The notes below the pieces were generated by a model that searched no databases, had not been told where the DNA came from, and saw nothing but the letters and a program-made list of their open reading frames with translations. Shown here piece by piece: positions 1 to 64,000 of a stretch of 64,000 bases of DNA. Position numbers and translations under genes: made by a program. Every line of letters begins with the position of its first letter. Position 1 is the first letter of the stretch. The stretch is from an uncultured delta proteobacterium. GTDB lineage: Bacteria; Desulfobacterota; Binatia; UBA9968. The stretch covers positions 183,671-247,670 of the forward strand of contig CAWJZV010000024.1 of the NCBI GenBank assembly GCA_963847445.1. Direction: 5' to 3'.

Positions 1-2
1 AC

Positions 3-1055
3 GCACCCGTATCCGCATACACCCCTGAAGTGGTATTGGCCGGCGAGAAGATTATTTCCGCCGACTCCCATATCAAGGAGCCGGAAGATCTGTGGGTCAA
101 TCAACTGCCGGCGTCGATGAAAGATCGCTATCCAAAATTTCCCAAGCGCAATTCGCCCGGCGAAAAACCCGGCGGCTGGGACCCCAAGGCGCGCATTAGC
201 GAGATGGAAACCGACGGCGTGTCGGCCGAAGTGCTCTATCCGACGCTGGGGCTGCGTTTGTTCGCCATGGAAGACGCCGAATGTCAGGAAGCCTGCTTCC
301 AGATCGCCAACGATTGGATGATCGACTACTGCAAAGTCACCCCGGGCCGATTGATCGGCATCCCGATGATTTCGCTCTACAACATCAAGAACGCGATCAA
401 GGAGCTCGAGCGTTGCAAGAAGGCCGGCATGGTCGGCTGCTTGATCTGGCAAGTACCGCCGGACCATCTGCCGTTCTCCAGCGACTACTACGATCCGTTC
501 TGGGAAGCCGCAGGCGAGATGAATATGCCGGTGAACTTGCATATCCTCACCGGATTCAACTACAGCCGCTTCGAGCGCAAAGGACTCGACACCTACAAGA
601 CCGCCGTCAACGATAAGGTCAACGACGCGGCGAATACGTTATTCGATCTGATCTTCACCGGCGCGCTGTCGCGTTTCCCCAAACTCAAACTGGTCTACGT
701 CGAAAATGAGTGCGCCTGGCTGCCCTTCTACTCCCACGAGTGGGACAAATACTACACCCGCTTCAAAACCAAAGTGCCGCTGCCGTTCATGAAGAAACTC
801 CCCGGCGAATATATCGACGAACAAGTGTACGCGACCTTTTTTAGCGACCCTTGCGGCGGCCAGCTGATGAATCGTTTCGGCCAAGACACGTTCATGTGGT
901 CCAACGACTACCCGCACGCCGCCTCGCCGTGGCCGCACTCACGCAAAGTGATCGCCGAAGAATTAGGCCACCTGCCTAAAGACGTGCTGCGCAAAGTCGT
1001 GCGCGAGAACGTCATCAAGCTCTACGACTTGAAGATCGACGGGATCAACAATTGA
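3..1055 (+). CDS. Amidohydrolase family protein (Amidohydro_2/LigW-like), probably 5'-truncated by window edge
   Basis: ISADSH, DGVSAEVLYPT, NLHILTG, MWSNDYPH motifs; frame is open back to the window start. Confidence 0.88.
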   Translation, partial: APVSAYTPEVVLAGEKIISADSHIKEPEDLWVNQLPASMKDRYPKFPKRNSPGEKPGGWDPKARISEMETDGVSAEVLYPTLGLRLFAMEDAECQEACFQIANDWMIDYCKVTPGRLIGIPMISLYNIKNAIKELERCKKAGMVGCLIWQVPPDHLPFSSDYYDPFWEAAGEMNMPVNLHILTGFNYSRFERKGLDTYKTAVNDKVNDAANTLFDLIFTGALSRFPKLKLVYVENECAWLPFYSHEWDKYYTRFKTKVPLPFMKKLPGEYIDEQVYATFFSDPCGGQLMNRFGQDTFMWSNDYPHAASPWPHSRKVIAEELGHLPKDVLRKVVRENVIKLYDLKIDGINN

Positions 1056-1074
1056 CCATTGATGATCCATGTGG

Positions 1075-1152
1075 TGTCATCCCGAACGAATGTGAGGGAT
1101 CTAGATTCCCGCGGAGTCTATCATGAGCGCTGCCGCTGCGCTCGAAATGACA
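1075..1152. repeat. Imperfect palindromic REP/MITE-like element (TGTCATCCCGA...TCGAAATGACA)
   Basis: Terminal inverted repeats and internal GGGATCT/AGATTCCC palindrome; half-site CGAAATGACA recurs near 32532. Confidence 0.6.
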
Positions 1153-1172
1153 AAATAACACGGAGAAACGCC

Positions 1173-1667
1173 ATGCAGAAAAGCGCCACCGCCGCGGTTT
1201 ATAAGAACTACGATCAACCGAAAACCCAGCTCTTTTCGCTCAAGACGCCGTACATGGAACAAGGCCGAGTAACCCAGCTTGTCGCCGAGACACCGAACCT
1301 GTGGATTCACACCAAGGTCAACGCCGAAGGCGGCGAGAACGAAATCCACAAGCATTTGGGCGAAGACCACGCCTTCATCGTTCTGGAAGGACAGATGAGC
1401 GTCTTCGATGAACAGGGCGGCGAGATCGAAGTGAAGCAGTATCAGGGCGTGATGATTCCCAAAGGCGCTTACTATCGCTATTTGAACACCGGCGACGGCA
1501 ACCTGGTGGTGATCCGCGTCGGCGCCGGCGTAAAGGGACAACAGCAGGCGGGTCAGGAAACGCGCCTCGGCGCCGACGGCAAACCACTGGTCAGCGGCAC
1601 ACCGGAGAACCGCAACAAACCGCCCATCGAGATGATCGGCAAGTTTTTCGCCGAAGCCGCGGGTTAA
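1173..1667 (+). CDS. Cupin domain protein
   Basis: GGENEIHKHLGEDHAFIVLEG and GVMIPKGAYYRYLN cupin motifs; GGAG RBS before ATG 1173. Confidence 0.82.
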   Translation: MQKSATAAVYKNYDQPKTQLFSLKTPYMEQGRVTQLVAETPNLWIHTKVNAEGGENEIHKHLGEDHAFIVLEGQMSVFDEQGGEIEVKQYQGVMIPKGAYYRYLNTGDGNLVVIRVGAGVKGQQQAGQETRLGADGKPLVSGTPENRNKPPIEMIGKFFAEAAG

Positions 1668-1702
1668 GCGCACGAAGCGCGGCAAATGACTTATCGAAGG
1701 TC

Positions 1703-1734
1703 AAGGGCCGCTCGCAATGAGCGGCCCTTTTTTT
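1703..1734 (+). terminator. Rho-independent terminator
   Basis: AAGGGCCGCTC-GCAAT-GAGCGGCCCTT stem followed by T tract, downstream of cupin gene. Confidence 0.88.
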
Positions 1735-1948
1735 GGTCCGGAGTTTCCGAATTGCCTTGACTCAAAGGTCGCCAATAAATTTGGCGGTCGGGCTCTTACG
1801 CTCCACTCACTAACCGATCTCTTCGCTGGTCCGCCGAACTCCGATAACACCAATCCCCATTTTCATCCACTGTGGGCGTGCGTAAGACCTTGAACCACTC
1901 TGTGGTAAATTTTTCCGGTCTTCAGTGGGATCACGACGCGGCGCGAAA

Positions 1949-3395
1949 TTAAGAACCGAAGGTTTCGCGGAGAATTTCTTTCACCGCGTCCGCCGAGATG
2001 TCGTCCAATCGCGCTGCGCCAGCAAGCGGCAGAGTTTGCGCAAACTGCCGCTGCCAGGCGACCGTGCCATTGTCGATGCGCACGACTCTCATTTCGACCA
2101 CTGCGCGCAAGGGCGACCGGCCATCGGTATGCCAACGGCGAATCTCCGATAGCCATAACCAGCCCGAGAGATTGGCGGTGCGAGCATTGGCCGCGGCGCT
2201 GGCGCCATCGAAGGGCAGGGATTGCAAGCGGCTATCCAGTTCCTCAGGGAAGGAAACGGTAATTTGCCGTTGTATCAGTTCGCTTCGGAGCGAGCCACGC
2301 AGCAAATCCATCACCGTGAGCCGGTAGTCGGGAGGAAGCTTGCCGGCGATCTCGGCCAAAGAGCGCAGTGGGTTGGTGCCGGGCAAACGCAGGTCAGAGT
2401 CCGTGCTGTTGCGCACCGGCGCCAGCCAGATCGCGCCCTGGCCAAGTAGCGATAAATCCAGCGGCGCTTGCGCGCGTTGCGCGGCGCAGCCGGAGACCAG
2501 CACAAACAGCAGCGCTAATAGGCAGGTGAGTCCCCGGCCTCGGCGCAAAATCGCTTGCCCAGCATAGACAGCGAAAATAACCACGCAGCCAAACGCCACA
2601 TCCGTCGGTCCCAGCGGCAGGTCCAGGCGCACGGATAGATAGAAGCCTAGGACCGCGATGAAAATACCGATCAACGACGAGAGCGACAGAAACGAACTCA
2701 TGCCGCGCGCCAAGGCGCGCGCCGCCAGGGGCGGTAAGACCATGAAACCGAAAACCAAGAGCGGCCCAGCCATGATGACGCCAATGGCAATGCTGAAGCC
2801 GCACAGAACGTACAACCAAAAACTCCACTGCGCGCTGCCGCCGGTGAGCAAGAAAGACAGATCGCGGTCGAAAGAGTTGAGTAAAAATTCCCGGCGAAAC
2901 AAAACCAGACCGACATATATCACGCCGTAGACGATCGCCAGCAGTTTCAATTCTTCCTTGGATAAGGAAATCACTTCGCCCTTGAGCAAATTGAGGATTT
3001 CCAGCTCACCGGCGGGGTTAAAGACAATGAACAAAATCGTCACTGCCGACGCCAGGGCGTAAGCCGCCGCAAGCCGGCCTTCCGGCGATCCAGTCGCGTG
3101 GCGATCAAGATAGGCCAGCAGTCCCATGCCGGCCAACGTGAACATCAGTGAACCGGCCATCGCCAATAGCCGTTCGCCGCCGCGTGCCGTGAGCGAAACC
3201 GAAGGCATGATGCAGCCAAAATGTGCAGGCCACGCCGCAGGCGGCGATTTGCGGCAGCGTCAAGCCGAGGAATACCCGCCGGCGCAGCATCAAGTGCGCG
3301 CCGACCAACGGACAAACCAATGCCAGGATGACGCTGCCGAGCAACGCCGGGAAAAGCAAGAACGACGGACTGAGAATTTCCCAAAAGCTCACCAT
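1949..3395 (-). CDS. Metal ABC transporter permease (ZnuB/MntB family) with C-terminal lipoprotein-like domain; frameshift ~3210
   Basis: [30 protein letters not shown]-terminus (ORF 3105-3479) joined to ABC-3 core ([31 protein letters not shown]) in ORF 1949-3208. Confidence 0.82.
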
Positions 3396-4071
3396 GGATG
3401 TTGCGCCACCGATCCTTCTTCCCACGCCACTTTGCCGCCGTCGACGCGCAAGATCTTTGTCGGTCACGCTGCGCACCATGCGTAGATCGTGGCTCGAAAA
3501 GAAATATCGCTTTGCCTTCGTCGCGATTGAGTTTGATCAAAAGCTCGCTGATCGCTTTCTGCGACTCCGGGTCGACGCCGGACAGCGGTTCGTCGAGAAT
3601 CAAAATCTTCGGGCCGACCATGAGTGCCCGGGCGATCAGCATGCGTTGACTCTGGCCGCCGGACAGCGAAAAGAAAGAGCGTCCCGCCAGATGACGATAA
3701 CCCGACCTGCTCGATCACATCGTGCAAGCGCTGTTTTTCCCGTCCCGGCAGACCCAGATAGGGCTTTAGCCGTCCAAGCCGCCCATCGCCACCACTTCGC
3801 GCGCGGTGATCGGAAAGGTCGAATCGAGCGCAGAACTCTGCGGCACGTAGCCGAACTCGCTGAGCGCGCAGTTGCGCACGAGCAAGCCGCTGATCGACGG
3901 GAAGAAATCCCAGAATCGTTCGAAGATCGTGGTCTTGCCGGAACCGTTAGGACCGGCCATCGCAATGAGTTCGCCGGCATGGATATCCAGATCGACGGCT
4001 TGCAATACCGGCGACACCGTCGTAACCGAGCGTTGCAGCGCGAAGAGAAATCAACGGGAGAGCTTACTCAC
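3389..4071 (-). CDS. Metal ABC transporter ATP-binding subunit (ZnuC/MntA family), several frameshifts
   Basis: Walker [27 protein letters not shown], Walker [13 protein letters not shown] in successive frames. Confidence 0.85.
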
Positions 4072-4120
4072 GCAAGCTCTCCCTCAAAATGATCGAGTTC
4101 AAGTTGCATTAGGATCTTTC

Positions 4121-5045
4121 CTAACTCTTTTTGAGCGCGCCTAGCAAACTCCTGAGGTTGTAATCGATAAATTTGATGTAGCTGTCGGTCTCCGCCGTTG
4201 CGCCGCCGGTGCTTTGCAGTCGCACCACTGCGGCGCCGGTCTGACCCGCGAGCTGCTTCGGATAGCGATCGCTTTGCGGCCCGTAGATGATCACCTGCAC
4301 TTTTTCCTGCTGCATTTTCTGGACAAGACCCACCAAATGATTCGGCGTTGGTTCAATGCCGGGTTTTAGTTCGATGCTACCGATCTGCTGAAGGCCAAAG
4401 CGACTCGCGAAATAGGCCCAATCGCTATGATAGGCGACGAACTTGGTTCCCTTCAGTGGCGCTGCCAGGGTTTGCCATCTTGCAATCGCTTTGTCCAACT
4501 CGGCCAAATAGGCGGTTAAGTTCTTCTCGAAGACCGCTTTATGTTGCGGAAAATTACGCGCCAAACCGTCGGCGATATTGCGCGCGATCACTTTACCGTT
4601 GAACGGATCGAGGTTGTAATGCGGATTGCCCTTGGGATGGACATCGTCCTTCGGCGCGGTCAACGCTTTTCGGCACGTCCAGCACGGTAATCCCCGCCGA
4701 ACAATCGACATGGCCGGGCTGGCCCGGCATGATTTTCGGGTTGCTCGCCGGCTCCAAAAGCGCCGGCAGCCAAGAAATTTCCAGATCCAACCCCATGGCG
4801 ACGAGTATATTGGCGCGGTTGAGCCTGGGAACAAAACTCGGCTTGACCGGCACCGCGTGCATGAACTCAACACCGCGGGTGAGACTCTCGACCTCGACCA
4901 ACTCCTTGCCGATCTGTTTGGTGATATCCGCCAGGTCGGGAATCGTCGTGACGACGCGAATCGGCTGCGCATGAGTGACGGCGACAGCGCCCCAGAGCAG
5001 ACTGAAAAATAATAAGCTGATAAAACTTCTTCGTTTCACTCGCAT
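4121..5045 (-). CDS. Metal ABC transporter substrate-binding protein (ZnuA/TroA family); frameshift ~4655
   Basis: Signal peptide, VVTTIPDLADITKQIG, HAVPVKPS, DVHPKGNPHYNLDP, YHSDWAYF, ELKPGIEPTPNH. Confidence 0.87.
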
Positions 5046-5074
5046 GATTTTGTCTCCTTCCTTGAGCCCCGCCA

Positions 5075-6327
5075 TTAGCGGTTGGCGAAGCCGTGCGAAT
5101 GGGCGCCCAACGTGGTCGTCCACTGCAGAAAAAATTGGTTACCGCCGTCGGCTCTTCGATTCGTTAACGTTGTCGTTGCCGTAGGTGTATTGGAAGCGCA
5201 GCCGGTTAAACTCGCTCAGCTTCCAGGTCAAGAAGGGTGAATAGCTCTGAGTCTTCTTACCCGGGCTGGCCAAACTCGGCGCATTGTCGTACAGAAACCC
5301 GGCCGACCACTCGACGGTTGAGCTTTGCCTCGACGTAGGCGTAGCCGCCAGGGGCAAACATGCGCCGGAACCCTGAGTCGCGCTCGACGCGCTCGCTGTT
5401 GCCAAACAGTTCGGCGCCAACCGTCACGCCTTGATGCAGGGTGCTGTCGAGCGGTTGGTAGCGATAGGTCAAGTCTAAGCCACTGAGTGTCCGGCTTCCG
5501 CCATGGGGATCGGACGGAATGCGAATCGAGGGCGTATAGGCCAAGCTCGTTCCCAGTTCGATGCTGTGATTATCGCTCAAATCGAAATAAGTATTGAGCC
5601 GCCCGAGATAGGTAAACCGGCTCCAGGCGCGTGACTTGGTATCGTCCAAGCGCTCGTTTTCCGCGCCGAGCTTATTGTAACCGCCAACGGTGCCGCGCAA
5701 GAAAAACGGCGTCGGGAAAAGATAGCTCAACTCCGCGCCATCGGCTTTCGATTCGCCGCCGACGATGCGCTCCAGCGAGAGCGGCGTATTCACAAAGGCA
5801 TATTCATGGGGATGGAACTTGGCCAGGCGGCCGAAGTCGGCGAAAAACCGCCCGCCGCGGGCTTGCAAATTCCACGGCAACGAGGTCGTCACCATCGCCG
5901 CCTCCTCGACCTCGACGCCGTCGCCGCTGCCGGTAAAAAACGCGTAGCCGCGCGCATAGGGATCGATGGAGGCCGCAATGCCGATCTCCGCCGAGCGGAA
6001 ATTGAACGTCCCGCCGGCTTTGCTGCGTTGCTCGGCAGTGGCGTCGATCGCCATGCCGATGGCGGGATTGAGCGCCGACGGCGCGCTTTGGACAGCTCTG
6101 ACTGACTTTTCGACTTGATCCACCCGTGTGGCCGTGGTGCCCTTCTCTTTTTCCAATTGGTCGATTCGCTGCAGCGCCTTTTGCAGCTGCTGCTCCATGC
6201 CCTTGACCAGAGAACGTAACGATTCGAGCTCGGAATTTTGTGCCAAGCCCCGCTCAGAAATGAATAATAAAACGGTAAATACGGCGGACGCCACCACTGA
6301 TGGTGTCCGCGAAGCGGATGAAACCAT
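5075..6327 (-). CDS. Outer-membrane beta-barrel of metal-uptake operons ('zinc-regulated TonB-dependent receptor'-like porin); frameshifts near 3' end
   Basis: Signal peptide + coiled coil, LNPAIG, IDPYARG, VEVEEA, GGRFFADFGR..HPH; reconstructed C-terminus SEFNRLRFQY...FLQWTTTLGAHSHGFANR*. Confidence 0.72.
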
Positions 6328-6355
6328 GATGAGCCTCCCTCACGAGACAACAAAA

Positions 6356-6387
6356 TCCCCTCCGCTCGGGCAAACCCGACGGAGGGA
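6356..6387 (-). promoter_or_regulatory. GC-rich hairpin between uORF and porin start (candidate attenuator / anti-SD)
   Basis: mRNA UCCCUCCG-UCGGG-UUUG-CCCGA-G-CGGAGGGGA followed by UUUUGUU; 5' arm complementary to the GAGGGAGG RBS. Confidence 0.5.
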
Positions 6388-6414
6388 AAACCAATATCGC
6401 TGTGGTTTGATGAA

Positions 6415-6711
6415 CTAGACTGGGAGTGAGAGAGGCGGTCCGCGGACAAATGGGCGCTGCGGCGCGGTGAAATTCCACTCGTCGCTCTGCGCTTCGAGCA
6501 AAATGGCAAATTGTGCGACTGGCAGGATGGCTGGCGCGGCATCGTGCACAACCAACTCCGTGCGCGCACCTTGCACGCAACTGCATTGGCTGCTCAGTTG
6601 CGACGACAGCGAAACATGAAAATGCAGCGGCAGGAAGAAAACAAACAGCAATGTCGCCGCACAGGCAAAACGGCCAAATGCGCGGGCTGTGCGAATTCGC
6701 AAAACCGGCAT
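6415..6711 (-). CDS. DUF2946-like leader protein with C-terminal RGPP arrest-type motif
   Basis: 98 aa: basic N-terminus, hydrophobic segment, HxH, CxC, Pro/Ala linker, RGPP 5 residues before stop; first gene of metal uptake operon. Confidence 0.75.
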   Translation of the reverse strand: MPVLRIRTARAFGRFACAATLLFVFFLPLHFHVSLSSQLSSQCSCVQGARTELVVHDAAPAILPVAQFAILLEAQSDEWNFTAPQRPFVRGPPLSLPV

Positions 6712-6717
6712 GAAAAG

Positions 6718-6746
6718 AACCTACTCAAAGGCCATGGGCTTGTCAA
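6718..6746 (-). promoter_or_regulatory. Sigma70-type promoter giving a probable leaderless transcript
   Basis: TTGACA-N17-TAGGTT then 6 nt to the ATG at 6711; no SD sequence. Confidence 0.65.
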
Positions 6747-6762
6747 TAAAAACTAAAAACGG

Positions 6763-6906
6763 TGCTCCATGCGGGCAGGCAACCAGGCACTCCAGGCCAC
6801 CCGCTGTTAGTTTGTCCGCCTGGACCCTCCAGCGAACTCTGGCCATTCCACCAGGCTCCGGGTTTATCAGTAGTCCATAGCCAGTCCCGCCAACGCCCCC
6901 GGAGTC
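6763..6906 (-). ncRNA. Structured ncRNA candidate, 6S RNA-like
   Basis: Ends pair (CTCC/GGAG), A/C-rich central bubble (TGATAAACCC / ACAAACTAACAG), inner GCCTGG/CCAGGC stem, GGAGC and AGCGGGT motifs, followed by T tracts; folded by eye only. Confidence 0.42.
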
Positions 6907-6963
6907 AGCTCCTAACTAGCTGGTTTTTGGATTGTCTGTTACTCGGATTTTATTGATCAACCG

Positions 6964-6991
6964 GTAAACCGACCGCGGCTGGCGCCGTCTA
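6964..6991 (+). promoter_or_regulatory. ECF sigma-type promoter
   Basis: GTAAAC-N16-CGTCTA about 40 nt upstream of the first ATG of the ECF operon; fits the AAC...CGT ECF consensus. Confidence 0.65.
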
Positions 6992-7032
6992 ACCGGTACA
7001 GAACGTAAAAACTGGCTTAGGAGGCATTCGAT

Positions 7033-7428
7033 ATGAATACTAAATCGGTCATGGGCACCGGATTGCTCGTGGCGACTTTGGCGCTGGCAGGTTCGCCAGT
7101 AATTGCCGCGGAAACCAAGGTCACCCCGGTGGAGAAAACCGAGTTGAGACAGGACCGCAAGGAAATCCGCCAAGACCGCCGGGAGATCAAGAGCGACCGC
7201 CGAGAGTTGCGCAAGGACCGCAAAGAGCTGCGCTCTGACCGCCGCGAGTTACGCCGCGATCTCAAGCACGGCGCTAGCAAAGAAGAAATCGCCCAAGACC
7301 GCGCAGAGATCGCCCAGGGCAAGGCAGAGATTAAAGGCGACAGGAAGGAATTGAAACAGGACCGCGTAGAACGGCGCCAGGATCGCAAAGAGCTGCGAGC
7401 CGATCGCCGCGACGCCGTAAAGAACTAA
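7033..7428 (+). CDS. Secreted highly charged heptad-repeat (DRxE[LI]R) protein
   Basis: AGGAGG RBS, Sec signal peptide, about a dozen DR[KR]E[LI][RK]x repeats. Confidence 0.8.
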   Translation: MNTKSVMGTGLLVATLALAGSPVIAAETKVTPVEKTELRQDRKEIRQDRREIKSDRRELRKDRKELRSDRRELRRDLKHGASKEEIAQDRAEIAQGKAEIKGDRKELKQDRVERRQDRKELRADRRDAVKN

Positions 7429-7441
7429 CCGGGAGCCGACC

Positions 7442-8107
7442 ATGGCATGCCTTCAAGCGGCGGCAGAACTTGAATTCTTCCGCCGCCCCCTCCACACTGA
7501 TGCGAGCGCGCGTGAATCGACGAAAGGCAGGACCAGCCAATTGGCGAACTCTGGGGATGAGGAGTTGGTGGCGTTGGCCCAACAGGGCGACCGCCGGGCG
7601 TTCGAAGAACTGATCGAGCGCCACAAGCAGAAGGCCTACCATATCGCCTTTGGCTTCGCCCGCGATCGCGAGGAGGCCAAGGATCTGTCGCAAGACGCCT
7701 TCTTGAAGGCGTTTATTTATTTGAAGAACTTTGACGGCCGTTCGAGTTTTTACACTTGGTTTTATCGCATCGTCGTCAACGTCTGTCTCGACTACAAGCG
7801 GCGCGCCAAGCGCACCTCCGCCGGCGAGTTTGACGAGACCATCGAGAGTCAAATGGAACCGTCCCATAATCCGGCTCGGCCGCTGGCGCCGGAGCAGCAT
7901 GTGCAGGCCAGGCAGCTCTCGCGAAAAGTCGACGCCGCCCTGCAAAAACTGCCGGCGAAACAGCGCATGGCATTTATTTTGAAGAACAATCAAGGACTAT
8001 CGATTAAAGAAATCGCCGCGACCATGGAAACCGCCGAGGGCACCGTGAAAGTGCATTTGCACCGCGCGGTCACCACGCTACGGCAAAGCTTGGCGGAATT
8101 GGTCTAG
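7442..8107 (+). CDS. ECF RNA polymerase sigma-70 factor
   Basis: AQQGDRRAFEELIERH, DLSQDAFLKA, SSFYTWFYRIVVN (region 2), EIAATMETAEGTVKVHLHRA (region 4). Confidence 0.95.
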   Translation: MACLQAAAELEFFRRPLHTDASARESTKGRTSQLANSGDEELVALAQQGDRRAFEELIERHKQKAYHIAFGFARDREEAKDLSQDAFLKAFIYLKNFDGRSSFYTWFYRIVVNVCLDYKRRAKRTSAGEFDETIESQMEPSHNPARPLAPEQHVQARQLSRKVDAALQKLPAKQRMAFILKNNQGLSIKEIAATMETAEGTVKVHLHRAVTTLRQSLAELV

Positions 8108-8115
8108 GAGGAATT

Positions 8116-8634
8116 ATGACGGAGCGACTCAACCCGGCAGCAAGCGCCTGCGCAGACTTGGAAGCGGACCTCGTGCTGCTTCATTACGGCGACTTGGACG
8201 GCGCCGAGCGCGCGCGGCTCCAAGCCCATGCCGCCAATTGCGCCGGCTGCTCGAGCTATTTGACCGAACTCGCAACCCTGCTGCCGCTGGCGGACACAAC
8301 CGACACGCCGCCGCAAGAGTTCTGGATGAACTATAACCGTGAGTTGCGCCACAAGATCGACGCCGCGGTTGAAAACAAATCTTGGTGGCAGAATTTCACG
8401 GCGATTTTCAGACCTGGCTACCTGCCCGCTCTGGCCACCGCCGCGGTGGTGGTCTTGGCGCTGACCTTCACTCTCGGTGGCGGCCTGTGGTCCGCCAAGA
8501 ACGGCACGCCGGACGTTGAGTTGACTGAAGCGCTCCCGGTGGCGGAGAACTTGGAATTCTTCCGCGCCATGGATGTATTGGATGAATTGGATCTGCTCGA
8601 AGTCATGGACAGCCAAGGCAACAACGCTGCCTAG
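8116..8634 (+). CDS. Zinc-binding (zf-HC2/ZAS) transmembrane anti-sigma factor
   Basis: HAANCAGC (HxxxCxxC), one TM helix, short acidic periplasmic tail; directly after sigma. Confidence 0.88.
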   Translation: MTERLNPAASACADLEADLVLLHYGDLDGAERARLQAHAANCAGCSSYLTELATLLPLADTTDTPPQEFWMNYNRELRHKIDAAVENKSWWQNFTAIFRPGYLPALATAAVVVLALTFTLGGGLWSAKNGTPDVELTEALPVAENLEFFRAMDVLDELDLLEVMDSQGNNAA

Positions 8635-8646
8635 GGAAACCGGCCC

Positions 8647-8898
8647 ATGAATCACCGCAACTGGTTGCCTCTGACGCTATTGCTGGCGACCGCGCAGCCG
8701 GCACTGGGGGCGACCAAGGAAGCCCAGCTGCCGGACAAGGAGATGCTCCAGATCATGGAGTTTTTGCGCGAAATGGAAATGGTCAAGCAGATGGAAATGA
8801 TGCGCGACTTAGACCATGTCGAGTCGGTCGGCGAACAGGCGAAAAATAGCGTGCCGCCAAAACCATCGCCGGTGAAAAAGAAGGAGACCCCCAAGTGA
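8647..8898 (+). CDS. Small secreted Met-rich protein resembling anti-sigma periplasmic tail
   Basis: Signal peptide; IMEFLREMEMVKQMEMMRDLD; GTGA overlap with next gene. Confidence 0.72.
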   Translation: MNHRNWLPLTLLLATAQPALGATKEAQLPDKEMLQIMEFLREMEMVKQMEMMRDLDHVESVGEQAKNSVPPKPSPVKKKETPK

Positions 8899-9533
8899 AG
8901 CTCATTGGCAAAGCAGCGATCGCACTTGGGCTTGCGGCATACCTGCTAACTCCGCGGGCATCGAGCCAAGCGGCTCAACCCAGTGCGATGGCCGCGCAAA
9001 GCGAACAGGAAGCCGGCGAGCGCTGGGAGAAACTGTCGCCGCAGGAAAAATCGGAAATGCGCGAGCGCTACCAGCGCTGGAAAAATCTTGATCCAAAGGA
9101 AAAAGCCGACCTGCAGGACAAGTTCGACAACTGGCGCAAACTCCCGTCGGACGAGCGGGCTGCCGCACGGAGAAATTTCGAGCGCTTTCAGAAACTCCCG
9201 CCGGAGGATCGCGAGCGCTTGCAAAAACGCTGGGAAGAGTATCGCAAGCTGTCGCCCGAACGGCGTGAAGAGATCAAACGGCGCATGCAGGCGTTGCGCG
9301 ACATGTCACCAGAGAAGCGCCAGGAACTGCGCCAAAAGCTGTTGGAGCGGCGCCAGCAGCGCGTCGAAGAGAAGCTAGAGCGGCGCGAGCAGAGGCGCGA
9401 GCATTTCGACAAGATGCCGCTCCAAGAAAAGCAGGAGCTAAGGGAAAAACTTCGCGAGCGCAAAGAACAGAGCAGGTTTGAAGAAAAGCGGCGCTTCCGC
9501 GACAAGTCGCAAGGCGGCAGAGACAAGGAGTAG
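8895..9533 (+). CDS. DUF3106-like periplasmic helical-repeat protein
   Basis: Signal peptide and repeated [WF]xxL[SP]PE[EK][RK] units. Confidence 0.8.
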   Translation: MKLIGKAAIALGLAAYLLTPRASSQAAQPSAMAAQSEQEAGERWEKLSPQEKSEMRERYQRWKNLDPKEKADLQDKFDNWRKLPSDERAAARRNFERFQKLPPEDRERLQKRWEEYRKLSPERREEIKRRMQALRDMSPEKRQELRQKLLERRQQRVEEKLERREQRREHFDKMPLQEKQELREKLRERKEQSRFEEKRRFRDKSQGGRDKE

Positions 9534-9536
9534 CCT

Positions 9537-10968
9537 TTGAACACGCCCCTCAGCCAAGAGCAAAAGATTATCCACTTTCTAAACCGCACGAGCTTCGGGC
9601 CAACTCAAGTGGAAATCCAAAGAGCCGGCCGCATCGGCACCCGCGCCTATCTTGACGAACAGCTCACGCCGGAACGGATTGCGGACAATGGCGTCGACGA
9701 AAAAATCGCGGGGTTGAAAACCATGCGGCTTAACAGCCGCGAGCTGATCGAACTCTATCCACCGCCAAGACTACAAAGACAGCAAGCCAACCAGCAGGGC
9801 GGCATGGCCATGGAGTCCATGGACGGCCCGCGCGTCGTCATCCTCGAACTGCAACAGGCCAAGCTTTTGCGCGCGCTCTACAGCAACCGTCAGCTCTACG
9901 AAGTCATGGTGGATTTCTGGGGCAATCATTTCAACATCAATATCGCCAAGGGCGCCAACCGCTGGCTGACCACTGCCTACGATCGCGACACGATCAGGCC
10001 GTTGGCTCTAGGCAAATTTAAGGATTTGTTGATGGCGACGGCAAAAAGCCCGGCGATGCTTTTTTATTTGGACAACTGGATGAGCGCCAGCCCGGATTCG
10101 CCCGGCGCCAAAATGGGCGGGCCGAACAATCGGCGCCGCGGCTTGAACGAAAACTACGCCCGCGAGCTCATGGAATTGCATACTCTCGGCGTCGACGGCG
10201 GTTACACGCCAAAAAGATGTTCAGGAGGTCGCCCGCTGCTTCACCGGCTGGACGATCGTCCAGCCGCAGGGCCAGGGCGTGTTTCGTTTCGAGCCGCGCA
10301 TTCATGACAACGGCGAAAAGACCGTCCTCGGCCAGCGCATTCCGCGCGGCGGCGGCATGGACGATGGTCTGCGCGTCATTGATATACTAGTCAAGCATCC
10401 GTCAACGGCGCACGTTCATCGCGACCAAGTTGGTCCGCCGCTTCATCGCCGACGACCCGCCGCGCGGCGATGGTCAACAAAGCCGCCGAAGCGTTTCGCC
10501 AGAGCGACGGCGATATTCCGACGGTAATGCGCGCCATCGTCGACGCGCCGGAGTTTTTCGCCGGCGAGCTCTATCAGGCCAAGATTAAAAATCCCTTCGA
10601 GTTCGTCGCCAGCGCCCTGCGGGTCACCGGCAGCGACGCCCAGGTGACGCACCAACTGTTGCGTTACTTGGGTCGCATGGGCGAACCGCTATTCCTGGCC
10701 CAAGCGCCCACCGGCTATCCCGACATCGCGGCTTCTTGGATCAGCGCCGATATGTTGCTGACGCGGATGAACTTCGTCGCCGATCTGGTCGCCAACCGTT
10801 TGCCGGGAGCCAAAGTGCCGGTAGAAACGTTGAAGAATCGCGACGGGCTCGATCCGCCGCATCGCGCCGGACTCGCTATCGCCGGCAACCCAAGCCGCCC
10901 TGGCGGAAACCGAGGGCAATCAAGCCATCGCGCTGCTGTTAGCGGCGCCGGAATTTCAAAGGAGATAG
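9537..10968 (+). CDS. DUF1800 family protein (several frameshifts)
   Basis: LNRTSFGP, QLYEVMVDFWGNHFN, SPAMLFYLDN, GLNENYARELMELHTLG, KIKNPFEF, reconstructed end AAPEFQRR*. Confidence 0.87.
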
Positions 10969-10970
10969 AA

Positions 10971-12188
10971 ATGAACTCCTCGCGCCGCCGATTTTTACAG
11001 TCCACCGGTTTGGGATTTCTCGCCCTGGGCTTGCCGCCAGCGTTTCTCGTGCGCATTGCGCAAGCACAAGCGGCAAAGAACAAATCTCTCGTCGTGGTGT
11101 TTCAACGCGGCGCCATGGATGGCTTGAACGTGGTCATTCCGTTCAAGGATCCGGCCTATTACCAACTGCGCCCGAACATCGCTGTGGCTGAGCCGGGAAT
11201 GGGCGAAGAACGGGCCATCGATCTCGATGGCTTTTACGCGCTCCATCCGGCGTTGGCGCCGCTCAAGAGCATCTACGACAAAGGTCATCTGGGTTTTATT
11301 CAGGCAACCGGTTCGCCCGATAACACGCGTTCCCATTTCGACGCCCAGGACTACATGGAAATCGGCACGCCGGGCATTAAAAGCACGCCGGACGGCTGGC
11401 TCAACCGCTGTTTGCTGGAAAACAAGAAAAGTGAATCGCACTTTCGCGGCGTCGCCGTCACCGCGCAACTGCCGCGCATGTTGGCCGGCCGCGCACCGGC
11501 GCTTACGCTGTCGTCCATTGAGGAGTTTCGCTTCCGCAATCAAGCCTTGGGCACGGCTTTGCAGAAGCTCTACGCCAACACCCGGGACAGCGAACTCCGC
11601 TTCGGCGCCGAGAGTCTCTTTGGCGCGATGACCGAGCTCAAACGACTCGATGCCAAAATCCCGCTCTCGGCGGAACGTTACCCGGCGGGTCGATTTGGCA
11701 CAGGTCTGGCGCAGATCGCCCGCTTGATCAAAGCCGATGTCGGTTTGGAACTCGCTTTCACCGAAATCGGCGGCTGGGACACCCACGCCAACGAAGGTGG
11801 CGCCACCGGCCAGCTGGCCAACCGGCTGAAAGAATTGGGTGAAGCACTTGCGGCGTTTTACCGCGACCTCGGCGACCGGATGGACGATGTCGTCCTGCTG
11901 ACGATGTCCGAGTTCGGCCGCACCGCGCGGGAAAATGGCAATCGCGGCACCGACCACGGCCACGCCAACGTCATGTTCGCCATCGGTGGCAAAGTGCGCG
12001 GCGGCAAAGTCTACGGCCGTTGGCCCGGCCTGGCGCCGGAAATGCTTAATGAAGGCAGAGACCTCGCTCTAACCACGGACTTCCGCACGGTCTGCGGCGA
12101 AGTGCTGACACGCCATCTTGGCCAGAAAGACATGAGCAAAATCTTCCCAGGTTTTAGCGCGAGCGCAAAATTGGGACTACTAACTTAG
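10971..12188 (+). CDS. DUF1501 family protein with Tat signal
   Basis: SRRRFLQ twin-arginine signal, FQRGAMDGLN, RSHFDAQD, GGWDTH, SEFGRT, GTDHGH. Confidence 0.9.
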   Translation: MNSSRRRFLQSTGLGFLALGLPPAFLVRIAQAQAAKNKSLVVVFQRGAMDGLNVVIPFKDPAYYQLRPNIAVAEPGMGEERAIDLDGFYALHPALAPLKSIYDKGHLGFIQATGSPDNTRSHFDAQDYMEIGTPGIKSTPDGWLNRCLLENKKSESHFRGVAVTAQLPRMLAGRAPALTLSSIEEFRFRNQALGTALQKLYANTRDSELRFGAESLFGAMTELKRLDAKIPLSAERYPAGRFGTGLAQIARLIKADVGLELAFTEIGGWDTHANEGGATGQLANRLKELGEALAAFYRDLGDRMDDVVLLTMSEFGRTARENGNRGTDHGHANVMFAIGGKVRGGKVYGRWPGLAPEMLNEGRDLALTTDFRTVCGEVLTRHLGQKDMSKIFPGFSASAKLGLLT

Positions 12189-12210
12189 GAGCGCAAGATC
12201 TTGCGCCCTT
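12186..12210. repeat. Palindrome (degenerate GTAG-type REP / bidirectional terminator)
   Basis: TAGGA-GCGCAAGATCTTGCGC-CC between convergent genes. Confidence 0.5.
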
Positions 12211-12213
12211 TCG

Positions 12214-14031
12214 TCACTCCTGTGCGACCGTGGCAGCCGTAACCGCCGCGTCGCGTTCCTGAAAACGATACTGCAAATCGTATAAGCGCGCGTACAAGCC
12301 GCCGCGCGCCAACAATTCCTCGTGATTGCCCTCTTCCCTGATCTCACCGTTGTGAATGACGAGAATCCGGTCGGCGTGTTTGATCGTCGACAAGCGGTGC
12401 GCGACGATCAGTGCCGTGCGATTTTTCAGCAGTTCATTGAGCGCTGCTTGGATCAACCCTTCAGTGTGAGTATCCACCGAGCTGGTCGCCTCATCGAGAA
12501 TGAGAATTTTCGGGTCGAAGGCGAGCGCTCTGGCGAAAGACAATAACTGGCGCTGCCCCTGCGACAAAGTCGAACCGCGCTCTTGGACTTCTTCATGGAA
12601 ACGCTTGGGCAGCTTGTCGATGAACCGGGTGATCTGCGCCCGTGCCGCCGCTTCGACCATGGTCTGTTCGCTAATCCGCGGGTCACCCAAGGTAATGTTG
12701 GTCGCGATGTCGCCGGAAAAGAGAAACACATCCTGCAACACCAGACCTAAATGGCGGCGCAGCACCTGCTTGTTCCACTCCCGGACATCGATGCCGTCGA
12801 CGAGAATCTGCCCGCTGTCGACATCGTAGAAGCGGCAGAGGGCGGAGATGATCGAAGTCTTGCCGCCGCCGGTGGCGCCCACCAGTGCGATTTTTTCGCC
12901 CGGCCGCACGCGAAAAGAAATATTTCTTAGCACCGGATCGCCCGGCTGGTAGGAGAGCTGGACGTTTTTGAATTCGACCGCACCGGCGAACTTTTCAGCG
13001 CGCTTGGGTTGTCCTGGGTTCTTGACCGTCTCCGGTTGATCGAGCAAGAGAAAAATCCGTTCCGACGAGGCCATGGCGGCTTGCATGATGTTGTATTTCT
13101 CCGCCAGGTCGCGGATCGGTTGGTACATCCGCTGAATGTACTGGAGGAACGCCACCAGCACGCCGGCTTCGACGGCATGGTCCAAAACCTGAAATCCGCC
13201 GTACCAGAGCAGCAAACCGACGGAAATCGCGCTGAACACTTCGATGACCGGAAAGAATACGGCGTTGTTGCGAATGCTCTGCAACAAGACATCGCGATAG
13301 TTGAGATTGATCTGTTGAAAGCGCCGATACATCCGCTCCTCCTGGCCAAAGGCTTGCACCGTCGCCACGCCGGCGATGTTTTCCTGCAAGCCGGCGTTGA
13401 GCCGGCCAAGAATCAGCCGGCTCTGGCGGTAGACCTCGCGGGCGCGCCGGCGATAGAAGCGGCTGAGAAAAATAATCACCGGAAACGCCGCCAGGCAGAC
13501 CAGCGCCAGTTGCCAGTTGAGCCAAAGCATCACCGCCGCGATCCCGAAAACGATCGAGACGTCGCCGAGAAGACCGACGACGCCGGTGCTGAATAGTTCG
13601 TTCAGCGTCTCGACATCGTTGATCGTCCGGGTCATCAGCCGGCCGACGGCGTTGCGATCGAAATAGGCCAGGTCCTGCTTTTGTAAATGGCTGAAGATCT
13701 CCAGACGCAGATCATGCATCGCGCGCTGGCCGATATACTCGGTGGTGTAGGTCTGGATAAACAACACGACAAAGCCGCACACGACGACCCCGAGATAGGC
13801 CAACGCCATCAAATCGAGGCCGGGAATATCTCCGGTGGCGACATACCGGTCGATGGCAATCTTGGTGATATAGGGACCGAGTAGCTGCGTGCCGGTCTGC
13901 AGCAACAAAAAGACAAACGCCACCGCGAGCAGCTTCCAATAGGGCCGCAGGTAGCGCAGGATGCGCGCCATCAAGCGCGCGTCGTAGGCCTTGCCGAGAA
14001 TCTCCTCATCGGGAAGCTGCGCGCCGATCAT
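12214..14031 (-). CDS. ABC exporter permease/ATPase (MdlB-like half)
   Basis: TM domain, GATGGGKT, LSQGQRQ, LILDEATS. Confidence 0.93.
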   Translation of the reverse strand: MIGAQLPDEEILGKAYDARLMARILRYLRPYWKLLAVAFVFLLLQTGTQLLGPYITKIAIDRYVATGDIPGLDLMALAYLGVVVCGFVVLFIQTYTTEYIGQRAMHDLRLEIFSHLQKQDLAYFDRNAVGRLMTRTINDVETLNELFSTGVVGLLGDVSIVFGIAAVMLWLNWQLALVCLAAFPVIIFLSRFYRRRAREVYRQSRLILGRLNAGLQENIAGVATVQAFGQEERMYRRFQQINLNYRDVLLQSIRNNAVFFPVIEVFSAISVGLLLWYGGFQVLDHAVEAGVLVAFLQYIQRMYQPIRDLAEKYNIMQAAMASSERIFLLLDQPETVKNPGQPKRAEKFAGAVEFKNVQLSYQPGDPVLRNISFRVRPGEKIALVGATGGGKTSIISALCRFYDVDSGQILVDGIDVREWNKQVLRRHLGLVLQDVFLFSGDIATNITLGDPRISEQTMVEAAARAQITRFIDKLPKRFHEEVQERGSTLSQGQRQLLSFARALAFDPKILILDEATSSVDTHTEGLIQAALNELLKNRTALIVAHRLSTIKHADRILVIHNGEIREEGNHEELLARGGLYARLYDLQYRFQERDAAVTAATVAQE

Positions 14032-15839
14032 CGCTGCCCATCCTCAAGCATCAAGCTGGCGACTTCCCGTTCCAAGCTCTGGCGCCGGTACAAGCTGAAA
14101 TAAGCGCCGCGCTGCGCCAGGAGTTCGTCATGAGTACCCTGCTCGATGATCTCACCGCCGCGCAGGTAGATGATGATGTCGGCGTCGCGCACGGTCGAGA
14201 TCCGGTGGGAAATCAAAAGTGTCGTCCGGCCGCGCATGAACTGTTTGAGCTCGCGCAGAATCTCTTCTTCGGTCTCGACATCGACGCTGGAAAAAGCGTC
14301 GTCAAGAATCAGAATCGGCGGATTTTTTATCAACGCCCGCGCCAGCGCGGTGCGCTGCTTCTGTCCGCCCGACAGGCGCACGCCGCGCTCGCCGATGATG
14401 GTGTCGAAGCCGGCGCCAAAAGACTCGATGGCCGGCAGCAATTGGGCGATGCGCGACGCCTCTTCGACGCGCGCCAACGCGCCATTCTCGACGCCCAGTA
14501 AAATATTTTCTCGCACCGATCCCGAGAAAAGAAAAATATCCTGCGAGACGTAGCCGACGGCGTCCTCCAGCTGGCGTAACGGCATCCGGCGAATATCGAT
14601 ACCATCGATGAGAATCGAATTCTCCGCCGGCTCATAAAGCCGCAGCATAAGATTGACCAGCGTGCTCTTGCCCGATCCGGTCTCGCCGATGATGCCGCAG
14701 ACCTTGCCGGCGGCAACATGCAAATTAATATTGCGCAGCTCCGGCGCTTGGCCGGCGCCGTAGGAGAAAGTCAAATTGCGCAACTCAATATCGCCACGCA
14801 CGGCCTGTGCCGTCGCCAAACTCGCAGGACTGGCATAGCGCGCGCCGACCGGCGTATCCAGAACTTCGGCAATCCGCGTCAACGCCGCTGTGCCGCGCTG
14901 ATATTGATTGGCGGTATAGCCGATCGCCATGAGCGGCCAGGTAAGCATCGCCAGATAGCCGTTGAAAGCGACGTATTCGCCCAGGCTCATGGTTCCCGCC
15001 AATACTTGGCGCCCGCCGAGCCAGAGCACGATGGTTGCGGCGATGCCGGCGTGGACCTGCATGAGCGGCCAGAATATCCCCCACAGCGTCGCCAGCCACA
15101 TGGTCTTCTTCCGGTACTCGGAGCTGATGCGATCAAAGCCGCGGATTTGATTTTCTTCCTGAGCGTAAGCTTGAACGACCCGGATGCCGGAAAAGTTCTC
15201 CAGCGTATAGGCGCTCATCTCGCTCAGTTGATCCTGGGTCGCGCGCGACCAGCGGAAAATATGCCGGCCGAAGAAGCGCACGACGATCGGAATGAACGGC
15301 ATCGCCATCATCGACCACAAGGCCAACCAAGGATCGATAGCGATCATCAGCGTCAAACTGAAAAGAATCACCACCAGCGCATCGACGATCGCCAGCGAGC
15401 CGAATCCCATGAGCTCGCGCACCGCATGGATGTCGTTGGTCAGGCGCGACATCAGGTCGCCGATCTTGTTGTACTGAAAATAACTGAGCGGCAGCTTCTG
15501 CAGATGGGCAAACACCACGTCGCGCAAATCGGCCTCGCAGCGGCGCGAGAAGCCATGAATATTGATGCGCCAACAGTAGCGGAAAAACCCTTGCAGCGAC
15601 GCCGCGCCAAGTATCAGCAGCGGGTAACTCAGCAGCGACACGTTGCCATCCTTGGCGCGCAACGCCGTGTCGATGCCGCCCTTGATCAACCACGGCAAGG
15701 CGATGCCGGCGAGATCGGTGGCGATCAGGGAAACAACGCCGAGCAGGAGCAGCCGGCGGTAGCGGTCAATGAGAAACTTGACCCGGTGGTAGTAGCGAAG
15801 AATCTCTCTATCCTTTGGTTCGCGGTCGGTATGCGCCAA
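14028..15839 (-). CDS. ABC exporter permease/ATPase (MdlA-like half, degenerate site)
   Basis: TM domain, GETGSGKS, LSGGQKQR, LILDDAFS; ATGA overlap with partner. Confidence 0.93.
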   Translation of the reverse strand: MAHTDREPKDREILRYYHRVKFLIDRYRRLLLLGVVSLIATDLAGIALPWLIKGGIDTALRAKDGNVSLLSYPLLILGAASLQGFFRYCWRINIHGFSRRCEADLRDVVFAHLQKLPLSYFQYNKIGDLMSRLTNDIHAVRELMGFGSLAIVDALVVILFSLTLMIAIDPWLALWSMMAMPFIPIVVRFFGRHIFRWSRATQDQLSEMSAYTLENFSGIRVVQAYAQEENQIRGFDRISSEYRKKTMWLATLWGIFWPLMQVHAGIAATIVLWLGGRQVLAGTMSLGEYVAFNGYLAMLTWPLMAIGYTANQYQRGTAALTRIAEVLDTPVGARYASPASLATAQAVRGDIELRNLTFSYGAGQAPELRNINLHVAAGKVCGIIGETGSGKSTLVNLMLRLYEPAENSILIDGIDIRRMPLRQLEDAVGYVSQDIFLFSGSVRENILLGVENGALARVEEASRIAQLLPAIESFGAGFDTIIGERGVRLSGGQKQRTALARALIKNPPILILDDAFSSVDVETEEEILRELKQFMRGRTTLLISHRISTVRDADIIIYLRGGEIIEQGTHDELLAQRGAYFSLYRRQSLEREVASLMLEDGQR

Positions 15840-15857
15840 CGATGAAAAATTTTGATC

Positions 15858-15947
15858 TCACCACGAAGGCACGAAGGACACGAAGGGTTCAGAGAATTCG
15901 GACAATTTAAACTCCGACCTTCGTGATCTTCGTACTCCTATGCTGAA
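15858..15947. repeat. CACGAAG-family palindromic element, copy 1 (degenerate right arm)
   Basis: TCACCACGAAGGCACGAAGGACACGAAGG...CCTTCGTGATCTTCGT. Confidence 0.8.
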
Positions 15948-16005
15948 TAGTTGTCTCCGTCTGCGCAAATTTTCCGGTGCCAGGAATACTAGAACGTGGG
16001 ATGGA

Positions 16006-16116
16006 CTCTCGCAAAGGCGCAAAGCTCGCGAAGTTCGGAGGGAAGAGATGAATTATCTTGAAGAATTTATTCACCGTTATTTTCCGACCTTTGCGGCCTT
16101 TGCGTCTTTGCGAGAG
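16006..16116. repeat. CGCAAAG-family palindromic element
   Basis: CTCTCGCAAAGGCGCAAAGCTCGCGAAGTTCGGA...TCCGACCTTTGCGGCCTTTGCGTCTTTGCGAGAG. Confidence 0.78.
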
Positions 16117-16208
16117 ATATTCCGAGTTTCGGTTGCGGCTTGCCGCGCTAGGTCCTTCGTGGTGAATGTTTTTCACCCAATTTAGCTGCAGCTCTTCCGC
16201 ACTAGGGT

Positions 16209-17594
16209 CTAGTCTCGTGTCACCGCATGCTGGCTATGAATCTCCGCCCACGCGCCGTCCATGAGCTTTTCCATGACTGCGGTCAGTGACGCAAGCGGCA
16301 CGCGAATCTGCTGCATGTTGTCGCGGTCGCGAATCGTTACTTTGCCATCGGCGGCGGCCTTGTCATCGCCGACGGTTTGGACGTCCACGGTGACGCAGAA
16401 CGGCGTGCCGACTTCGTCTTGGCGGCGGTAGAGTCTGCCGATGGACGCCGTGTCGTCGTACACCGAATGCCAGCGCTTGCGCAGATCGGCGCACAGCTTA
16501 TGCGCGGTCTCGACGATCTGAGCATTTTTCTTCAACAGCGGTAGCACCGCGATTTTGATCGGCGCCAGCTCGGGATGAAAGTTCAGCACCACGCGCTTCT
16601 CTCCCTTCACCTCGTCCTCGCGATAAGCATCGACGAGAAACGCCAAGGTGCCGCGGTCGGCGCCGGCCGACGGCTCGATGACGAAGGGAACTATTTTTTG
16701 TTTGCTCTCTTCGTCGAAGTATTCCAGCGTCTTGCCGCTGAACTGGGCATGCTGCTTCAGATCGAAGTCGGTGCGGTTGGCGACTCCCTCCAGTTCGCTC
16801 CAACCCATCGGAAAAAGATACTCGATGTCGGCGGTGCGTTTGGCGTAATGCGCCAGTTCGTCTTTCTCATGCTCGCGCAGCCGCAGGTTCTCCTTGCGAA
16901 TGCCGTATTTCGGATACCAGGCGAAGCGCTCGTCGAGCCAGCGCTGGTGCCAAGCTTCATCGGTCCCCGGCATTACGAAAAATTCAATTTCCATCTGCTC
17001 GAATTCGCGGGTGCGAAAAGTGAAATTTCCCGGCGTGATCTCGTTGCGGAAGGACTTGCCGATCTGGGCGATGCCGAAGGGCAGCTTCAAGCGCATCGAT
17101 TGCTGGACATTTTCAAAATTGACGAAAATCCCCTGGGCCGTCTCCGGGCGCAGATAGGCGACCGCGGCATCGTCTTCCACCGGCCCCATGAAAGTCTTGA
17201 ACATCAGATTGAACATGCGCGGTTCGGTGAGCTGGCAAGCGTCGTGCTGCCCAGGCTGTTTCGACGGCTTTTGCGGGCAACGCGCGTCCTCCAGTTTGTC
17301 GGCGCGAAAACGCCCCTTGCACAGCTTGCAATCGACCATCGGGTCGGTGAAGTGGTCCAAATGACCGCTCGCCTGCCAGACTCGCGGATGCATCAGAATC
17401 GACGCATCGAGCCCGACCATATCGCCGCGGCTCTGCACGCAGTCGCGCCACCAAGCGCGCTTGACGTTGTTCTTGAGCTCGACCCCGAGCGGCCCATAAT
17501 CCCAACAAGAGCCGGTGCCGCCATAAATCTCACTCGACTGAAAAATAAACCCGCGCCGCTTGCACAGCGACACGATCTTGTCCATTTCGACCAT
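16209..17594 (-). CDS. glyQS: Glycine--tRNA ligase (alpha2 dimeric type)
   Basis: [61 protein letters not shown]-like anticodon domain. Confidence 0.96.
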
Positions 17595-17719
17595 TAAGAA
17601 ATCCTATCTAGCGATGAATGGCATTACTTTAAGGGATGCAACAAAGAGAGTCAAAAAGCGCCAAAAACCGGTTCGTGGCGGTTAATACTGCGCAATCGTG
17701 ATGCCGCGGCCGCTGCGAA

Positions 17720-18525
17720 CTACCAGCCCAGCATGTCCTGCATCCCGTACAATCCGGGCTTTTGCCGCGCCAACCATTGCGCCGCGCGGATGGCGCCGTG
17801 GGCGAAGGTGTCGCGGCTGTGGGCGCGATGGATAAATTCAAGCCGCTCGCCAATGCCGCCAAAAATAACCGTGTGCTCACCGACGATATCACCGGCGCGA
17901 ACCGACAAGAGAGCTATTTCTTTTTTGCTGCGCGCGCCGACCATGCCCTTGCGGCCGTTGATGCCGACTTTGTTTAGATCGCGATTGAGCGCAGTGGCGA
18001 CCGAGCGGCCCAGCGCCAAAGCCGTGCCGCTGGGCGCGTCTTTCTTGAAGCGGTGATGCGCTTCGACGATCTCGACGTCATAGTCGTCGCCAAGCATCTT
18101 GGCGGCTTTGCCTAAAAGCGCAACCAAGACATTCACACCCAAACTGGTGTTCGCCGACAATAATGTCGGAGTTCGCCGGGCCAGCCGCTTGACGGCGCTC
18201 AACTGTTTGGTATCGAAGCCGGTGGTCGCAATGACGATGGGGATGCGCAGCTTCGCCGCGGCTGTTAGAAAACCGAGGGAAGCTTCCGGGTTGGTAAAAT
18301 CGATGATCACTGAGTTGGTTTTGAGCGCGGGTGCGATCCGTTCGCTGACGGTAACGCCAAGCTTGCCGAATACCGGAGATTTCGCCGGCATCCTTGCCGA
18401 TGCGCTTGCTTCCTGGCTCTATCGATGGCGGCAACGACTTCGATACCAGCGGACTGCTGCACCGCGCGGATCACCGCGCCGCCCATGCGCCCGCCGACAC
18501 CGCAAACGATAATTCCCAGTGCCAT
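17720..18525 (-). CDS. dapB: 4-hydroxy-tetrahydrodipicolinate reductase (frameshifts ~18390-18420)
   Basis: GVGGRMG, IDFT, EAHHRFKKDAPSGTAL, RAGDIVGEH. Confidence 0.93.
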
Positions 18526-19411
18526 CTAGTTTTGCAGCAGCCCAAAATCGCCGAGGGCTACTTTTAGGCGCTGCAAATTGCCCTCAGCCATCGGCGTCAT
18601 CGGCAAACGCAGTTCGCCGCTGCACTTGCCCATCAGCGCCAGCGCGGTTTTCACCGGGATCGGGTTGGTTTCGATGAACAGGCTGCGGATCAGCGGAATC
18701 AGTTGGAATTGCAAGTCTTGCGCGGCCTCGTCCCATCTGCCTGCCAGACAAGCTGCGGCAAGTTGCGCGGTCTGCTTCGGCGCGACGTTGGCGCAACCGT
18801 CGAGATCACGCCCTTTGCCGCCGAGAGACATGAGCGAATAAATCAACGAATCTTCGCCGGAGTAGACCGCCAGACGGTCGCCGCACAGGCGAATCACGTC
18901 GATGGCTTGGTCCACCGAACCGGTGGCTTCCTTGACGCCGGCGACGTTCTTGATTTCGGCAAGTCGCGCCAATGTCTCGGGTTCGATCTTCGAACCGGTG
19001 CGGCCCGGGATGTTGTAGACGATCAGCGGGATGCCGACTTCCGAGGCGACTTTCTTGTAATGTTGATAGATGCCTTCCTGGGTCGGCCGGTTGTAGTACG
19101 GCGAGATCATCAGCGCGCCGTCGGCGCCGGATCTTTCCGCTTCCTGGGTTAAGCGCACCGCCTCGTCGGTGGAATTCGATCCCGTGCCGGCGATGACGGG
19201 CACGCGTTTGTTGACGGTTTTAATGACCGGTGCGAATGACCTCGTCGTGCTCGGCGTGACTGAGGGTTGCCGACTCGCCGGTGGTGCCGCAAGGAACAAT
19301 GCCGTTGGTGCCGTTTTCCAGATGAAACTCGACCAGCGCCTCAAGACTCGGCCAGTCGACTTGGCCGTTTTTGAATGGCGTCACCAACGCGACCATCGAA
19401 CCGCTAAACAT
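18526..19411 (-). CDS. dapA: 4-hydroxy-tetrahydrodipicolinate synthase (frameshifted)
   Basis: [40 protein letters not shown]. Confidence 0.94.
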
Positions 19412-19424
19412 AATTTAACTACTC

Positions 19425-20248
19425 CTACCCGAGCAGAACCGTGCCGTGAAACACTTCCGTCGCCCCGCCGGTCATATAGACGCGATTGTTGTCGCGCCAC
19501 TCAATCACCAGATCGCCGCCCTTGAGATGGACCGTGACTTTCCGTTCGGTGCGGCCGGTGATGACGCCGGCAACGCCGACGGCGCTGGCGCCGGTGCCGC
19601 AGGCCCAGGTTTCGTCCGGCACCGCGCTCCCAGGTCCGCATGGCGCACTTCCGTCGGACTGAGGATCTTGATGAACTCGGTGTTCACCCGTTTGGGGAAA
19701 AACCGATGATGCTCGAAATCGGGGCCGATCTTTTGCAGATCCAAGGAATCGATATCGTCGAGATAAATCACCGAGTGGGGATTGCCCATCGACACGCAGG
19801 TGATTTCGTAAGTTTTACCCTGCACCGTGAGCGGACGATTTTTGATCTCGCCGTCGGCATCGACAGGAATTTTGCGTCCTTCGAGAATCGGTTCGCCCAT
19901 GTCGACCTCGACCAGATCGCCGACGATCTTCGGCCGGATGATGCCGGCTAAAGTCTCCACTTCGAGAGCGCGTTTCTGCGTGATGCCATGATCATAGACA
20001 TACTTGGCGAAGCAGCGGATGCCGTTGCCGCACATCTCCACCTGGCTGCCGTCGGCGTTGTAGATCTCCATTTTGAAGTCGGCGACTGTCGAGGGATGAA
20101 CCGTCAGCAACTGATCCGCGCCGATGCCAAAGCGGCGGTCGCAGAGCTGCGTGGCCACGGCTTCGAGGTTCTCGATGTTGTTCTTCAAACAATCGAGAAA
20201 GACGAAATCGTTGCCCGCCCCATGCATCTTGGTAAATTGCAGTTCCAT
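19425..20248 (-). CDS. dapF: Diaminopimelate epimerase (frameshift ~19630)
   Basis: [42 protein letters not shown]. Confidence 0.94.
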
Positions 20249-20269
20249 GTTTGCTTTGAACCTTCGGAC

Positions 20270-20292
20270 GGGCGTATGCAATACGCCCCTAC
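20270..20292 (-). repeat. GTAG-type REP
   Basis: Reverse complement GTAGGGGCGTATTGCATACGCCC; near-identical copy at 32461. Confidence 0.75.
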
Positions 20293-20304
20293 CAGCCATT
20301 TCTC

Positions 20305-21584
20305 TTATTGCAGCGCCGGCGGTATCACTTCGCCGTTGATCAGATCGTCGAGGCTCTCGCGCTTGCGCACGACGTAATACTTGATCGCCGTCGACCAGGA
20401 TCTCGGGCGGCTTGGGATGCGAATTGTAGTTCGACGCCATGGTAAAGCCGTAGGCGCCGGCGCTCATCACCGCCAGTAAATCGCCGCGTTTGGGCCGGGC
20501 AATCTCGCGATCCTTGGCGAAGAAATCGCCGCTTTCGCAAATCGGCCCGACGACGTCGGCGTTGATCGTTTCCGCCTTGCGTCTCGAACCACCGGCCGAA
20601 TCGCCTGATAGGAACCGTAGAGCGCCGGCCGGATCAAATCGTTCATGCCGCCGTCGACGATGACGAACTTCTTCGTGTCGGTTTCTTTGATGTACTGCAC
20701 TTCGGTCAGAAGAATGCCGGCGTTGCCGACGATCACCCGGCCCGGTTCGAGGATCAGCGTGACGTCCGAGCCCTTCCAAGCCTTGGATGATCGCCTTGGC
20801 ATAGTCATTCGGGCAGCGGCGGATTCTCGTCGTTATAGTTGATACCCAAACCGCCGCCCAAGATCGAGATAGCGAATTTGCGCGCCTTCTTTTCTCATCT
20901 CACCGAGCAGCACCCGGTCGAGATACTCGCGCAACTTGGCGAGAGCATCGACGAACGGCGTCAAGCGACGTCAGCTGGGAGCCAATATGGCAGTCGACAC
21001 CGACGACTTCGAGGTTTTTAAGCGATACCGCCTTTTTATAGGTTTCGACCGAGCGCTTGATGTCGACGCCGAACTTGGCCTTTTTCATGCCGGTGGAAAT
21101 ATAGGGATGGGTCTGCGGATCGACATCGGGATTGACGCGCAGACTGATCGGCGCTTTCTTGCCGATGCCGGCGGCGATCTCGTTTAACGCGGTCAACTCC
21201 TCTTCGGACTCGACGTTGAACATCAAGATGCCGGAGTTGAGCGCGTACTCGACTTCGTCCTTCTTTTTGCCGACGCCGGAAAAAACGATCCGCTTGGGAT
21301 CGGCGCCGACTTTCAGGGCGCGAAAGAGTTCGCCGCCCGAGACGATATCGAAACCGCTGCCCTGCTTGGCGAAGCGGCGCAGCAGCGCCAGATTGGAATT
21401 GGCTTTCACCGAAAAGCAAACGATATGCGGCACCTTGGCAAAGGCTTGGTCGAAGACGCTGTAGTGGCGCTGTCAACGTCGCCAGACTATAAACATAGGC
21501 CGGCGTGCCGACTTCCTGAGCGATGCGCTTGAGCGCAACGTCCTCCGCAAACATTTCACCGTTGCGATATTCAAAATGATTCAT
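20305..21584 (-). CDS. lysA: Diaminopimelate decarboxylase (several frameshifts)
   Basis: [53 protein letters not shown]. Confidence 0.94.
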
Positions 21585-22031
21585 GGCTGACCTCTTAGCG
21601 GGTAATTTCTACTTCGTTGGACGGCCCGCTCAACGAGCCGTCGAACAAGTTGCGACGCCACACGGTAGCGATAGATCGTATTGGCGCGCACTTCACGATC
21701 GTCGAAACGATACTGTTTCAGGCGCACGAATTTCTCCCGGTCCTCGACGTTGACCGTGGTCAACTGCCGGTACGGCACCGGGCAATCGAGGCAGCTCTGG
21801 GAGATTTCCTTGCGGAAAATCACAAAGCTGGCCAGGTCCTTGAGCTCGCTGCCGTCGACATACTCGGTCGGCCGGTTCCAGGTCAGCGCGACACCATCGG
21901 CCGATCGGTCTCGCCGCGAAATTGGTAATCAACTTCGGCGTCACCAGCTCGGGCGCGCGCGGATCGCCTTTCTTGCCACAGGCGCTTCCCGCGAGCAGCA
22001 ACAGCAATACCAGCAGCCATGCGTGTTTCAT
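21581..22031 (-). CDS. Lipoprotein with CGKKG-P N-terminus and FN3-like domain (frameshifted)
   Basis: Lipobox SAC-GKKGDP; later LxW...P, CLDCP and YRYRV segments; between argH and lysA. Confidence 0.7.
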
Positions 22032-23416
22032 CTAAACTCCCAATTCTTTCAGCCGGCGCACGCACATTGCTTCTCGACGTGCCGCCCAGGGCACGCCGGC
22101 GCTCGACCACCGATTCGGCGGAAAGATAGTTGTAGATGTCTTTTTCGATCTTGTCGGAAAATGCTCTCGGAGCTCCGCCAGCGACAACTCTTCGATGCGC
22201 TTGCCGACGCCAATACAATGCTGCACAATTTTGCCCGCCACCTCATGGGCCTGGCGGAACGGCATACCGCGCTCGACCAGATAGTCGGCCAAATCCGTCG
22301 CGTTCATATAGCCATCTTGGGCCGCTGCCAACATGCGCTCGCGCCGGACTTTCAAACCGCGGACGATCTCGCCGATCATTTTCACGCTCGCTTTGACCGT
22401 GTCGGCGCTGTCGAACAGCGGCACTTTATCCTCTTGCAGATCGCGGTTATAGGCAAGCGGCAATCCCTTCATGATCGTCAACAGCGCCATGCAGATGGCC
22501 GAACACCCGGCCGGTCTTGCCGCGGATCAACTCCGGCACATCGGGATTTTTTTTCTGCGGCATCATCGAGCTGCCGGTGCAGTAACCGTCCGGCAATTCG
22601 ACGAAAGCGAACTCTTGGCTCGACCACAAAACCAATTCGTCGGCCAACCGGCTCAGATGGACAAACAGGATCGCACGAGGCCGCGAGGAACTCTAGCAGA
22701 AAATCGCGATCGCTCACCGCGTCGATGCTATTTTTTGAAATCCGCGGAAAACCCAAGAGCTTGGCGACGTAAACTCGATCGATGGGAAAAGTCGTGCCGG
22801 CGATGGCGCCGGAGCCCAAGTGGCAGGACGTTGATCCGCTCCAAGCAGCCGGCATAACGCTCGCGGTCGCGCTCGAACATGTCGTAGTAGGCCAGCAAAT
22901 GATGCGATAGCAGCACCGGCTGCGCCCGTTGCAAATGGGTGTAGCCAGGCATGATGACGTCGAGATGTTTCTTGGCCGCCTTGGCAAGCTCCCGTTGCAG
23001 AGTTTCGAGCAGGAGAAGGATCGCCGCCACCTCGTCGCGCAAATAGAGCCGCATGTCCAGAGCGACCTGATCGTTGCGGCTGCGCGCCGTGTGCAGCTTG
23101 CCGCCGGCGCTGCCGATCTTCTCGGTCAGCCGGCGCTCGATGTTCATGTGAATGTCTTCATCCGCCGGCGAGAACTCGAACTTGCCGTTTTCGATCTCGC
23201 GCTCGATCGCCGCCAGGCCGCGGACAATTTTCTGCGCATCGCGCAGCGGGAATAATCCGCTGCTTGCCGAGCATCTTGGCATGGGCGATGCTGCCCATGA
23301 TGTCATGGCGGTACAGCCGCGAATCGACGGCGATGGACGCGGTAAACGCCTCGACGGAATCGGCGGTGCCACCGCTGAACCGGCCGCCCCAGAGCTTTTC
23401 TGTTCGATTTCTTCAC
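22032..23416 (-). CDS. argH: Argininosuccinate lyase (several frameshifts)
   Basis: [59 protein letters not shown]. Confidence 0.94.
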
Positions 23417-23432
23417 AGTACTCTGACTGCGA

Positions 23433-23506
23433 CAATGGCAATGCAAATTGATAATTGAAAACGATCGGATCCGGACATTATCAATTTTCCATTTTGCATT
23501 TTCAAT
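23433..23506. repeat. Inverted AT-rich heptamer repeat array
   Basis: (AATGCAA/ATTGATA/ATTGAAA)...(TTATCAA/TTTTCCA/TTTTGCA/TTTTCAA) between argG and argH; related array at 54171. Confidence 0.7.
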
Positions 23507-24707
23507 TTATTTTGCCTTCGCTAGTTTACGCAGCCGCAGCCGCAACGCATTCAATCGAATAAACCCCTCGGCGTCGGCTTGGCGGTAAACCTGATCGGCC
23601 TCGAACGTCGCCACGTTGGTATCGTAGAGCGAGGCGTCGGACTTGCGGCCGACCACCATGACGTTGCCTTTGTATAATTTCACGCGCACCCGGCCGGTGA
23701 CGTTGGCCTGGGCGGCGTCGATGGTTTTTTGCAGCACTTCGCGCTCCGGCGCGAACCAGTAGCCGTAGTAGATCATCTCGGCGTAGCGCGGGATCAGCGA
23801 ATCGCGCAAGCGCAGCACCTCGCGGTCCATGGTAATCGACTCGATGCCGCGATGCGCTCCATGGAGAATCGTGCCGCCGGGAGTTTCATAAACACCGCGC
23901 GACTTCATGCCGACATAGCGGTTCTCGACCACGTCGACCCGGCCGATGCCATGCTTGGCGCCGATGTCGTTCAAGCGCGCCAACAGATTCGCCGGCGAGA
24001 GCTTTTTGCCGTTCACTGCCACCGGATCGCCGCGCAGATAATCGATCTCGATGTATTCGGCGCGGTTGGGCGCCTTCTCCACCGGCCGGCACCAGACGAA
24101 CATATCCGCCGGCGGCTTCTTTCCACGGATCCTCGAGAACGCCGCCTTCATAACTGATGTGAAACAAGTTGCGATCGGTGCTGTAAGGTTTGGCCTTGGT
24201 GACCGGCACCGGGATGCCATGCTTGCGCGCATAGTCGATCAAGGTCGAGCGCGCATTTAAATTCCACTCGCGCCAGGGAGCGATGACTTTGATGCCCGGC
24301 TTGAGCGCATAGTAAGTGAGCTCGAAGCGCACCTGATCGTTGCCCTTGCCGGTGGCGCCATGGGAAACCGCGTCGGCTTTTTCACGCACGGCGACGTCGA
24401 TCTGCCCTTTGGCAATCAACGGCCGGGCGATGGAGGTGCCGAGCAAATAGGAACCTTCGTAAACCGCGTTGGCGCGCAGCATCGGGAAGACGTAATTTTT
24501 AACGAACTCTTCGCGCAGATCGCCGATCACGACTTTGCTCGCGCCGGTCTGCATCGCCTTTTTCTTGACCGCCTGGAGATCTTCGCCCTGGCCCAGGTCG
24601 GCGCAGAAGGCGATGACTTCGCAGCCGTATTCTTCTTTGAGCCAGCGTAAAATAACCGACGTATCCAAACCGCCGGAATAAGCCAACACCACTTTCTTAA
24701 CGTTCAT
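23507..24707 (-). CDS. argG: Argininosuccinate synthase (frameshift ~24120)
   Basis: [42 protein letters not shown]. Confidence 0.95.
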
Positions 24708-24741
24708 TTGGATTTCTTCGAACCTCTGCTTCCGGTTGTCT

Positions 24742-25717
24742 TCATTGAACCTTGAACCTTGCTTCGATAAACTCAGGCCCTGAGCTGTCGAAGGAACCTT
24801 TGAACCCTTTTAGCAGCCAGACCATCACCGCTTTTTGCGCATGCAGGCGATTCTCCGCTTGATCGAAGGCGACGCACTGTGGGCTTTCCAGCACTTCGTG
24901 GGTGATCTCCTCGCCGCGGTGCGCCGGCAGGCAATGCATGACCACCGCATCCGGTTTCGCCATCGCGACCACCTGGCTATTGACCTGGTAGGCGCGAAAC
25001 GCTCGCAGGCGGTTTTGCACCTCTTTTTCCTGGCCCATGCTGGTCCAGACATCGGTATAGATGGCGTCGGCACCCGCCACCGCCTCTTTGACCGATTGAG
25101 TGATCGTGATCTTCGCCCCTTGGTCTGCGCGCCTTCTGCAAAATCGCGGCGTCAGGCTCGTAACCCTTGGGACAGGCCAGGGCGAACGCAAACGGTAAGA
25201 TGGCGGCGGCTTCCAACCAGGAATGAACCATGTTGTTGCCGTCGCCGACGAAAGCGATCTTCAGACCGTCGAGCGTGCCCTTATGCTCGATCAACGTTTG
25301 GCAGTCGGCGAGCACCTGGCACGGATGGTAACCATCGGTGAGCGCGTTGATCACCGGCACCGCGGCATATTCGGCCAACTCTTCGATGATCTTGTGGCCA
25401 AACGTGCGCACCGTGATCAGATCGAACCAGCGGTCGAGATTGCGCGCGCAGTCCGCCGGGGTTTCCCGCGTGCCTAAGCCAACCTCGGCGGGTCCCAAGT
25501 AAACCGCGCTGCCGCCCAACTGGATCATGCCGACGTCAAAGGTCGCGCGCGTGCGCAGACTCGGCTTCTCAAACACCATTGCCAGCTGCTTGCCGGCCAA
25601 CAGTCGATGCGGGATACCGCGCTGCTGTTTGCGCTTGAGCTCAGCAGCAAGTCGCAATATGCCGTCGAACTCCCGGCGGCTCATGCCGGCGAAATTGAGC
25701 AGATCGCGTTTGTTCAT
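24742..25717 (-). CDS. argF: Ornithine carbamoyltransferase (frameshift ~25130)
   Basis: [45 protein letters not shown]. Confidence 0.94.
24745..24808. repeat. TTGAACC heptamers with nested CTTCGA..CTCAGG/CCTGAG..TCGAAG palindrome
   Basis: Read directly; overlaps the 3' end of argF. Confidence 0.6.
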
Positions 25718-25737
25718 CGAATTAGTGATGCTAAACG

Positions 25738-26925
25738 CTATTGGCGGGCCAGCACTTTTTCCAGGATCGCCAGACCTCGGTCGATTTCGTTCTTCTTGAT
25801 CGTCAGCGGCGGCACGAAGCGCAGCACTTTAGCCGCCGTGCAATTCATCAGCAAGCCTTCGAGCATGCACGCTTCGGCGATCTTGCTGCCTTCGATCTCA
25901 AGCTCGACGCCGATGAGCAGTCCCTTGCCGCGAATATCGCGGATAAACGAAAACCGTTTTTTCAAAGCCTCGAGCCCTTTGACGAAGTATTTGCCCATCT
26001 GCACGCAATTTTTGAGGGCGCCGGTTTTGAGCAGCTGCATCACCGCCAAACCGGCGGCGCAAGCGACTGGATTGCCGCCGAATGTCGACGCATGGCTGCC
26101 CGGACCGAAACTGTTGGCGACATCTTCGCGCGCCAGCATGGCGCCGAGCGGCAAGCCGCCGCCGAGCGCCTTGGCCAGCGTCATGATATCGGGTTTGACA
26201 CCGAAGTTTTCATATCCGAATAGCTTGCCGGTGCGGCCCATGCCGGTCTGCACTTCGTCGAAGATCAGGAGTATCCGCCGTTGATCGCAGATCTCGCGCA
26301 GGCCCAACATATAAGTCTCATGGGGCACGATGACGCCGCCCTCGGCCTGGATCGGTTCGATCAAGATCGCCACGGTTTTTTTCTCGTCGATGGCCGCTTC
26401 CATGGCGTCGAGCTTGTTGTACGGCACCTGGCGAAAGCCGGCGGGCAACGGATCGTAGCCGGCGCGGACTTTTTCCTGCCCCGTCGCCGTCAGGGTCGCC
26501 AGGGTGCGGCCGTGAAACGAGTTGTGCGTCGAGATGATTTCATACTTGCCGCCGAGCTTTTCCAAGCCGTAGCGGCGCGCCAGTTTGATCGCCGCTTCGT
26601 TGGCCTCGGCGCCGCTGTTGCAAAAAAACACCCGGTCGGCAAACGAGTTGCGGCACAGTTCGCGAGCGAGCTCCGATTGCGGCTGCATGTGGTAGAGATT
26701 CGACACATGCATCAAGGTTTGCGCCTGCTGCTTGATCGCCTTGACGATCGCCGGATGACAATGGCCGAAACTATTGACCGCGATGCCGGCGAGAAAATCG
26801 AGATACTCCTTGCCGTCGGCGTCCCAGACCTTGACGCCCCGGCCTTTGACCAGCGCCAGCGGCGTGCGCGCGTAGGTCTTGGCGACAAACTTATCGGTCA
26901 GCGCCGCGACATCTTTGTTTTTCAT
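25738..26925 (-). CDS. argD: Acetylornithine aminotransferase
   Basis: YLDFLAGIAV, NSGAEANEAAIK, SFHGRT, DEVQTGMGRTG, AKALGGG. Confidence 0.95.
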   Translation of the reverse strand: MKNKDVAALTDKFVAKTYARTPLALVKGRGVKVWDADGKEYLDFLAGIAVNSFGHCHPAIVKAIKQQAQTLMHVSNLYHMQPQSELARELCRNSFADRVFFCNSGAEANEAAIKLARRYGLEKLGGKYEIISTHNSFHGRTLATLTATGQEKVRAGYDPLPAGFRQVPYNKLDAMEAAIDEKKTVAILIEPIQAEGGVIVPHETYMLGLREICDQRRILLIFDEVQTGMGRTGKLFGYENFGVKPDIMTLAKALGGGLPLGAMLAREDVANSFGPGSHASTFGGNPVACAAGLAVMQLLKTGALKNCVQMGKYFVKGLEALKKRFSFIRDIRGKGLLIGVELEIEGSKIAEACMLEGLLMNCTAAKVLRFVPPLTIKKNEIDRGLAILEKVLARQ

Positions 26926-27819
<894 letters not shown>

Positions 27820-27913
27820 TTAATTTACGGGTTATTCCGGGTTTGCCGTGAAAAGGGTGTCACCCCGGAGGTCCTAGCACGACATAACCGCAACCAAAAT
27901 AAGAAAAGTCGGA

Positions 27914-27996
27914 TTCACCACGAAGGCACGAAGGACACGAAGGCTTCGGATGTCTAATGTTCCGAACTTCGTGCTCTTCGTGTCCTTCGTGGTGAA
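27914..27996. repeat. CACGAAG-family palindromic element, copy 2
   Basis: TTCACCACGAAGGCACGAAGGACACGAAGGCTTCGGA...TCCGAACTTCGTGCTCTTCGTGTCCTTCGTGGTGAA. Confidence 0.88.
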
Positions 27997-28036
27997 ATAC
28001 TCTTTCCCGATCTACACAAAAGCCTGAAGAACCAAT

Positions 28037-29389
28037 TTACAAGATATAGCGCGACAAATCTTCGCTCTTCAAGATCGGCGCCAGCCGCTCGCGCACATAG
28101 GCCGCGTCGATGGCGACCTCCTGGCCATGCATCTCCGGCGCGGCAAAAGAAACCTCGTCCAGCAGTCTTTCCAAGATCGTGTGCAGCCGGCGCGCGCCGA
28201 TATTTTCCATGCGCTCGTTGACGTCGGCGGCGATGGCGGCGATCTCCTGCACCGCGTCGTCGGCAAATTTCAGATGCACGCCTTCGGTTTCGAGCAACGC
28301 TTCATACTGTTTGATCAGCGCGTTCTTCGGTTCGGTGAGAATGCGCACGAAGTCGTCTTTGCCGAGGGAGCTCAGCTCAACGCGAATCGGAAAGCGCCCC
28401 TGGAACTCGGGGATCAAGTCCGACGGCTTGGCCGTGTGAAACGCCCCGGACGCGACGAATAGAATATGATCGGTGCGCACCATGCCGTACTTGGTATTGA
28501 CGGTGCAGCCCTCGACGATCGGCAAGAGATCGCGCTGCACCCCCTGGCGTGAAACATCCGGCCCATGCGCAGACTCGCGGCCGGCGATCTTGTCGATTTC
28601 GTCGAGAAAGACGATACCCGACTGCTCGACACGCCGAGTGGCCTCGCCGGTGACTTTGTCCATGTCGACCAGCTTCCCCGCTTCTTCCTGGGTGAGAATC
28701 TCCAGCGCTTCGGGAATCTTGACGGTCTTCTTTTTGGTTTTCTTGGGCATCATGTTGGAAAACATATCTTTGAGATTGAACTCCATGCCTTCCATGCCCT
28801 GGGGCGTCAGCACTTCGATCATCGGCATCATCGACTGCGACATCTCGATCTCGACGAAGCGGTCGTCCATCTTGCCGTCGCGCAGCATTTTCTTGAGCTT
28901 ATCGCGGGTCCCCTGCAGCCGCTCCGCGTCGATCGCTTCGGCATCAACCACCTCACCGGCAGGCAGCAACAAATCGAGCACCCGCTCCTCGGCCACTTCG
29001 CGCGCCCGGATCTCGACCTTCTGCTTTTCTTCCTCTTTGACCATGTTGACCGCGAGATCGGTCAGATCGCGGATGATCGATTCGACATCGCGGCCGACAT
29101 AACCGACCTCGGTGAACTTCGAAGCTTCGACCTTGATAAACGGCGCCTGGGCGAGCTTGGCCAAGCGCCGGGAAATTTCGGTCTTGCCCACGCCGGTGGG
29201 GCCGATCATGATGATATTTTTCGGCGCGATCTCGTCGCGCAGATCGTCCGGCACCAACTGGCGCCGCCAGCGGTTGCGCAGCGCGATGGCCACCGCCCGT
29301 TTGGCGTCCTTTTGTCCGACGATATAGCGGTCGAGTTCCGAGACGATCTCACGCGGAGTCATCACCGGCGCCGGCGAAGTCACCGGCAT
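28037..29389 (-). CDS. hslU: ATP-dependent protease ATPase subunit HslU
   Basis: [40 protein letters not shown]-terminus. Confidence 0.97.
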
Positions 29390-29556
29390 CCGTGAGACGA
29401 TTTTGTAACGTCGTTCATAGGAATTAACAGTCCTAACAATTTCGCCAGGAAATGCAATGATTTCCCCGCGAGTAGCCAGGCGAGCGATGCACCGTGGCCC
29501 GAGTCCCCGCTCTGGAATCTGGAATTTGTAGTCGGAATCGCGCGCGCAGCGCGCCG

Positions 29557-30087
29557 CTACGGAAGCTCTTCAAAGGTCAGCTGCTCGTTGGTGTAAACGC
29601 AGATGCCGGCGGCCACCCGCATGGCTTCTTCGGCGATCACGCGGGCGTCGAGCTGGGTGTGTTTGACTAGCACCCGCGCCGCCGCCAGGGCATAGTTGCC
29701 GCCCGAGCCGATGGCGATGACGCCGTCGTCCGGTTCGATGACATCGCCGGCGCCGGAAATGACCAAAAGATCGGTCACGTCGGCGATGATCAGCAACGCC
29801 TCCAACCGCCGCAGGATACGATCGGTGCGCCAATCCTTGGCCAGCTCCACCGCCGCGCGCTTGAGATTGCCGTTGAATTGTTCGAGCTTGGCTTCGAATT
29901 TCTCGAACAGCGTAAAGGCATCCGCCGTCGCGCCGGCGAAACCGGCGATCACTTTGTCATGATGCAGCTTGCGCACCTTGCGCGCGCTATGCTTCATCAC
30001 GGTCTGCCCCAAACTCACCTGACCATCGCCGACCATGACCACTTTGCCGCCATGGCGTATCGCTAAGATTGTCGTTCCTTCAAACAT
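29557..30087 (-). CDS. hslV: ATP-dependent protease subunit HslV
   Basis: [28 protein letters not shown]. Confidence 0.96.
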
Positions 30088-30179
30088 AACTAATTTCCTG
30101 GCGTCGACGCATGAGGCACGAGATATCTGAGAATCGCAGATCTTCATCCTCTCACGCTTCCATCCTCGACTATTCTCTT

Positions 30180-31088
30180 TCAGGCTCGCGGATGCGCCTT
30201 GTCGTACACCGCGGTCAATTGATCCAAGTTCAAATGGGTATAGCGCTGGGTCGTCGATAGGCTGACATGGCCGAGCAGCTCCTGAATCACCCTCAGGTCG
30301 GCGCCGCCGTTGAGCAAGTGAGTGGCAAAGCTATGGCGCAAACCATGGGGCCCCATTTTGATCTGAATGCCCGCCAGCTTCAAATGTTTTTCGACGATGC
30401 GCGCGACACTGCGCGTGGTGATGCGCCGGCCGCGATGGTTGAGAAACACCGGCGTTGCGCCGCGGCAAGCGACCTGCCACTGCAATCGGACCGAGTCGGC
30501 GTAGGACTCTAGCGCCTTCAGCGCCACCGCGCCGATCGGCACGATGCGTTCCTTGGCACCCTTGCCGACCACGCGAATGATGCCCAATTGGACGTCAATA
30601 TCGGACCAGTCAAGCCCCACCAACTCGCTGACGCGAATCCCAGTGGAATAGAACACTTCCAACACCGCGCGATCGCGCTGGTCGAGGCCGCTTTCAAGCT
30701 TGATCGTATCCAACAAATGAAACGCATCGTCGACGGTAAGAAACTTGGGTAGCGGCTTTTCCTGCTTGGGCGAGTTGATCAACAGCAGCGGATCTTTGCC
30801 GAGCCGCTTGGTCGTGACCAGATAGCGAAAGAACCCTTTCAACGCCGCCAGCTTGCGGCCCATCGAACTCTTCTTGCGATCCGGCGCCAAGGACGCGAGA
30901 TAAGCCCGCACCACATGAATGTCGATTTTGCCGGCATCCACCGCGCCGTCGGTATCCAGCGCCAGCTCCCGCTCGATGAGAAAATTTTGAAACTGCGCCA
31001 AATCGCTCAGGTAGTTGCGCAGCGTGTGCGGCGACATGTTGCGCTCATTGCGCAGATGGCCGGCGTATTGTTGGATTAGCGATTCCAC
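30180..31088 (-). CDS. xerC: Tyrosine recombinase XerC
   Basis: [42 protein letters not shown]; typical xerC-hslVU context. Confidence 0.9.
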
Positions 31089-31198
31089 GGTCGGTCTTTC
31101 AACACGGCTCAGAATAACACCAACCTGCGTTGAACTCTACCGAAGGGTTAGCGACGCCCCGGTTCACGTCCCTTTCAATCCATGTTATTCGTACCCCT

Positions 31199-31955
31199 GT
31201 GACGACTGAAGAAGACCTGTCATTTCGCACTGCCAACGGCGATACACTCAGCGCAGTTTTGCACCATCCAGCGCGTTCGCCCCATGGCGGAGCGATCCTT
31301 TGCCATGGCATGGAGTCGGCGAAAAACAGCGAGAAATTGATCTTCCTGGCGAAATCGCTGGCGGAGCGCGGGCTGCTAGCGCTGCGCTTCGACTTCCGTT
31401 ACGTCGGCGCGTCAAGCGGTAAGTTCGCCGACATTACTTATAGCGGCGAGGTGGAAGATTTGAAGGCAGCCTATGAATTAATTCAGAGCCGCCAGCCCGG
31501 TAGGACCGCCATCTTTGGTTCCAGCATGGGCGGCACCGTGGCCTTGCTCTTCGCCGCGCAGGAACCGCAAGTCGCCGCAATCGTCACCCTCGCTGCGCCG
31601 GTCCATCCGGAGAATTTCCCCAAACGTGTGCTGACACCCGAGCAGCTCCAGCGTTGGCGCGAGCGCGGCCACACCATCTACAACGGCCAGCGCTTGAATG
31701 TTTCCTTGCTCGACGACGTAGAGACAACTCAACGTGCCGGAGGCCGCGCGGCGGATTCACTGCCCGGTGCTGATCATCCACGGCGATGCCGATAAAGTCG
31801 TGCCGGTTGCCGAAGCCTATGAACTGCACGAAAGTTTGACTGCCCAAAAGCGGCTGTCGATCTTCAAAGATACCGACCATCGGTTTTCGAATCCGTTAGC
31901 CATGCGCCAGGCGATGACCGAAGCGCTGGATTGGCTGAGCGAACATGTTAGATAA
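31199..31955 (+). CDS. Alpha/beta-fold hydrolase (frameshift ~31730)
   Basis: LCHG, RFDFRYVGASSG, GSSMGG nucleophile elbow, IHGDADKVVP, DHRF; start uncertain. Confidence 0.85.
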
Positions 31956-31964
31956 AGTGCACCG

Positions 31965-32376
31965 ATGAAAACAAAACTACCGATTGTCGTTCGAGTCGCC
32001 GCTACTGGCGTTGTTCCTGACCGCCGCCTGCGGCCATGATTTGAACACCGCGCAGGGCGTCGCCCAAGAGTTTGTCGATCATCACTATGTCAAGATCGAC
32101 TTGCAGAAGGCCAAGCAGTACACGGTGAGCGTCGCCCAGGCCAAGATCGACGAAGAGATCCGCTTGACCAGCGGGCAGACGATCGACGCCTCGACGCAAA
32201 AACCGCGGGTAAATTACACGCTGTTGGATAAGCACGAAGGCGAGCAGCGGTCGACCTATCTATTCGAAGGCAAGATTCAATCCGACGACGGCACGTCGTT
32301 TACCCGCAAGTGGTCCATCGCCACGCGCAAGGAAGGCAATGGCTGGCGGGTTTCAAACTTCACGGAATCGGACTAA
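31965..32376 (+). CDS. Hypothetical lipoprotein (frameshift near start)
   Basis: LLALFLTAAC lipobox; GWRVSNF C-terminus reminiscent of NTF2-like domains. Confidence 0.65.
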
Positions 32377-32460
32377 CCGGAGAATTCAGCCGCACCTCTT
32401 GACGGTGCTTAGGACGATCGGGCCGCAAAAAACGCAAAAATTCAAAGAAGCAATCCGAAC

Positions 32461-32483
32461 GTAGGGGCGTATGGCATACGCCC
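32461..32483 (+). repeat. GTAG-type REP
   Basis: GTAGGGGCGTATGGCATACGCCC. Confidence 0.75.
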
Positions 32484-32622
32484 GGCGTGGTGGAGTGGCA
32501 ATCGCGTGGCCACAAAATTGGCGCAGGCGGCCGAAATGACAGCAAATCCGAACTTGGCGTCTTCGCGCCTTGGCGGGAGAAACTTTTTTTCTCCCACACG
32601 AAACCACGGGCTACCGCCGCAT

Positions 32623-33947
32623 CTACGCTCCGGCCGGCTGCGCGCCCACCGGTGGCGGCGCAGCTTACAGTGGGCTTGGATTTGATCTGCAGTGCCAATC
32701 CGGCGGCGATCATTGCGATAAACCCGCCCGCCATGAATGCCACGTTATACTCGCCGAGATAGTCGCGCACCGCGCCGGCCGCCGACGCCATGATCGCGGC
32801 GCCGATCTGATGGGACATAAAAATCCAGCCGTATACTTTGCCGACATTTTGCCGGCCGAAGGTATCGGCGGTGATCGCCATCGACGGCGGCACGGTGGCG
32901 AACCAGTCCAGTCCGTAAATAATCGCGAAGATGACCAAGCCGGTAAAGCTCGTGACGAAGGGCAAAATCAATAGCGACAGGCCGCGCAAGCGCGTAAACC
33001 AGCGCCAACCATTTATGCGGCGATACCTTATCGACCATCCAGCCGGAAAAGGTCGTGCCGACGATGTTGAGCGTGCCCATGATGCCGACCAAAGACGCGG
33101 CGGCGATCTGCGGGATGCCGATCTCGATTTCATGAGGGATCAAATGCGTGCCGATCAATCCATTGGCCGTGCCGCCGCAAACAAAGAAAGTGCCGCACAG
33201 CAGCCAAAAGGTCGGGTGGGTGACGACTTCGCGCGCCGTGATCGTGGCATTCTTCGAGGACATGCCGCGCAGCGAGGCCGCGCCACCGCCGACATTGGTC
33301 TGTCCGGCGCCGTAGGGCTCCAAGCCGACATCGGCCGGATCGTCGCGCATGAAGAGATACAGCAGCGGCAACAAAAGGATCGCGAGAATGATCAAAACCG
33401 TCGAACCGATGCGCCATCCGGAGTTGGCGATCATCCACATGAAGAACGGCAGAAATATCAGTTGACCCGTCGAACTGGCGCTGCCGAGAATTCCCAGCGC
33501 CAGTCCGCGCCGCGCGACAAACCAGCGATTTCCCACGGTGGCGGTCAACACCGAGCCGACGCCGCCCGCGCCCAGACCTACGATGACGCCCCAAACCAAG
33601 AAAAAATGCCAGAACTCGGTCATGCCAACCGTGCCGCTGACCCCGGTGATCAACAGAATCAGGCTGCCAAGCATGACCTTGCGCGGCCCGAAGCGGTCGA
33701 TCAGCCAGCCACTGATCGGCGCGGCCACGCCGAAGAGCAGCAGATTCATGCTGATCCCCGAAGCGATCAGCGCCCGGCTCCAGCCGAACTCCAGCTGCAA
33801 TGGAAGAATCAAGACTTGCGGCGACGAGCGCACGCCAGCGCTCGTTAGCGTGGTCAAAAAACACAACGAGACAATGAACCAACCATAGTAAAAAGGCAGA
33901 GAGATCGGCGGACGCTTCTTGGGAGTGCCAGGGCTGTCGTGTTCCAT
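32623..33947 (-). CDS. MFS transporter (frameshifts ~32995 and near end)
   Basis: GWLIDRFGPRKV motif A, RWFVARRGLALG, HQIGAA, DYLGEY. Confidence 0.9.
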
Positions 33948-34023
33948 CCCTTCATATAGACTGAATTCGGCGCCAATCACAAACAGGATTGTCCCAGCTA
34001 GGCGAGAAGCCAAAGCGAGTGAA

Positions 34024-34053
34024 TTGACAGCCCGGAGCGCGATCAGATAGTTA
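34024..34053 (+). promoter_or_regulatory. Sigma70-type promoter candidate
   Basis: TTGACA with GATAGT/TAGTTA -10 candidates upstream of the methyltransferase. Confidence 0.45.
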
Positions 34054-34106
34054 TTGCCAATGCGCCCGGTTATTCAATCGCGCTATGAAAGGAACCAAGT
34101 AGCTGA

Positions 34107-34691
34107 ATGAGATTCCCCCGACAAAACCTTGCCGCCATTCTTGCCGCGCTCGCTCTGTCGCTGATAGCGATTACCGACACGACCGCCGACTTTCCCGAAG
34201 AAATCCCCTTCGTGCCGACGCCGACGGACGTCGTCGACAAAATGCTCGAGCTGGCAGAAGTCAAAAAAGGCGACGTGGTCTACGATCTCGGCAGCGGCGA
34301 CGGCCGCATCGTCATCCGCGCCGCGCAAAAATATGGCGTCCGCGCGGTGGGCATCGAAATGGACCGGCTGCTGCTCGACAAAGCTCGTAAAGACGCCAAA
34401 GCCGCCGGCGTCAGCCACCTGGTCGAATTCCGCGCCGAAGACGCCATGAAAGTCGATCTCACCAAAGCCACCGTGGTCACGCTTTACATGCTGCCCTGGT
34501 TCAACGAAGCGATGAAACCGAGCTTCAAAAAATATTTGCAACCCGGCGCCCGCATCGTCGCCCACGATTTTGCCATTGAAGGCTGGGAACCGGACAAGAC
34601 CGTTAAGCTGCCGGACCCGGAGAAAAAGGTCGGCGGGTTGATCCATTATCACACGTTGTTTTTGTGGCGTATTGGCAAGGGTGGGAAGTAA
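34107..34691 (+). CDS. Class I SAM-dependent methyltransferase with N-terminal signal/anchor
   Basis: PFVPTP, VYDLGSGDGRIV, GARIVAHDF. Confidence 0.9.
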   Translation: MRFPRQNLAAILAALALSLIAITDTTADFPEEIPFVPTPTDVVDKMLELAEVKKGDVVYDLGSGDGRIVIRAAQKYGVRAVGIEMDRLLLDKARKDAKAAGVSHLVEFRAEDAMKVDLTKATVVTLYMLPWFNEAMKPSFKKYLQPGARIVAHDFAIEGWEPDKTVKLPDPEKKVGGLIHYHTLFLWRIGKGGK

Positions 34692-34994
34692 CCGCGCAGC
34701 TGCCCTGGTTACCGACTTAGGGCTGGCCGCCATTGGCCTCACGACGCCGGCATTGCGTCTCGCCTCGGACGCCAAGTAAACCGCGGCATACCGGATCACT
34801 CAGCACACGACCTTGACCGGCTCGTCGCGCAATATGGCATGGGCGGCGCGCCTTCTTGGCGCGCTTTTGAAAATCGACCAGGGCCGCTCGGAACGTAAGT
34901 TAGGTTGAAAGCTGATTTCGCGGACCGCTCCGACGACCGTCGACTTCGGCGCTTTAAGGTTCTTATCTAGAAGCCTCCCGACGCCAGGAATTCA

Positions 34995-35441
34995 TTATTC
35001 CGCGATCTTGACGAATTCACCCCGCAGGGCGACGCCGGCGATTATGTTACCGGCATGGCACTCGAACTCCGTCGGGCTCGACATGACATTTTTCTGATAG
35101 TAGCTGACGATATTGACGACGGCATTGGCGCCCAATTGTTTGGCGCGCTTGTCGAGTTGAATCATCGCCGACAGAAACACCCAGTTGCACGCCCTTTCGT
35201 CGGATTTACCAAAGTTATTGGTCTTTTGATTGGTCACATCGGTGCCAAGCTTGGTGAGAATTTTTGGCGTCTGCTGGTCGCCGAAATAAAACTTCACCGA
35301 GCCGTCAAGCTTCTCTTTGGCATCTTTGGCTTCCAAGGCGGGTGCGATCGGAAACATCAGTTTGTCATCGCGCGCGTGCGCCGGCCAAGCAGCGCTCAAG
35401 GTTACAACGGCGACAATCGTTAATTGAGAAATTTTTTTCAT
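34995..35441 (-). CDS. Small secreted protein of the 'excinuclease ATPase subunit' (YbjQ-like) family found at ends of APE clusters
   Basis: Signal AHA/RD, KTNNFGKSDERAC, GANAVVNIVSYY, FECHAG. Confidence 0.78.
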   Translation of the reverse strand: MKKISQLTIVAVVTLSAAWPAHARDDKLMFPIAPALEAKDAKEKLDGSVKFYFGDQQTPKILTKLGTDVTNQKTNNFGKSDERACNWVFLSAMIQLDKRAKQLGANAVVNIVSYYQKNVMSSPTEFECHAGNIIAGVALRGEFVKIAE

Positions 35442-35501
35442 CGATCTACTCCTTCCTGAGTGAATTATGGAAACTATAGATCTACTCAACGGCAATATCC
35501 T

Positions 35502-35862
35502 TTATCCGAGATCTTCACCAAGTCGCCCTTTGCAACTGACAGTGAGTCCAACATCTTCGAATCGACTGTGCTCGCCATTTCCTCTTCCGATAATGCTGAC
35601 GATGTTCACCACGGTATTGGCGCCGGCTCATGCGCGAATTCGAAATGCCGGAACGCGGTCAGGCCCGCGGCACCGGTTTCGGCGCGGCAGTAGCTGCCGA
35701 GGTTCTTCAAGATCGCCGGTGATTTTCGTCGCAACGAAAAACTTGACCCGCCTGGGCCGTCGCTGACATCTGTGGCGCCATGGCGTCGGCGATTGGCACT
35801 AGCACTCGACATTACGTCCATAGCCCGCTCCGCCATGGAAACAGCGAAACTAACGCATCATG
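35502..35862 (-). pseudogene. Decayed tandem paralog of the adjacent secreted protein
   Basis: Broken-frame segments VKFF..KSPAILKNLGS, GANTVVNIVS, KGDLVKISD match the neighbour's VKFYFG..PKILTKLGT, GANAVVNIVS, RGEFVKIAE. Confidence 0.68.
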
Positions 35863-35897
35863 AGCAGACCAACGATTTCAGACACCTAAAAATTTCC

Positions 35898-37127
35898 CTA
35901 AGCCATTCTCCGAAAGATCAACGAGGTGTTGATGCCGCCGAAGGCGAAGTTGTTGGACATGACATACTCGCACTCGAGCGCGCGGCCTTCGTTGACGATG
36001 TAATCCAGCTCGGCGCAGGCGGGATCCACGCTGGCCAGATTGATCGTCGGCGCGAACCAACCGCTGCGCATCATTTCGATCGTCATCCACGCTTCCAGCG
36101 CGCCGCAAGCACCGAGCGTATGTCCCATGTAACTCTTGAGCGAGCTCACCGGCACCTGGTTGCCGAACACGTTGCGCGTCGCCAGCGATTCGGCGACATC
36201 GCCATGTTGCGTGCCCGTGCCGTGGGCATTGATGTAACCGATCGCCGAGGGCGGCAAATTGGCGTCGGCCAGCGCCAGCTCCATCGCCACCTGCATGGTT
36301 TTGGCGCTGGGCTGCGTGACATGACAGCCGTCGCTGTTGGTGCCGAAACCGACGATCTCGGCATAGATCGGCGCGCCGCGCGCTTGCGCATGGTCGAACT
36401 CTTCGAGAATCAGCGTGCCGGCGCCCTCGCCAAGGACCAAACCATCGCGATCGATGTCGAAGGGGCGCGGCGTGGTATCGGCGGCATCGTTGCGCACGCT
36501 GGTAGCGAACAGGGTATCGAAGACCGCCACCTCGGTGACGCATAACTCTTCGGCGCCGCCGGCGATCATCGCCCGCTGCCGGCCGGCGCGGATCGTTTCA
36601 TAGGCATAGCCAATGCCCTGGCTGCCGGAGGTGCAGGCGCTCGAAGTCGTAATGATCCGCCCGGTGACGCCGAGAAATACCCCGAGATTGACCGGCGCGG
36701 TATGGCCCATCATTTTGATGTAAGTGGTGGCATTGATGCCCTTGGTGCTTTTCTCGCTGATCATCAAGCCGAAATCGCAAATCGCTTTCGGCGTGCCGGC
36801 GGAAGAACCATAAGCGATGCCAAGCTGGCCGCTCGTCACCAACGGATCGCCGGCGAGCCCGGCGTCAACGAGCGCCAGCTCGCTGGCGCGGGTCGCCAGC
36901 AAAGCGACCCGCCCCATGCTGCGCATCGACTTGGTGGTGTAGCGCTCCGACAGGGCAAACTCCGCCGCCGGCGCGCCCAACAGGGTATGCAGCCCGTCGT
37001 AATCGCTCCATTCGTCCATGCGCTTGACCGCGTTGCGATACTCGCCCAAGCGCGCGCGCACACTCGGCCAATCGTTGCCGAGCGGACTGATGCCGGCCAT
37101 GCCGGTAACGGCGACGCGGCGCTTCAT
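35898..37127 (-). CDS. Beta-ketoacyl-ACP synthase (ApeR/FabB-like)
   Basis: MKRRVAVTGMAGISPLG, SSACTSGSQ, NAHGTGT, KSYMGHTLGACG, NNFAFGG. Confidence 0.93.
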   Translation of the reverse strand: MKRRVAVTGMAGISPLGNDWPSVRARLGEYRNAVKRMDEWSDYDGLHTLLGAPAAEFALSERYTTKSMRSMGRVALLATRASELALVDAGLAGDPLVTSGQLGIAYGSSAGTPKAICDFGLMISEKSTKGINATTYIKMMGHTAPVNLGVFLGVTGRIITTSSACTSGSQGIGYAYETIRAGRQRAMIAGGAEELCVTEVAVFDTLFATSVRNDAADTTPRPFDIDRDGLVLGEGAGTLILEEFDHAQARGAPIYAEIVGFGTNSDGCHVTQPSAKTMQVAMELALADANLPPSAIGYINAHGTGTQHGDVAESLATRNVFGNQVPVSSLKSYMGHTLGACGALEAWMTIEMMRSGWFAPTINLASVDPACAELDYIVNEGRALECEYVMSNNFAFGGINTSLIFRRMA

Positions 37128-37854
37128 GCCAGACCTCCGTTGACCGAAATCACTTGGCGGGTGATATATGCCGGCGTCGGCGCTCAAGAGAAAGCTCACC
37201 AGCGCGGCGACTTCTTCCGGCCGGCCGAGCCGCCGCGCCGGAATCAGCTTGAGCGCTTCGTCGAGCGGCACGCTCGGCGCGTCATGTCGGTTTCGATCAA
37301 GCCGGGAGCGACGCAATTGACGGTGATGTCGCGCTTGGCCAGCTCCAAGGCCAACGCCTTGGTGGCGCCGATGATGCCCGCCTTGGCCGCGCTGTAATTG
37401 ACTTGGCCGCGGTTGCCGATCACACCGGCAACCGACGATAAGGTGACGATGCGGCCCGGCGCACGCCGCCGCACCAGCGGCATGATCAGCGGATTAAGGA
37501 CATTGTAAAATCCGTCGAGATTGGTTTTCAGCACGATGTCCCAATCCTCCCCGCTGATCGCCGGAAAAACATTGTCGCGAACCACGCCGGCGTTACAAAC
37601 CACGCCGTAGTAACAACCATGCTGGGCGATGTCGGCTGCGAGCGCGGCGGCGACCGCGGCGCGGGCGGCGATATCGAACTGCAAGACGCGCGCTTGCCGT
37701 CCCATGGCGGTGATCAATTCGAGCGACATCGTCGGCCTCGGCGCGCCGGCTCTGACAGTGCACGATGATATCGAAACCATCGCCCGCCAAGCGCAGGGCG
37801 ATGGCTTTGCCGATGCCCCGGCTCGAGCCGGTCACTAACACGCTCAGCACTCAT
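37124..37854 (-). CDS. fabG: 3-ketoacyl-ACP reductase (ApeQ/FabG2-like), frameshifted
   Basis: VTGSSRGIG, NAG, NYSAAKAG, VAPGLIETDM. Confidence 0.9.
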
Positions 37855-38304
37855 GTCAACGATCCGTTGCATGGGTTTGTCGCCGTCGGCGGACTGGAAC
37901 ACGGTAACGTTAGCGCTGGCCACCATGCCAGTCTCGTCTTCGATGCGGCAATCGAAGGCGCCAAGCCCTCTTGGCTCTGCAAGACGCGTTTGACGTAAAT
38001 TTCTAACCGGCTGCCCAAGGCGAAGCTTGGCTGCTTGCACTCGTAGTGCCGGGTGCCAAGCAAATAACCGATGCGCACCGGCTCACCGCGCAGGCGGGAT
38101 CGATAGCCGGCGAAGGCGCCGATCGCCTGCGCCATATATTCTAATCCGACCCAGCCACCAATGGCACCGTCGACGAAAAACAAACTGTTCGCGCGCACCC
38201 GCACTTCGGCGCACAGACTCTCGTCATCGGCGGCGATCGACCCGGTCAAGCAAAACCATCGGTCCCGAGTGCGGCATTAAATCGCGAATGTCCGGTAGAG
38301 TCAT
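37851..38304 (-). CDS. Hotdog-fold dehydratase (ApeP-like), frameshifted
   Basis: LMPHSG, GLEYMAQAIGA, GYLLGTR. Confidence 0.85.
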
Positions 38305-38305
38305 G

Positions 38306-39501
38306 TCAATCTCTTGCCAGTACCAGCGTCACGTTGGCGCCGCCAAAAGCGAACGAGTTGCTCACCGCCCAGCGCGGCGGATGTCCTAGTCTGGTCGTCG
38401 GCGTGGCCAATTGCAACACCGGTAATTTGGGATCGTCGATGCCATCCCATAAATGTGCCGGCAGCTTGCCGGTCGGATTGTCGTCCTGCATCGCCAGCCA
38501 GCACAGTCCCGCTTCGATCGCCCCCGCCGCCCCCAGGGCATGGCCGGTAAAGGGTTTGGTCGAGCTGACGAAAACATGATGACCGCCGAACACCCGATGG
38601 ATTAACTCAGCTTCCATGGCATCGTTCTGCACCGTGGCGGTGCCATGTAAATTGACATATTCGATCTCCGCCGACGTTACCGCGGCGCGCGCCAAAGCCT
38701 GTTCTAGCGCCAAGCGCCCGCCGACGCCAGCGGGATCTGGCGCCGACATATGGTAGCCGTCGGACGACTCGCCCCAACCGCGCAGGCTCACCGTTGCCGG
38801 TTCGCGGCTGACGAGAAATAACGCCGCGCCCTCGCCGATGTTGATGCCGTCGCGATTGCGGCTGAGCGGATTACAGCGCGTCAGTGCTGAGCGATTCAAG
38901 GGCGGCGAAGCCGGCCACCGTGAAGCGGCACAAAGTGTCAACGCCGCCGGCCAGCACGGCGTCGCAAAGCGTTCATGCGGATCAGCCGCGCCGCGCTGGC
39001 CAGCGCCTTGGCGCTCGACGCGCAGGCGCTGGAGTGGACATAGGCCGGTCCGCAAATACCCAGCTCCCTCGCCAAGACCGTAGCCGGTGAAGCCAACTCT
39101 TGCTGGCCATAGTGAAATCCTTCCGGCAACGCCCCCGTCGAGACATAATCACGCAGCGCGGCTTCCGCTTCGGCGACGCCGGAGGTGCTGGTGCCGATGA
39201 CGACACCGACGCGTGCGTCGCCATAGCGTTCGATCGCACTTTCCACGGCCGGACGGATTTGCTCCAAAGCGGCGAGAGCGATCTGATTATTGCGGCTACG
39301 GTCAGGCAAGGGCCATTCATCCATCGGCGGCAATGGCAAATTGCCATCGATCCGGCCAAGCGGCAATGGCCGTCCCGGTGAATAGCCATCGGACAACGCC
39401 ACGCCACTCCGCGCCAGTTCCAACAGCGCGCGCTTGGTTGCGTCGAGGCTATTGCCGAGCGGGCTAATCATGCCCAGCTGGTTGAGATAAATCATGCTCA
39501 T
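38306..39501 (-). CDS. Beta-ketoacyl-ACP synthase (ApeO-like), frameshifted
   Basis: GTSTSG, SSACASSA, GINIGEGA, NLHGTAT, KPFTGHALGAAG, NSFAFGG. Confidence 0.9.
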
Positions 39502-40058
39502 GGAGTACTCGAAATCGACTGTATCGTCAGGCGATACCGATAGCGCAGATTGGTCAATTCAATCTTGCCGCTCCAACGCGGCTCGCCGCTGTAATCGATC
39601 ACCAGCACCGGTTGATCGAGCAGTCGTAGAGTCCGCCGACGGCCATCCTCGGCGATGCTCCAGCCGGCCGGCAAGGCTTTCTCAATAACCTCGATGGGCC
39701 ACAACGTCAGTTGCAAATCTTCTAAGACATCCTCGCCGCGCAACTGCTCCGGCACGAGCGGATGGCGCCAGGATTGGAGCGAGCGGCCATCGTAGTGCAG
39801 CGCGAGAATCCGTTGGCCGAGCGCGAGACCGACCATGTCGAGCCGCTCCGGGTCAATTTCGAGGGCGGCATCGAGCTCGTCGACACGGCCTTGTCTTTCG
39901 ATGCTGAGATGCTGCTGCAAACTGAGCGTTACTCCCAACGTCGCCGGTGCGAGTCTAAGTCCCAAACGCGCCGGTTGTGCTGGCGCATCGGCGCAGCCGA
40001 GCGAATGAAGCGCGATCGCCGCGAGCAGCACCCAGACCCAGCTCAGCCCTGGTAGCAT
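39498..40058 (-). CDS. DUF3261 lipoprotein (ApeN-like)
   Basis: Lipobox LGC; LEDLQLTLWP, LPAGW; position in APE cluster. Confidence 0.78.
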   Translation of the reverse strand: MLPGLSWVWVLLAAIALHSLGCADAPAQPARLGLRLAPATLGVTLSLQQHLSIERQGRVDELDAALEIDPERLDMVGLALGQRILALHYDGRSLQSWRHPLVPEQLRGEDVLEDLQLTLWPIEVIEKALPAGWSIAEDGRRRTLRLLDQPVLVIDYSGEPRWSGKIELTNLRYRYRLTIQSISSTP

Positions 40059-41267
40059 AGTTCCTCCAGCGCCGCCAAGCGCCGCCGGGTTTGGCTAACA
40101 TAGGGATTACTGCGGTCCCAAGCGTAACCCGCCAGGATCGCCGCGATCATGCGGCGGATATCGGCGCGCTGCACCGGATCGAAAATAATTCGCTGCAAGC
40201 CGCCGCGATACCAGGACTCGACGAAGGCGCGGAAGGTGTCGACGCCTTGCTGAAGGGGTAGGGCAAATTCCTGCTCCCAGTCGACCGTAGCGCCGGCGAG
40301 CTGGCGCGGTACCAACGCCGCCGCCAGGCTGGCTGATTTGACAGCGATGGTGACGCCGGAAGAAAAAATCGGATCGAGAAATTCGCCGGCATTGCCGAGC
40401 AGCGCGTAACCGCGGCCCGACAACGAACTGACGTTGCAGGCATAACCGACCAGCTGCCGCACCGGCGTATCCCAGCGCGCCTGGGCGAGCAAGCGGTCCG
40501 TCGCGGCATCGGCGGCGATCAAGGCGCGCAAGCGCTCAAGTTCCGTACCCTGATAGCGCGCCAGCGCTTCGAGCCCGCCGACGACGCCGATCGAACAACG
40601 GCCGTCGCTAAACGGGATCACCCAGTACCACAGGTCGCGGTTATCCGGCTGCACGTTGATGCGAATCTTGTTGCGGTCGAAGGCCGTCGAGGTAATCCGG
40701 TCTTCGACATGGGTGAAGAGCGCGCCGCGCACCGGAAAGTCCGAAGGCTTTTCCAAACCTAGCAAACGGGGCAGCACCCGGCCGAAGCCGCTGGCGTCGA
40801 GGATGAAGCCGGCTTCGACGATGTATGTCTCATTTTGATCGTCCTTGACCGTCACGCGCGGGCGCGCGCCACTCAAGATCCACGGCGATTACCTCGTGGC
40901 GAAAGCGAATCTCCGCGCCTTGGCGCTCGGCTTCGAGCGCCAGCAAGTGATCGAAGCGCGCCCGCGGTACTTCGTAGGTGTAACTCCAACCGGCGGAAAA
41001 TTTATCGCTAAAATCGAATTCGCTATACTGCTCACCGCGGCCGAAGGCGGCGCCTTCTTTGATTTGAAAGCCGGCGCGCTGCACCGCGCCGAGCATGCCG
41101 GCCTGCTCGAGATATTCCATGCTTTGCGGCAGGAGACTCTCGCCGATGCTAAAGCGCGGAAACTGTTCACGCTCCAGCACCAATACGCCCAGCCCCTGGC
41201 GGCACAGCAGTGCCGCCGCCACTGCGCCCGACGGTCCGGCGCCGATGATTAGTACTTCCACATTCAT
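40043..41267 (-). CDS. FAD-dependent halogenase-like oxidoreductase (frameshift ~40875)
   Basis: GAGPSG, FPRFSIGESL, WYWVIP (WxWxIP), GNAGEFLDPIFSSGV. Confidence 0.85.
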
Positions 41268-41302
41268 GTTCAATACCAATTTACTCCGAATGGAAAAAGT
41301 TT

Positions 41303-41393
41303 TCACCACGAAGGCACGAACGATCAGCAGCGAAAGTTCGGACTTTTTTACCATCCGAACCCTGTGCGGGTCCTGTGCGTGCCTTCGTGGTGA
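41303..41393. repeat. CACGAAG-family palindromic element, copy 3
   Basis: TCACCACGAAGGCACG...TTCGGA..TCCGAA...CGTGCCTTCGTGGTGA inside APE cluster. Confidence 0.8.
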
Positions 41394-41394
41394 G

Positions 41395-43746
41395 TCAGTC
41401 CGCATCCGCCTGGCGAAAACACGGTACGATCAGCGCCACCGTGCCGATACCGATCGCCATCGTCAATCCGAAGGCGCGCAGCGCCGGCGTCTGGCTCAAG
41501 CCAAGCAAGCCGAAGGACAAAAGCGTGTTTAACGCCGAGATACCGACAGCAAGCCAGGCGGTGCCGTCTTCTTGACTGTCCGGCTCTTGCAAAATAATCC
41601 CGTAGTCGACGCCGATGCCGAGCAGCAGCAGGAGCGCCAACAGATGAAACAACTGCAGCCCTTGGCCGGCGATGCCCAGGAGCGCCAGCGTCAGCAGCGT
41701 CGCCACCGCGGTGGGCGCCAAGACCCGCCAACTGGCTCGGCGATAGCGCGGATAAAGCAGTGCATAGACCGCAACGTATGAGACCAGCAGCACCCAGCCC
41801 ATGTAGTAGCGATAGGCGCCGAGCAGCGCGGAAATCTGGCTGACTTGATCGATCCAAACGACACCTTCGAGACGCGCTGCGGCCTGGCCAAGGGCGGGCA
41901 AGCTGCTCCTGGTCACGCCGCGAAGCGCAACGATGCTGGCGTGTTGGTCACCCACTCGGCCCAACCAAAGATGGCGCCAAGGTTGGCTCGCCGGCGATTT
42001 GAAAAAATCATCGACGGTGATCGGCAGTGCCGCCGCCAGCAAGCGCTCACGAGCGGCGCTCCACCATGACGGAGCTTCACCGAGCTTAGCCGCCACGCTC
42101 GCCAACGCACCCTGCTCGTTTAATAGCGATCGCTCGATCAGCTGTCGGCGCGACGCCTGCAAGTGCGCCGACGGCAGCCAGTTGGAAATCGCCTGATAAC
42201 CGGTGATCTGTTTTTGTTGAACTAGCAGATCGAGCCGCTGTTTTAGCGTCTCCTCCCGTTGCAAGAGCGCTTCGGCGCTGGCGGCGCGCAGCAAATAGAA
42301 TTGCACCGGCGTCGCCAGGTCGAGAATTTTGCCGAGCTTCACCTGATCGTCGAGCAAGTTCTGCGGCGGTTTTTGCAGTGCGCGAATGTCATCCTGCACG
42401 CTCAGGCGCAAGCCGCCGAAGAGCAGCAAACCGGCAAACGTTAGAGTTACGTAAAGCGTCCGCCGATCGGACGCCAAGCGCGGCCAAGCCGTCACGGTGC
42501 GACCATAGCGTTGCGCCCAACGGTGCAGGCCCAGCGTAGCGGGGCGCGCCAAAGCGGGAAACCAACAAACCACCGTGAGCCAGGCGAAAATCAGTCCGGT
42601 GCAGGAGAACAGCGCCATCTGACGCAGACCGGGAAACGGCGTCAGAACCAAACCGAGATAGCCGATCAGCGTCGTCACCATGGTTAAAATCAGCGCCGGC
42701 AGGATCCGCCGCAATAAGCGCCAGGAATCGAGCGAGTCATTTGCCGCGCTCGCCCTTTGGCAGAAAAAATAAATGCCGTAATCCTGCGCCACGCCGATCA
42801 AGCTGGCGCCGAAAACCAAAGTGATCAGATGAATGCGCTCGAACAAGAGCCATGAACAAATCGACAGCGCGCCCAGACAGCCGATCGCCATGGAGAGTGT
42901 GACTAAAATAATCGGCTTGAGCGAATGAAACGTCATCCAGATCAAGAATAGTATACCGGCCATCGAGCCGGTGCCGATGATGAACATTTCTCGCTGTGCT
43001 TGGTTCGCCGCGGCGGCGGCGTGGAGAATAACGCCGGCTTGAACGATCTCAATCCGCTTGCTGGTTTGCCAGACAGCTTGCCGCGCTTGCTCGAGCACGG
43101 GCATGACCGCTTGCTGTCCGGCGAGCGCGAACGCCGGCACCCGCAGGGTCAGCGGCAGGACGACATAATGGCGCTCGCCGGTGCTGACCGATAATTCGCC
43201 GGCCCGCGGCCGCACCGGAGTTTCTTGGGCGCGCGCCAATAGCCAATTATTGAACAAGCCGAAGGGATCCTCTTGCCACGCCAGCGGCTGCGGCCCGGCG
43301 AAGGGGCTGTAGAGTTTCGCCAGGGCGCGGTCGACCCAATAAGACGGCGCTTGACTGCGCAGCGCCGCATCATCCTCAGACGTCAACAGCGTCAGCCGGT
43401 GATTTTTAAAGGTCGCCAGCCAGTCGGTCTCGGTGCGCTCGGTAATCGCTTCGGCGGCAAAAAGCAGGTGGCGGTACGGCGCGATAGTCTGGCGATAGAC
43501 AGCGGCGGCCCGCCGCGCGTCGTCCCAATCGGCCGCGCCAATCAGCACGATGACGCGCTGCTCGGCCGCCTCGACCATTTGCGGCAACGCCCGCTGCACC
43601 ACCGGATCGCGCCCCATGGCCGGCAGCAGCGCGAGAATATTGGTGTCAGGCACCAGCCGTTGCTGCCACCAAAGATAGCCATTGTGAATCACAACCACGG
43701 CAACCACCGCGGCCCACAACCAGGGAACCCATTGGCGCGGATTCAA
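41395..43746 (-). CDS. MMPL/RND-like exporter (ApeM-like)
   Basis: DTNILALLP, FGASLIGVAQDY, FPGLRQMA, LGIGVDY; two TM clusters; probable TTG start. Confidence 0.87.
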   Translation of the reverse strand: MNPRQWVPWLWAAVVAVVVIHNGYLWWQQRLVPDTNILALLPAMGRDPVVQRALPQMVEAAEQRVIVLIGAADWDDARRAAAVYRQTIAPYRHLLFAAEAITERTETDWLATFKNHRLTLLTSEDDAALRSQAPSYWVDRALAKLYSPFAGPQPLAWQEDPFGLFNNWLLARAQETPVRPRAGELSVSTGERHYVVLPLTLRVPAFALAGQQAVMPVLEQARQAVWQTSKRIEIVQAGVILHAAAAANQAQREMFIIGTGSMAGILFLIWMTFHSLKPIILVTLSMAIGCLGALSICSWLLFERIHLITLVFGASLIGVAQDYGIYFFCQRASAANDSLDSWRLLRRILPALILTMVTTLIGYLGLVLTPFPGLRQMALFSCTGLIFAWLTVVCWFPALARPATLGLHRWAQRYGRTVTAWPRLASDRRTLYVTLTFAGLLLFGGLRLSVQDDIRALQKPPQNLLDDQVKLGKILDLATPVQFYLLRAASAEALLQREETLKQRLDLLVQQKQITGYQAISNWLPSAHLQASRRQLIERSLLNEQGALASVAAKLGEAPSWWSAARERLLAAALPITVDDFFKSPASQPWRHLWLGRVGDQHASIVALRGVTRSSLPALGQAAARLEGVVWIDQVSQISALLGAYRYYMGWVLLVSYVAVYALLYPRYRRASWRVLAPTAVATLLTLALLGIAGQGLQLFHLLALLLLLGIGVDYGIILQEPDSQEDGTAWLAVGISALNTLLSFGLLGLSQTPALRAFGLTMAIGIGTVALIVPCFRQADAD

Positions 43747-43987
43747 GCCGGATTCCTCAGTTGAATTTGGCGTCGCTGAGCGCGGCGCAATGCTTTCGTC
43801 GCGGAGGCAATCGATCGTGCCCCTGAGCAAGCGATCAGCGGCGGAGCTTGGTGATGTTGCGCGCCATCATCGCGCCGGTCTGCCCAAGGTGAATAGAAGA
43901 ACTTGCAGCAGTACGCTTGGGGGCCTGCACAAATTCGGGATCGCCCCTCGCTCAGCGACCACGAAGCTTGACCTGCGCCATCCCGAG

Positions 43988-44591
43988 TCAAAACAGCGCC
44001 GCCTCTTCGCTGGTCATGGCCTGCGCGCCGGTTTGCAGCGCCGAGAAGGCAATGCGCGTGCGATCGCCGTTGGCTTCGTCGATGGCGATGTTCTTGACAT
44101 AGGCGGCGCCGTCCAGAGCGATGGCGCCGATGACTTTAGCCACGCCGGCATCGCGCGCTTTGAGCTTGACGCTCCAGGCGCCGTCGCTAACGCTGCCGTC
44201 GACATCGAAGTGCTTTTCCAACTGGCCAAGATCGCCGGCCAGCACGGAGAATAATAGGCTGTTGATGATCCGCACCGTCGGTTCCTGCTTGGCGTTGAGG
44301 CGCATGGCCAGCCGCTCGCCTTGCCATTGAACGATCTCGTCGCGGGTCAGCCGCAAGGTGTTGGCGAACGGTTGCAAGCTGCGCCACAGGACGCCCTTGT
44401 CGGCGACCACGCAGAAGCGGCCGTTGGAACGCAACGGATTTTTCAAACCGGCTAATTGCTTAGTCTGGTCGAAGCGGCCGCACAGAACTTTGGGCTGAGC
44501 CAAGATCGCTTGAATCTCCGCCACCGGCGCGGCGCCCAAAAGCCGGCCAGACCATCAGGCTCAAACAGATTGCCAGAGTTTTTCGTTTCAT
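43988..44591 (-). CDS. LolA-like lipoprotein carrier (ApeL-like), frameshift near start
   Basis: GRFDQTKQLAGLKNPLRSNGRF, GVLWRSLQPF, EANGDRTRIAF. Confidence 0.82.
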
Positions 44592-45016
44592 GGCGGCGTG
44601 ACACCGAGTTTTTCAAACAGCACCGGCGGCGAGACAAAGCACATTTCGCCGGTGGCGAGTTCCACCGCCACTTGGGTGGTGCTGGCCCGGCCGACTCTCC
44701 GGCCGGTGGCGCCGTCAGTCAATAGGTAAGCGATCTTCAAGCGGTTCTCCCATTCGACGATCTCGGCGCGCAGCTTGAGCCGCTCGGCAAACTTGGCCGG
44801 GGCGACGTAACGGACATGCAGATCGATCACCGGCCAGACATAGCCCGACGCTTTCATCTGCGGATAGTTGTAGTCGATCGAGGTAAGCAAGACGCTGCGG
44901 ACGATTTCGAGATAGTTGACGTAGTGGCCATGCCAAACGATTTCCATGGGATCGAGATGGTTGAACTGCACCTGGGTCTCGGTCTCGGCAAACCAGCGGC
45001 TGGGAGTTTTACTCAT
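44588..45016 (-). CDS. 4HBT-family thioesterase (ApeK-like)
   Basis: DPMEIVWHGHYVNYLE, WPVIDLHVRY, EWENRLKIAY. Confidence 0.88.
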   Translation of the reverse strand: MSKTPSRWFAETETQVQFNHLDPMEIVWHGHYVNYLEIVRSVLLTSIDYNYPQMKASGYVWPVIDLHVRYVAPAKFAERLKLRAEIVEWENRLKIAYLLTDGATGRRVGRASTTQVAVELATGEMCFVSPPVLFEKLGVTPP

Positions 45017-45052
45017 ACGTTCTTCGGGCTTTGTCTGGATGGAGAAAAGGGA

Positions 45053-45140
45053 TTTCACCACGAAGGACACGAAGGACACGAAGGTTTCGGAGACTTTGGT
45101 CGTCCGAAACTTCGTGTTCTTCGTGTCCTTCGTGGTGAAA
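45053..45140. repeat. CACGAAG-family palindromic element, copy 4
   Basis: TTTCACCACGAAGGACACGAAGGACACGAAG..TTCGG..CCGAAACTTCGTGTTCTTCGTGTCCTTCGTGGTGAAA. Confidence 0.9.
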
Positions 45141-45167
45141 ATATCTTCGCATTAAACCCGGAATAAC

Positions 45168-46724
45168 CTACTGATAAATCTTCCATGCCCGGCTGCGCAT
45201 CCGTTCGAGCAGCAGCCGCAGGTCCGGTTCCAAGCGGCGGTCCTCGTCGATCACAGCGATGTCGCCACTGAGCGCGTCGATCATGGCTTGGAGCGACGGG
45301 CTTGGCGCCAGAGCTGGATTCAATCGACAGCGCAACCAAACGGCCTGGCGCACCGTGATCAACAATCCAGCGGCCACCTGTTCGGTCAATTCCAACACCC
45401 GCGTGCAGTCGCGCGCCGCGATGGTGCCCATGCTGACCTTGTCCTGGTTGTGGCATTCGGTGGAGCGGGAAAACACCGACGCCGGCATAGTCAGCTTGAG
45501 CGCTTCCGCGGTCCACGCCGAGACGCTGATCTGCAACGCCTTGAGACCATGGTTGATCGCCGCGCGCGGGCCGGTGACGCCGGAGAGATTGGCCGGCAAG
45601 CCGTTGCTGTAGCGGCTGTCGACCAACAAGGCCATTTGCCGGTCGAGTAAATCGGCCAGGTTGGCCACGGCGTTTTTCATGCTGTCCATGGCGAAGGCGA
45701 TGTGGCCGCCGTAAAAATGGCCGCCATGCAACACCCGTTCGCTCGGCCGCATCGATGATCGGATTGTCGTTGGCGCTGTTCAGTTCGTTTTCAATGTACG
45801 AGCGCAGCCACGGCAGGGCATCGGCGAGCACGCCGATGACATGGGGCGCGCAGCGGATCGAATAGCGGTCCTGCAACCGTTTGCCGTTGGCGGCGGATAG
45901 TTGAACCGGTAAATCTTGGCGCAGCCAGCCAGCCACCGATTGTTGGCCGGGATGGGGTTTGACCGAAAACAGCGTCGCGTCGAAATGCTCGGCGTTACCG
46001 TCCAGGCGAAGGACGCCAGCGCGGTGATGCGGGTCGTCAGTCGGGTGAGATATTCGGCGCGCACATAGTTCAAGCAGGCCAGCGCGGTCATCACCGCCGT
46101 GCCGTTCATGATCGCCAGCGCTTCCTTCGGCCGCAAACGCAACGGCGTAATGCCAGCCTCGGATAATACCGCAGCCGCAGGGACGACCGCGCCGCCGCGC
46201 AACACTTCGCCTTCGCCGCACATGACCGCGGCGAGATAAGACAGCGGCGTCAAATCGCCGCTCGCGCCCACCGATCCTTCGCAAGGAATCGCCGGCACAA
46301 TATCGTGGCTGAGCAAATTAACCAGCTGCTCCAACAAGCCGACGCTGACGCCGGAAAATCCCTTGCACAGCGAGGTCAATCGCGCGGCGATCACCGCGCG
46401 GGTTTCGCTGGCGGTGAAATGCGCGCCCAGACCGCAACCGTGAAAGGTGTAGAGATGGCGCGGCAGCTCGGCGATCAGCGCCGGCTCGATCGCGACGGTG
46501 CAGGAATCGCCGAAGCCGGTGGTGACACCGTAAATCACGCCGTCTGCGGCGAGCCGGCGGTCGAGAAAATCGGCGCCGCGGGCGATCGCGGCGCGAAACT
46601 CCGGCGCCGCAGATAAACTCGCCGCCGCGGCTTTTTCAGCGATGGCGACGATCTCTTCGATGGTGCGCCAACCGGAGTCGAAGCACACCATGGGCGATGA
46701 AATTATAACTTTAGCGGGCTGCAT
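45168..46724 (-). CDS. MIO-dependent aromatic amino-acid ammonia-lyase (frameshifted)
   Basis: IYGVTTGFG, GSVGASGDL (ASG MIO), NGT, LQDRYSIRCAPH, NDNP, HNQDKVSMG. Confidence 0.92.
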
Positions 46725-47683
46725 GACTCGTCGTTCAGGGGACCTACTTGCCAAAAGTCATAAAAGTTAAACCATTGCAACGGCTCTTGCCGGCAGTAGG
46801 CCTCAAGCCGCGCGGCGTAGGCGGCAGCCAGGGCCTCGAGCGCAGCCGAGCGATCTTTGCGTGGCAAGCGGATCGACTGGCGGAATAACTCGACGTGAAT
46901 TTCCCAACCGTGGCGGCTGCGCAGTGAAAACAGCAGATAGACCGGACAGTGAAACAAGCTCGCCATCACGTATGGACCAACCGGAAATGGCGCCAGCGCG
47001 CCCAAGAAGCGCGCCCGCGCGACCCGCGGCTCGCGCGCCACCGGAATGCGGTCGCCGGCGATGGCGACGAATTCGCCTTGGTCGATTTTCTCCTGCAACA
47101 GCGCTGCGGTGGCGGGCGTCAGCTCGGTGACTTGCATGATGTTCAGTTGGCTATCGGGATTGACCTGGGCCAACAACTGGTTAAAACGCGTGGCGTGTTT
47201 GGTATGCAGCAGCACGGTCAATTTGAGACCGGGTTGACGCTTTGACATGACCCGGCAAAGTTCCAGATTGCCGAGATGGCAGCAGATAATCAGCCCGCCC
47301 CGCTTACCGGCGATTTGCGCGGCGATCGGCTCGTCGCCGTGAATCCCAACCGCGCCGGTGTCGAACAAACCGCACCATAGGAGCAATTTGTCGAGAATGC
47401 ATTCGCCGAAGGAAGCGAAATGACGCAGCACGCCGGTGACGCCGGTGCGGCCACCGCTGGTGCCGTCAAGCTCGCTGATGCGCCGGAGATAATCTTGCGA
47501 TGCCGCCCGCGCCCAAGGTTTGGCGATCGCGTACCAGAGCAACACCGGATAGAGCACGACGCGAAACGGCCAACGGCCGAGCGCCCGGCCGAGCCAAAAC
47601 AGCATGCGCATGCCGGCGACGAAACTAATTTCGTCGATCTGCGCCCAGTGCCGGCTCACGCCGGCTGCCTTCACCGCCGGCAT
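46703..47683 (-). CDS. LpxL-like acyltransferase (C-terminal ApeJ-like domain)
   Basis: HWAQIDE, HLGNLELCR, AGDRIP, PLQWFNFYDFW. Confidence 0.85.
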   Translation of the reverse strand: MPAVKAAGVSRHWAQIDEISFVAGMRMLFWLGRALGRWPFRVVLYPVLLWYAIAKPWARAASQDYLRRISELDGTSGGRTGVTGVLRHFASFGECILDKLLLWCGLFDTGAVGIHGDEPIAAQIAGKRGGLIICCHLGNLELCRVMSKRQPGLKLTVLLHTKHATRFNQLLAQVNPDSQLNIMQVTELTPATAALLQEKIDQGEFVAIAGDRIPVAREPRVARARFLGALAPFPVGPYVMASLFHCPVYLLFSLRSRHGWEIHVELFRQSIRLPRKDRSAALEALAAAYAARLEAYCRQEPLQWFNFYDFWQVGPLNDESCSPLKL

Positions 47684-48427
47684 TACCGCACGCTCCATTT
47701 GCGCGCAAGCAACGTTGGCAGACGTAGCAACATGCCGAAAAACAGCGTCGCGTGTAAACGCGAGATCAGTAAATTGTCCAAGCCGCCGCGAAAGTGCGAG
47801 ACGCCATCCTTGGGATAGCTCACCGCGGTCGGTACATTGATGATCTCGATGCCGGCCCAACAGAGCCGCACCAGCACTTCGATATCGAAGCTCATGCGCG
47901 CGCCGAGTTTGCGCTGACGGTCGAGTTCGAGCAGCGGCGCCAACGGGTAGACACGGAAGCCGCACATGGAGTCTTCGATGCGCCGCGACAAAGTGTTGAT
48001 CGATACCCAAGCATGGGTCAGATAGCGCGCCCACAGGCGCAGCCCAGGCACGCTATCATCAAAGCGCGGCGAACCGATCACCAGCGCCTGCGGATGGGCT
48101 TGCCGCCTGCGCGAGAAAGCGCGCGATGTCTTCAACCCGGTGCTGGCCGTCGGCATCGATCTGCAGCACGTGGGTAAAACCGACCTGCGCGGCGTGACGA
48201 ATGCCGGTGAGCACCGCGGCGCCCTTGCCGCGATTGGCCGGATGGCGCAGCAAAGTGACTTGACGCGGCGTCGCAGCAGCCAAGCCATCGAGCACCGCCG
48301 CGCACGCCGGTGCGCTGCCATCGTCGACGACGATACAAGCCAGTTGCTGCGCCAGCACGCCGCTGACCACCGCGGTCACCGCCGCTTGGTGATTGTAAAC
48401 CGGAATCACCGCGCAGGGCTTAATCAT
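47683..48427 (-). CDS. Glycosyltransferase family 2 (N-terminal ApeJ-like domain), frameshift ~48110
   Basis: VIPVYNH, VDDGS, NRGKGAA, QIDADGQH, DSMCGFRVYP. Confidence 0.9.
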
Positions 48428-50177
48428 CGGCGCCACCGAACAGCAGCCGGCCGCTGGCATGGGTGCCGAGCGCCGTGCTGATCTTGAATGTTAACGTGGC
48501 GCTCGCCGGTTGGTACACCAGTTCGAGCCTGAACGGCGTATCCGGCCCGATCAGGCGCTGAAATTTCAGCATCTGGATGGCGCGAAACTGCGGCGGCAAG
48601 GCGAAACAGCGCCGCCCGAAAGCGATCACCCAATCGACTTGCACGACACCGGCGAGAATCGGCTGACCGTGGAAATGGCCGTCAAAATAAATCAGATCGG
48701 CGGGCGCAACCAGCTCAAAGAGCGCGTGTTCGGCATCGCGCTCGAGCAAGCGCGAGCGCGGCTCGGTCCGAAGTACTGGCGGCGCCTCAAGCAGCGCGAG
48801 CAGATCGGCGTGGCTGGTCTTGCCTTGAGGCATTGACCGGCAATGCCTCGAGAAAGCGCCACAGGCGCGGCATGGCCACCGGGTCGATAGACTCATCGAG
48901 CAGGCGGCGCAGCAAGCGCGTGAAGCCGCGCCGGCCAAGCGCGCCGAGCTCTTCCCCGCCGCGCTCCGACGGCACGACGAAGGCGGCCACCCGTTGGCGC
49001 CGCCCATCGACGGCGATCGCGCGGGCAAGCTGCACCAGCGGCGAAGCCATCAGCAATTTTTCGATGGCGCTCAGGGAAATCCGCTTACCCTCGATCTTGG
49101 CGATTCGATCGATCCGGCCGCCGAGAAAAAATCTGCCGTCACCCGCTGCTCGCGCCCGGTCCGCGGTGCAAAACCAATCTTTGCTCGGCAGATGTTCCGA
49201 GCGTACCGCGAGAACTTCATCCGCGGAATCCTGTGCGCCATTTGCGTCAATCGCATCGAGGCGCCACTCCACCCCGGGCAGCGCCGTCCACGCTTGGTGC
49301 TCAGGGCGGTCCTGTTGGCGCCAGGCGATGCCGCCGGTTTCCGAGCTACCATAGACTTCGATCGGCACTCGCCCGAGCAAACGTTGGCACTCCTGGGCAG
49401 TCTCGAACGACAACGGCCCGCCAGACGAGAATACCGCGCGCAGTCGCTGCGCCGCCTTGGCCCAGCCAGGATTTTCCGGCAGGCGGCTAAGATGGGCCGG
49501 ACTGGAAATTAACACCGCGTCGCGCGCCGCCAAAGTGGCCGAGAGATCTTCGAACCATGAGAGGCTGCGTGCCTGAATCCGGCGCCCAGCGGCGAGCGGC
49601 CATAAAACGTTAAACAGCAGTCCGTAAATATGTTGATGCGACACCGTGGTGATGATATCCGCCGCGCCGAGCAATGCGCCAAATTGTTTTTCCAGATGCG
49701 CCACCTCCGCCGCCATCTGGCCGAGATTTTTGGCGATCGGCTGGGCCGCGCCGGTGCTGCCGGAAGTGTAAAGCACGAGACCGACAAAATCCGCGTCGAT
49801 GGCAGCGAAGCGAGTAGATCTATGATCCGGATTCCATAGCGGCGCCGCTTTGGGCTGCCACTGCGGCATCGAATTCGCCCAGGAAGCCCGCCACGTTGGC
49901 GCGCAGACCGGCGCAAGTGCCGGGCAAGTTGTCGCCCGGCAGAAAAACCGTCTTGCGCGCCAGCCAAGCGCCAAACAGCGCGGCGGCAAACTCGATGGCG
50001 TCATGATGCACCAGCGCAAACGCGTCACCCGCTGTTTCGCCGAGCAACCCAGACCAGGCAGCGACCCGGCCGTGGAACGCGTCCCAATCAACCGCCGCGC
50101 CGTTGCGCCAGCGCGATAACCTGGTCGGCTGAGCGGCTGGCATTGAGGGTACTAAGCAGATTGAGCGGATGAGCCAT
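48420..50177 (-). CDS. Acyl-CoA/ACP ligase fused to hotdog dehydratase (ApeH+ApeI-like), frameshifted
   Basis: YTSGSTG, HQHIYG, YGSSETGG, GRIDRIAKIEGKR, then FDGHFHGQPILAGVVQ. Confidence 0.87.
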
Positions 50178-50719
50178 GGCGGCGCTTGAAATAGCAGCGG
50201 GCGCAATATTCGCCGGCAAAGAGAAGTCCCATTAGAAAGTACGCCAGAAAGCCATTGTAGAATGACCACTGCGCCATGGAGGCAAATAGCGCGGTGTAGA
50301 GCGCGATGGCGCCGTTGAGCGCGAAAAATACGCACCACACCTGCGTGACTCGGCGCGTGTAAGCGACGGCGGCCGGCGGCAGCTCTGGTTCGTGCAGGCG
50401 CGCCAACCGTTCGATCGTCGACGGCGGCACGATCAGGCTGTAAGCAAATACCGTAAAGAATGCGCCGTTAACCAGCACCGGATAAAATCTTAGCGGCAAC
50501 AAAGCGCCGGACCAAAACGTCAAGATCGCCAGCAGAATCGTGCCCACCGGCCCAGTAGCGCGTCGCCCCGGTGGGCGCGGCAGCGGGCAAGCGCGCCATG
50601 CCCACCAGCAACAACAGCGCGGCCAGCCACGCCGGCGCCACCCGGCCTTCGCCGAGCCAGAGCGCCAATGGAAACAGCAGCGTAATCAGAATGGCCAATA
50701 CCCGTAGCGCGCTGCGCAT
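50152..50719 (-). CDS. Membrane protein (ApeG/COG4648-like), frameshift ~50545
   Basis: YPVLVN, IERLARL, YTRRVTQVW, WSFYNG. Confidence 0.85.
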
Positions 50720-50724
50720 GGGAC

Positions 50725-50988
50725 CTACGGCTCCAGCAGCTCGGCCAACGCGTCGACAACATCGCCAACCGTGCGCACTTTCTTAAACACCTCCGGTTGC
50801 AATCGTTTGCCGGTGAGCTGCTTCAACCGGACCGCGAGATCGACCGCATCGATACTATCGATGTCGAGGTCGTTGTAAAGATGCGCGTCCAGAGTAATTT
50901 TCGCTGCATCGAGCTCGAACATTTCGTGCAGCATACTGACCAGCCACGGATATATTTCTTCCTTCTGGACCGGAAGCGCCGAAGTCAT
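50725..50988 (-). CDS. Acyl carrier protein (ApeF-like)
   Basis: DLDIDSIDAVDL phosphopantetheine motif. Confidence 0.92.
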   Translation of the reverse strand: MTSALPVQKEEIYPWLVSMLHEMFELDAAKITLDAHLYNDLDIDSIDAVDLAVRLKQLTGKRLQPEVFKKVRTVGDVVDALAELLEP

Positions 50989-51269
50989 TGGCCCTGTACC
51001 TCGTTTTTCCGAACCGTTTCGATCATCTCGGCGAGGGCGCGCACCGACGCGAAGTGGCGGCGGTTTTCCTCCGCCTTGGCCGATAAGATAATGCCATAAC
51101 GTTTTTGCAGCGCCACGCCAAGCTCCAAGGCATCGATGGAGTCCAGCCCCAATCCTTCGACGAACAGCGGCGCCTGGGCGTCGATGTCCGCCGGCGCCAT
51201 GTCCTCGAGCTGGAGAACATCAATAATCAGTTGCTTGATATCTTCTTCAGTTACTCGCACGGTATCCAC
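50985..51269 (-). CDS. Acyl carrier protein (ApeE-like)
   Basis: GLGLDSIDALELG; start uncertain. Confidence 0.92.
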   Translation of the reverse strand: MDTVRVTEEDIKQLIIDVLQLEDMAPADIDAQAPLFVEGLGLDSIDALELGVALQKRYGIILSAKAEENRRHFASVRALAEMIETVRKNEVQGQ

Positions 51270-52017
51270 CTTCCTGAGCAAAAACCTGGCGCAGGTGCGC
51301 GGTCATCCGGCGCGCCGCGAGCGCTGCATTGGCGGCGCCCTCGACAAACGGACCGATGGCGACATCTTCCATCACGTCGAAGCGAAACTGCGAGGTTTGC
51401 GCCGGCAAGCGCCACCAGGGTTCGCTCTTGACCAACATCGGCGGCGCGCAGCGCACCACCACAGGCGTGATGTCGCAGGGCGCGCGCACGGCGATGTTCG
51501 CCGCGCCCCGTTTAAGACTGATCGAGCCGTCGGCCGGCGTGCGCGTGCCTTCCGGAAAAATAATCAGATTACCGCCGCCGCGCACCGCCGCGACGCAGTC
51601 GTCGATCAGATCAACGCTGTCGCCGCGGTTACAAATATAGCCCGCGGCGCTAACCGTCGCCCGGGTGAACGGGTTACGCCAAAGTCCTTCTTTCACGATA
51701 CAATCGGCCCGCGGCACAAACGCCATCAGGAAGACAATATCGATCAATGTGGGATGGTTGGCAAGGATCAGCAGCCCATGGCGGTCGAGCCGTGCCAAAC
51801 CACTGGCTTGATACTGGAAGACGCCGAAGGCACACATCGAATGAACGATGCCGAGGAAGGCAAGGCGGATCAGGTCGCGGGCCACGGCTTGGCGCCGTTG
51901 GCGCTGCCAAATGAAGAGATGAAGCAACGGAAAAATCACCAGCCCACCGATGCCGATGGCGATAAAGCTCAGGGCGACGCCGAACACCCGCCAGCACCAC
52001 TCGATACGCTTAAGCAT
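51247..52017 (-). CDS. PlsC-family acyltransferase (ApeD-like)
   Basis: ANHPTLID, IFPEGTRT. Confidence 0.92.
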   Translation of the reverse strand: MLKRIEWCWRVFGVALSFIAIGIGGLVIFPLLHLFIWQRQRRQAVARDLIRLAFLGIVHSMCAFGVFQYQASGLARLDRHGLLILANHPTLIDIVFLMAFVPRADCIVKEGLWRNPFTRATVSAAGYICNRGDSVDLIDDCVAAVRGGGNLIIFPEGTRTPADGSISLKRGAANIAVRAPCDITPVVVRCAPPMLVKSEPWWRLPAQTSQFRFDVMEDVAIGPFVEGAANAALAARRMTAHLRQVFAQEGGYRASN

Positions 52018-52750
52018 CCCAGGACCAGCGCCAGCGCCGTCGCTGGCAGATGCGATCCAGAGAACGATCTCGGCGCAAATAAAAGCGCAAGATCTCCAGA
52101 CCGGGAGAATAACGTTCGCTGCTCATGGCTTCATGGCCTTCTGCCTTAGACCAGGAAAGCGAAACGACATCGCTGCCCGGCGGTTGCATCAACCAGGCCC
52201 AGGCGAAGGGTTGTTCATGACAATCCTGATATGCCGCATAGAGCGCCGGCAGCGGCCGATCGTAGACCACCAGCAAGACCTCGGCGGCGCCATCGGCAAG
52301 CAGTCCGCAAGCCTCGATCGCCGCATGTTCCACGCTGCTGGAACCCGCGGCTAGGGCGCTGCTGCCGGCATGATCGCCGCGGGCGATCGAGAATAAGCCA
52401 CCGGTGGCATTATGCACCGACAATCCAAACATGGTCGGCGAAAGCGGTAGTTCCTTCGCCAAATCGATCAAGAGCTCCACCGACCGCGAAGCCTCGCCAT
52501 GACGCGAGCAAAAGATCGCCGGCACATCGCGGCGATCGCCAAGACATCGGTAAGCGACTTCGAGCGCCATGCGGTCGAGTACACCAGCGCGCCGGCGCAG
52601 CATCGGCGCCATCGCCCGCAGAGTCGGCTCGGCGTCGCCGCCAATCTCCCGTCGACCCGCTGCCCAGTCGCCCCAAGCCTCCGGAGTTTCAACCCCCGGC
52701 GCCCAGGCCGCATGCGCTGCGATCGAAAATCTAATCCCGCCGTTTGCCAA
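52010..52750 (-). CDS. Ketosynthase chain-length factor (ApeC-like)
   Basis: PMLRRR, SRHGE, LSPTMFGLSVHNA; truncated KS fold. Confidence 0.9.
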   Translation of the reverse strand: MANGGIRFSIAAHAAWAPGVETPEAWGDWAAGRREIGGDAEPTLRAMAPMLRRRAGVLDRMALEVAYRCLGDRRDVPAIFCSRHGEASRSVELLIDLAKELPLSPTMFGLSVHNATGGLFSIARGDHAGSSALAAGSSSVEHAAIEACGLLADGAAEVLLVVYDRPLPALYAAYQDCHEQPFAWAWLMQPPGSDVVSLSWSKAEGHEAMSSERYSPGLEILRFYLRRDRSLDRICQRRRWRWSWDA

Positions 52751-52774
52751 GTTCGTTAAATCCTAAAGCCGCGG

Positions 52775-53200
52775 CTACCCTTGGGCCTGGTGACCGCAAC
52801 GCGAAGAGACGTCGTTCATAGCGTCGCCGGGGTAATCGTTCATCGCATAGCGCTCCGGCTGCCCCGGCCAGCTTTCCATGGCGGCGCAAGATTTTCCCTT
52901 GGCGACTTCCCGCAGGTAAATATTGCGGTCGAGCAATGCATTAGCCTCATTGCCATCCGGATTTTTTAGTTCGAACAGCCCCGGCCAGACGAAAATTCCC
53001 AAAAGTAATTCGCGCCGATCATTCGCCCGGTTCGTGGTGATTTTATTCTGCGCCACTTCGGTGTTCGATTTGAACTCCACGGCGATCTGCTCGCAGGTCA
53101 GTGCACCATCACCGGCGTGCTTCATGGCGAGCAATTGCGGATCGCGCGCTTGGACGCATCCCCCGAGAACGACTAACGACAATGCCAAAAAAACTTTCAT
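52775..53200 (-). CDS. Hypothetical lipoprotein
   Basis: AGGAG RBS, MKVFLALSLVVLGGC lipobox, DGALTCEQI, C-terminal Cys. Confidence 0.68.
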   Translation of the reverse strand: MKVFLALSLVVLGGCVQARDPQLLAMKHAGDGALTCEQIAVEFKSNTEVAQNKITTNRANDRRELLLGIFVWPGLFELKNPDGNEANALLDRNIYLREVAKGKSCAAMESWPGQPERYAMNDYPGDAMNDVSSRCGHQAQG

Positions 53201-53437
53201 ATCAGCTCCTAGTGATTGTCCGAGGTTATTGTTTGCGTTTCGTCTGCGGCTCTGGCCCGGGACCGCCGTCACGATCCGCGTCACGACACCTGCTAAATTA
53301 TTGCCAATAATAGTTTGAACTCGCCTCAGTGGTACAACTGAGTTTCTTAAATAGTGTTCAATCCAACCCCGCCGTATGGCGACGCAATCCCGGCACCCGC
53401 ACAAGCGAGATAATTAGCAAACAGTTGGCTGACGATG

Positions 53438-54161
53438 CTATGCGGTCAAACTCACCGCGTCTCTGAACTTGAACGCTCCATTATAGAGTGCGCGGCCGAC
53501 CACGACACCTTCCACGCCATCTTTTTCCAACGGCAACAGCTTGCGAATATCGTCGAGCGTCGCGACGCCGCCCGAGGCGATGATCGGAATCTTCACGGCG
53601 CGGGCGATTTTCACCGTCTCATCTAGATTCACGCCATCGCGCGTGCCGTCGCGGCTGATGTCGGTGTAGATGATGCGCGAGGCGCCGTCCTGTTCGCAGC
53701 GTTGCGCCAGATCGACGGCGTCCATGGCGGTGGTTTCCTTCCAGCCTTTGACTGCGACCTTGCCGTGGCGCGCGTCGATGCCGACGACGATCTTGCCGGG
53801 AAACTTCTTGCACAAAGTCTGGAGCAACTCGGCGTTGTCGTAGGCGGCGGTGCCGATGACCACGCGCGACACACCCAAGTCGATCGCCGCTTGCACGGCG
53901 TCGACGGATCGCAGCCCGCCGCCCAGTTCCACCGACAGACCGGCGACGCCCGCAGATCGCGGCGACTTCTTTGGTGTGCACCGGCCGGCCTTCCACCGCG
54001 CCGTTCAAGTCGACGATGTGAAGAAAGGTCGCGCCCTCGGCTACCCAATGCCTGGCCGCGGCGACCGGATCTTCGAAGTAAACTGTCTCTTGATCCATGT
54101 CGCCCTGGAACAAGCGCACGCAGCGGCCGTCTTTCAAATCGATGGCGGGAATGATCAGCAT
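53438..54161 (-). CDS. hisA: ProFAR isomerase HisA (frameshift ~53945)
   Basis: [46 protein letters not shown]. Confidence 0.93.
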
Positions 54162-54170
54162 AATTTCAAG

Positions 54171-54253
54171 CAATGGAGAATGGATAATTGACAATGATGA
54201 TCGAAGTACTCTCCGTCCGATCATTCTCAATTCTCCATTTTTAATTTTCAATT
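54171..54253. repeat. Inverted AT-rich heptamer repeat array
   Basis: (AATGGAG/AATGGAT/AATTGAC)...(ATTCTCA/ATTCTCC/ATTTTTA/ATTTTCA) between hisH and hisA. Confidence 0.72.
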
Positions 54254-54866
54254 GTCGTTCGACGAACCGCCCGAAGTTGGCCAGAATGCGCAGCCCAAGC
54301 TCCTGACTCTTCTCAGGATGAAACTGGCAGGCGAACAGCCGTTCGGTGGCGATGCTCGAAACGAATGACTGGCCGTAATCGGTAGTCGTGGCGACGATCG
54401 TTGGATCTTGCGGCGCGACGTAAAACGAGTGGACGAAATAAACATAGTCGCCGGTCGAAAGGCCTTCGAGGAACGGCGAGTCCTGCTCCTTGGCGATGCG
54501 GTTCCAGCCCATGTGCGGCACTTTCAATTCTCCATTGGCGTGAAAACCAACCACCTTGCCGGGGAAAAGATCGAGCCCCTTCTGTTTGCCGAACTCCTCG
54601 CTCTCGGAGAACAACAATTGAAATCCCAGGCAAATCCCCAGAAACGGTTTTTGCTGGTGGACGATTTCACGGATCGTTTCGATGAGACCGAACTTGCCGA
54701 GATTCTCCATACAGGCGCTAAACGCGCCGACCCCCGGCAACACGACGCCGCGCGCCGATTGAATCTGGCCGACATCGCGGGTGACTAAAGCGTCGAAGCC
54801 GACCCGCTCCAGCCCTTTCTGCACGCTGCGCAGATTGCCCATCCCGTAATCGATAATCGCAATCAT
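54247..54866 (-). CDS. hisH: Imidazole glycerol phosphate synthase subunit HisH (3' end uncertain)
   Basis: [34 protein letters not shown]; reads in frame into hisA in this sequence. Confidence 0.93.
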
Positions 54867-54877
54867 ACTTTCTTAAA

Positions 54878-54912
54878 TTGGAACGATTGGAACCCCTGGA
54901 ACATTTGGAACC
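54878..54912. repeat. Tandem 9-mer repeat (TGGAAC core x4)
   Basis: TTGGAACGA TTGGAACCC CTGGAACAT TTGGAACC between hisB and hisH. Confidence 0.7.
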
Positions 54913-54919
54913 AGTCCGC

Positions 54920-55507
54920 TTAAAGACTCCCCTTGGTCGACAACACGCCCTGCACCCGCGGATCGACCTGAGTAGCGAAGTCCATGGCCCGGGCGAACGC
55001 CTTGAAGCAAGCTTCGATGATATGGTGCGGATTCTCGCCGCGCGGCACATCGATATGCAGGTTCATGCCCAACTGATTGGCGAAGGCGGCGAAAAATTCA
55101 TGGGGCAAGTCGGTGTCGAAGTCGCCGACGCGGCCTGGGCGAATCTTGACGTTGTACGAAAGATAGGGCCGGCCGCTCAGATCGACCACCACCTTGGCCA
55201 GCGTCTCGTCGAGCGGACAGCTGGCTTCGCCGAAGCGGCGAATACCCGCCTTGTCGCCGAGGGCGTCTTTGAACGCTTGCCCCAGAGCCAGGCCGACATC
55301 TTCCACCGTGTGGTGATAGTCGACTTCCAAGTCGCCCTTGGCTTGGATGTCGATATTGAAAAAACCATGGCGGCTAAAGGCGTCGAGCATATGGTTGAAA
55401 AACGGCATGCCGGTTTCGATCGTCGCTTGGCCGCTGCCGTCGACATCCAGATTGATCGTGATGTCGGTCTCCTTAGTTTTTCGCGCAACCTTTGCCGTCC
55501 GTCCCAT
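54920..55507 (-). CDS. hisB: Imidazoleglycerol-phosphate dehydratase
   Basis: [30 protein letters not shown]. Confidence 0.96.
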
Positions 55508-55566
55508 GAGTATCCTCCCAAGTTTAAATCGTCACTTCACAGCGTGTTCGAACCCGAAACCCGAAA

Positions 55567-56865
55567 CTAGGAACTCTTCTCAAAACGCACTTCCACCGAG
55601 CGCGCGTGATCGTCCAACCCTTCCAACCGCGCCAGATGGGCAATTTTCGCCGCCAGCGCTTTCAAGCCGCGCCGCTCGGCGTGGATGATCGTCGTCCGCT
55701 TGAGAAAATCATAGGTGCCGAGCGGCGAAAAAAACCGCGCGCTGCCGCCGGTCGGCAGCACATGATTGGGTCCGGCCAGATAATCGCCCAAGGGCGGCGC
55801 CGAATAGGGACCGAGAAACATCGCCCCGGCGTTGCGAATTTGCCGCGCCATTTTCTCAGGCTGGCGCACTAACAATTCAATATGCTCAGGCGCGATGGCA
55901 TTCGCCAGCTCGATCATTTCTTTTTGTCCGCGCGCGACGATGATCGCGCCGTACTCTTTGTAGCGAGCGCAGCGAGATCGCCTGGCGCTTGGTGCTGAGC
56001 AGCTGCTGTTCCACGGCCTTTTGAACCTTGAGCGCCACGGCTTTCGACGTCGTCACACATAACGCGGCAGCCAATTCATCATGCTCCGCCTGTGACAGCA
56101 TGTCCGCTGCGACATGGGCCGGATCGGCGGAATCATCGGCCAAAAGTAAAATCTCGCTCGGCCCGGCGATGGAATCAATATTGACTTCGCCGAAGACCAT
56201 GCGTTTAGCCGTCGCGACGAAGATATTTCCCGGCCCGACGATCTTGTCGACTTTGGGAATCGTCCGCGTGCCGAACGCCAACGCGGCGATGGCCTGGGCG
56301 CCGCCGACGCGAAAGATCCGATCGACTCCGGCCACATGGGCGGCGGCGAGAATGATCGCGCCGTCGGCGCCGAGGGGCGAGGTCATGATGATCTCTTTGA
56401 CGCCGGCGACCTTGGCCGGAATCGCATTCATCAAAACCGTCGACGGATAACACGCCTTGCCGCCGGGTACATAAACGCCGACCCGTTCGAGGGGCGTGAT
56501 GCGTTGTCCCAACACCATGCCCAGGGGATCGCGGTACTGCCAGCTTTTCAGCAGCTGGCGGCGGTGAAACGCCGCGATGCGTTTGGCGGCAAGCCGCAGG
56601 ATGCTTAAATCTTTGCGCGAAACTTTCGCCACGGCGCTGGCGATCTCCGCCTGGGTCACTTCCATTTGTCGCCGCGCGCAAACGCACATGATCGAACTGC
56701 GCCGTGTAGCGCAGCACGGCGCGGTCGCCCTGGCGCTGCACCGTCGTGACAATTTCATCGACGCGCTGCTCGACATCGCCGGCCCGAGTGCCGCGCCGCC
56801 CGAGAATCTTCGCCAGTCAAGGGCTTGAAACCGGCGTCGGAAGTTTTGACCAAACGAATTTTCAT
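55567..56865 (-). CDS. hisD: Histidinol dehydrogenase (frameshifted)
   Basis: GVYVPGG, GGAQAIAA, GPGN, AGPSE, QAEHD, APEH, GDYLAGPNHVLPT. Confidence 0.94.
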
Positions 56866-56885
56866 AGCTGGCTGCGAATTTTTCT

Positions 56886-56923
56886 GACCTTGAACTTTTG
56901 AACCCTTGAACCTTGAACGAACC
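56886..56923. repeat. Tandem TTGAACY 7/8-mer repeats
   Basis: ACCTTGAACTTTTGAACCCTTGAACCTTGAACGAACC between murA and hisD. Confidence 0.7.
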
Positions 56924-58192
56924 TTATCCCGCCACGCGATTAATCTGCGCGCCCAGTTGCGAAAGCTTTTTTTCGATCTGTTCGTAGCCGCGGTCGAGAT
57001 GATAAACGCGGGCAACTTCGGTGCTGCCGCTGGCGACCAGGCCGGCGAGCACCAGGGCGACGCTGGCGCGCAAGTCGCTCGCCATCACCGGCGCGCCGGA
57101 CAGCGCTTTGACGCCGCGCACCACGGCGCGGTTACCTTCGAGCTTGATGTCGGCACCCATGCGGTCGAGCTCCGGCACATGCATGAAGCGGTTCTCGAAA
57201 ATCGTCTCGGTGATCACGCTGACACCGTCGGCCACCGCCATCAGCACCATCATCTGCGCCTGCAAGTCGGTGGGAAAACCGGGATACGGCTGAGTCTTCA
57301 CATCGACACTCTTGATCCGGCCGCCGCCGCGCACATGGATGCCGCCATCGTCGCTCGTCCAAGCCACGCCGGCTTCACGCAATTTGATCAAAAAAGCTTC
57401 GAGATGGTCGGCGCGCGCGCCTTTGACGTAGACCTCCCCGCCACTGAGCGCCGCGGCGATGACAAAGCTGCCGGCTTCGATGCGGTCGGGAATTATCCGG
57501 TGGCTTACCCCGTGCAAAGCGCTCACCCCGTCGATCGTGATCACGTCGGTGCCGGCGCCATGAACTTGTCCGCCCATGGCATTCAACACTTTCGCCAAGT
57601 CGTCGATCTCCGGCTCCTTGGCGGCATTTTCAATCACCGTCGTGCCCTCGGCCAAGGTCGCCGCCATCATGAGATTTTCCGTCGCGCCCACCGACGGCAC
57701 GTCTAAATAAATTTTTGCGCCGCGCAGTTTCACCGCTCGCGCTTCGACATAACCATGAGTCTGCTCGATGGTGGCGCCGAGTGCTTCGAGCCCCTTCAAA
57801 TGCAGGTCGATGGGACGCGCGCCGATGGCACAGCCGCCCGGCGTCGACACCCGCGCTCGGCCGAAGCGCGCCACCAACGGGCCGATGACCAGGAACGACG
57901 CGCGCATGGTCTTGACCAAGTCGTAGGGCGCTTCGAAGTTGTCGATGCGATCAGCTTGCAGGGTTAGATCGTCGGCGCCTTCGCGCCAGCGCTGGTGCTC
58001 GCTCTTGCCGCCGAGCCCCGCGAGCAATCTCAAAGTCGTTCGAATATCGGCGAGATGGGGCACGCTTTGGTAGGTGCAAGGCTCGGCGGTGAGCAGCGAC
58101 GAGATTAAAATCGGCAGCGCCGCGTTCTTCGAACCGCTGACGGCGACCTCGCCGTGCAACCGCTGGCCGCCTTGTATGACGATCTTATCCAC
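56924..58192 (-). CDS. murA: UDP-N-acetylglucosamine 1-carboxyvinyltransferase
   Basis: [45 protein letters not shown]. Confidence 0.97.
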
Positions 58193-58204
58193 TTGCTGAG
58201 TTCC

Positions 58205-59118
58205 CTAGTGCTTACCAAGTCGCGCCACAATCACACGGTCGCGCCCGGCGTAATCCTGGAACACTTCGATCTCTCGATAGCGTCCGGTATCGGCGCAAAT
58301 GCGCTGAAACCTCGCTTGCCATATCGGCGCCGACCTCCAACACCAGCGCGCCCCGCTCGGCTAGATAATCCGGCGCCGCAGCGGCGATCCGACGATAAAA
58401 ATCTAAGCCATCGATACCGCCGTCCAACGCGACACGCGGCTCCCACCGGCTAACTTCCGGCGCCAGCGTTACGATCTCGCCGCGTCGCACATAAGGTGGA
58501 TTGCTGACGATCAAATCGAAACGACGCTCCGATCGCGGCACCAGCGCGTCGAACAGATCGCCGACGAAAAATTGCATACGCTGCGCTACCTGATGGGCCT
58601 CAGCGTTGCCACGGGCGATGGTCAGCGCTGCGGACGAAATATCGGTGGCGTAAATTTGTGCCGACGGTAACTCGCCCGCCAAACAGACCGCCACCGCGCC
58701 GCTGCCAGTGCACAAGTCAGCGATCCGTAGCAAGGTCGAAGCCGGGAACTGAGCGGCGCATAATAGTGAAACTTCAACCAAGCGCTCGGTATCCGGCCGC
58801 GGAATCAACACATCCGGCGTGACCGCGAAATCGCGGGACCAAAACTCCTGCTTGCCGGTGATGTACGCCACCGGCTCCCGCTGCAAGCGCCGCGCTAGTA
58901 AAGTTTCAAAACGGCGCGCCGTTGCTGGAGCGATCGGCAATTCGCCGGCAACCAGCAACTGCTCGCGGCTCAAGTTCAAACAATGCGCTAGCAGCACTTC
59001 GCTATCGAGACGCGGGCTGTCGCTGCCGGCCGGCGCCTAGACGCGCGACACCTTGCAAGAGCGCGTCGCGCAGGCGCCGCGAAACCTTATCGTTGGCTAT
59101 GTTGGCAAGGCCTTCCAT
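58205..59118 (-). CDS. prmC: Release factor glutamine methyltransferase (frameshifted)
   Basis: EPVAYITG, VLIPRPDTE, DLCTGSG, SNPPY; downstream of prfA. Confidence 0.92.
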
Positions 59119-59127
59119 CGCCGCTGC

Positions 59128-60184
59128 TTACTTGAGCGCTTCCGCCTGATAGTGGGTGATCAAGCCTTCGACCACTTCATCGATCTGCCCCTCCATCACG
59201 CGCTCTAGCTGGTAAATCGTCAAATTGATCCGGTGATCGGTCAACCGCCCCTGGGGAAAGTTATAGGTGCGGATGCGCTCGCTGCGGTCGCCGCTGCCGA
59301 CCATGGATTTACGCGACGCGGCGATCTCCGATGCCTGCTCGTCCTGCTTCTTTTCCAACAAGCGCGCGCGCAAAATCTTCATGCCCTTGGCGCGGTTTTT
59401 ATGCTGCGACTTTTCATCCTGGCAGGAAATCACGATGCCCGTCGGAATATGAGTAATGCGCACCGCCGAGTCGGTGGTGTTGACGCTCTGGCCGCCCGGT
59501 CCCGACGAGCGAAACACATCGATGCGGATTTCCTTGGGATCGATGACGAGTTCCACCTCGTCGGCTTCCGGCAACACCGCGACGGTCACCGCCGACGTAT
59601 GAATGCGTCCCGAGCCTTCGGTCACCGGCACGCGTTGGACGCGGTGCACACCGCCCTCGAACTTGAGCCGGCTGTAAGCGCCCTGGCCTTCGATACTGAG
59701 GATGATTTCTTTATAGCCGCCCAGACCCGGTGGGGCTGGAACTCATCAGCTCAACGCGCCAACCGCGCGACTCGGCGTAGCGCGAGTACATGCGCGACAG
59801 CTCCGCGGCAAACAGCGCCGCCTCGTCGCCGCCAGTACCGGCGCGAATCTCGACGATAACGTTCTTCGCGTCGTTGGGATCTTTGGGCAAAATGAGAAAC
59901 TTGAGCTTGGTTTCGAGGGTCTCTTTGCGCTCGCGCAGGCTCGCCAACTCGTCCTTCACCAGCTCGCGCATGGCTTCGTCGTTTTCCTCCATGAGCTGGC
60001 GGTTGTCGACGATCTCTTGCTCGACCTTGCGCCACTCACGATAGCAGGTGACGATCTCTTCGAGATCGGAGCGCTCCTTGGCGACCTTCTTATACTCGCG
60101 CTGTTGGCCGACCAAATGCGGGTCGGACATCATGCCTTCGAGCTCCATGTAACGCTTTTCGACTTCGAGTAATTTATCAAGCAT
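59128..60184 (-). CDS. prfA: Peptide chain release factor 1 (frameshift ~59710)
   Basis: [21 protein letters not shown] (PxT), [13 protein letters not shown]. Confidence 0.95.
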
Positions 60185-60269
60185 AACTGCGTGTCACTTC
60201 ACGGCCGAACTATCAGTGCCGACGCCGGTCAAGGGAGTTGGTCGCTTCGGCAACTGCATTCATGGCAAA

Positions 60270-60310
60270 TAAAAAAGGGCAAAGGGTTACGAACCTGCCC
60301 TTTGCCCTTC
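60270..60310 (-). terminator. Rho-independent terminator after rpmE
   Basis: AAGGGCAAAGGG...CCCTTTGCCCTT followed by T tract on minus strand. Confidence 0.82.
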
Positions 60311-60346
60311 CTAGTCGCGTAAAACGTTAATAGTTCGAATGCCGCC

Positions 60347-60568
60347 TCAGCCCTCCGCCGGACTTTCGTTCTGCATGCCGTATTTTTTTCTGAACTTTTC
60401 GACTCGGCCGGCGGTGTCGACCAATTTTTGTTTACCGGTAAAAAAAGGGTGGCAATTGGAGCAAATTTCCACGTGGATATTACCCACCGTCGAGCGCGTT
60501 TCGGCGATATTGCCGCACGCGCAAGTTACTTTAGCCGCCTTATACTCTGGATGAATTCCTGCCTTCAT
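60347..60568 (-). CDS. rpmE: 50S ribosomal protein L31 (Zn-binding C+ form)
   Basis: [29 protein letters not shown]. Confidence 0.97.
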
Positions 60569-60591
60569 AATTTACCTCTCAATGGTGTGGG

Positions 60592-60620
60592 TTTATAACA
60601 TATCGTCCGGAGCGCTTCAA
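60592..60620 (-). promoter_or_regulatory. Sigma70 promoter of rpmE
   Basis: TTGAAG-N17-TATAAA with extended TG. Confidence 0.68.
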
Positions 60621-60788
60621 TTGCTGTATCAGGACAGCGTTGAGTGAGCGATTCTCGCGGATAATCCCTCATTCAATAGACCGGATTGCGAAAAAACCCA
60701 TAAGCCAATAAAATGCAAAGCATAACCTCGTTTGTGATATCAAAACGCTAACCATCGGCCGTATCAAAAGCTAAGGGGCAGACAAACT

Positions 60789-62073
60789 ATGAGCAAGCCA
60801 GAGACAGATTCAAAGAGAACGACCCGAGATCATTCCGCCCATCCCGCTAAAAGTTGAAAGCACCGGCCTTGATTTCGGCTTTCTTGCCGACCTGGCGCTG
60901 AAAACCGTCTACGCCGACGCCAACTGCACCACCGAGCGCGCCGCTGACAGGCTGAAACTCGCCATGCCGGTGGTGGAAGAGCTGCTGCAACATCTATATC
61001 GCGAAAAGTTCCTTGAGGTGCGCGGACTGATCAGCTACGGCAACAACCGGTACAGCATGCTCGACCGCGGCTGGCAGCGCGCCCAGCATCTCTTGGGGCT
61101 CAACGGCTACATCGGCCCGGCGCCGGTATCGCTGTCCGACTACACCTACTCCGTGCTGCAGCAAAGCGCGGCGCGCGATACCATCCAACCTGCCAGCGTG
61201 CGCGACGCGATGGCCAACTTGGTGTTACCGGATAGCAGCGTGCAAACCCTCGGCCTGGTGGCCAGCTCCAGACGGAGTCTGTTCATGACTGGCCCCGCCG
61301 GCAATGGCAAAACCACCATCGCCATGGCGCTCCACCAAGCCCAACAAGGCGAGATCTGGATCCCCTACGCCATCGAGGTCGATGGCCAGGTGATCAAAGT
61401 CTTCGATCTGCACAATCACCAACCTGTAGAATGCAGCGATATTGGCCGATACGACGAGCGCTGGGTCAGGATCAAGCGGCCAATCATCGTTGTCGGCGGC
61501 GAAATGACCATCGAGACGATGGATTTGATTTACAGTCAAACCGTACGCTTCTACGAAGCACCGTTTCAGATGAAATCCAACGGTGGCACACTGGTCATCG
61601 ACGACTTTGGCCGGCAACGGGTCGATCCCCACGATCTACTCAACCGCTGGATCGTACCCCTCGAAGGCAAGGTCGACTATCTCACGCTCCATACCGGCAA
61701 AAAGATCGAAGTGCCCTTCGAGCAGCTGCTGATCTTCGCCACCAACCTGGACCCCGACGACTTGGTCGACGATGCCTTCCTGCGGCGCATGGGCTACCGC
61801 CTCTACGTCAATCCGCCGGACAAGGAGATGTACGCCAAAATTTTCCAGCAATATGTCGAATCCAACGGCTTCGGCTACGACGCCAAGCATCTCGATTTCG
61901 TCTATCGGCTCTACGACGCCGACAAACGGCCGCTACGCGCCTGCGAACCGCGCGACCTGATGCTACGCTGCGCCGACCATTGCAAGTACGAGAATCTGCC
62001 AAAGACCCTTTCCAACGAAATAATTCTGCTAGCCTGGAAAAACTACTTTGGCGCGGCGCCGACGCTGGAATAG
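60789..62073 (+). CDS. Uncharacterised AAA+ ATPase with N-terminal helical/wHTH domain (frameshift near start)
   Basis: GYIGPAPV, GPAGNGKT, VVGGEMT, NGGTLVIDDFGRQ, LLNRWIVPLE, DAFLRRMGY; homologous-looking sequence extends upstream of ORF start 60964. Confidence 0.85.
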
Positions 62074-62146
62074 CAGGACAGGGTTTCCCAGACTGCGCCG
62101 AGGGAAAGCGGTTCGCCGGTCAGCGCACAGCCGCAACCGTAGAATT

Positions 62147-62228
62147 AGCCACGAAAGGCACGAACCACAGGAAAATTGGGAACAGACAATTTTCAATTTT
62201 CGTGTTGCTCGGCGACGAGGCCGTGGCT
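62147..62228. repeat. Degenerate CACGAA-family element, copy 5
   Basis: AGCCACGAAAGGCACGAA...TTCGTG...CCGTGGCT. Confidence 0.5.
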
Positions 62229-62635
62229 GCGTTGTTCGGGCTGGAACCGGCTTGTCTGGTAGTCGATTCGTCCAATCCTGAACTCGCGGGACGCAGCGAG
62301 ATATTGACCAACGAGGCAACCAGCAACCGTATAGACCGTAGGGAAGGTGCTCTCGGCCTTGGGTCTCGCTGCATACAGTGGTTTTAGGAGGTTTTCATAA
62401 CTTTTAGCGATCCTAGCCCTTGTGACTGCAACAACGTGAAGGATGTTCAGCGAACCAACCATCGCATAGACAAAATCGCACAGTATAGGACGTGATTACG
62501 TCCGGCTTAAGACCCGGTAACCCCGTTTGATGCCGTCATTCCCACCTAATCAATATGTTACCTCCTCCCAGCACCGTATTAGTGCCCTCAACCGTACGCC
62601 TCGGGGTGGCATAATTGCTGCTTATTCCCTCTCGG

Positions 62636-63094
62636 GTGAGCACCAGCAAAAAAATCCTCGTAGTCGAAGACAATGACGATTGTCGAGAGCTACAAGCCTG
62701 CGTCATCAGGCGCCTAGGATATGTGGTGATTGAGGCCGACAATGGGGCCACAGCCATCGATGAAGCACTCGCTGGTCACCCCGATCTCATTCTAATGGAC
62801 CTCAATATGCCTAAAATGACTGGTGAAGAAGCAACCGAGCTGTTAAAAAATCAGCCATCGACAAGAGATATACCAGTTATTATCTGTACGGCTTACGGTC
62901 CCGGTCCAAGAGTAGACCGAGCCCTCAATGCCGGCGCCGTAGAGATTTTGCACAAGCCGTTCAAATTCTCCGAGCTGGAAAATCTGCTACGAAAGCATGT
63001 GCCAGACGACCAGAAGAACGGGGCAGAGGCCGCGCATCCGAATTCGGGGTCGATATCCACTGAAACGTCGCAATTCCCTTTTCAAGCGCGGTAA
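62636..63094 (+). CDS. Single-domain CheY-like response regulator
   Basis: KILVVEDN, PDLILMDLNMP, IPVIICTA, KPF. Confidence 0.88.
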   Translation: MSTSKKILVVEDNDDCRELQACVIRRLGYVVIEADNGATAIDEALAGHPDLILMDLNMPKMTGEEATELLKNQPSTRDIPVIICTAYGPGPRVDRALNAGAVEILHKPFKFSELENLLRKHVPDDQKNGAEAAHPNSGSISTETSQFPFQAR

Positions 63095-63185
63095 TATGAC
63101 CTGTCACCCAATAACGGCGCTTGGCTGAACTCGGCATCGCTGTTTCAAGTTCTAGTCACGATTGAGATTTGTTTGGCCGCCGGAC

Positions 63186-63401
63186 CTAGCGGCGATGTTT
63201 CTTATCTGGTGAAATGCTTTTCCGGCGTATAAAATCTTCCGCCTCTTTATCAATTAAGCCCGCCAAGACATCGGCAAAGCTTTCCGCTATTAATTGGAGT
63301 TTAACTGTGCAGCCCTGCTCTTTGTTCTCGATGGACCACTGCAAGGCCTCAATTATCTGCCCATTAAGGCGTAAAAGGCGGCCGATAAAATAACTATCCA
63401 C
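63186..63401 (-). CDS. Hypothetical protein
   Basis: AAGGAG RBS before GTG; 71 aa with ordinary composition; no recognisable motif. Confidence 0.45.
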   Translation of the reverse strand: MDSYFIGRLLRLNGQIIEALQWSIENKEQGCTVKLQLIAESFADVLAGLIDKEAEDFIRRKSISPDKKHRR

Positions 63402-63750
63402 TTGACTCCTTTTGGCTGCAAAGCCAGGGTTTTAAATTAATGTGTAATGCAGGGCCTTACCATCCAGAAATTGACAGTTTTCAGTATTTTAAGTCAATAC
63501 GAGCAAGACAATGTTTAGGGCGACCGCGGTTGCGGTGGCGCCAGGCGCGGACCATGGATTCCCACAGGCCGGCGACTATTGTGCTCAAATTGGCTTTCTC
63601 CACTTCCCAAGCCGTAGAGAGGACTATCAAAGCGTTGAGTTCTAAGGGTTGCGCAATCATCCATTACACAATCACCGGGGCTCGCCATTTATTGCTGAAG
63701 GTATCCGCCGCGGGATGTTCCCGCTTGAGTGATCCTTGTAAGGTAATCGA

Positions 63751-63890
63751 CATCGCAGGCCCCAACATCCTGCGGGCGATCAATCCGCGCCACAATCCGA
63801 CCCAGGAAACCCTCAACCAACTGCTAAAGCCATGCAAGCTGAAACTTAGTCTCGCACCGATCGAAGAAACCAAACGCCGCCGCACTGCCT
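63751..63890 (+). pseudogene. Fragment of HTH addiction-module antidote-like protein
   Basis: NILRAINPRHNPTQETLNQLLKPCKLKLSLAP resembles the ..RALS..GNPT..TL..LL...GL.L C-terminus of such proteins; no intact N-terminus seen. Confidence 0.5.
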
Positions 63891-64000
63891 GGGAAATCTT
63901 CGACCGACGAAGCCACCCCGCGCTGCGGTCAAGGCTTCGGGCAACACCCTTCGCGCGCAAAAGATGACGGCTTGCAGATCTTACACGGTGTAAGAGGGAT

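Follow-up and report, generated by a model that had tools for sequence, protein, structure and literature searches.

The closest described system is CruR (Bp2923) of Bordetella pertussis, a DUF2946 (PF11162) protein for which a CXXC motif, a RAPP motif at a spacing of 45 residues, relief of the RAPP arrest by copper, and a Rho-dependent output are described (Roy et al. 2022, PMC9426467). In CutF of Rhodobacter capsulatus, stalling is proposed to melt a stem-loop by which the downstream gene's ribosome-binding site (RBS) is shielded (PMC9973294; bioRxiv 10.1101/2025.02.05.636593), and its authors regard some CutF-like clusters as probably not copper-specific (HupE/UreJ, Ni/Co). Among arrest motifs, the RAPP and RGPP cores are described as the most robust and as EF-P-refractory (Fujiwara et al. 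2025, PMC12992588), and the catalog of RAPP/RGPP upstream open reading frames (uORFs) in that study contains metal-related downstream classes (TonB receptors, YcnI, PCuAC, and PepSY), with a "carbohydrate porin" and one "zinc-regulated TonB-dependent receptor" listed in the supplement. In an engineered fusion of the ADR1a zinc finger with SecM, Zn2+-dependent folding is reported to release the arrest only when the tether has a defined length (Nilsson et al. 2015, PMC4571824).

The window (the whole 64,000-nucleotide stretch of DNA that was analyzed) carries a uORF that an earlier note, made from the sequence alone, had proposed as a candidate ribosome-arrest metal sensor at the head of an uptake operon. 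Every sequence feature named in that note was found at its position on the minus strand (table 1), and the product of 98 amino acids (MPVLRIR...RFACAATLLFVFFLPLHFH...QCSC...VRGPPLSLPV, followed by the stop) contains the hydrophobic segment, LHFH, QCSC, the linker, and RGPP near the stop as described there. The signal is predicted from hydropathy, with a Kyte–Doolittle maximum of 2.41 over 15 residues (residues 15–29), and AlphaFold2 places one helix at residues 2–26 and coil in the remainder, a model that is uninformative on the metal site. It is highly probable that the uORF is an arrest-type regulatory leader of some kind. With moderate confidence, we favor the reading that its product is a regulatory nascent peptide rather than a conventional protein: a ribosome-arrest leader that senses a metal, most probably zinc, and governs a zinc-uptake operon once transcription is under way.

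Table 1. Features of the uORF locus and the downstream operon (positions within the window).
Feature	Position	Strand	Basis or remark
-35 hexamer TTGACA	6741..6746	-	no variation among 42 anchored loci (2 bits at each position)
-10-like hexamer TAGGTT	6718..6723	-	17-nt spacer to -35; TAG in frame
uORF, 98 codons plus TAG, probable leaderless arrest-peptide gene	6415..6711	-	
Predicted hydrophobic signal/anchor segment, residues 15–29, preceded by Arg-rich residues 5–14	6625..6669	-	hydropathy
LPLHFH, invariant Pro28/His30/His32 (HxH, putative ligand pair)	6616..6633	-	family alignment
QCSC, invariant Cys43/Cys45 (CxC, putative ligand pair)	6577..6588	-	family alignment
44-residue linker, fixed length, sequence poorly conserved, proposed molecular ruler	6445..6576	-	family spacing
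RGPP, candidate arrest motif, R90–P93	6433..6444	-	family motif counts, synonymous codon variation
Anti-SD arm, GACC plus GCCUCUCUCAC, codons of G91–P92 to first base of L96	6426..6440	-	folds, covariation
Inner hairpin, UUCCCUCCGUCGGG / CCCGAGCGGAGGGGA	6356..6388	-	fold; in the model-guided alignment, both partners vary for 10 of 10 pairs
U-rich tract behind the hairpin	6344..6355	-	sequence
SD arm, GUGAGGGAGGC	6333..6343	-	SD core GGGAGG 6339–6334, 6 nt ahead of the porin ATG
Outer-membrane porin-fold gene: signal peptide, coiled coil, beta-barrel	5139..6327	-	frameshifted near 5314
ZnuA-family substrate-binding protein	4121..5123	-	PF01297 on both pieces; frameshifted near 4646
ABC ATPase, ZnuC-like	3145..4017	-	several frameshifted pieces; intact ortholog matches PF00005
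ABC-3 permease, ZnuB/AztB-like, C-terminal extension	1949..3479	-	in two frames

Judged by sequence comparison, the uORF is a real, conserved gene family. Homologs are present in 22 of 41 related genomes (the unpublished genome G005 is counted in this tally), 33 matches came from a word-based search, and a profile search of 1.84 billion representatives identified 139 clusters. Conservation of RGPP, HxH, and CxC in orthologs had been named as a test of the proposal, and it came out in its favor: PxHxH, CxC, and RxPP occur together in 123 of the 139 cluster representatives, which were taken without selection for the motifs, and most of the other 16 appear truncated or frameshifted. The arrest motif among the 123 is RAPP (98), RGPP (20), RSPP (three), RDPP (one), or LGPP (one), and the spacing from CxC to the Arg of the motif is 44 residues in 118, 45 in four, and 42 in one. 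Beyond PP, the chain continues for five residues in 72 members of the family and for two to four residues in 45. Residues H30, H32, C43, C45, P92, and P93 were invariant in the first alignment (34 sequences), and the Arg, Gly/Ala, and Pro codons of the motif change synonymously while the residues are constant. Scans of the uORF peptide and 150 relatives against Pfam and NCBIfam assigned no family. A search of genome G000 for small ORFs with a hydrophobic N-terminus and an R[AG]PP ending returned 32 crude candidates, among which the uORF alone was convincing; the RAPP and AAPP counts of that six-frame search take in non-coding frames and were disregarded.

The uORF extends from an ATG at 6711–6709, which lacks a purine-rich SD, to a TAG at 6417–6415, and six nucleotides (cttttc) separate the -10 hexamer from the ATG. 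Since the TAG of the -10 hexamer is an in-frame stop, a start further upstream is impossible. The arrangement that had been pointed out, TTGACA-N17-TAGGTT 6 nt ahead of an SD-less ATG, is present, and 39 of 44 distinct loci share its geometry (TTGAC[AT]-N16-19-TAnnnn-N4-9-[AG]TG, in frame), with a gap of 6–7 nt in 33 of the 39; the start lies 26–28 codons from PxHxH across the loci of the family. This conserved geometry fits a leaderless uORF mRNA, while the use of GTG for 18 of the 39 proposed leaderless starts counts against the favored reading. TAGGTT matches TATAAT at three of six positions and is a weak -10, and a simple consensus promoter scan did not flag the uORF promoter; the promoter call rests on conservation. 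Over the 60 nt that precede the -35, conservation is ~0 bits, in agreement with the observation in the earlier note that no Zur or Fur box is obvious. Two Fur-family genes are carried by the genome, so a Zur may exist. A divergent gene pair for an ECF sigma factor and a ZAS anti-sigma factor is conserved beside 28 of 37 uORF loci and could supply transcriptional control; the uORF promoter itself, with its perfect TTGACA and TAnnnT-type -10, looks unlike an ECF-type motif.

The porin gene starts (ATG at 6327) after an intergenic distance of 87 nt, close to the earlier estimate of ~85 nt. A structural model of its ortholog resembles OmpT, OprO/OprP, AlgE, and DcaP, and the nearest named atlas clusters are Porin_O_P. 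For the downstream genes of the family, the best NCBIfam matches are AztC, ZnuA, AztB, and ZrgA; AztC and ZnuA are the best for the ZnuA-family ortholog, and both ABC components score below the cut-offs. With ABC scores below the NCBIfam cut-offs and a ZnuA family that also carries Mn and Fe, the metal need not be zinc. The single-nucleotide frameshifts in the downstream operon of the window are most likely assembly errors. Synteny of the homologs, one of the checks that had been proposed, points to the same type of operon throughout: zinc-type uptake genes follow the uORF at each of the 41 loci for which enough downstream sequence exists. A porin-like gene directly downstream, followed by ZnuA, is found in 36 of the 41, and the longer loci of this porin type add ZnuC, ZnuB, ZIP, an M16 peptidase, or CDF; the remaining loci contain MerC-like, DUF3299, ZrgA, and MacB-type ABC transporter genes. 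We consider it likely that the sensed metal is zinc.

Contigs from four sequencing runs, which allow no reading of 5' ends, strand, or expression level, include RNA-library pieces of 148–223 nt at 6335–6557 (X15) and at 6377–6524 and 6549–6699 (X17). Elsewhere in 1900–6950 there are only RNA-library fragments of 18–21 nt, an absence that is uninformative because the runs were found by words from 5900–6900, their depth is ~2, and RNA libraries may contain DNA.

The anti-SD arm, which a ribosome stalled at PP would cover, is predicted to pair with the SD of the porin gene. The computed fold has an MFE of -54.7 kcal/mol (z -2.81), and its centroid retains the helix GCCUCUCUCAC:GUGAGGGAGGC. Across the family, the MFE structure pairs the SD core with the segment from RxPP to the stop in 32 of 37 loci. 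Composition-matched shuffling of the tails leaves this pairing in 22.5 ± 2.0 of 37, and substituted upstream coding windows give 142 of 442. Pyrimidine composition alone thus yields much of the SD pairing, with shuffled tails pairing in ~22 of 37 loci. The duplex between tail and SD has a mean of -18.0 kcal/mol for cognate and -14.9 kcal/mol for non-cognate combinations, and none of 20,000 permutations was equally strong. RNAalifold predicted the same helices for six close loci and returned no pairs when all 32 porin-type loci were aligned with MAFFT alone, as their intergenic regions are too divergent for sequence alignment. A covariance-model alignment of 27 distinct sequences, which is fitted to the structure and therefore biased towards it, had 84.2% paired cells versus 70.8% in shuffled and 48–57% in slid controls; 26 of its 30 pairs vary on both sides, a number reached by none of 500 shuffles. 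Blocking the ribosome footprint in the computed fold costs ~15 kcal/mol and abolishes the tail–SD helix.

The tails also differ in composition from the sequence ahead of them, with a pyrimidine content of 76.6% versus 57.9% upstream and anti-SD-like words in 34 of 42 tails versus 9% of upstream windows. In five of the 37 loci, which mostly have two-residue tails ahead of MerC-like genes, the SD is masked by sequence outside the tail. No Rfam element was found in 6200–7100. Overall, a conserved, covarying helix appears to join the codons behind RGPP to the SD of the porin gene, which bears out the post-transcriptional link that had been suggested, and SD unmasking is probably, if by no means certainly, the main output.

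Stalling, the identity of the metal, the polarity, and the compartment in which the metal is sensed are inferred, and under the favored reading the steps would be the following. Given the conserved geometry, a sigma-70-type promoter would produce a leaderless mRNA on which the first ribosome would trail the polymerase. The Arg-rich and hydrophobic N-terminus would target the nascent chain to the membrane and place PxHxH at the end of the helix, with CxC 13–15 residues further on. Published work on RAPP/RGPP peptides suggests that the ribosome would stall at R(G/A)PP, where Pro92 would occupy the P site and Pro93 the A site. The stalled ribosome would cover the pyrimidine-rich codons 6440–6426, which are otherwise predicted to pair with the porin SD region (6343–6333), and this occupation of the anti-SD codons in the computed helix would free the SD and allow translation of the porin and ZnuABC. 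By analogy with CruR and the SecM/zinc finger fusion, metal would close a His2Cys2 site that is held at the fixed 44-residue distance, 47–49 residues from the peptidyl-transferase center, and the resulting pull would release the arrest. Translation would then terminate, the helix would re-form and switch the uptake genes off, and the C-rich tail may become open to Rho. The polarity in this scheme, with the stall as the ON state and metal as the releasing signal, seems reasonably probable.

The same arrest peptide might instead act by transcription termination as in CruR, with SD masking as a secondary effect. A stalled ribosome would shield a C-rich, rut-like stretch or hold off the hairpin and its U-tract, and after release Rho or the hairpin would halt RNA polymerase before the porin gene. 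The region has a C>G bubble (6471–6372, C/G ratio ~2), base fractions of 0.34 for C and 0.19 for G throughout the family in the tail plus 40 nt, and a GC-rich covarying hairpin followed by a U-rich tract, all of which agree with termination, as do the Rho-dependent precedent of CruR and the five of 37 loci in which masking of the SD is not due to the tail. The strength, specificity, and covariation of the tail–SD helix in most loci argue for SD unmasking. The inner hairpin with its U-tract was passed over by a terminator scan, the U-tracts are inconsistent among homologs, and a ribosome stalled at RGPP would end ~35 nt short of the hairpin and so could not prevent it from folding. An RNA-library contig that crosses the hairpin to 6335 also speaks weakly against termination, since such libraries may contain DNA. 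Taken together, termination as the main output is rather unlikely.

There is a small chance that the uORF encodes a mature membrane-anchored or periplasmic protein that serves the porin/ZnuABC system as a metal-binding accessory or chaperone, and that RxPP and the helix tune stoichiometry by translational coupling without any sensing of metal. Invariant His and Cys residues with a hydrophobic anchor would suit such a protein, and the uORF always comes first in zinc-uptake operons, as accessory genes can. Its 44-residue linker, conserved in length and variable in sequence, and the lack of a fold past the N-terminal helix in the AlphaFold2 model are less easily explained in this way; proteomes are reported to avoid RAPP and RGPP strongly except where these serve arrest (PMC12992588), and a motif 2–5 residues from the stop with an anti-SD tail is hard to square with a structural protein. 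It is similarly improbable that the peptide senses metal with the opposite polarity, or senses another metal, as in CutF, so that metal bound at the periplasmic face would lengthen the stall, and the metal itself or a toxic competitor (such as Cd, Co, Ni, or Cu) would induce expression. CutF is described as combining copper-induced stalling with a sensor that is exported and an RBS-shielding stem-loop, some contexts of the family include MerC-like and CDF genes, and ZnuA-family proteins are not zinc-specific. Against this, the robust default stalling reported for RAPP/RGPP is in keeping with an arrest that a ligand relieves, as in CruR, and the operons encode uptake functions (porin, ABC importer, ZIP, and ZrgA), whose induction by their own substrate would be counter-productive.

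To our knowledge, metal-sensing arrest peptides have been demonstrated experimentally for copper only (CruR and CutF), and we know of no described zinc riboswitch. A search of the literature found no zinc example of a metal-sensing arrest peptide. We tentatively suggest, as an idea that may well prove wrong, that the uORF product is the first natural zinc-sensing nascent peptide, in which Zn(II) closes a His2Cys2 site that a 44-residue ruler holds at the ribosome or translocon exit, and the closure mechanically undoes an RGPP/RAPP arrest and so directly gates translation of porin, ZnuABC, and ZIP from a constitutive leaderless promoter, doing the job of Zur here as a functional equivalent of a zinc riboswitch. 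A zinc-linked family would carry the principle to a second essential metal, here with another ligand set (HxH and CxC), a ruler of 44 residues that hardly varies, a probably leaderless start, and a helix of its own post-arrest codons that would mask the SD. It would explain the regulation of zinc uptake in an uncultured lineage of soil and sediment and would offer a compact, mutable system for ligand-driven arrest release (ruler length, sensing compartment, and force). The peptide and the intergenic region are short enough for the PURE system or for a reporter in E. coli, with no need to grow the organism itself.

The comparison with CruR drawn in the earlier note agrees with the published account (PMC9426467). 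Both are small uORFs that head a metal-uptake operon and have an N-terminal export signal (here predicted), a Cys pair, a motif of the RAPP type shortly ahead of the stop, a product with little structure, and an intergenic region that is long and structured, and the spacing from Cys motif to Arg is 45 residues in CruR and 44 in 118 of 123 members of the uORF family. The proposed logic, in which the stall keeps uptake ON and metal would free the ribosome, is shared by analogy. The suggestion of a variant with a different ligand set holds, as the family does not match PF11162 and its contexts are of the zinc rather than the copper type. The uORF family has HxH and CxC (PxHxH with ECSC, ECAC, QCSC, and others) where CruR has an invariant CXXC, and precedes porin, ZnuABC, ZIP, and ZrgA genes instead of a copper TonB receptor and PepSY; none of the 41 loci heads a copper-homeostasis operon (TonB receptor, PepSY, PCuAC, or YcnI), all being of the zinc type. 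Further differences are the probably leaderless start, the predicted output (SD unmasking versus Rho-dependent termination), and the lineage (Binatota-like MAGs versus Proteobacteria). The HMM comparison with PF11162 that had been called for places the uORF outside the DUF2946 family of Pfam: the protein of the window gave nothing at E<=0.1, a six-frame scan at E<=10 gave no match at the locus, and a single one of 150 family members matched (E 0.11). ESM-atlas look-alike clusters carry the name DUF2946 (score 0.94, 179 shared features), which we take as a lead only. For an alignment with DUF2946, PF11162 was found in two of 151 genomes of the phylum; translation around each of the two hits in one frame gave sequence of low complexity or unrelated sequence, and both were dropped.

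By the features used to select CutF-like proteins (Ozturk et al. 2023, PMC9973294), the uORF product is shorter than 150 residues, has PP within its last 15 residues and a signal-like N-terminus (by hydropathy), and precedes a gene on the same strand at less than 1000 nt. The proposed stall-driven opening of a structure that shields the downstream RBS would be a further similarity. CutF is reported to differ in polarity and purpose, as copper prolongs the stall and a detoxifying oxidase is induced, and in its CxxxC and PPP-type motif that needs EF-P; the words "zinc," "ZnuA," and "porin" do not occur in the main text and two small supplement files of the paper on CutF-like proteins.

The uORF product also resembles ApdA, ApdP, ApcA, and SecM in its small size, its C-terminal R(A/G)PP (RGPP at residues 90–93 of 98), its predicted localization signal, and its coding position upstream of the putatively regulated gene on the same strand (87 nt away, with a computed tail–SD helix that a ribosome could open). 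Peptides of this type are described as monitors of Sec or YidC activity or as uncharacterized, unlike the metal sensing proposed here; the main text of the catalog (PMC12992588) does not contain the word "zinc," and the family motifs FFLPLH[FLV]H, KECSC, and KECAC were not found in seven of its supplement files and part of an eighth. The ADR1a–SecM fusion is artificial and is described as folding inside the tunnel at L ~25 (PMC4571824), whereas the putative site of the uORF product would lie 47–62 residues from the peptidyl-transferase center and thus outside the tunnel, possibly across the membrane. By analogy, the zinc-dependent release of that fusion makes a fixed ruler with a His2Cys2 site physically plausible.

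The candidate metal-sensing arrest leader is a real finding, and the regulatory element as a whole is compact (roughly 400 nt). The earlier note's description of the promoter, the ATG lacking a Shine–Dalgarno sequence (SD), the 98-aa product, its ligand motifs, RGPP and the spacings is accurate, and all of these features were found in the window (table). The TAG within the -10 hexamer is an in-frame stop upstream of the uORF ATG, and no purine-rich SD precedes this ATG in the window sequence. The promoter was not called by a consensus promoter scan, since TAGGTT shares just 3 of its 6 bases with TATAAT.

Features of the uORF, its RNA element and the divergent neighbours
Feature	Position	Strand	Remark
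-35 TTGACA	6746-6741	minus	17 nt before -10
-10 TAGGTT	6723-6718	minus	6 nt before uORF ATG
uORF ATG	6711	minus
uORF	6711-6415	minus	98-aa peptide, ends TAG
Peptide N-terminus			Arg-rich start
Hydrophobic stretch	residues 15-29		15 residues, KD 2.41
LPLHFH	residues 27-32
QCSC	residues 42-45
Linker			44 residues between QCSC and RGPP
RGPP	residues 90-93; 6444-6433	minus	then five residues and TAG
GCCUCUCUCAC	6436-6426	minus	last base of P92 codon to first base of L96
Inner hairpin	6388-6356	minus	kept in centroid
GUGAGGGAGGC	6343-6333	minus	includes porin SD
Porin-like gene ATG	6327	minus	GGGAGG before it; 87 nt downstream of uORF stop
131-aa K/E/R-repeat protein	7033-7428	plus
ECF sigma factor	7442-8107	plus
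zf-HC2 (ZAS-type) anti-sigma factor	8116-8634	plus
DUF3106 gene	8895-9533	plus
DUF1800 gene	9537-10307	plus
ORF joining DUF1800 C-terminal part and DUF1501	10470-12188	plus

A six-frame search matched the peptide in 22 of 41 related genomes, a tally that takes in one unpublished genome (G005). Within the genus, 18 of 24 further genomes have a match; the figure is 3 of 5 in a second family and 0 of 11 in a third. A word-based search returned 33 metagenomic proteins, mostly of exactly 98 aa, none of which carries a Pfam domain; the few named by their source are called "hypothetical protein". Searching 1.84 billion representatives with a profile yielded 139 clusters, and P[LFIM]HxH, CxC and RxPP are all present in 123 of the 139 cluster representatives, in whose selection the motifs were not used; conservation of HxH, CxC and an RxPP-type motif among homologues, on which the earlier reading hinged, held. 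The remaining 16 mostly look truncated or frameshifted. Among the 123 full-motif members, the arrest motif is RAPP (98), RGPP (20), RSPP (3), RDPP (1) or LGPP (1). The distance from CxC to Arg is a 44-residue ruler (44 residues in 118 members, 45 in four, 42 in one) spanned by a poorly conserved linker sequence, the first His and the first Cys lie 13–15 residues apart, and the tail after PP measures 5 aa in 72 and 2–4 aa in 45 members. The R, G/A, P and P codons vary synonymously across loci, which argues that selection acts on the translated product. A motif-selected alignment (A2), with columns invariant by construction, was used as folding input only. Atlas taxa point to Candidatus Binatia/Binatota-type MAGs as the source of the family loci.

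The proposed leaderless start, an in-frame ATG (21 loci) or GTG (18 loci), lies 4–9 nt beyond TTGAC[AT]-N16-19-TAnnnn in 39 of the 44 distinct loci. The gap from the -10 to the start is 6–7 nt in 33 of these loci, and 26–28 codons lead from the start to PxHxH. The same TTGACA promoter is visible in three of the five exceptional loci, of which L007 and L059 appear frameshifted and L012 has a shorter gap to the start. TTGACA is invariant across loci and the 60 nt on its 5' side carry ~0 bits, so that no family-wide operator is visible, in keeping with the earlier remark that no Zur/Fur box was obvious.

The reading of a porin and ZnuABC-type system downstream of the uORF is borne out by synteny. 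Where 1.2 kb or more of downstream sequence is available (41 distinct loci), a porin-like gene directly follows the uORF in 36 loci, ZnuA comes next wherever the sequence suffices, and an ABC ATPase, an ABC-3 permease and often a ZIP, M16 peptidase or CDF gene follow. At the other loci the uORF heads MerC-like, DUF3299, ZrgA and MacB-type ABC genes, or else a short gene with a second uORF-porin unit behind it. The top NCBIfam matches of the downstream genes (AztC and ZnuA, AztB, ZrgA) all fall under the curated cut-offs. For the product of the first downstream gene, AlphaFold2 modelling of an orthologue (pLDDT 67, pTM 0.61) gave a beta-barrel together with a signal helix and a coiled coil; the model resembles OmpT, MOMP, OprO/OprP, AlgE and DcaP at a TM of about 0.45–0.5, and "porin" is therefore valid at the fold level. 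Overall, the gene context points to zinc as the metal concerned.

Orthologues of the ABC-3 permease (window 1949-3479 minus; L016:6836-8284) are ~482 aa long; the permease domain stops near residue 277 and a ~200-aa extension starts with a lipobox-like LVSGC, an unusual fusion for a ZnuB-type permease. One relative (L014, G014:C4:72000-91900) contains three uORF copies within 10 kb, the first ahead of a truncated porin-like ORF, the second ahead of MerC-like, DUF3299, ZrgA and MacB-type ABC genes, and the third ahead of a complete porin/ZnuABC/ZIP/CDF operon. The K/E/R-repeat, ECF sigma, anti-sigma and DUF3106 genes are divergent from the uORF, and an ECF sigma gene lies divergently upstream of the uORF in 28 of the 37 distinct loci whose upstream sequence is long enough. 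A zinc-binding anti-sigma factor adjoining a zinc-uptake operon could constitute a second regulatory layer.

The porin, ZnuA, ZnuC and ZnuB genes of the window (1949-6327 minus) are each broken across frames by 1-nt frameshifts. Comparison of the window with Illumina-derived contigs of two other metagenomes revealed single-base indels, those at 5314 and 4646 in both runs and those at 5150, 4110, 4089, 4063, 4010, 3775, 3695, 3501 and 3456 in one run. Such indels, for example those at 5314 and 4646, fall at or near the frame break points, and none of the differences listed lies inside the uORF. Orthologous operons are mostly intact and many related records are labelled as long-read MAGs. The operon frameshifts are probably long-read assembly errors rather than pseudogenes, with the uORF unaffected, and the DUF1800/DUF1501 gene pair (9537-12188 plus) may hold a further frameshift artefact.

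The region 6460-6310 folds at -54.7 kcal/mol (z -2.81), and its centroid pairs the tail segment GCCUCUCUCAC with GUGAGGGAGGC. The comparison across loci covers 37 distinct ones whose downstream start is confident; L019, L020, L025, L056 and L007, where the start was not settable, were left out beforehand. In 32 of the 37, the partner of the SD core in the MFE structure is the segment from RxPP to the stop, and the SD is paired with some partner in all 37. Composition-matched shuffled tails paired with the SD in 22.5 ± 2.0 of 37 loci (maximum 26 in 30 rounds), and upstream CDS windows replacing the tail did so in 142 of 442 cases. The mean tail-SD duplex is -18.0 kcal/mol for cognate versus -14.9 kcal/mol for non-cognate pairs (0 of 20,000 permutations as strong). 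Tails contain 76.6% pyrimidines versus 57.9% in upstream CDS, and 34 of 42 tails contain anti-SD-like words, compared with 9% of upstream windows. In the five loci where the tail is not the partner, a local hairpin masks the SD instead; these mostly have 2-aa tails, ~120-nt intergenic regions and MerC-like genes downstream.

With all 32 porin-type loci aligned by sequence, RNAalifold predicted 0 pairs; restricted to six close loci, it returned the inner hairpin and an outer helix in which the Arg-Gly codons also pair with the start region of the porin gene. These six loci served to build a covariance model, which placed the element at the expected position in 29 matches representing 27 distinct sequences; two of the 29 were weak matches (E 0.62). 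In the resulting alignment, which is fitted to the model and hence biased towards its structure, 84.2% of cells are paired versus 70.8% after shuffling and 48–57% after sliding, and 26 of 30 pairs have changes on both sides (7/9 in the covarying tail-SD helix, 10/10 in the inner hairpin); 0 of 500 shuffles attained any of these measures. In many homologues the arms of the inner hairpin are anti-SD-like and SD-like (CCCUCC...GGAGGG) and a U-rich tract (6344-6355 minus in the window) often lies 3' of it, making the two a candidate pause or terminator, a decoy SD or a mere spacer.

In the mechanism considered most likely, a robust stall at R(G/A)PP would be the default state, and the stalled ribosome would cover the anti-SD codons, leaving the porin SD free and the uptake operon translated. 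In the computed fold, masking the nucleotides that a ribosome would occupy with Pro92 in its P site abolishes the helix at a cost of ~15 kcal/mol. Metal binding by HxH and CxC would release the arrest, allowing the helix to re-form and shut the operon. At the stall, CxC is 47–49 and HxH 60–62 residues from the peptidyl-transferase centre, which places the ligands outside the tunnel; if the N-terminus is a signal-anchor, they would sit at the translocon or past it. The analysis demonstrates that each part is conserved, along with the ruler, the covarying helix and the synteny, from which stalling, ligand, polarity and compartment are inferred. The output may instead run through transcription termination, a reading backed by a C>G bubble at 6471-6372 and by the inner hairpin with its U-tract. 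The polarity may also be opposite, as in CutF, or the peptide may act as a mature accessory protein.

The comparative evidence supports the earlier interpretation well, including the view of a variant of the CruR type. According to excerpts of the respective papers, the CruR uORF, of DUF2946, encodes an export signal, CXXC and, three residues ahead of the stop, RAPP, and copper relieves its arrest, leading to Rho-dependent termination (PMC9426467); the exported CutF senses copper, and when it stalls, the stem-loop shielding the RBS is melted (PMC9973294; bioRxiv 2025.02.05.636593). Unlike CruR, the present family is outside Pfam DUF2946 in a PF11162 search, although its protein-language-model neighbours are named DUF2946 (a lead only). 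The peptide passes the simple filters that define "CutF-like" proteins, some clusters of which lie near Ni/Co genes, as set out in part of the same CutF paper (PMC9973294). Fujiwara et al., in the portion cited here, report that RAPP and RGPP are the most robust of the cores and refractory to EF-P, and that they are overrepresented close to the C-terminus of small secreted proteins encoded ahead of metal-related genes (PMC12992588). Neither the Fujiwara (PMC12992588) nor the CutF (PMC9973294) paper mentions "zinc" in its main text, the family motifs were not found in those of the Fujiwara supplementary files that were searched (PMC12992588), and the literature searched yielded no zinc-sensing arrest peptide. 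An excerpt of Nilsson et al. describes a nascent zinc finger whose zinc-dependent folding, at a tether length that is sharply defined, frees SecM arrest (PMC4571824). Judged by sequence comparison, the uORF would belong to the known kind of metal-sensing arrest uORFs, within which its family is distinct and undescribed, tied to zinc uptake and marked by a ligand set and an RNA logic of its own.
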